Under the pieces are notes generated by a model. That model saw only the letters and a program-made list of their open reading frames with translations. It was not told where the DNA came from and searched no databases. Source: Basidiobolus ranarum (Eukaryota). From it: a DNA stretch of 40,361 nt. Positions within the stretch are counted from its first letter, which is position 1; every line of letters starts with the position of its first letter. The DNA is taken from NCBI GenBank assembly GCA_040143965.1, contig JASJQH010000038.1, positions 1 through 40,361 of the forward strand, in the 5' to 3' direction. Below are positions 1-40,361 of this stretch, one piece after another. The position numbers and the translations under genes were made by a program.

Positions 1-585
1 ATTGAGTAGAAAGTTGACATTTATAGTTTTGTCAAGATGTAAACAAACTAACATGTAGAAAATGTTAAGGAAGGTCCCAGGAACATGTGTGCAAAGTTTG
101 GGGCTTCTAGCGCAAGTTTGAAAAAATCTATATATCTGAGAACTTCTAAGTTGGTAAAAATATTCTAAGTAAATTCCAACTGAGAATAATTGATAATATC
201 TTAGTGAGTTATAAGATAACTAATTACTAAGCTATATATGACTATATAGGTGCTTAGGCAATGATAATTTTAACAAGTAAAACATATCCATTTTCATTAG
301 CTAATAATTTAACTTTATTGATGGGCATTACAAAGCTGGTGAATCTTTATTCATCATATCTTTAGGTGGTAAAAGCAGATTCAGGTAGTTTTAATATGTT
401 TGAGGAAAAAAGCTTAGAAAAATTAAAAGAAGCAACTAAATTACAAGTAATATATCTAGTAGGGTGGTAAAGATTTAATATGATTTGATGAATGATTATC
501 TTGGTATAATTTTATTCAGATATAGATGGATTCAAGAGACAGAAAGGGTTCAAAAAATCTTAATAGCAAAGAAACTCTAGGGTAG

Positions 586-1882
586 CTATAAAGTAACAAA
601 TTCTGAGTTATCTACGGTAATATCATGAAGATCTCCAGAATCAGGAATTTGATCATCATCTAGTAAACGATCTTGGTCATCATATTCGTTATAGAGACGC
701 TTTAACGGGTTAGGAATTCTTGGTGAGAAGGGTTTATCGCACTTGGGTGAAGCTAGATGGGGATAATATTGACGATACGAGAAATAGGCAGTGATTATAC
801 CTAGATTATGAGCAATATTGAAATTCAGAGGATTATTTAAATTCAGAGGATTATTTAAATTATGGGCAATGGAGACTCTTGTGACTTTTGAACATGCTTT
901 GAACATACCAATCAATCCACCGATCAAAACATCTTGCCAGTGATGTCTGTAGTCACATATACGAGAGACACCTATCAAAGCGGCCCCAATCATAGGTGAT
1001 ATGCACACGAAACTCTTATAAGTATGTCCACGTTCATCGAATAAGTGCAACTTTCCAGCCAGATAAAGGGAAAGGAAAGTCAAGCCAGCGAATGATACTA
1101 AAATGATAACATAACCGTTAGATCGAGTAAAGTGGTAAATGTTTGGGAATCTTACATGAAGTGTGTCCACTGGGAAAACTTTTCATTCCATCTAATAGAA
1201 TTTTACTATTGGTTTGTTGACATATTTCGGACCCAACTAAACCTAAAGCTGGATCCTGATCTACATTCGGAATGCAGCGAGCAATAAAATCTGGACGAAG
1301 TCGACCAACAGTAGTCTACAAGAAATATCTGAGTCGAGGGTTGTAGTTTAAGAAGGAAATACATGGACAGCTACCTTCAGAATATGTGTAACCATCAACG
1401 TTAATGACATGGAGAAACTAAGTCCTGAATGGAATGGTTTATTAGTTAAAAATCGTACAAGAGAATCCAGAGAGAAAACATACCTAGCCATGCACAGTGA
1501 CAATCGTAAGGACTTCTACGGATGAATAGGGCAATTCCTGCCAAAACGACCAAAGGCACCAAGAAAGAAAAGACCTAAGACAATGAAATTTAGAGAACTA
1601 TTTCCAAAATATTGCAAGATAGAATGCACACAATGAACGTACAAATAACTGCCAGTTAGGTACGGTTCCATGAAGAGCAAATGGGTAGCTAATGGTTTTG
1701 TCTTGTAAAGAGAATTTTCTATGAAAAGGTTGTATATTATCGAACAACCAGAAGCCTAAAGAGAATATGCCTACTAAGATCCAATCTACACCATAGGAAT
1801 ATACTAATTGGCGTAAATGAGGCCGTGGGTACGTTGAGTTTCTAAAAAATCGACCTGTGTTGACAGTCATGTTTCCATACAT
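586..1882 (-). CDS. PAP2-family lipid phosphate phosphatase (DPP1/LPP1-like), multi-exon
   Basis: Spliced translation gives PFHRKFSLQDKTISYP, VGRLRPDFIARC, SFPSGH and SRICDYRHHWQDVLIG (PAP2 C1/C2/C3 motifs). GT-AG introns include an in-frame one at 801-908. Confidence 0.9.
803..874. repeat. 18-bp period tandem repeat inside a PAP2 intron
   Basis: aaattcagaggattattt occurs twice (821-856), flanked by the related units agattatgagcaatattg and aaattatgggcaatggag. Confidence 0.8.
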
Positions 1883-2269
1883 TGTCGGTTAACCCAGAAG
1901 CGAAATACCATAGGATATATGCGACAGAATAGAGCATCTGTTTGATGAATCAGAAGTTTGAGATAGGTAACAGGTACGATTTTGAAACAGAAACATGAGT
2001 CGAAACAGAAATCAGATGAGATTCCTTGTTCCAATTCGTCATGTGAACGAGAATAGATGGGACTAAAGAACATACGCGACAAAAGCGGTCTTACGATAGG
2101 CTAATAGTATGACAGCCTTATCTTTCGACCAAACAATTTTACACTTGCTCGCTACAACGGATAATGTAATATGATATAGGAACAGCAATGGAGCGGATAG
2201 ATTGAATGCAGGTTACGTCTAGAGAGTTAGATAAGATTTCCTTCACGTAATCAATCATTAAGCTTGGAT

Positions 2270-2749
2270 TTATTTTGTATAATTGAAAACGTTTCCTTTC
2301 TGAACTTTTTGAGTTTCAGCAACTCCATTCATAGCATGAATTACCGATATGGGAAGTGAATAGGGGCTGGTGGTCATGGATTTGCTTTTTCCGGGAGGGG
2401 TGGAGAGCTGTGCTTCTATTACTTCCGGTGGTGAAGTTTTGCTTCGACAAACACTGCACCAAGAGAACTTCCAAGCTATAAAAGATATAAGCAAGAGGAG
2501 AAGAGCCCCGATCCCTATCAAAACGCCATCTAATACTTCGAAGTTCTTGGGATTGGTTATAAGAGTGGCGTTGACGGTGGAATTTGTGAGGGGTGTAGGG
2601 GTGGCAATAACGGAGGAATTTGGGAGTGGTGTGGGGGGGACGGTGGCATTTGGCAACTGGGTAGATGTTAAGGATGGCTGTAAATCTAAAGGCGAACTTA
2701 GAACTACGGAAACGAAAATAAGACAAGTGAATACCAGCTGCCGCTTCAT
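2270..2749 (-). CDS. small type I membrane protein, mucin-like (signal peptide, Pro/Thr-rich ectodomain, one TM helix)
   Basis: N-terminal hydrophobic segment, repeated P-T-P-L-x-N-x-S/T units with N-glycosylation sequons, TM segment GVLIGIGALLLLLISFIAW followed by a Cys-containing tail. Confidence 0.7.
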   Translation of the reverse strand: MKRQLVFTCLIFVSVVLSSPLDLQPSLTSTQLPNATVPPTPLPNSSVIATPTPLTNSTVNATLITNPKNFEVLDGVLIGIGALLLLLISFIAWKFSWCSVCRSKTSPPEVIEAQLSTPPGKSKSMTTSPYSLPISVIHAMNGVAETQKVQKGNVFNYTK

Positions 2750-3220
2750 CTAAATTGTAATGCAAATGGCCTCTATATTGCGTTTGAACTTTCGAGTGCG
2801 AGTTGAATTTTAAAGGAACAGATAAAGGTCGGTAATTACCTGGTTGGTCTAAACTAACGCAAAACTAACGCAAATCAAAGCGATTACTCAAGTCTCGGTT
2901 GCATTGATAGTGTACTAATTATTCATGCTATGCCAACCGGTACCTATTTATATTTAGCAATGCGATGCTGCTCTCTGCACGGTTACAATCTCCCCCAGGT
3001 AGAGCACATCAACGCTTGTGACAATATATACCAAGTATGGTAATACCTTGAAATACACATGAAATGCCCACATGTTTGTTGTGTATCGGCGCTCTGTGAC
3101 CTGAAACACTTTTATTGAAGATTCACCACGATCTCACATACATCTTCCCATAGGTGAGAGATCAAGTCAACATCCTTTGCAAATGATTTATTGGTAAAAG
3201 CCGATTTTAACATGGAAAAT

Positions 3221-3712
3221 TTAAGCTTCTTCGGTGGCATCAACAGAAGCACGGGTGTAGATGAGTTGGGAACCGTGAGTGGAAACCTTACTGATCAAAC
3301 CTTGAGCTTCGAGTTCTCTGAGAGCAGCGCGAGCAAGAGAACCGTTGATGCGAAGACGATCCACCAAAACTGAAGTGGTGACAAGCTTGTAGGTAGGAGC
3401 TTCTTTCATCAATTTGTCCAAAGTGGCCTGGTCGAAGACAACCAAGTTGTTGGCCTTATCCTTGACCTTTCCTTTAGACCACTTCTTCTTAGTCTTCTTT
3501 CCTCCTGAGGAGGGCTTGGCGGGTGCGTCCTTCTTAGCCTGTAAACGAAGAGGTGTGAGTAAAGATGACTATGTATGCATTCTCTGATACACTCTCTATC
3601 CATCCTTTAATCCATCCATCCATTGAAGATAGATGGGTTAGGGTATGTTGAATGTACTATATCCTATACAGCAGTAAGGATGCATAACACTACAATGTGA
3701 AGAACGTACCAT
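3221..3712 (-). CDS. RPS25: 40S ribosomal protein eS25
   Basis: ATG-only first coding exon (3710-3712), intron 3539-3709, then [43 protein letters not shown]...[11 protein letters not shown]...QLIYTRA. Confidence 0.97.
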
Positions 3713-3877
3713 GTTTGCCGATAGAGAGAAAGATTCTGTGAAACTAGTCAAGTTCTTTTAAAAAATCATCTCGATCTACATCCACCAATCCGAGCAATCT
3801 ATCTGACCAATCAATCCGAGCAATGGGCTATATTCTCATACAATACAGTTAAATTGCTAAGCAAATGAGATTTCATA

Positions 3878-3965
3878 CATAACCTTGACCCTTCCTTAAC
3901 CCTAAATAATGGGAAATTAATGACCTAACCCTCACCATAACCCTCACCATAACCCTCATAACCTT
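3878..3965. promoter_or_regulatory. cluster of telomere-like TAACCCT motifs (candidate Tbf1/telobox sites) in the divergent RPS25-RPL42 promoter
   Basis: ttaaccctaa and cctaaccctcaccataaccctcaccataaccctcataacc. An RTCACRTG match (ATCACATG) lies at 4176-4183. Confidence 0.45.
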
Positions 3966-4320
3966 GCAGCAATGCACTTGCACAGCACTTGACATGTCTT
4001 AGGTTGGTACTCGTCACTATACAAGAGCAAGCAGTTCAGCACAGGACCCTAGAACAAGGAATTGATCACTTCTTGAATGAGTTTAAGTTCTGCATTTGAT
4101 TGAAGGTTGCGCTTAAAGCGGTGGCTAATATATGCATTGATCTCACATCGATCCACCCATGATCCACTTTGATAAATCACATGAAGCCGAGTTTTTTTTA
4201 CCAAGTATAGGGTTTCATATGATTGGTGAGGGAGCCTCGAATTGGATTAAAATTATCACTTTCTGATACAGCAATCCCTCTTTCTCTCCTCATTACCCGT
4301 CCGGTGGTAGTATTGTCAAA

Positions 4321-4762
4321 ATGGTAAGCCATCTACAGAAACGTTGAATCCATCCGTATCAGTATCTAATCATCTCCCACTAGGTCAACATTCCTAAAAC
4401 CAGAAACACTTACTGTAAGGGAAAGGCCTGCCGTAAGCACACTCCCCACAAGGTGACTCAATACAAGACCGGTAAGGCTTCCCTCTTCGCCCAAGGTAAG
4501 CGTCGTTACGACCGTAAACAGTCCGGTTATGGTGGTCAACCCAAGCCCGTCGTCCCCAGGAAGGCCAAGACTACCAAGAAGGTTGTTCTCCGTTTGGAAT
4601 GTACCGTTTGCAAGTACAAGATGCAACTTTCCTTGAAGCGTTGTAAGCACTTCGAACTTGGCGGTGATAAGAAGACCAAGGTAAATGATATTATGTTATG
4701 GTGGCAACCAAATATAGGTATTAAAATGGTTCATTATATAGGGTGCTGCTCTTGTTTTCTAA
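4321..4762 (+). CDS. RPL42: 60S ribosomal protein eL42 (L44/L36a)
   Basis: Exons 4321-4323, 4384-4680 and 4742-4762 give [29 protein letters not shown]...[15 protein letters not shown]...LRLECTVCK...[21 protein letters not shown]. Confidence 0.97.
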
Positions 4763-4990
4763 GTATTCAAAATCCTCTTTTATTCTTAAAAATAAAGACT
4801 ACTATATTCACATCATCTCGAATTCATCTTATATAACCCATCTTACCTCGGATTTACTGGTGTTGTTTTGCTTGAATAAACATTTGTTTTGAGACTGAAA
4901 TGCTAGATGACCGGAATTGATCGGAAAAAGTGGCACTTGATGTATATATATATAATTGATTTTAATCTTCTCTTCTTGCACTCTATTCTC

Positions 4991-5560
4991 ATGAACCACC
5001 TTACTAGAGCCAGTTTATTTAGAATTCATCGAGGCTTTACCACCAAAGTTGGCCTTCGATATGGTAGCACGGCAACACCAAATCTAACTCATATCGATCC
5101 CAACACTGGTAAAGCTTCTATGGTGAGCGTAACAGAAAAACCACCAACTTACCGTACCGCCATAGCCAGTGGCAAAGTATTCCTTGGAGACAAAGCGTTT
5201 CCTTTGGTTGCTGCTAATTCCATGAAAAAAGGAGACGTACTCACAGTTTCACAAATAGCCGGAATTAACGGAGCTAAACAAACTAGTAATATGATCCCTT
5301 TATGTCACCCTTTACTACTATCCCATATTGATGTCCAACTGGTGCTGAACGAAAAAGAACTGGCTGTAGATATCACAGCCAAAGTGGAATGTCAAGGAAA
5401 TACTGGAGTTGAAATGGAAGCACTCTCCGCAGTTTCCACTGCTGCCTTAACCGTATTTGATATGTGTAAAGCAGTTACTAAAAATATGATCATTAGTGAT
5501 ATCAAAGTATTGGAAAAAACTGGTGGTAAAAGTGGACATTACAAACATAATAATAAATAA
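4991..5560 (+). CDS. moaC: cyclic pyranopterin monophosphate synthase MoaC (MOCS1B/Cnx3-like) with probable mitochondrial presequence
   Basis: LTHID..GKASMVSV, KKGDVL, IPLCHPL, TGVEMEAL and KTGGKSG motifs. Arg-rich, acid-free N-terminus from the ATG at 4991; intronless. Confidence 0.93.
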   Translation: MNHLTRASLFRIHRGFTTKVGLRYGSTATPNLTHIDPNTGKASMVSVTEKPPTYRTAIASGKVFLGDKAFPLVAANSMKKGDVLTVSQIAGINGAKQTSNMIPLCHPLLLSHIDVQLVLNEKELAVDITAKVECQGNTGVEMEALSAVSTAALTVFDMCKAVTKNMIISDIKVLEKTGGKSGHYKHNNK

Positions 5561-5679
5561 CCGATTAATTGAGTTGCTTTAATCCAATCAAATCCTGAGT
5601 GTGATTTACTCATAAGCTGTCCTGTATATGAAATCATCAAACAGCTTAGAGCAGATATACGAAAGATAACCTTGAACAA

Positions 5680-6726
5680 ATGAATACAAAAAGGTACTTA
5701 TTCAATAAACCACAGGACTCGCACATAGTAGATATTAAACCATACTCACAAATAGAGGTGTAAATATCGAGGCCGGTGCTATTGTTTGTCATGACACTAA
5801 TGTCAGCGGAGATGTTACCATCGGTATTAAATCTACACACTTTCTTAGCCTAAATATATCAATAATAACCATGGTTTGTTTCTAGGTGAAGGTATTCTTT
5901 GTGCTTCATATTCAATTCAAACCAATACGAGAATTTGTTAGTAATTCCAAGGTACAAAGGAACCATTGTTCATCCACACACTAGCATTATTGCTGAAGTA
6001 GGTCCCATCATAATTGGAACCAGAAATATCGTTGAGGAAAACGTTGTCATTATTAACAAGTATGGCTTATCCCTGGTTATTTTTGTTCCTCAAGTATGAA
6101 TTTGTCTACTTACTCTCTTGTATCTGATTTTTTTCTCAAACAGAAACACTAAACCGCTTATCATTGGAGATGAGAATGTATTTGAAGTCGGCTCTTGTAT
6201 CCTTTTTTATTGAGAGTTGTTGAATCTTTGTTCTTTATTCTCAAATATTTTATACTTGACTCTCTTGACAAGATATTGAAAGCAGCCGTATTGGAAATCG
6301 GAATATATTTGAAGCTAAATGTAGGAATTCTCTAATACTCCAACCTGCGTTGGTATTTGTACTAATATTGTCGATAGCCCGTGTATTAGGAACAACTATT
6401 GTTGGGGATAACTGTGTTGTTGGTAGTGCATGCTGTACTGAAATAAGCGAGACTATTCCTGATAATACAGTGATATATGGAGCACGATGCAATCGTCGAA
6501 TTCAAAAAGAAAATACTACAGTAAGAGATTTTCAAGTATCTTCATATTGTATTATCAGTTGTAAACATATTATATATATTCAACTTTTAGAACGCGCTTC
6601 ATTTAAAGCATCTGGATTATCTTCGTGAGGTAAATACTTTTTGATACCAGGACATACACCACACACATACTGAACGATGAATTCGCATATATCTAGATAT
6701 TGCCCAAATTCAACCATCTAAGATAG
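5680..6726 (+). CDS. DCTN6: dynactin subunit 6 (p27), 9 exons
   Basis: Exons 5680-5693, 5756-5823, 5886-5891, 5960-6059, 6144-6196, 6273-6320, 6378-6520, 6591-6629 and 6697-6726 give GAIVCHDTNVSGDVTIGEGTIVHP..IIAEVGPIIIGTRNIVEE..IIGDENVFEVGS..IPDNTVIYGA..HLDYLREILPKFNHLR (left-handed beta-helix p27 signature). Confidence 0.88.
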
Positions 6727-7008
6727 ATTATTGTCGCTTATGCAGTCAGATGATATTTATATATATGATACATATATTATACCTTTATGCAGACTTCAAT
6801 ACATGTTGTTTCTGAATAAAAAAAGGAAAAAATTTATTCACCTAGGATATCTCATTGGCAGGGGCTAGGGTAGAAATGTATATATTGAGAGAGCAAATAG
6901 ATTCAATCCTCCTCCGTCTTATCACGTTGATTCATAGTCAGGTAAGTCTGTTATGACCATAGTATGTCGTGTTCATCCCGCTAATATCCATCTGATCTCC
7001 CATTAGAC

Positions 7009-7150
7009 ATGAGAGATAAGTGGAAGAAGAAGAGACAGAGACGTCTCAAGCGTAAAAGAAGAAAGATGAGAGCTAGATCCAAAGTATGTATTTTGCATCC
7101 ATCCAACGAATTCCCTGTATCTTGCTAATATTGTCATTTGCGAATAGTGA
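7009..7150 (+). CDS. RPL41: ribosomal protein eL41 (eS32), 25 aa
   Basis: 7009-7083 encodes MRDKWKKKRQRRLKRKRRKMRARSK. Intron 7084-7147, stop TGA at 7148-7150, and a probable 5'UTR intron at 6942-7006. Confidence 0.95.
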
Positions 7151-7643
7151 TCAACTCAGCAACTCCATTCCGTGCCGAAGCCGCTGATAACCTTTTGAAC
7201 TGCTTGTTTACTTTAAAAGAATAAAACTAGTTCAACTATACAATTATTTGCATTTATTTGAAATGACATTACTATTACAATTAGAAGTTTCCATTACAAA
7301 ATACACTGAGTAAATTATGCGATTATTTTTGTAACCTCAAGAGTAACGCACTCTCAATAACCGTGAAGCATTTTGTGCATGCCAAACCTATAGAACATGT
7401 GTAGTTGAGACCATATTTCTAAAATTTAATCAACTTTCAATTCGAGTAATTTTGCATCAATTTTGCACCCCCAACCTACGTAATCACGAAAAAAGGTATA
7501 CGAGTACGAATTTCTGAAATTGTAGCAAGTCATAGGGGAAATTGGGCCCAAGTATCATATCATATAGCTAAATTCACACCTCTAACAGGTTAACTCACCT
7601 TTTAAAGAAACCTCGCCCTCGCTCTCTTTCATACCTTCAAGTT

Positions 7644-9008
7644 ATGGAGGAAATTGGTATCAAACTCGAGAAACCACAGGTTCGTTTCTTTGCTTGAACT
7701 CTTTCGTATAACCTATTAAACCGAAAACCTTCTTCGCTTTTATTCTACTCTTTAGGAATCAGTCCCCGTTCACCCAAGTGAAACACTTGATACGTTGAAT
7801 GAAGAAGATCTTTATACCAAACTTAAGAAACTTCAACGTCATCTGGAGTTCTTGGAGATTCAGGAAGAATATATTAAAGACGAACAAAAGAACTTGAAGA
7901 GAGAACTCATCCGGGCTCAAGAAGAAGTAAAGAGAATTCAATCGGTTCCTCTGGTTATTGGACAATTTTTGGAACCTATCGATGAGCATACTGGTATTGT
8001 CGGTTCAACCACTGGTTCCAACTATGTTGTACGTATATTGAGTACTATCGATCGTGAACTACTCAAGCCTAGTTCTTCTGTGGCTTTACACAGACACTCC
8101 AACGCTCTGGTGGATGTTCTTCCACCTGAAGCTGATAGTAGCATAGCTTTGTTAAGTGCAGCTGAGAAACCTGATGTTTCCTATGCTGATGTTGGTGGTT
8201 TAGATATTCAAAAGCAGGAAATTCGCGAAGCAGTTGAATTACCTTTGACTCACTTTGATTTATACCGACAAATTGGTATCGACCCACCTCGTGGTGTGCT
8301 TCTCTACGGACCTCCAGGTACCGGTAAAACCATGTTGGTCAAGGCAGTTGCCAATCACACAACCGCTTCGTTCATTCGTGTGGTTGGTTCTGAATTCGTT
8401 CAAAAGTACCTTGGTGAAGGGCCACGAATGGTACGTGACGTCTTCCGTCTAGCCAGAGAGAACTCCCCAGCCATTATCTTTATCGATGAAGTAGATGCTA
8501 TCGCCACTAAGCGGTTCGACGCCCAAACCGGTGCTGATCGTGAAGTTCAACGTATTCTTCTTGAGTTACTGAATCAAATGGACGGTTTCGATCAAAGCTC
8601 TAACATCAAGGTTATCATGGCTACTAATCGTGCAGATACTTTGGATCCTGCATTGTTACGTCCGGGTAGATTGGATCGTAAGATTGAATTCCCTACTCCA
8701 GATCGTCGTCAAAAGCGGTTGATCTTCTCCACAATCACTGGACAAATGAATCTATCCGATGAGGTTGACTTGGAGGATTGTAAGTGAATGTTTGTATAGT
8801 ATTTTTATCTTACACTCACTAATCTCCCCTTTCTGTAGTCGTTTCTCGTCCTGACAAGCTTAGTGGTGCTGATATTGCAGCAATTTGTCAAGAGGCTGGT
8901 ATGCAGGCTGTGCGCAAGAATCGTTATGTGATTCTCAACAAAGACATCGAAAAGGGTTATAAATCCAACGTCAAGAAGACTGATATTGACTTTGAATTCT
9001 ACAAATAA
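7644..9008 (+). CDS. RPT3: 26S proteasome regulatory AAA-ATPase Rpt3 (subunit 6B)
   Basis: Exons 7644-7679, 7756-8779 and 8839-9008. [54 protein letters not shown] and C-terminal FEFYK. Confidence 0.97.
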
Positions 9009-9389
9009 TCACCAGCAGCCCTCACAGTTCTTTAGCGTATATAAATATATAAAGAATACCAGTAAAATTTAATACTACTTGACTCGCAGTGATTCCAGAT
9101 TTGTTTTAAAATGCAATATATTCTAAGTTCAAGAACAAAACAGAACGATTGGAAACAAGTAAATGAACACAAAGTCAAATTACAACCATAACATCCCAGT
9201 TTCTTCACTCCTCCAACAAAGGGGAGGGGAGTTATGTTTAATTTGGGGGTACATATGGCAAGATGTGCTGAGAGAACATGAATGAGATTGAGAAAGGCAA
9301 GTTGTTTTGGTGAGAAAAAGAAAGAAAAATGAGATGTTTGAAGTGAGAGTGGTTTGCAAAGTTAAATCCAAGTAGTATCATCTCGTCAT

Positions 9390-10536
9390 TTAAGCTTCCA
9401 ACATGATACCAACACCAAATCTACTGGCCCCCTTCATGTGGTCAATCTCACCACTGATGAGGAAGGAGAAGCCTGGTGCCATCTTTTCTTCCAATACTGC
9501 AGAGACCTTACCGGTAGTGTCGACTTGACCACGGAAAGTAGCCTGTCTAAAGTCGAACTTACCACCAACGGAGCAAACAGCTTCACGACGACCTTGAGCA
9601 CAGAGGATTTGGACTTCTGTACCGAAATCAACCTTTTCGTTGATTCTTTGGTAGTATGAAGCTTGAATAACACCCATGCCTTGGAATTGAGCAGTGGCGA
9701 TGTAGTTTTCTTTGGCGTATCTAGCGACGTATGCCAAGCCTGACTCTTCAATATCAGTTGTAGGCTTTTGAAGAAGACCTTCGAGACCAACAGATAAATG
9801 CTTGGTCACTGATTGAAGGTAGCTACCGACGAAAATTCCGGTGCCTTCAGCGGGAGAGGGGTTGACGGCCTTGATGTTCAAGTTGAAATCATCACCATTG
9901 TAGTCGGTCTCGAGTTGAAGCATAGAGTGTCCAGGTTGGTTGGAAAGCTATAAAGAAATGAATAACTGATAAATCGTCCTCATATTTCGTAATAACACAC
10001 TTACTTGACTTTGAACCTTGGAAACCATGTTAGGAGACCAGGCATAGTTAAGTCGGGCTTGCAAATTACCATCAGTATCAATGGTACCTTGAAGGAAAGA
10101 CTAGAACATATCTTGAGTCGAGGATTCGTGAAAATTAAACCTAGGAAAAGTTTGCATACCTTAGCACCAACAAACACAGAACCAAAACTGTATGTAGGAG
10201 GCATAACCATAGATCCAAGGGAGAATGAATGGGTGACTTGGAAGTTTTGGGATAAAACCTTTGTCAAGTCAGCTCTAGCACCATCGAAGACATGGTTGGT
10301 CAAGAAAGTATCTAAAGAAATAGGAATTCCAGTTAGCCCAGTACTCTAGATGGGCTTCTAATTTTACTCCATATATGCTATCAAATAACGTGCTAAAACT
10401 GAAACTCACTTTTGACTTCACGTTGAAGAGCCTCGTAGGAACCAGGATTTGGGAGACCAAGACCGGCCTTGTATTCGTTGAAGCGTTGAATCAAATACAA
10501 AGGATTCCAAATTGGGGCAAGACCAGAGTTCGACAT
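9390..10536 (-). CDS. TOM40: mitochondrial outer membrane import channel Tom40
   Basis: LGLPNPGSYEALQREVK, FDGARADLTK..FQVTHSF, GSYLQSVTKHLSVGLE and FRGQVDTTGKV motifs; three GT-AG introns. Confidence 0.95.
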
Positions 10537-11067
10537 TGTTATATATAAGTTAAGTGGGAGACGGTATTGGTGTCCGGTTTATGATATGAAGTGAGGCAAG
10601 GAACTAACAGTTGGGGTTGGAATAAACGAAATCGCGCCGTTGAAAAGATCGAAATTCTAAGCGGGGGTTCCTCAAGGGATTCTTTCGAAATCATTGGAAC
10701 ATAAAAAATTTCTCTCATCTCTGTCTAAACCGACTCAATGATCTGATTTGATAATCCCCCATATCAGGTGACCATAATATGGATTTTATTCATCAAAATG
10801 AAGAACTCGAAAACAGGAGAAAAGTGGAGAAAAGAGGAGGAAATGTAGAAATGAATAAGATACTCAATAAAAGAATTATGGTGGTGGGTGAGGAGAGGAC
10901 ATTGGAGAAGGGGCATAAATAACTTGTATGGCACAAAAGGTATTAAACTTCGAGCACAAAAGAATGCTAAAATAGGCTTGATGAACGTGAGCGGGGCGTG
11001 GCGTGGCGTGGCGTGAATTAGTGTGAACGAATAAAATAGGTATTAATTGGATGTTATTTTAATTTGT

Positions 11068-14000
11068 TCAAGGAGCGTTTCTCCAGCTAGCGAGCCAAGA
11101 AGATCTCTTGTTGTTAGATGCAGCCAGCTTTTCTACCGCGGGGTTGCCAGCAAGGTTACTATTGAGATCTTCTTGGTCGGGGGCAGGTGCACCTCCACCA
11201 CGAAGTGGCTTAGCGATGCGGCCGAAGCTAAAGCCCATCATACCCGTGTTGACCTTAGCAGTGCGAGCTTGCTCCAATCTCTCTTTGACAGCCTGCATTT
11301 GTGCCTCGAATTTCTGCTGTTGAGATGTAAGTTTAAGTTGAGCATCCTGTAACAAAGTTTCTAAACTTTGGATACGCTCGTTTCTAGCAATGAGTTTACG
11401 TTCAGCAATGGCCACTTCCTTTTTCAAAGAGGTGTTTTGCTCGACTAGTTGCTTTTGAACATTGGTCAACTGTTCAAGATTGCGCTCAAGGAATGCCATC
11501 TTCTTTTGTTGTGCTTTGATATTATTATTTCTAAGAATGGTATTGTATTGCTCACGGGTTTCATCCAAGGAGATCTCGAGCTCCACCACTTTCTCGCAAC
11601 GGTTTTGAAGGTCTCTCATTAAGGATTTCTTCATGACTTCGAAGTCAGCCAATTGCTGTGCCATGGTTTTGCGGATTCTTTCGATATCCTTCTCCTTCTC
11701 GGAAACATCGCGGCCACCGGTAGAAGCGCGACTTTGGGCTTTGGCAAGGGCAGCCTAAATGAAGAGAATTCAATAAATTTACATTGTTTGTTTTCAAGCA
11801 CTGCTATAGACTACATACTCTAAGTTCTTCATTGACTCTCTTCAACTCAGCCAAGGCACTAATGTAAGAAAGAGAATAAAGTATATAAATGATTAGCGGC
11901 CGATGGTGGCAATCCTCTAGGCTAGAATACAAACCTGTTCAATTTTAGAATGTCTTCGCTCTTTCTGTCGATTTCCTTCTTGAGATCATCAACCTCTTGA
12001 ACTTGAGCCTCACGCTTGGAATTGTATTGAGCCTCTAGTTTGTTCTAAATTGAATTAGGTGAGCATTTGTAGAGCTAAGCGTGGATGAGAGCTACATAGG
12101 AATTGTACCTTCAACTCGGCAACAGTCTCGGAGATATCCAGAGTGCTACCAGCTTCTTCTTCAGCGATAGTTTTATCTATATCAAGCATAAATACAATAA
12201 ATAGTTGGATCGAGCTGGGGCAGCAAACAAAGGGAACGTACCAAGCAAATCTTCATACTCAGCCTCAAGAGTGGTGAGTCTTACTTCAAGCTCGTCCCTC
12301 TTGCGAGTAAGAAGGTCATTTTCGTGGGTGAGTTCGCTGATGGTTTGTTCATGTTGTTCCATGAGTGTCTTGGCTTGAGAAAGGTCAGATCTCAAGGCCT
12401 TCACCTCACCATCAGTGAAAGTCTCGGATTTGCCTTCAATATCATCAAGCTCAGAGAGGGCACGTCTAATTTGTTGCTCTTTCTCAGAGATCTGTGGCAT
12501 TATGTTAGTCAAAACGATGTTCAAGCCTACATTGAGTTCACCGGTAAACACTTACGGCAGGGTCAAGTTCAGCCATCATCAACGCCATCTTCTCTTGCTT
12601 CTTCTTCTCCTTTCCTTCATCGACCGCCTCTTTGGAGATACGACGAAGCTCAGCAATGGTTTTCTAAACGGACTTTGTGAGTAAAGCGCTCATTTATCGA
12701 AAATATGGGTTTCACTCACCTTCAACTCTTCAACCTCCTCCATCAACTCTTGATTGGCTTCCTTGAGGCTATCCATATTAATGGTAACATCCTTGTTCTC
12801 GTATGTGAGCTTCTCGAGTTGGAGTCTTAGTTCGTTAATCTTGAGGATCATGTCTTTGTTTTCCTAATATGGCGATGGATCAATATAAGAATGCTGGTGT
12901 TAAGGTGCTCAGCCTTCACTTACTTTGGCGTACTGCATTGCCTCATCTTTCAGGAAACTAAACTCCTCTTTCAAGGTTTCGTTTAGTTTGATTTGATTGT
13001 TGAGTTCAGATTCCTGTAATTCAGGGTGTTAAATAAACAGATACTACGCCAAGTCTCCCAATTGACTAACCTTGTCTGTAAGTTGATCAGATAACTCATT
13101 TTCTCTTTTCAGGAACTCTTCACGCTCATCATCTAGAAGAACCATAGCAGGAGTCATTGGACGCGAGTCAACTCCAAATGGCTCTGGAGTAATAGACGCA
13201 GTCGGGGTGGGGGGTGCCACCAGAGCTGGTAATTCAGGTTGGGTGGGACTTGAGGCCGTGGCTGGTGCCGCAGGTGGAGTTTTATTCTTTCCAGTGATTT
13301 TATCCATAGAAGCGTACTTCTCTTCAGGAACAGAACCGCCTTAAAACGAGACCATTGATCAGCTCCAACTCACCAAGGATTATGTACTTGTCACTTACCT
13401 GAGCGCCAAATAACCAACTCTCCTTCCAAAAGCGTAATATATTGTTTGAACGTGAGCGCCTCGGCTTTGGATTGCTTCAGCATGGCCTTCAATTCAGCAG
13501 GACTGAGATCTTGATTAACCTTGGCCTTGTTCTTAATGGTCTTGGCTCTATTCATGCAAAGAAGTTAATCAACGAAGAGAAAATCTAGAATGGAGTGCAC
13601 TGTACCTCATACCGAAGCGGAGAGTACCCAAAGTTTCGGCATCGTTGTAGGATGAAGGAGAGCAATTGATAATCAACGTAGTACGGGAGTTACCACCCAA
13701 AGATTCTTGCAAGATTCTAGTAAGCTTACTGTCACGGTATGGAATATGTGTTGACTAGATTATTTGTAAAGATAAGAAGCGATACTAAGGCAACTCTGAC
13801 AAGCTCTATCGATGTAAATACCTTGCCATCAGTCAAAGCATTGATGACCATTCCAAGAGCTGTAAGAGATTTATTAATCTTTTTGGCCTCTTCTAGCGTT
13901 TGACCTGAAGCTCCAGTTTTGCCAACTTTCTCGGAACCAGCCAAATCTACCAAGTACAATTTTCCACTCTTAAGACTGCCATCTTGCAGATTCTTTTGAT

Positions 14001-14973
14001 TGATAACAATCATGAAGATCGAATGGGAACGAGAACTTTCGGCATTCATGTCTTTCATGATGGACGAAAGAGTAAGTAAGAGACTGGTATGGCAAGTCTT
14101 AACAAGGGCAACTTACTTGTGGAAGAGACCACACGAGCACTTCCACCTCGGTTCATGACTTCATAAACCTCATTCAAGTCACTGACATACACTTCGCACA
14201 AGTCCTTCACGTAAATACCTCGATTCTTCTCTTCATGAATGGGAAGATTATCATTTTTGGCTATTTGAGAGAAACATTAGTAATCCACTCCGGGGCGATG
14301 GCTACTACTAATACTCACGATTCAACAAATCTCGAATCTTCTCCATGTAAATTTCCATATAAGATACTTTGACCGTATACTCGATGGTAGATGGTGAGTT
14401 ATGAATCGATTTGAAAATGGTTTCAACGATACGAGGAATGATTCCCTTGAACTCCTCGCTCTCCATGTCTCCCTAACAACAATTACCTCTAGTTAGAATA
14501 CTCATCAATCCAATGTTTGATTATACCATACCATCATAGTGTGGGTTTTACCACTACCGGTTTGACCATAAGCAAAGACAGTACCGTTGTAGCCGTTCAT
14601 AACATCTATACATGACAATGCCTAACGTGTTAACATCTTCTGTAGTTAGAGAACAGTATATGAATACATACCATCCACAGTCTGGACAATACCGTACTCG
14701 AATAGCTCTTGCTGCGAAGTAGTTGGGCCATAACACTTATCAAAGGTGAAAGATCCAGGGTATTCTTTACTCTACAAAATTAGATTCATAAATGGAACAT
14801 GTTTAGCCCACAGTCACAAATACTTGGCAACAGCAAGGAGAAACATAGCTTACCTCTAGCTTGACCGTAGTCCCAGTATCATCAATATCGACAATAGACA
14901 CACCACCGTTCCTGTCCTCAATTTTGTTTTGCGGCCGAAACCGACATACTACTTTAATATTGTTTCCTGACAT
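11068..14973 (-). CDS. conventional kinesin heavy chain (kinesin-1), many exons
   Basis: [58 protein letters not shown], a coiled-coil stalk and the fungal tail [15 protein letters not shown]...[10 protein letters not shown]. Confidence 0.96.
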
Positions 14974-16018
14974 GGTTTCCAGACGTCAGGGCTGAATATC
15001 TTGAGTTAACGTCACTTCAGATGCCAAGAAATAAGGTTTATTGTCACTTTACCTTTTCAGATGAAGCTATTTGTAACAGAAAGTGTAGTAAGCGAAGATG
15101 AAGGAATATACACTTCCCCCGTTGCTTCGGTATTTTTAGAAATAAAACAAAAAATAGGAAAAATCAAAGACAAGATAACTCTCAACTATATAAAGGTGGA
15201 AAATAGTGAGTATTTGGGACAGCAGTATTGGCGCTTCTAATGTAGCAACTTATGCAGCAATTGAAAGGGGCTGTGTAGGAAGATTTTTGGCACGGGGTAA
15301 GCCTACCCTATAATTACCCCGTGCGATACTAATCGGAATCTATTTACTTTAATTGGATTGGCGAGTGGAGTAAGCATAATTTAATCAAGTAAACATCTGA
15401 TTCAACCATTGAACCATCCAACGACTCAACCACTCAACGGATTGTGCTTTTGCTAGAGATTTAGTCAGATCGAAGGATCCCTCAGGAGTACTGGTCTCCC
15501 AATTAAAGAAAATCACCACTGTTGGAAAGAGCTGGTTGGTTGATGGCCGTGATACTAGTGTTGATGCTGGGACCGATTCGAAATGGATCCTGGAACTGGA
15601 ATGCAATAGGAGAACTGTTGCATTCCACGTTTATGATCATTAACAATATGTACAGCTCTCGGCTAGGCAGATGGGCAAATGCTTATATCTAAGCAAGCCC
15701 ATAGATAATCAGAAACTACAGCAAGTGCCTCTCAACACAATACACAACAACAATACACCAGATACATGTCATAGACGTGCGAATATTTTTAGTAGTGTCT
15801 ATTGACCAAAAGCTAAACTACCACTGGATTGAATTTACCTACATATTCGAAAATGCCATTCGAAACGGATAATAAGCGAAACCAACAAATTAACAGAATA
15901 CTTAAGCATCGGAGAGGTAAACAAGAATACAGAATAGGTGGGAAAGGAAATACAAGACAAGTCATTCTTTAATTAAAGACATTTAGGAAGTGAATTATGT
16001 AGAGGGTAGAAAAGGCAC

Positions 16019-17380
16019 TTAATCGGAGAAGAACTCGTCATCGGAATCGTAAACCATGGTGGCAAAGTCAACCTTGTATCTAAGCAAGCCACCAACACCA
16101 CCGAATCCTTTCACGAACTGAGCACCTTCTTGGGAACGGTTGGTAACGAATTCAAGAGTGGCTCCGAAATCCTTATATCTTTCAGCAAACCATTCAAGTA
16201 AAGGCATTTTGTCAGCAACTTCCATTTCAGTGTTGGTTTCAGGGTCCATGAAGTTGGCCTTGTCACCCTCTTGTTCAGGTGTAAGATGCTTGACCTCTTC
16301 TTGACCAGCAGCATTCTTGAAGACATAACGAACAGTTGTTAAGTTCTCCCATACAATCAAAGTCTCAACAGCACCAAGTTCAAGTCCCTTGAGTGTATCG
16401 TCAATACCAAAGCAGTATTTGCCGGTATCTTGAGAAATCTCATCAAAGTACTTTTGAATCAGCTTCTTCTCTTGGATGAACTTGACATTGGCAAGGACTT
16501 CACCAGACAATTCAATAGCCTGGTTGAAACCATTCTCACCACCATAGGATACATCTACCAGCTTGATGATCTTCACTTGAAGTCTTTGATCGAACAACTC
16601 GGATTGAGACAATTCAGTCTTGAAATCAGCTGAACCAGCGAGAACTAGACCAGCAACGTTAGCTTTATCGTTGGTAATGAAGAATTGGACAGCCAATTCA
16701 GCGACCTTTCTCACGTAGTTATGACGCTTTTCTTCACGAAGACGAGCGAAACGAAGAGCGGACTGACCACCTCTACCGTGCTTCTTGGGAAGATCAACAG
16801 AGACCTTGTGAACAATCTCACGAGTATTACCTGAGAGAGTACCGAACAAGGTTCCGTTACCATCCATAACAATAAAACCGAACTTGGAGTCGGATTCCAT
16901 TAACTCGGAAAGAGGTTCAGTGTGGAATTTGTTATCACACAAGTAAAGGGAGGTGTTGATTGGCTTGAAGGGCTCAAAATCAATATTGACCTTCTTTTCT
17001 TTACCCTCATCAGTAAGGATGGTACCACAGTATACAACCAAACCGTTCTCAGGAACTCTGTTATAAAGCTTGAGACGCTGCTGGGTAGAAGTAATAGCAG
17101 CCAATACGGAAAGACGATTAACTCTGCTCTTAATGTTAGAGGCAGTACCATATTCATCTGCAAGCATCTTAGCAGCACGAGAAATTTGATCCTTGGGTGG
17201 AAGAATCAAAGAAATCATGGAAGTACCATTTCTAATGTAAAACAACTTGTGATTAGTGCGTGTAATTACTTACAAAAAATACATAAACACATACCCTCTG
17301 GCGGCTTGAAGATTCTTGATCAATTTCTTAATCTTCCAAATTTCGACATTGCGGTCGGTTTCATTTTCTTGGGACGACAT
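16019..17380 (-). CDS. SUP45: eukaryotic peptide chain release factor 1
   Basis: Exons 17295-17380 and 16019-17231. GTS, TASNIKS, YLCDNKF and GRGGQS motifs are all canonical. Confidence 0.98.
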
Positions 17381-17770
17381 GCTGTATGCTAAGTATATGA
17401 ATAAAAAAGGTTTTAGTGACAACAAAAAACAACCAGGTTTATGGAGAACTTGCAATTACCTAGGAGTTAAGGAAAAGTGGGAATGAAGGATATAGAATAT
17501 AAAGGTCTAAGGTAACTTCCGTATACAAACACCAGCAAGAAACAACGAGCTCCCAGATTCAGTGTAATATCGAGTGTACGGATGGACTCTCCCACTCCGC
17601 CCTATCTTTTTTTTTACCCATTTTTTTTTCAGATCAATCCTACATGCACCATTTCGTATGATAGATAATAATTATGTAACTAATCCAGAAATGGAGTTTA
17701 CTAATAAAGAATATTACTGGATTTTAGTCAGTATTGAACCAACTCGATCCCAGTGCATTAAGCTTAGATA

Positions 17771-17930
17771 GCCCTAACCCCTAACCCATTATATATGCAT
17801 CTTCAAAGCAAAGTGCATAAGACACGTGATTTGGGAATACTTAGCATACATGCAGATATGATTAGCATATACTATAAGCGAAATCCTGGATTGGCAAGAT
17901 GCTCTTATCTATTTTCCTAACCCTAACCTT
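17771..17930. promoter_or_regulatory. telomere-like CCCTAACCC motifs plus a CACGTG box upstream of eRF1
   Basis: gccctaacccctaaccc at 17771, cacgtgat at 17823 and cctaaccctaacc at about 17916. Confidence 0.4.
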
Positions 17931-18824
17931 CTCCTCTTTCCCTTCCCCTTTCCCATCACCAAATGCATTTAATGGACAGAGTGATTTTGCTCATAATTAC
18001 GTAATGACTGGCTTGGAAATCTACGAATTCTGGACCCTACAATAACACTAAGCTCATTATTTTACCACCAATTGGATACTAGGTAAGCTAAAACGAACAA
18101 CTAGAGTTTGGGGTGTCTATTGTTGATTCCCCAATATCTGGTCCAATGGTCCAGTTTCTTGTGTTGCCTGTATTTATCAATATTTGTATTTATTTAGCAC
18201 TCTGGGAGTCCACATACTGGGGCTATATAGCTGTTTGTGAGTAGTCATATGATTGATTCAAATGGCTTAGAGAGGGAAATCTGGATCGGTGCATCTAATT
18301 CGGCTAATCGTTGCACATACAAATTCGGCTTTCCTAGATCCCCAGGCTGACTTCAAGGTTATGCTTGATTCTAGTGGCGCTAATCCAACTCTAATAATAT
18401 TTTCTATTTCCGGTTTAACCGAGTTGATACTACATTCTGAACAATCTGATTGTGAGTGTACATGATAATTTGTTTAATATCGTGCACTTCCTTTTTCTCT
18501 TCTTAGACCTCTCTTGATTCAGGATCTTCAGAAGTTCATAAAACCTGCGATACTTCAGAACTGTTATCTACACGTTATATTTAAAGTTAGTGGGATACTT
18601 TGTGACTCTTTCATTCTATCCAGCATCCCAATCTCTACGCGTTTTTTTCGCTTTGCTAACTGTAACTCGAACGCATTTACTTTCATCGTACGCAGTACAC
18701 GTCTTCGTTGTTTCCTTCCAATCAACACTTAAATTCCAACTATATTAGCAAGGTACCTTCACTTGACAATAAACTTGCTCTTTATTTTTTAGTCTTTGAC
18801 GTCTAACTCCTCATAGAAATCTAC

Positions 18825-20411
18825 ATGGCGAATCAAGGCCCAACACAAGTCGCTTCTTCAACCGGTTCCCGTTTTCTTGGTATGTCTCTGAATTTCGCTC
18901 GATAAATTCACCGAAATTGTTCGGGTATTCGCAACAATGTTTTCTTATTGACCGTTCTGCTACCCACAGGTGAGAATGATCCAAGTCAGGTTGTTCGTGT
19001 TTCTGTTAGCGAAGGTAAATCCGGCGAACCTCTAGATATTTCCTATACCAACTGTAGTGTTGTTGGTAATGGGTCCTTCGGTGTTGTCTATCAGGCCCAA
19101 CTTATGGAAACTGGCGAGGAAATTGCTATAAAGAAAGTTTTACAAGATCGAAGATATAAAGTAAATGATTTACATACGTTTGCACAATCCCATATAGTTT
19201 TATTCACATTCTATCTTAAGAATCGAGAGCTACAAATCATGAGAACTCTATCCCACCCCAATATCGTAGATTTGAAGGCATTCTTCCATACTAATGGTGA
19301 AAGAGTAAGTGAATCTAGTTCAATATCACTCTCCCCTGCTTGATTCTTACCAATAGCATATTGATCAGAAAGAGGAGGTCTATTTGAATCTTATTCTCGA
19401 GTACGTCCCGGAGACAATCTACAAGGTTGTGAAGCAGTACAACAAAATGAGACAGCAAGTTCCAATGCTCCATGTGAAGCTCTATATGTACCAACTTTTC
19501 CGTTCCTTAGCTTACATCCATTCAATGGGTGTGTGTCATCGTGATATTAAACCTCAGAATCTGCTAGTCAACAGTAGCATGGGAGTTCTCAAACTATGTG
19601 ACTTTGGAAGGTAAGACCCTGATGACGAGTCATATCCATTGATTAATCTAACACCTTCGTACTTTCACTTTATAGTGCCAAGGCATTGGTCCCCGGAGAA
19701 CCCAATGTTGCATACATATGCTCTCGTTATTACCGCGCACCTGAGCTTATCTTCAGTGCCACTAATTACACCTCTAGTATAGGTAACTGAAAAGCAGGTC
19801 TTGGCATTGTGTGAGTGTCGACTAATGATATGTTGTTACTTGTTAGATATCTGGTCCTCTGGATGTGTCATGGCTGAATTGATTTCTGGCCAACCGCTCT
19901 TTCCTGGCGATAGCAGTATTGACCAACTTGTTGAAATCATCAAAGTTTTGGGAACACCTTCAAGAGAACAAATCCGCAGTATGAATCCCCATTACGTCGA
20001 TCACAAGTTCCCACAGATCAAGCCCCACCCGTTCTCAAAGATCTTTCGTTCTCGGGCCCCTGAAGATGCTATCGATTTGATCACCCGTCTTCTGGACTAT
20101 ACACCTACTAAAAGACTTACTGCTATCGAGGCTATGACTCACCCATTCTTCGATGAATTACGTCAAAATTCCGAAAATTTCAAGGAGTTCCCTCCGTTGT
20201 TTAACTTTACCGCACATGGTATGACCTTTTCAAAACACCTCTTGTCTGCATTTATATTTACATCGTTGATCTCTTAGAGTTGTCCATTCGTCCGGACCTC
20301 ATCCGACCCCTTGTGCCACCCCACTGTGAGCATGAGCTTCTTTCGCGCGGCATTGATATTCACAACTTCACCCCTATTCCTAGGAGTCAAACCCAAGTGA
20401 GACTTGATTAA
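18825..20411 (+). CDS. GSK3: glycogen synthase kinase 3 (shaggy/Rim11 family), multi-exon
   Basis: [62 protein letters not shown] and KFPQIKPHP motifs. Confidence 0.96.
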
Positions 20412-21107
20412 TTAAACAGTATATTCTACCAACCGGATTCACCCCGCCTGGACTAGTAAAATGAATTCTCCCAACTCATAACCTTAATTTGATGATCACC
20501 CCTCCCCTCCTCTCCTCTTATCCACCACACAGTCTCTCTAAGCCCCTCCTCATTTCGATGTAATATTGTCACTCATTGTTTTTCATTCCCTTATTTCCCT
20601 TCCCTCATCCCCTTTTGTGTCTTTTAAACTTTCTTGGTTTCTTTTTGATGAATTCACTTATCTTCTTTTTACTTTAGAATACAGACATTCGAAAATTCTA
20701 CCTCTGATTTCACCACTTTTATTAGAGTAACATGCGATTATTTGTCTGTTATACAGGGGAACGAAACTTATGAATTCGCGCACATTTCCTTTTCTTCCCT
20801 CACCAGTCAATATTAGCATTGGTTATCTTACTAGTGTATGGAGACAGGTGCCCCAGGTGGTACCCACGGTTGGTGAATAACAATTATAGATCTATGTTGT
20901 ATCGATTTCTATGAATAGACATGCACATCTTATATAAAATATTGTTTCCAAGAATTAATTGGCTTTGTATTGATGTTTCAATAAGATATTCATTGTCTAT
21001 ATGCTAACAAATACAAAAGTAAAATCACTTGCAATTACATAGAATCAATATACCATCCATATATGCCAGTAGCAGAAAGTTGCTTCTGTTATACCAACCG
21101 TAGGGAG

Positions 21108-21445
21108 TTACTCCGACTTCTTTTGTTTCTCTTCTTCTGTTTCACTGTTCATAATGGTAGCAACATAACCGAACACGATGATGTTTGCCAAAACTGCGGC
21201 AGAACCAGCGGAAACTAAGTTATTATCTACATTCATGGATGTTTATCGTTAATACTGTTGAGGAGGTATACAGGTAGTGCGTAGTTTACACTTGGTTGGA
21301 TTAACTTACCTGTGAAATATTGAAGTATGAAGAATACAGTAATCGGAGCGAGAATAAGTGTACCCGTCATATATAAAAGCTTCTTGAATAGTCCATTGGG
21401 TACATCTTTACCTTTAATGTTCTCTTGGGGTTGAAGTGAAGTCAT
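21108..21445 (-). CDS. VMA21: V-ATPase assembly factor Vma21-like
   Basis: Exons 21310-21445 and 21108-21226: KKLLYMTGTLILAPITVFF..SAGSAAVLANIIVFGYV..KKSE*. Two TM helices and a C-terminal KKxx signal. Confidence 0.8.
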
Positions 21446-21726
21446 GTTTATGCTTGAAAGTTAACAAGGGGGAAATTTTCAGTGACTACAGAATCGGTCC
21501 AGTCCACTGGTGTCAAAAGAATATATAAATAACTGGGATTCTATTCAAAAAATCATTCGAATTTAAACTTTTATGGGTTTTTTTCTTATAAAGTTCTATG
21601 ATTAACATATTAGGTTGAATTGTACAATGTCATTTCCATCCTTTTATTGGGCTTATTATCACGAATCGAATCTGTGGCTGTACATGTTTTCAAAGAAATG
21701 GAATCCATCTTCTACCATACTCTTTT

Positions 21727-22775
21727 CTAGCTCTTATATTGGGATTTTTCTAAGGTTTGAGTGTCCATTCTTTGTGTATAGATAGATCTTTGCTTTGCAA
21801 CCGTTTGTTTGACAGATTTCGTTGGTGAAGTTCGTATACGGGGTATGGTAGTATTTGTTGGTGGAGATTTTGGAGAAGGGGAAGGGGAAGTATGGTTCCT
21901 AGGCATGGAACGTCCTGAATTTCCAGTATTTTTCTTTCGTTCAGTTATGTTTGTTGGTTTGGTTGGTTCTGATATTTTTTGAGTGGATACTATATTGTCC
22001 GAATATACGTTTGAAGCTGAGCCAAATACTTGAGATTTTTGTGGGTCCGCTGAATCGCATGACGTAGGAGTTTGTCGTGAGGGTGACGGTCTTGAAGAGT
22101 TCGATTCCAAACGAGTCTGATATATAAGTCGTGAGGTGTCAATTTGAAGTTCTCCTTGTGTGCTACCTTCAGCCTCATGTTCTTCGAACTTGCTCGTCTC
22201 AATTATAGTGTACGAAGTAGTAGGTAAAGTTTGTGAAGGTAATGAAGGAGGGGGATTGGCAATCCAATCAGGAGCTTGTTCCTCTTTAGTTTGGTAATAT
22301 TCTCTGAGGATTCGTTCAACGTGAGTTTCCTCTTCCCAATCAGAATCATCCGAATCTAGACACATTTTGTTAGAACCATAATGACACATTCTTAGTTCCA
22401 GTAACGCTCAAAAAAGAATTAGGTTTAAAGTACATACCAGGTGGTGCACTGGAAGAGAACATGTTGGTTTTGATTCTTCCCCAAAAGTTAGTATTAGACG
22501 GTGACTCCGGTTGAGGTTGAACATTCGTTTTGGACTTGGCTGTTTAGTTCACCAAAAGTTAGTTTCTTTGGTATGAACAAATACAGTGAAGGTCACTAAC
22601 CATTCGCGTCCGAGTATGAATAGATATTCATGATTTTATTCCAAAATGTGGGAGTAGTGGTGGTTTGTCCGCATTTGTGTCTAGCTGGATAAAGTCCTAC
22701 GTCTTGTCCACAATCTACACATCGTATCGATATACCTGAAACTCGGTAGTCTTGGCGTGGGACGGTGATAACCAT
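21727..22775 (-). CDS. Mso1-like Sec1-binding exocytosis protein with an N-terminal Cys/His module
   Basis: Exons 22601-22775, 22438-22539 and 21727-22355. DSDDSDWEEETHVERILREYYQTKEEQAPDWI resembles the Mso1 Sec1-binding motif; the tail is low-complexity S/T/P-rich. Confidence 0.65.
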
Positions 22776-23818
22776 TTGGCTCGACTTGATGCAAACTCAA
22801 GAAGAGCTATCAAGAAGGTAAGGAGCAAAATTCACAATTAGAGGAAAATATGAAGGTTTCAAACAATCGATATTATGTGAGGGGTATATTGTTTACAAAA
22901 TGACGGACCTTTCGAAACAATGATATAACAAATCAAAAGAAAGTGGAGGAAAAGACACAAAGTGGCTCATGGTGGGAATAAGAGTCAAGAAATAGTACAA
23001 GCGAGAGGAGAGTCAAAAGTCAAAAGCCTTGCAAGTAGAGTATTACCCCTTACATGTTTAGCTGTATAGCATATATTCTGAAAGTGGCATCTGCCTAACT
23101 TAATGAAACCTCAGAGCGGTGACTATGAGTAGCCGTATACAACATTTGGCTTGTAGGCTAATCGGAGATTTAAGCATGCTAGAGTTCCGCCCTGCATGGA
23201 GTCATATCTGCAACCTCCTTACGAAATAGAGACACTCAAATAATGAAACGTTTACACTTGATTCAACTGAAATTAGATGTCTGTGAGCAAGGGCGGCTTC
23301 TCAGTGTGTAGGATGCTATGATTTATACATATCCATCTATATATATATCGCACTTGGCTGAAGAAAACGTCGCCTTTCTTTTTCTGTTTACATTTTGTTC
23401 GCAGATGCATCATCCTGTTTCTGGTTGATGCTTTATATCTTTATATGTTGAGGACCGTTAGTTTGGCCTTAACCCATCGTGACTTGATCTTAACGAAAAT
23501 GAATGTTCAGAAATATATTTGAATGCAAAAGGTGGTTGAGACTGTGATGTCGAATATCTCTCCACACTCCTAGCCCTGTCTTTACTCAAACCAAGATTAA
23601 AGAGAAAAGCACCGTTTAAGTACATCATATATCTGAATAATGGATGTTGGTGATGAATTAATATCAGCCAATCAGCTGACTGAATGGATTGTTTACAGTA
23701 TTTTTTTTTTGTTTTTGTTACGATTTGTAAGGTCAGAGCTATTGATGAATATTTAAGCTCGTTCGTCCATTGAACAATTCAACCAGCCTTCCTCATCTCA
23801 CTCACTCTAATCCCTGCC

Positions 23819-24052
23819 ATGTCTTCTGATAACACCACAGCCACTTTTGAATCACTTCCTAACAAACCTGTGTTTAAGCATAGACTAATGAACCAAGCCA
23901 AAGGTAATCTTACCAGTCCAACAGACAACATCATGTCTCCTTGCACACAGAAATTGGTTGCCAATCGTAACTCCAAAATCCAGTCGTTCAAGCCACGCTC
24001 TCTCTCAAACTCCTTTGCCCAGGTAGCCCAAGAGAAGGCCGAAGAAAATTGA
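23819..24052 (+). CDS. SPO12: Spo12-family mitotic exit protein
   Basis: Signature SPTDNIMSPCTQKL and KPRSL in a 77-aa ORF. Confidence 0.85.
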   Translation: MSSDNTTATFESLPNKPVFKHRLMNQAKGNLTSPTDNIMSPCTQKLVANRNSKIQSFKPRSLSNSFAQVAQEKAEEN

Positions 24053-24471
24053 GTTTTCTTGTATGGTCAGCATTTTCTTTTACGGAGCTATTTTGGGCTC
24101 GTATACACTGAACTGAGTTCGACAATCTTTCCCTTGCTTCAATTGAAACCAAATGTATATTAAGATTCTTACACTCATCTTTCCTTTACCATATGTATAC
24201 TAGCTTGTATGATGATAACAACTATGATTGAGCAATAATAAATTCCATCATCACAACAGTTACGTAATCTCTCTGGCGATTAATTATTTTATTAGTTATG
24301 TTGAAAATCACTGGGTTTGACTGGAAAATATGCAGATTGAAGGAGAAAGGGAGACACGAGGGTAAACACCATAAAGACTTCCAGTTACTTTACATTTAGT
24401 TCCACGAATTTATGTTGCAAGTACCGCGACGGACGTGGGCAATAAAAGGTTGTTACAATCTTGGCTAGCCT

Positions 24472-26313
24472 TTAGTTTAACATCTTGGACATATATGGTC
24501 CGTCAAGTTCATATCCTAATTTACGATAGTAGTGACGAGTTCCAACACCTGAAATAACTGCTAGCTTAACACTGCCGTGCTCTTCACGGGCGATTCTCTC
24601 AGCTTCTTCCATTAACAAGGTACCATACCCTTGATGCTGGAACTTGGTAGGATCTCTGTTGTGGATGGGCACCGCTGTACCATACACATGCAATTCTCTA
24701 ACGAGTGAGGACTGGCCGGGTTTAGTCAGCTCAGGTCTGAACGCAGCTTTACTACATTTACGCAAGCGTAACAATCCAATCAAAATGTCTTGCTTGGGAT
24801 CTTCGTAGGAAAGGAATGTCTCCCAGCCACCATTTGCAACATAGTCTCGTCTGATCAATTCTACTTGATCCGGCAAAATCTTGCTATGGATGTCGACAAT
24901 ACCGACTTCTCTGGTTCTAACATCTCGACATTCTGTACCTAAATCCTTCATTCTGTTCAATGCTAGCTCTCTGAGATTTCCGTGCTCCACACCAGACGTA
25001 ACCAACGGCATGGGAATATCTCTTTGCACACGATAAATTCTGGTCCAAGGTGGAACAAGAGCGAGAATTTTGGCAACCAAATCCACTAGAGCATTTGGAG
25101 TATAATTCTTGTAACGTCCGGTACGCCAGAGTTCGTAAAGGCCTGTGCCACGAATTACTAGGGTAGGGTAGATTTTCAATCCATCGGATCTAAAAGCAGG
25201 GTTTTCAAAGTATTCCTGACGTTCAAATAAGTGCTATGATTAATAACTGTGTTATGTGTATGCAACGAATCATTCTCACCTTGAACTGGTCCAAATCACG
25301 TTCCATGCCAACATTAGGTAAATCAGGCATCATATGGGCAACTACTTTGTAACCAGCATCTTTAGCTAATTGGAAAGACTCGCATACGGCACGAACTGTA
25401 TGTCCTCTATTTGTGTCTCTGGCAACATCTTCATAAACACTCTGTACTCCAATCTCTAGACGTGTACATCCATACTTCAGCATTTGACTCAAATGAGGTT
25501 TCAAGCAGTAATCTGGCCGTGTCTCAATAGTGATACCAACACATTTGGTTTGACTCTGTTCTGACATTCTGAGTAGGTTCATTTTTAGTTATGCTTCTAC
25601 TTCATTAAAAAGGTCATACTTATATAGAATACCTGACAGCTTCGTCAACTCCATCACTAGTGTGTCCTGAAAGGGCGTCGTGCATGTTGGCAATAAACCA
25701 ATCACGATAGTCTTCAGGCATTGACATAAAAGTACCACCCATAATAATATATTCAACCTACATAGGAGACTTAATAAGGGGACAATAAAATAGTATGCAT
25801 GGCCAATCTATTTTAACTTACCTTGTCAACACTATGTCCTAAACTTTTCAATTGGTCGACACGACCTCTAGCTTGTTCGAAAGGATTGTAGCGAGCACGA
25901 ATGGCACGCATACTTGTAGGTTCGTAACCAGTGTAAGATTGGGTTGAATATTCAAAATCGGAGTCAGGCCCACCAGGGCAGTAAACACAAATATTTCCGG
26001 TCATAGCAATATGAGGACAACGATGTGGCTTACACATTAGAGCAACAACGGCGATACCAGAGGCGGATCTGACGGGCTTAGCACGAAGCTTTGGTAGTAA
26101 AATCTTCTTGTATTGTTCGGGAATAGCTGCAATGATATCAACTAATTTCGGCTGATTTGCAAGCTTATTCTTGCGTGATATGTTTGTCTTTAAACCATTT
26201 AGATTTACGTTCTTTCCAACCTCATGTGCAGCAACTAATTCGTTCACGATCTCGGCACATGCTTTGACTAATCTTTCCGCTTGGTTAGGACCTTTCTTAC
26301 CTTTTCCAGACAT
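24472..26313 (-). CDS. ELP3: Elongator complex catalytic subunit Elp3 (radical SAM plus acetyltransferase)
   Basis: [45 protein letters not shown] and [11 protein letters not shown] motifs; three introns. Confidence 0.98.
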
Positions 26314-26744
26314 GGTATTGTTTATAATCGAGCAATTACTACTCTAACTATACTTTGTAGGGGAATATCAAGTCAAGAATACTGAGAATGGAGTGTGTAG
26401 AATAAATTTGATTCCAATTGCACTGGTTTTTTTTTCTTTTCAATTTTTCTGTGAAATGATTAGTATTTAAATCAAAGTAGTATGTTAGTTTTGTTTATCT
26501 TGACCAATTTAATCGAGCTTCCACTGCAACCTTATTAAATTTAAGAAACCATTCTTGGTCTTCCGATTTCGGGATGCGATGCTGAAATTAGTAACCCGTT
26601 TATAATTAATTGTTCAATTTAAGTTAAACAGTCTTGCGACCACACGTGGTAACTATCGCATTTAGCAAGGTTTCAAGTATTGGTCAATGTTACAGAGGCT
26701 TTGTTAGATATTTCAACACATAGGCCATCTCTCCTAGTTATTCT

Positions 26745-29700
26745 ATGGTTTTTTCCAGAGAAAAACGGCATCATGACAGAATACAACCACCTTTAAGCGA
26801 TGCAAATTCCTTTGTTTCTTTTGATTCGTTGGGGTACGATTCGGAGGGTGGAGACTCGGGAGTTATTTCCAAGATTTTCAACCGAGTTAAAAGTTCTTTG
26901 AATAATGCTTCTGTATCGAGTCTAAACATTAGCCATGATAGTGGTTCAAACTTCTATCAGGTACCTTCTATGCATTCAAATATCTCAGTAACATCCACCA
27001 CATCTATACCTGATAGTAAGGGAGAAGCTTTAACACAAGAAAAAGGTAATATTTTTGACGATGCATCTTCCGTGATAATAAAAGCCTTTATCGTGCCAAG
27101 GTCGGACGTAGAATCGGAATTGGAACTCGGTGAGGAGCCTCCTAGCCACCCTAGGACCAAGCAGTTACAGGTTACAAATAAAAGCTCTTTCAGTAATATA
27201 GTAAGGCGTTTGCGCGGAGAAGGTATCAATAAAGATTATTGGATGAAAGATGACCACTGCAAAGAGTGCTATGAATGCAAGGATCCATTTACTACCTTCA
27301 GAAGAAAGCATCATTGTCGTATTTGTGGTAAATACTAGAATATTTTCAGAGATAACTAATGTATATTTGACAGCAATATTCTCTTGATATTAATACCATT
27401 ATTACTTTTTCTGTTATAGGACAGATATTTTGTTCCAAATGCTCGTCCAAAATTATTCCTGGCGAACGCTTCGGTTATCCTGGATTGATGAGGGTTTGCA
27501 ACTATTGTTCTTCTCTCATCAGCACTGAATACCCACAAGATCATGAATCATTGGATAGCAGTTCCATCGAGGAGCCTTCAGTATCTCCTCCATCCGCACC
27601 TCTCCCTATTCTATTATGTTCCTCGGATACCTCAGAGAACGCCCCAAGTTTGTCGACACAAGCACTTGCAACATCTATTTCTAATCCACCAAAGTTACTA
27701 AGCCGGAAACTTTCGTTCTTGGCACCCCCAGCACATGTTACTTTACCAAACTCTATCACCCCTACTGTAGCCTTAAGCAATGCCGAGCCAACGGCCACAT
27801 ATGCTCTGAGCTCACTAATAGATGCAAGTTCAGTGGAAGGGTTTAAAAGAATGCTATCTGGAGGCGCGAATATCTTTAATAGGTCAAGGGCCAATACATT
27901 TTCCGAAGAGTCTGGCAATGATACCAATTTCTTAGCCCCATTTCATAATCATACAGCAGAGTACGCAAAGTACACCGGCTTGGTCGACCCAAATCTCCTA
28001 ATTGATCCCGAAATTGCGCCTTTTATGAGTGATGATGAGGATGAATCTCCATTTGACTCATGGATTACTATACCGGCGAATTTTGTTCCAACCGAAGCAC
28101 AGATGCTCGAGTTCTCTCCAGAAATTGGTTCGGTCTGTACTACTCCAATCCCAATTAATGAAGGACAAGCTGGAGAGGATGATTCTTTAGATATGAGCTC
28201 AATGTCATATCCGGTCTATAACAATAAGGAGAAACCGTCAAGAGGCAACTTCAACAGAGATAAGGCGACACATCCCAACCACAATTCACCTCTTTGGAGA
28301 TCGCGTAGTCCTAGCTTTCATTCTAAACTAAAGCCAAGGAATTTTATGGGAAGCAATAATGGGCATCCACATTGGAGTAAAGGGCACAGACATCATCAAC
28401 GAGTGAATTCTACGCCTGTTAATGTGGAGATAAACGCTGCCTCGCTTCAGCATATTAGAAAATTGTTACTACAAACGCTCAATGAGTTAGAGGCGGATGT
28501 GCGTGAGGGTTGGGAGCAAGTACTGATGAAATTCTTCTTGAAACTTTCAGATAGCGTTCGCCCCAATGTTAGATCAGGTGATGACATCGACATTAGAAAT
28601 TACATAAAAATCAAAAAAATCCCAGGTGGCTCACCGGCAGACTGCGAATATGTTAATGGCTTTGTTTGCACCAAGAATTTAGCACATAAGAGAATGCCGC
28701 GTATACTAAAGAATCCGAGAATCATGATACTTACTTTCTCTTTGGAGTACCATCGAGTGGATAATCAATACTTATCGCTGGAACCGGTGTTGGCACAGGA
28801 GAGAGAGCATCTCAAAAATTTAGTAGCGAGAGTAGTTGCGCTAAGACCTACACTTATCATCGTAGAAAAAAGTGTCTCAAGATTGGCGCTGGAATTTCTT
28901 ATGAAAGCAAATGTTGCAGTAGCGTTCAACGTCAAGCCTACGGTAGTCCAAACAATAGCAAGATTTACTAGAGCAGATGTCATTTCATCGATCGACAAAT
29001 TATCACTTGAGCCGCGCCTAGGTAGATGTGGTACATTCAGTTTACGTACATTTGCCCATGAATTGATAGCAGGCAAGAAGAAAACTTTCATGTTCTTTGA
29101 AGAGTGTCCTAAAGAGCTTGGATGTAGTATTATACTTAGAGGAGGAAACATGGATATGCTTAGCAAGATCAAACAACTTACCAACCTTATGGCATTTGTC
29201 GCATTTAATCTCAAGCTGGAGTCTTGCTTGTTAAGAGATCAATTCGCTTTAAATCCAGTAGTTAATTCTGAGACAGAGAGACTATTCAACTCTCGCCAAC
29301 AAGAGGAATCTGAGGCCATGATTACAGTGATTGGTGACGATGCCGAGACTGTAGATGATGAACTAGTCTCGAACATCTCTATCGACCAAATCATTGCTGC
29401 CATCAAGCCTTTCGAAACCAAGATTTTATCTGCTTCACCTTTCGTCAAATTTCCCCTCCCTTATCTTCTGTCTACTATGAGAGATGATGCTCTCAAACTG
29501 ATTGCGTTAAAGAGAATCCGAAAGAATCAAGATGTTACTTCCGCTCACTTGATCAAGATTTTTTCGGAGGAAGAGCAAGGGCGTATCCGAAACATGACTG
29601 ATATCGACTACAGGGATCTCATACAAGAGTATATATCTAACATCAACGCAGGAGAAAATTATTTAATGTCCAATAATTTCGATATTTCGCCATTTGCTCA

Positions 29701-32700
29701 CCAAAATATTCTAGTGTTGTATTTTAATATTTGCAAAGAGAATACTACACCCTGCCAGGCACCGGAAATTCATCCCATAGAATATTATCGTAAAACTGAT
29801 GTCACTTTGGGCCAATATCTGGAGGAATTGTGCTTCGATTCAAACTACGTTTGTCCATCTTCAGACTGCGATAAGCCTCTTAAACTTCATTTCCGAAGCT
29901 ATGCTCATGGAGATGCTAGGGTTACTGTTAAAATAGAGGATTCTGAATCAAGAATGCCAGGTATCGACCAAACGATTTTGATGTGGAGTCACTGTAAGAT
30001 ATGTAAAAAGGATACCCCTGTGGTGCCAATGTCGGAAGAAACCTGGAACATCTCCTTTGGAAAGTATATGGAATTAACATTCTACCGTAAAGACCTGAGT
30101 TGCCGTGCCGGTATATGTCCACACAACATTCATCGAGAACACATTCGTTTATTTGCTTTGAGTAACTTGGTAGTCAGGTTTGAATACGAACCTATTGAGC
30201 TCTTAGAGTTGGAAGTGCCCTCGATTGAGTTGAAGTTTAAATCGGATGTCAACATTAGTTTGAAAAACGACGACATCGAAAAGCTTCGAATCGATATTGT
30301 AAAATACTGGGATTCCGTGGCAGAGAGACTAAAAACTGTCACATATGAAAATGTAACGGCTAGTAAATTGGAGGCGTGTAAGCAAGAGATCGGAGAGATG
30401 ATTCAAAAAATGGTTGCTGAGAAAACCTACTTCTTACAAATGTTGCAGCAAACTTACGATGAAAGTCTACCGACCGATACGATGACTCTGAACGAGGTGG
30501 TTCGTATCTTACAAGAAAAGGTGATCGAGTGGGATGAAGACTTTAGTGAAATGGCGACGAAATATTTCCCAGCCGATAGAAAGCTGTCCACTGCTCAGTT
30601 CAAAAAACTGTTCCCAGAAAAGGAATTTACCATCAATGGGTTAGAGTCACTTAGAGGTACTCTGAGTAAAGATTTCGGCCTGGACGGGACTACTCTTATG
30701 GTAACTGGCCAGCCCGAAGAATACTTCAAACCGAAACTACTACCTCTTCTGGGATCGTCCCCTACTTCATCTGAGTTTCAATCTAGTGGAGAGACTTTTA
30801 ATGATATTGAGTCTCCGGAAAGCAACAATTATGAAACTGATAATATGGTTTTCTCTTCACTAAGTCGACCACTTTATCGTAAATACTCTTTACAGATGAT
30901 GAGGGAATTTAAGGAGCAACAGCGCACATTACAGAGACCGAAGTTGATATCCCAAGGGTCCCACTCTCTAACTTCTGGAAACTCGAAACCTCGATTGGAT
31001 AGGAATGAAAGTGGATCAAATATATCTCAACGTTCTGGTCCATCTTCCATAGCCCCTGTCAAGGCAAGTGATTCTCCCAATCAAGCAACCACGGATACAG
31101 CGATTCTTTCACAATCTGCACCACAACGTATATCTCGCCTATTGAACCCCACGAAGTCTACCGCTGCAAAGTTCCACAATATTACTGAGAAAGTTAGCCG
31201 TTTGGAGAAATTACGCCCTAGAAGTAATAAAGGAGAAGGACTGAAGGATAAGAAAGGTAATCTGGATAGATCCAACAACCCCAAGCTTCCGATGCTCCAA
31301 ACTCGTATCGCTTCTACTGGATTTGACAAGCAAAGAATCGTTGATAGGCTCTTAAGCAAAGTACAGCCGCTTACCAGAAGCTCAAGTGTCAAAAGAGTTG
31401 GTAAGCCGGTCATTGAGGTCTACTCTAATGCCAAAGACGCAGTCACCGAAGACTCAGACGATGAGTATGAGATAAGCTCTGGTAGAAGGAAAAAAGACAA
31501 GGTTAATGAAGGAGTACACCCTTTCTCGTTGACTCGTCCTGATGCCTTTGATGCCTCTTTAGGCGATGAGGATTATTATCCTCATTCTGGTCGGTCATCC
31601 CTTGAAGAATTTATCTATGATGGCGCATTGACTTTCTTAGGAAAAGAAGGAGACTTTCCACCTCCGTCCCCTCCACGTTCGCCTTATCCTTTGGATGCTT
31701 ATTCTGATAGGACGCATAGTCCATCACCTAGTGATATACAAGGAAGCTCCTTGACCAGTATACCCTCAAATCATTTACAGATCGATAACGAGCTACCCGG
31801 CACTGCTGAAAGATTGTCCTTGATGAAAACCATCACCAATTTCTGGGGAGTAGGAAATTCAGCCAATTTTCAACCTTTAGAATACCCTTTGTAAGTATAG
31901 TTTATTCTCTAAATTACTCTACTGCAGAAAGTCCGTTTTATTGACAAGTCTATTGCACCCAGGATTCCCACAGAACATATATTTCCTGACTCCTTAATTA
32001 TTGTTCGTGAAGATGAGCCTAGTTCCATTATTGCGTTTACCTTGAGGTATTACATTAATTTGGTAGTATATATATCTACTCTGAACTAACAATATACATT
32101 GGTTAATTTAGTTCTAGGGATTACAAGGATAAACTGGAATCAATGTTGAGGAATCAAAACCTACGGGATTCATATGTGGATCAAGGTGATTCTGATTGCG
32201 AAGAAGTTTTCGAACTTAATGACGCTAGTGATATGAATGGAGATCATAACTCTATCCCAGATATTGAAGAAACGTTATTGAGACCTACCGGAACACACAT
32301 CAAATATCGTAAGTTGACTAAATCTGCTTCCGAGTATTTTAACAGTCAAAGTTGACACTTTATTTTGAATATATAGAATTCTCGGAAGGCTCAACCACAC
32401 TATTTTGTAAAATCTTCTACGCTGAACAATTCGACGCTCTCAGAAGACAATGTGGATGTGAGGAAACCTACCTAGAATCTTTGGCTCGTTGTGTTAAATG
32501 GTCAGCTACTGGCGGAAAATCAGGGTCCGCTTTTTTGAAAACTAGAGATGATCGATTGATTATGAAGCAAATGTCACGTTCAGAAATGGATGCATTCTTG
32601 AAATTTGCACCCTATTACTTTGAATACTTATCAAAGGCATTCTTTCATGAGGTATTTCTCAAAGGCTCAGCATCCGACTAGACTTAGTACCATTTACTTA

Positions 32701-33494
32701 CCTGTCAATATAGTTACCCACATTACTTGCCAAAATCTATGGCTTTTACCGCATTGGCTACAAGAACTTAGCCACAGGACGCTCTATGAAGATTGACGTA
32801 TTGATCATGGAGAACATATTTTATCAGCGGAAGATGTCAAGGGTACATGATTCTTTGTTTGCTAAACTCAATTACCCTCTTGATACTTACCGTTCATTAG
32901 ATTTTTGATCTGAAAGGATCTACAAGGAATCGTCATGTTCAATCAACTGGCAATGAAAATGAAGTATTGCTGGATGAGAATTTGATGGAATGTAAGGATT
33001 ATTTTGACATGTAGCACCAAAGAGACTTTAAACTAATCCTACTGTTAGTTGCCTTCCAATCACCTCTGTTCATCCGAGAGCACTCGAAGAACTTACTGCG
33101 TACTTCGGTGTGGAATGATACACTGTTTTTGTTTAAGAGAAATGTTATGGACTACTCACTTCTGGTCGGCATCGATGAAGAGAAGCATGAATTAGTGATT
33201 GGTATCGTTGGTAAGTACAATTTTTCGCAACATGCTATCCTCTCGTAAACAACGGTATTAACTGAAAGCATCCAAGACTTTATACGGACATTTACCTGGG
33301 ATAAAAAATTAGAATCGTGGGTTAAAGAATCCGGAATTTTAGGGGGAGGAGGCAAGGAGCCTACTATTGTATCTCCACGGCAATACAAGGTTCGATTTAG
33401 AGAGGCCATGGAAAGGTACTTCTTGATGGTACCGGATAAATTTTGCGACCCAAATTCCATCCGTAAAGGCACTCGAGCTGCACCAAATCTTTAG
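26745..33494 (+). CDS. FAB1: 1-phosphatidylinositol-3-phosphate 5-kinase Fab1/PIKfyve
   Basis: FYVE domain ([22 protein letters not shown]), TCP-1-like domain ([10 protein letters not shown]) and PIP kinase domain ([44 protein letters not shown]); eight introns. Confidence 0.96.
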
Positions 33495-34930
33495 ATTCGT
33501 TTACGAACGCATCAATGCTCTCACATCGGCGTTTAGTTTAATTACTGGTTATCAGCACAAACCATCACTGGGGCATAAATACGGGCTTAATATCTTTTAC
33601 TCTCTGTCCTGGAACACATTTACAAGCATAAAAAAAGACCACTATTATTCATCCATATATCCTAATACCTCTATATCCCTGCATTCTATCACCTTTACTT
33701 CTATCGGCTTCTTACTCTCTTCTATTTTTTATTGTATAGTCTTGGGGATATTCTAGGCCCTTTTTATTGTATCAACAACAATAATGTCAGCAACTAAATC
33801 TGGTTCGTTCTTTGTCGAGTAGAATTTTGTTCCTTCGTATGAATCCAGTACGAAATCAGTCTCCGATGATTACTTTATATTGCTGAAACCTTGTGTTAAC
33901 TCGCCAAAGATATGGAATTATCTTTAGCCCCATTTAGCAGTGGCGTGCAGCGCAGCTGATCAATGGTTCATAAATATACATATTTATCCCTACTCTAGTA
34001 ATCTTCACGCTGATAGGGTGAGGCCCCAAAAGGAAAAATTATATTGGAATCGATGGAGTGTTGTGTCAACCATTGATCGGTTTTCGAAATGCAAGCGAGA
34101 TGTTGTCGTGTCCCCTAACAGACGTCAGAGGTTCTGCAACTTTTTCAGTAGTGAAAGGGTGGGAGCATCGTGCATGGACTTTCCTTGATACTGCTGGATG
34201 CACTGATCAACCTTCTTCCCCTACATATTCCCTTGCTTCAAATCTACATGAGCGTAGACCATCATCGGATGGCCCTTGCCTAAAGTCTGTGTTTAGGAAG
34301 CGGCCAATTATCTCTACATACATGTTTGAGGCGAAACTCACTATTACTGTGTGTTCAGCGTACAAAGGATCAACATAAACTTAATATACCTTCAATGCAT
34401 TCATTTATTAGTGCCGTCTCTCTGGTGTTGGATTGATCGAGTACAATTGATAAGCCTAATACGAAAATAGAAATCCCTCTTAATAGTTATTTCTTTGTGT
34501 TGATTTAACAGTCATGAATACATTGTATCCTTTCGTATATATATCTGTGTATATGCAGCCTTTGCATCCAATTATTGTCCTAGGATCCTAATATTGTTTC
34601 TGATCATAATAATCGTATAGGTCATCTTCTATTTTTTCCAGAGAGTCTACTTCCTTGAACATTTGGTCTCCTTGGTTTCTTGACCCTGTCTTTACTCGTT
34701 ACCTTTTCAGTCGTAAATTTATCCTTCTATACTTATTTCCTTAACACTCTCGAGCCTTGGTCCCTTTTTTCTTTTTCTTACAAACTAGATGAAATTTCTG
34801 TGTCTATACACAGCCAACATAGCGACTTGTTAAATAACCACACAGTTCTTACTTTGCTTTACGTCGTTCTTATACGAAGTATACCACTTTTCTTTCTTTA
34901 TTAACCGCACAGACTCTGGATATTTGGGTA

Positions 34931-36621
34931 ATGTTGGTTCTGAAGAGGAATCAGCTGACTTCAGAAGATTTAATTAAAACCGAGCACGTAAGTAGCGTCA
35001 TACTTTCTATCTGACTCCAACCTCTCCAGTTTTACTATTATCGAGAACGTTTTCAAACTTTCATATACTAAACTTCACTTTTATTCCAAATATTTTAAAC
35101 CAGATTGTTCGTAAAGTCTCTAGTGGAAGGTTGAATGGACTTGACCTTACCTTTGACGTATGGAACTGGACACGACCGGAGCTTTATGGAATAATCGTCG
35201 GAGTTTTCTCACAACTTGACTTACTAGACGTGTTAAAGGTCTCAGCTTCTCAACTCTTGGATTTCATAGTGGACATTGATCGAGGCTATGTTAGTACGCC
35301 ATATCACTCGTTTCTTCACGCAGTTGATGTGTTCATTATGACATACAACTTGATCAGCTACTCGCATGTTAAAAGTTATCTTATTGATTTGGATTTAATA
35401 GCGTTGTTAATTGGCGCACTGTGTCATGATATTAAACATGTAAGTGATTTATCGGTACTCCCAATCACCCTTATAACACCCATCTAAATGGAATGATTTT
35501 AGCCTGGACTGAATAACCTTTATCAGGTGAACGCTAAAACTGAACTTGCTCAACGATATAATAATGAATCCGTACTTGAGAAATTCTCTTGTGAAGAAAC
35601 AGTCCAATTGCTGGAAAAACACCAACTTTTAAATAATGTTCAGTCCAAAAGTAGTCTTGAGGGGCTAGAATGCACCCATGGTAATTACGTTAAAAATTCT
35701 ATCCTGAAATGTATAATGTCTACCGATATGTCAGTGCATTTCGGTCTCATTGAGCAATTTACTACTGTGGTCGATATTCTTACCATATCTCCTACGTGTG
35801 AAGACTTCCCTACAGTAGGTGAATCCGAACACAATCCAAATTTACCCGGAAGTTGCCTGTTACCTCAAGCAGAGCATCGACAAACAGTTTGTAATGTTCT
35901 ACTCCACGCTGCGGATATCAGTAATACAGTTCGACCATGGGAATTGTGTAAACGGTGGTCAGACGTTATTCTGGAAGAATTTTTTTATCAAGGAGATATG
36001 GAGAAATTTCATAAGCTACCTGTATCACCAAGTATGGATCGAGAACACTCTAATCAAACGGATATCAGTCTTAAATTTGGAGATTTCGTGGTTAAACCGT
36101 TCTTTGAAGTATTGGCAGATTTTTGCACCGAAGTTCAACCATTGTTGACGAATTTATGCGAGAATCGAGCACGTTGGTTAAGCTTGGATACGGTTGAACC
36201 ACCTCGTAGATTGCTTCTTGTAAATAATAACACTAGGAGATTAAGCGTTCCTGCTGGAACCTTGGATATCCCGGATTTTCCCTCATTACCATCCGCTTCA
36301 AGAAGACACTCCACTGACATTCAAAGGAAACCTAGAAGACATCGTCTGGCAAGCTCAATTGAATTTTCAACATCCACTAGTGAACATCGCAAATCCAGTT
36401 TGGTAAACATCCCACCGGCGATATCTGAAGCGGATAATGAGGAAGAAAACGGAGAAAAAGCGGGATACTTGCAAATCGAAAGAGCTTCACGAAGATCCAA
36501 TCGAAGAGCATACTCTCTGGATCATACACACCTTCTGAGCAAGAAAAAACGGTTTGAAGAAACAGTTCGTATACCATCACCTTTACATGAAGTCACCTCG
36601 GAACTTGAAAATCATAGTTAA
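34931..36621 (+). CDS. class I 3',5'-cyclic-nucleotide phosphodiesterase
   Basis: Exons 34931-34987, 35104-35439 and 35503-36621. PYHSFLHAVDV, HDIKHPGLNN, STDMSVH, LHAADISN and EEFFYQGD motifs. The start codon is less certain. Confidence 0.92.
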
Positions 36622-36779
36622 AATGAACCAACGTAGCATATTCCATCGTCTATAACATCCACCCATCTTTTTTCTTATTGAATAAGCAGAAGTGATCCGC
36701 CATGATCCAATCCAATCACTCACATAATTGATTTCTTACGCACCTTTACTGAGATACTATGGGTGATGCTTAGATATTT

Positions 36780-37400
36780 TGGAAGTAGATTTTATTCAAT
36801 CACATCAGAAGTTGTAGGTTCATGGGAATCGAAAAATACTTCTTATCATATCTAATCCTAAAAATCAATTACTATCTTTACCCCTTCATAGTTTAAATGG
36901 GTTTGATACTTCTTTGTAGATCCTTCTCCAACCTAAAATACCCATTGATACATGACTGGAAATTGTCTCGATGGAACTTTGGTCCATTCCCACCATCCAC
37001 GGTCATGGTCATGGTCATTGGAAATTAATCATTCAAGAAATTCATTGATAGTTTAGTAAACTACTTGAAATCTCTTAATTATCTGACTTGATTCAACATG
37101 GATACCATCATATACATCTTAGATATTATGAATCTTTTTACATCTTTCACAAATCCCTTTCCCATCTACACCTCTACATACTCTCTATGATCATGTTTAT
37201 AACCAGTTTCTTCTATGGCAATTATATCCAATATATTTTCCATGAATATTCGATAAATTCATTGGATATATGTGGTTGTAAAACCATGGGGATCATTGAA
37301 TCACAGTGATTTCCATAATAATTTAGATGAACCAAAATGAATCTTCGTAGAATTCGAGTATGTTTGATTTTTAATGTTATATGAGGTAATCAATCATGTT
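36780..37400 (-). mobile_element. possible highly decayed retroelement (integrase-like) remnant
   Basis: AT-rich, CpG-poor intergenic block. One stop-interrupted minus-strand frame reads GKGFVKDVKRFIIS...FTKLSMNFLND*FP, loosely like the LTR integrase zinc-binding/core junction. Weak evidence. Confidence 0.2.
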
Positions 37401-37511
37401 GTATAAAAGGAAAAGGATATAGCAAAAGAGTAGAAGTATTCAAAGTAAAAGCAGTTAACTTGGAATGTAAAAACCTCCAATGTTACCTGAAAAATAACAA
37501 TTCTTCTCGGT

Positions 37512-39318
37512 TTATGCGGAATTTTCTTTACTATCCCCATTTTCAGTGGGTTTCTTTTCATTTAAATTCATGTTTTGTAGTTGATGTTGCATAGAACGTC
37601 TCTTGAATCTGGCTACTGCTTTGGCCTAATGAAAAATAATAAGGTTACATGGTTGGATTTCGGATGATTTGAATAGCTTACTTACTACTGTCATAATATT
37701 GGCAATCCCACGAATAGCAGAGTTGATCTCTTCATCTGTAATGGAGGTAACCACCGCTGCACAATTCTCCTCAGTGGAAGGAAGTGGCTCTTGCCCGTTT
37801 TTGGTCAACCATGGGTGTATCTAAGAGTTGAAGCATCAATGAAATGATACAGACATATTTGCCTTTTTTGTAGTGAAGAACTTACGCGAATGTCATCCAT
37901 ATGAATACGAGTGTCGGGATTTTTATCCAATATCTTTTCCAACAAATCCTTGAGTTCTGGACTGGCTGTGTCTGGGATCACTAGGCTTTATATGATGGTG
38001 TTGAGAATGGTTAGAAGGCTTGTTGATTCGGTAACGTAATAAAAGTGTTTACTCGTGATTCTTGATGCTATCGTAAATTTCTACGATAGAGTTGGCTGGG
38101 AACGGTAAAGTTCCGAATGCAAGGCAATATAACGTAACCCCCATTGACCATATATCAGTAGCTCTACCTGAAATATCCCCATGGTTTCCTACAAATATCA
38201 ACGAGTTCAATATGATGCGACCTTCATCAAACAAATAGCTGCGTCAGTGCATACCAGAGCAGAGTTCCTAGAGGTATGTGAAGGGTAAAAGGAATGTCAG
38301 TCAAGATGAATCAGATGGAGACGGCTAATAGGAGGACGCTCTAATATAAATCTAACTTACGGGCGCCATGAAAGCGGGGCTTCCAGCAGACTTCTTCATG
38401 CGATCGTCTCCTTTGACAAACATTTCCGAAACCCCGAAATCAACAATTTTGAGAGTATCGTCAGCAGCGATTAGTAGATTGTCAGGCTTGATGTCTGTAG
38501 TGGTATTAGTCAAAAGGCCCTCCATCGGCAAATCTAATTAAATATCTGTAAAAGTCACCTCGATGAACGATACCATTCTCGTGTACTATGATAGAAAAAA
38601 TGAGTGGGACTTCAAAATAAAATGAATATTATAATGGCTCACAATATTCAAATCCAAGAACCATTTGTCTAAAGTAGTGTCTACACTTCTCTTCATCGTA
38701 TGGCTGAACAGTCTTGCCAAGTTGTATATCCATGATGGCTCCTTTTTTGCACATTTCGAAAACTGAAGATTGAAATACCCATAGTCAATATATGATACAT
38801 AGGCTATCCAAGTATAAAGAAAGAAATATCAATACCCATGTATATGGCATCGTCATTTTTGTTATCCAATACTTCACGCAATACAACGATGTTGGGATGG
38901 GTAAGTTTCTTGAGAATAGCCACTTCACTACGAACTAAGTCCAAAGGATTTCCATTTTCTTCTTCAGCTTTTTGAGCAGCCTTAATTCCGAACAAACCAC
39001 GACCACGGCCACGACCAATGCCTCTTCCCATACCACGCTCGCGCAACATGTTGGATTGGTTGTTTTTACGTAATTGAGCCCTACTAAGTTCTTTAATCGC
39101 CTATTGATAGAAGAAGTGAATATTTTCTAGTTGATGGAGAGAAACCAAAAAAACACCATATATACATATTCACTTCCATCGACACCATCTATTCCGTGAT
39201 AAACAGAGCCATAGGCACCTTGACCCAACTTTTGGTTTAAAGTGTATTGGTTTAACTGACGCACCCCATCTTCAGTTTCGGTCATAAAAGCGCTCAAGGA
39301 TTCCTTCACTCTACCCAT
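37512..39318 (-). CDS. calcium/calmodulin-dependent protein kinase kinase (CaMKK/Ssp1-like), many exons
   Basis: [98 protein letters not shown] and a basic amphipathic tail [13 protein letters not shown]. Confidence 0.92.
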
Positions 39319-39999
39319 TATCGTCTCAGTAAAAAATAAGTATTGGCGGAGTAGTTTGAAGTTAAACAAACAATTGATTGTATGTTATAAACTGGAGTTA
39401 TCTATATCCATCGGTAAAATTAGGGAATATGAAAAAAATCATCCACTTAAACTAAGCCTCGCACCCTCTCCCCAAAATAAGCGCATCTTTCTCGAGGAAG
39501 GACAGAATATTTGGCTATAACTGCGATATTTCCCTATGCGATATTTCCCTAGGCGCATTGTATGAAGATCTAATCCACTTTCATCATTGATGCTAAATCG
39601 ATCGAATGCTGTAAAAATGGCTATACAATTACGTCTCAGAATATATGCTCATTACTATTGCTCATTACTAGAATGTATGCTCATATTGACTAATCCTGAA
39701 AAAACTCTACTGCTATATTTGTGTTACTTTAGCATATGATCAGATATCACTAATCGGTATGCGTCCAAATATATGGAAACCAGCCCAGTGTTCTAGGAAT
39801 CAAACTTATTGTTCACTTTCGTTTTTGTTTAAATTCCAACCAAATTGGTTACTGCTGTCATTGAACCAATAAAATGACCCAATAAAAGATCCATTGGATG
39901 GATTCATCTCCATCATGAAATTGCTTAAATTCTTTTGCCGCCTCCATGTTAACTCCCTTTCTTTCGGCGCTTTGAAACAGGTTAGAGTCGTAAAGTTAA

Positions 40000-40361
<362 letters not shown>

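Follow-up and report, generated by a model that had tools for sequence, protein, structure and literature searches.

One of the questions raised by the eL42 gene of the gut fungus Basidiobolus ranarum is whether an unusual loop in a very conserved ribosomal protein is a functional remodeling, the damage of a spare copy or an error of sequencing. The eL42 loop forms one wall of the pocket in which translation inhibitors such as cycloheximide, lactimidomycin, lissoclimides and their relatives act, and natural variation in this pocket loop has so far been essentially that of one residue, P56Q. In the 40,361-nucleotide stretch of B. ranarum DNA that was analyzed here (contig JASJQH010000038.1; hereafter the window), the first-pass annotation had flagged the eL42 range from G51 to A62 (4531-4566, forward strand) as a possible inhibitor-resistant or specialized allele or paralog with four clustered substitutions. 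If such a loop is functional, the pocket wall would tolerate far more remodeling than has been thought, the loop would give a new handle on the contacts that are important for each inhibitor class, and nature would have supplied an example of ribosomes that differ at a functional center according to the paralog they contain. Should the loop instead belong to a damaged spare copy or be an error, it has little consequence beyond caution in annotation.

The eL42 gene and its neighbor

The eL42 gene (4321-4762, forward strand) has three exons and 106 codons and belongs to the L44e/L36a family (PF00935). Exon 1 is the start codon ATG alone (4321-4323), with GTAAGC directly after it, and intron 1 (4324-4383, 60 nt) runs from GT to AG with an in-frame TAG at its 3′ end. 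Exon 2 (4384-4680, 297 nt) encodes residues 2-100 (P0001) and was identified by its translation. In a Pfam profile search it matched PF00935 at E 9.1e-35 over profile positions 1-76 of 76, and 58 solved eL42/L44e sequences were matched at E up to 1e-5, the best chains at E 7e-52. Intron 2 (4681-4741, 61 nt), again GT to AG, is followed by exon 3 (4742-4762, 21 nt), which encodes GAALVF and the stop codon TAA; the same C-terminus is found in the database proteins P0003, P0004, P0006 and P0008. The reading frame is intact, and so are the start codon, the splice sites and the C-terminus. A processed retro-copy pseudogene was considered for this locus and rejected, since the gene has two GT..AG introns and an open frame of 106 codons.

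The translation contains the zinc-ribbon cysteines C12, C17, C74 and C77, as well as Y43, GGQ at 51-53, K55 and P56, while the family-typical T54, F58, basic residue 59 and K60 are absent and replaced by P, V, P and R. The gene thus has the family and the length of canonical eL42 (S. cerevisiae Rpl42A/B and human RPL36A; 80S structures such as 4u3u and 7pzy), keeps the zinc-ribbon, Y43, GGQ, K55 and P56 residues of these proteins and matches solved chains at E of about 1e-50. It differs from them in that it stands alone with P54, V58 and P59 (0 of 315 relatives) and has R60 (2 of 315). Judged by its sequence, the protein is within the eL42 family in spite of the loop anomaly.

The gene also has indirect marks of activity. 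Its GC3 is 0.58, compared with 0.50 in eS25 and 0.31-0.43 in five non-ribosomal window genes, and Lys is encoded by AAG at 19 of 21 positions and Arg by CGT at 6 of 8, with TTC for all three Phe and CAC for all three His. This bias is of the type of highly expressed genes, and by this measure the gene looks active. Head-to-head with eL42 lies an eS25 gene (3221-3712, reverse strand; PF03297, E 6e-42), with its ATG at 3712-3710, an intron at 3709-3539 and an exon at 3538-3221. In both genes the intron comes straight after the ATG, so that exon 1 is only the start codon.

The variant loop and its rarity

Codons 54-60 (4540-4560, forward strand) read CCC AAG CCC GTC GTC CCC AGG, which gives PKPVVPR instead of the usual TKPVFHK; in relatives the 11-residue loop is GGQTKPVFHKK. 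The four substitutions first called in this loop, T54P, F58V, H59P and K60R, are therefore confirmed at the level of the codons.

The rarity of these residues was analyzed in 315 eL42 proteins, all of which align across the loop. The set was gathered from the best 120 of 3250 matches in a 90%-clustered protein database, the best 120 of 1229 matches in a search limited to residues 34-78 and the best 150 of 2092 matches among 50% representatives. Position 54, which is P in the window gene, is T in 314 proteins and S in one; position 58, V in the window gene, is F in 314 and H in one. At position 59, where the window gene has P, there are 283 H, 28 R and 4 K, and at position 60 there are 313 K and only 2 R, the residue of the window gene. 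Across exon 2 the four loop changes are the sole residues that are present in less than 2% of the other proteins (n=315). For four to five random changes, the probability that four of them fall inside 7 of 106 residues is 4e-4 to 2e-3. In the search with residues 34-78, none of the matches listed went above 91% identity over 45 residues, which corresponds to the four loop mismatches.

In the protein databases each 90% cluster appears as a single representative (the cluster of P0003, the second B. ranarum protein described below, has 9 members), and because of this a near relative that shares the loop could have stayed out of sight, as could the product of the window gene itself and further copies from Basidiobolus. 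The top-scoring database match, P0002 (an ENA protein of 148 aa), is a yeast-type eL42 model in which the loop region is partly duplicated internally; its score is inflated because of this duplication, and the record is probably mis-assembled or mis-called.

When the 13-residue peptide of the loop was turned into a degenerate DNA pattern and sought in metagenome contigs, there were 0 matches. It was also found that P54, V58 and P59 are absent from the 75 loop readings taken from the 80 metagenome eL42 loci that were kept, all of which have an identity of 88% or less. These readings contain other variants. Q56 is found in 5 of the 75 (L021, L025, L029, L033 and L040), none of them similar to the window loop, and one locus, L049, reads PILRM at 56-60, that is F58L, H59R and K60M. 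Such loops indicate that variants besides P56Q exist in uncultured eukaryotes. A search of the whole window for a second eL42 copy found none, and when a DNA donor of the loop was sought across the window at up to 3 mismatches, the loop itself was the sole match.

A second eL42 locus in B. ranarum

The best named eL42 match is P0003, a protein labelled B. ranarum and encoded on another contig (24751 bp). Its loop is GGQTRPVFHKK, with K55R as the sole change, and R at position 55 is found in 5 of the 315 eL42 proteins. The annotated 5′ extension of P0003 has no counterpart upstream of the window eL42, which indicates that P0003 is a different locus, and B. ranarum has at least two eL42 loci. 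The initial suggestion of an allele or a paralog gains support in its paralog part, as the species carries a further eL42, on another contig, whose loop is close to canonical. The extension adds 21 residues ahead of the canonical Met and is probably the product of a gene model drawn too long.

The two proteins are identical at 93 of 99 exon-2 residues and have the same C-terminus. The six residues that differ are position 18 (R18K, with K18 in P0003) and positions 54, 55, 58, 59 and 60. That five of six differences should fall within the seven residues 54-60 has a chance of about 8e-5, so both copies stray from near-invariant residues of the same loop. The B. ranarum genome is reported to be very large and at least diploid, and the organism is reported to keep overlapping translation-factor genes (PMC3281927).

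Base changes and sequence quality

The ancestral codons were inferred from the gene's own usage elsewhere (ACC or ACT for T, TTC for F, CAC for H and AAG for K). On this basis the changes are ACC to CCC, TTC to GTC, CAC to CCC and AAG to AGG, each of them one base away from the usual codon, as had been claimed, and all within 20 bases. All four inferred changes go from A/T to C/G, and three of the four are A:T to C:G transversions. Such a one-sided pattern is not what selection alone would predict and suggests instead a bias of mutation or of technique; it fits a clustered mutational event, GC-biased conversion or Illumina sequence-specific errors. A to C and T to G changes are the commonest class of Illumina sequence-specific errors near GGC-type motifs. 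The R60 codon is the one AGG among the 8 Arg codons of the gene, which suggests a recent change. A compensated frameshift was rejected by inspection: the observed and the expected 30-base stretches have the same length and are four substitutions apart.

Two highly conserved genes of the window were used as quality controls. In eRF1, 3 scattered conservative departures (L to M, D to E and I to V) were found across about 191 near-invariant columns in comparison with 119 relatives; three more apparent departures are intron read-through at the start of the frame. In Rpt3, the differences from human Rpt3 are scattered and mostly conservative, with no radical cluster. From these clean controls it follows that the eL42 cluster is not part of a general local garbling of the sequence.

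The loop in the E-site pocket

The first-pass annotation held that the loop borders the E-site drug pocket, that P56Q gives resistance and that K55 is a methylation site, and the literature agrees with it in all three. Cycloheximide is located in the 60S E-site pocket, 3.1 Å from eL42 P56, and the natural cycloheximide resistance of C. albicans was explained by a clash of Q56 with the glutarimide group of the drug (PMC9132455). In C. elegans, the engineered RPL-36A(P55Q) change gives resistance that is partly dominant in heterozygotes and dose-dependent when sensitive and resistant ribosomes coexist (PMC12477835). Phyllanthoside shifts the K55-K60 backbone and stacks on Y43 (PMC9132455), and chlorolissoclimide forms hydrogen bonds with the backbone of P56 and F58 (PMC6451132; PMC12012676). 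The human counterpart of K55 is a methylated lysine and forms part of the pocket; the counterpart of K61 is in contact with lactimidomycin at its lactone ring, and eL42 is also contacted by eIF5A (PMC10156603). The penultimate C of the tRNA in the E site is held in position by Y43 (PMC10123126), and this E-site role is also described in PMC9132455. A side observation is that with K55R, P0003 has lost a lysine that in other species is methylated and lies close to the drug.

The known resistance type is the Q-type eL42/L41 of K. lactis, C. maltosa and C. albicans (P56Q), which is, like the window loop, a natural change in the E-site loop. In the window gene, position 56 is CCC (Pro, 4546-4548), neither Gln nor any other non-Pro residue, so that P56 is retained as first noted and the window eL42 is not of the known P56Q type; instead of the one change to Gln56 there are four flanking changes. 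In C. maltosa, sensitive and variant eL42 copies coexist in one organism. This likeness extends to B. ranarum, with P0003 and the window gene.

The statement that changes of F58 are reported resistance alleles found no support: in the literature searched, a Neurospora structure study aside, there is no report of F58 as a cycloheximide-resistance allele. The sole F58 allele found there is S. pombe rpl42(G51S, F58S), a growth suppressor allele that is viable (PMC9367792). Together with the metagenome locus L049, this allele indicates that a residue other than F at position 58 is possible in an eL42 that is viable or found in nature. Both differ from the window gene in having other substitutions, no proline at 54 or 59 and no link to a drug response. 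As for the organism itself, two case reports grew Basidiobolus on cycloheximide-free medium or recommended such a medium; neither report tested resistance, and they give no sign of it at the level of the organism.

Possible explanations for the variant loop

The explanation that we tentatively prefer is that the window gene is a real paralog with a remodeled E-site loop, which enters some of the ribosomes and probably alters the binding of inhibitors or of the tRNA end. It builds on the sequence itself, its rarity, the second locus, the concentration of the differences between the copies in the loop and the marks of an active ribosomal-protein gene. The viable F58 allele of S. pombe, the PILRM loop in a metagenome and the partly dominant allele of the worm also count in its favor, as do the clean quality controls, the drug contacts of the loop and the reported large genome with its overlapping translation-factor genes. 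Against it are that the changes are drastic, with two prolines gained and the nearly invariant T54 and F58 lost, that P56, the sole residue with proven natural resistance variants, is unchanged, that all inferred base changes go from A/T to C/G, and that Basidiobolus appears in the case reports with cycloheximide-free medium.

The main rival, which we consider possible but somewhat unlikely, is that a real clustered mutation or a short conversion tract damaged one of the redundant eL42 genes. The copy would then persist since others supply working eL42, as an incipient pseudogene or a poorly used subunit, and its loop would be non-adaptive. The presence of at least two eL42 loci fits this explanation, as does the reported very large, at least diploid genome with duplicated translation genes (PMC3281927). 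The residues that were hit include T54 and F58, each conserved in 314 of 315 proteins, and two prolines were brought in; given this near-invariance and such drastic replacements, the copy may simply be impaired. Four A/T to C/G changes within 20 bases are what a single mutational event gives, and the lone AGG codon also suits a recent change. However, there is no stop, frameshift, splice defect or other rare residue in exon 2, and the K55R of P0003 means that these seven residues were struck twice, independently, and the remainder only once, which is not expected for random damage. The codon bias is also fully kept, but it would be after a recent event too; had all four changes come about together in such an event, nothing about function could be read from the intact remainder of the gene.

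Another hypothesis is that the true codons are canonical and that the four differences come from read errors, or from a consensus built on few reads or on mixed reads of the paralogs. We regard such an artefact as unlikely. The direction of the changes speaks for it: each of the four turns A or T into C or G, three of them as A to C or T to G, and a GGCC lies just downstream on the opposite strand. In addition, both B. ranarum copies have ultra-rare residues in the same stretch while there are almost none in the other 313 proteins, which is the picture that a context-dependent error would give, and odd residues in the same context in both copies make an artefact somewhat more plausible; the absence of the loop pattern from metagenome contigs points the same way. 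Yet it would be unusual for four errors of the consensus to crowd into 20 bases on a contig of 40 kb, the highly conserved eRF1 and Rpt3 genes of the window have no such clusters, and the changes differ between the two eL42 copies.

It could also be thought that the gene is a self-resistance target copy that guards the fungus from an E-site inhibitor of its own making, which we find highly improbable. Producers of inhibitors carry duplicated, insensitive target genes, and this general precedent together with the altered pocket loop is the only support for it. The neighborhood is that of a housekeeping region and disfavors it. The 40-kb window contains eRF1 (16022-17269, reverse strand), Rpt3 (7756-8784, forward), Elp3 (24475-26343, reverse) and a Fab1/PIKfyve-like kinase (27371-31891, forward), besides eS25, MoaC, a porin, kinesin, kinases, a phosphodiesterase and ubiquitin. 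Of the 55 ORFs of at least 90 codons, 43 were scanned, and none of them had a polyketide, non-ribosomal peptide, terpene, P450 or transporter domain, the 12 unscanned ORFs being ones that overlap longer assigned ORFs or are eL42 itself. The spacer of eL42 is also common to eS25, as in an ordinary ribosomal-protein gene.

How a remodeled loop may act

Under the preferred explanation of a remodeled paralog, T54P, F58V, H59P and K60R would remodel the loop tip, which is the protein wall of the 60S E-site pocket, and the zinc ribbon, Y43 (which stacks on the tRNA's CCA terminus), GGQ, K55 and P56 are unchanged. The variant eL42 may be built into a share of the ribosomes, where the pocket wall would be reshaped by the two prolines gained and by the absence of both the F58 ring and a basic residue at 59. 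This may weaken the binding of E-site ligands that lean on residues 55-61, such as glutarimides with bulky side groups (lactimidomycin), lissoclimide-type compounds and perhaps cycloheximide by way of a shifted P56. The way in which the end of the deacylated tRNA or eIF5A is held might change as well. Because a near-canonical copy coexists, the ribosome population would be mixed and tolerance would be partial and dose-dependent. Inhibitor resistance from this loop is purely what we infer from sequence, as is each step beyond the sequence being real.

A broader and rather doubtful possibility is that Basidiobolus ribosomes are heterogeneous, with the E-site loops of the paralogs diverged under selection, K55R in one and T54P, F58V, H59P and K60R in the other. 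This would be a natural multi-residue route to tolerance of E-site inhibitors made by gut and soil actinomycetes, distinct from the single P56Q switch of yeasts, and it may also tune tRNA release or the use of eIF5A.

The spacer between eS25 and eL42

The divergent start codons of eS25 and eL42 are separated by a spacer of 608 bp (3713-4320), which is presumed to be a shared promoter. An eS25 gene beside eL42 was also sought in the 80 metagenome eL42 loci, with no match. In the middle of the spacer, a motif count found four TAACCCT telomere-repeat-like motifs within 60 bp (3897-3956, forward strand). Window-wide the motif is not above chance, with 7 found and 4.8 expected, and the local clustering alone is notable; one further TAACCCT lies at 17918, upstream of the eRF1 gene. 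TAACCCT-like motifs mark ribosomal-protein promoters in plants and in many fungi. Judging from their position here, these motifs could be a promoter element of translation-machinery genes.
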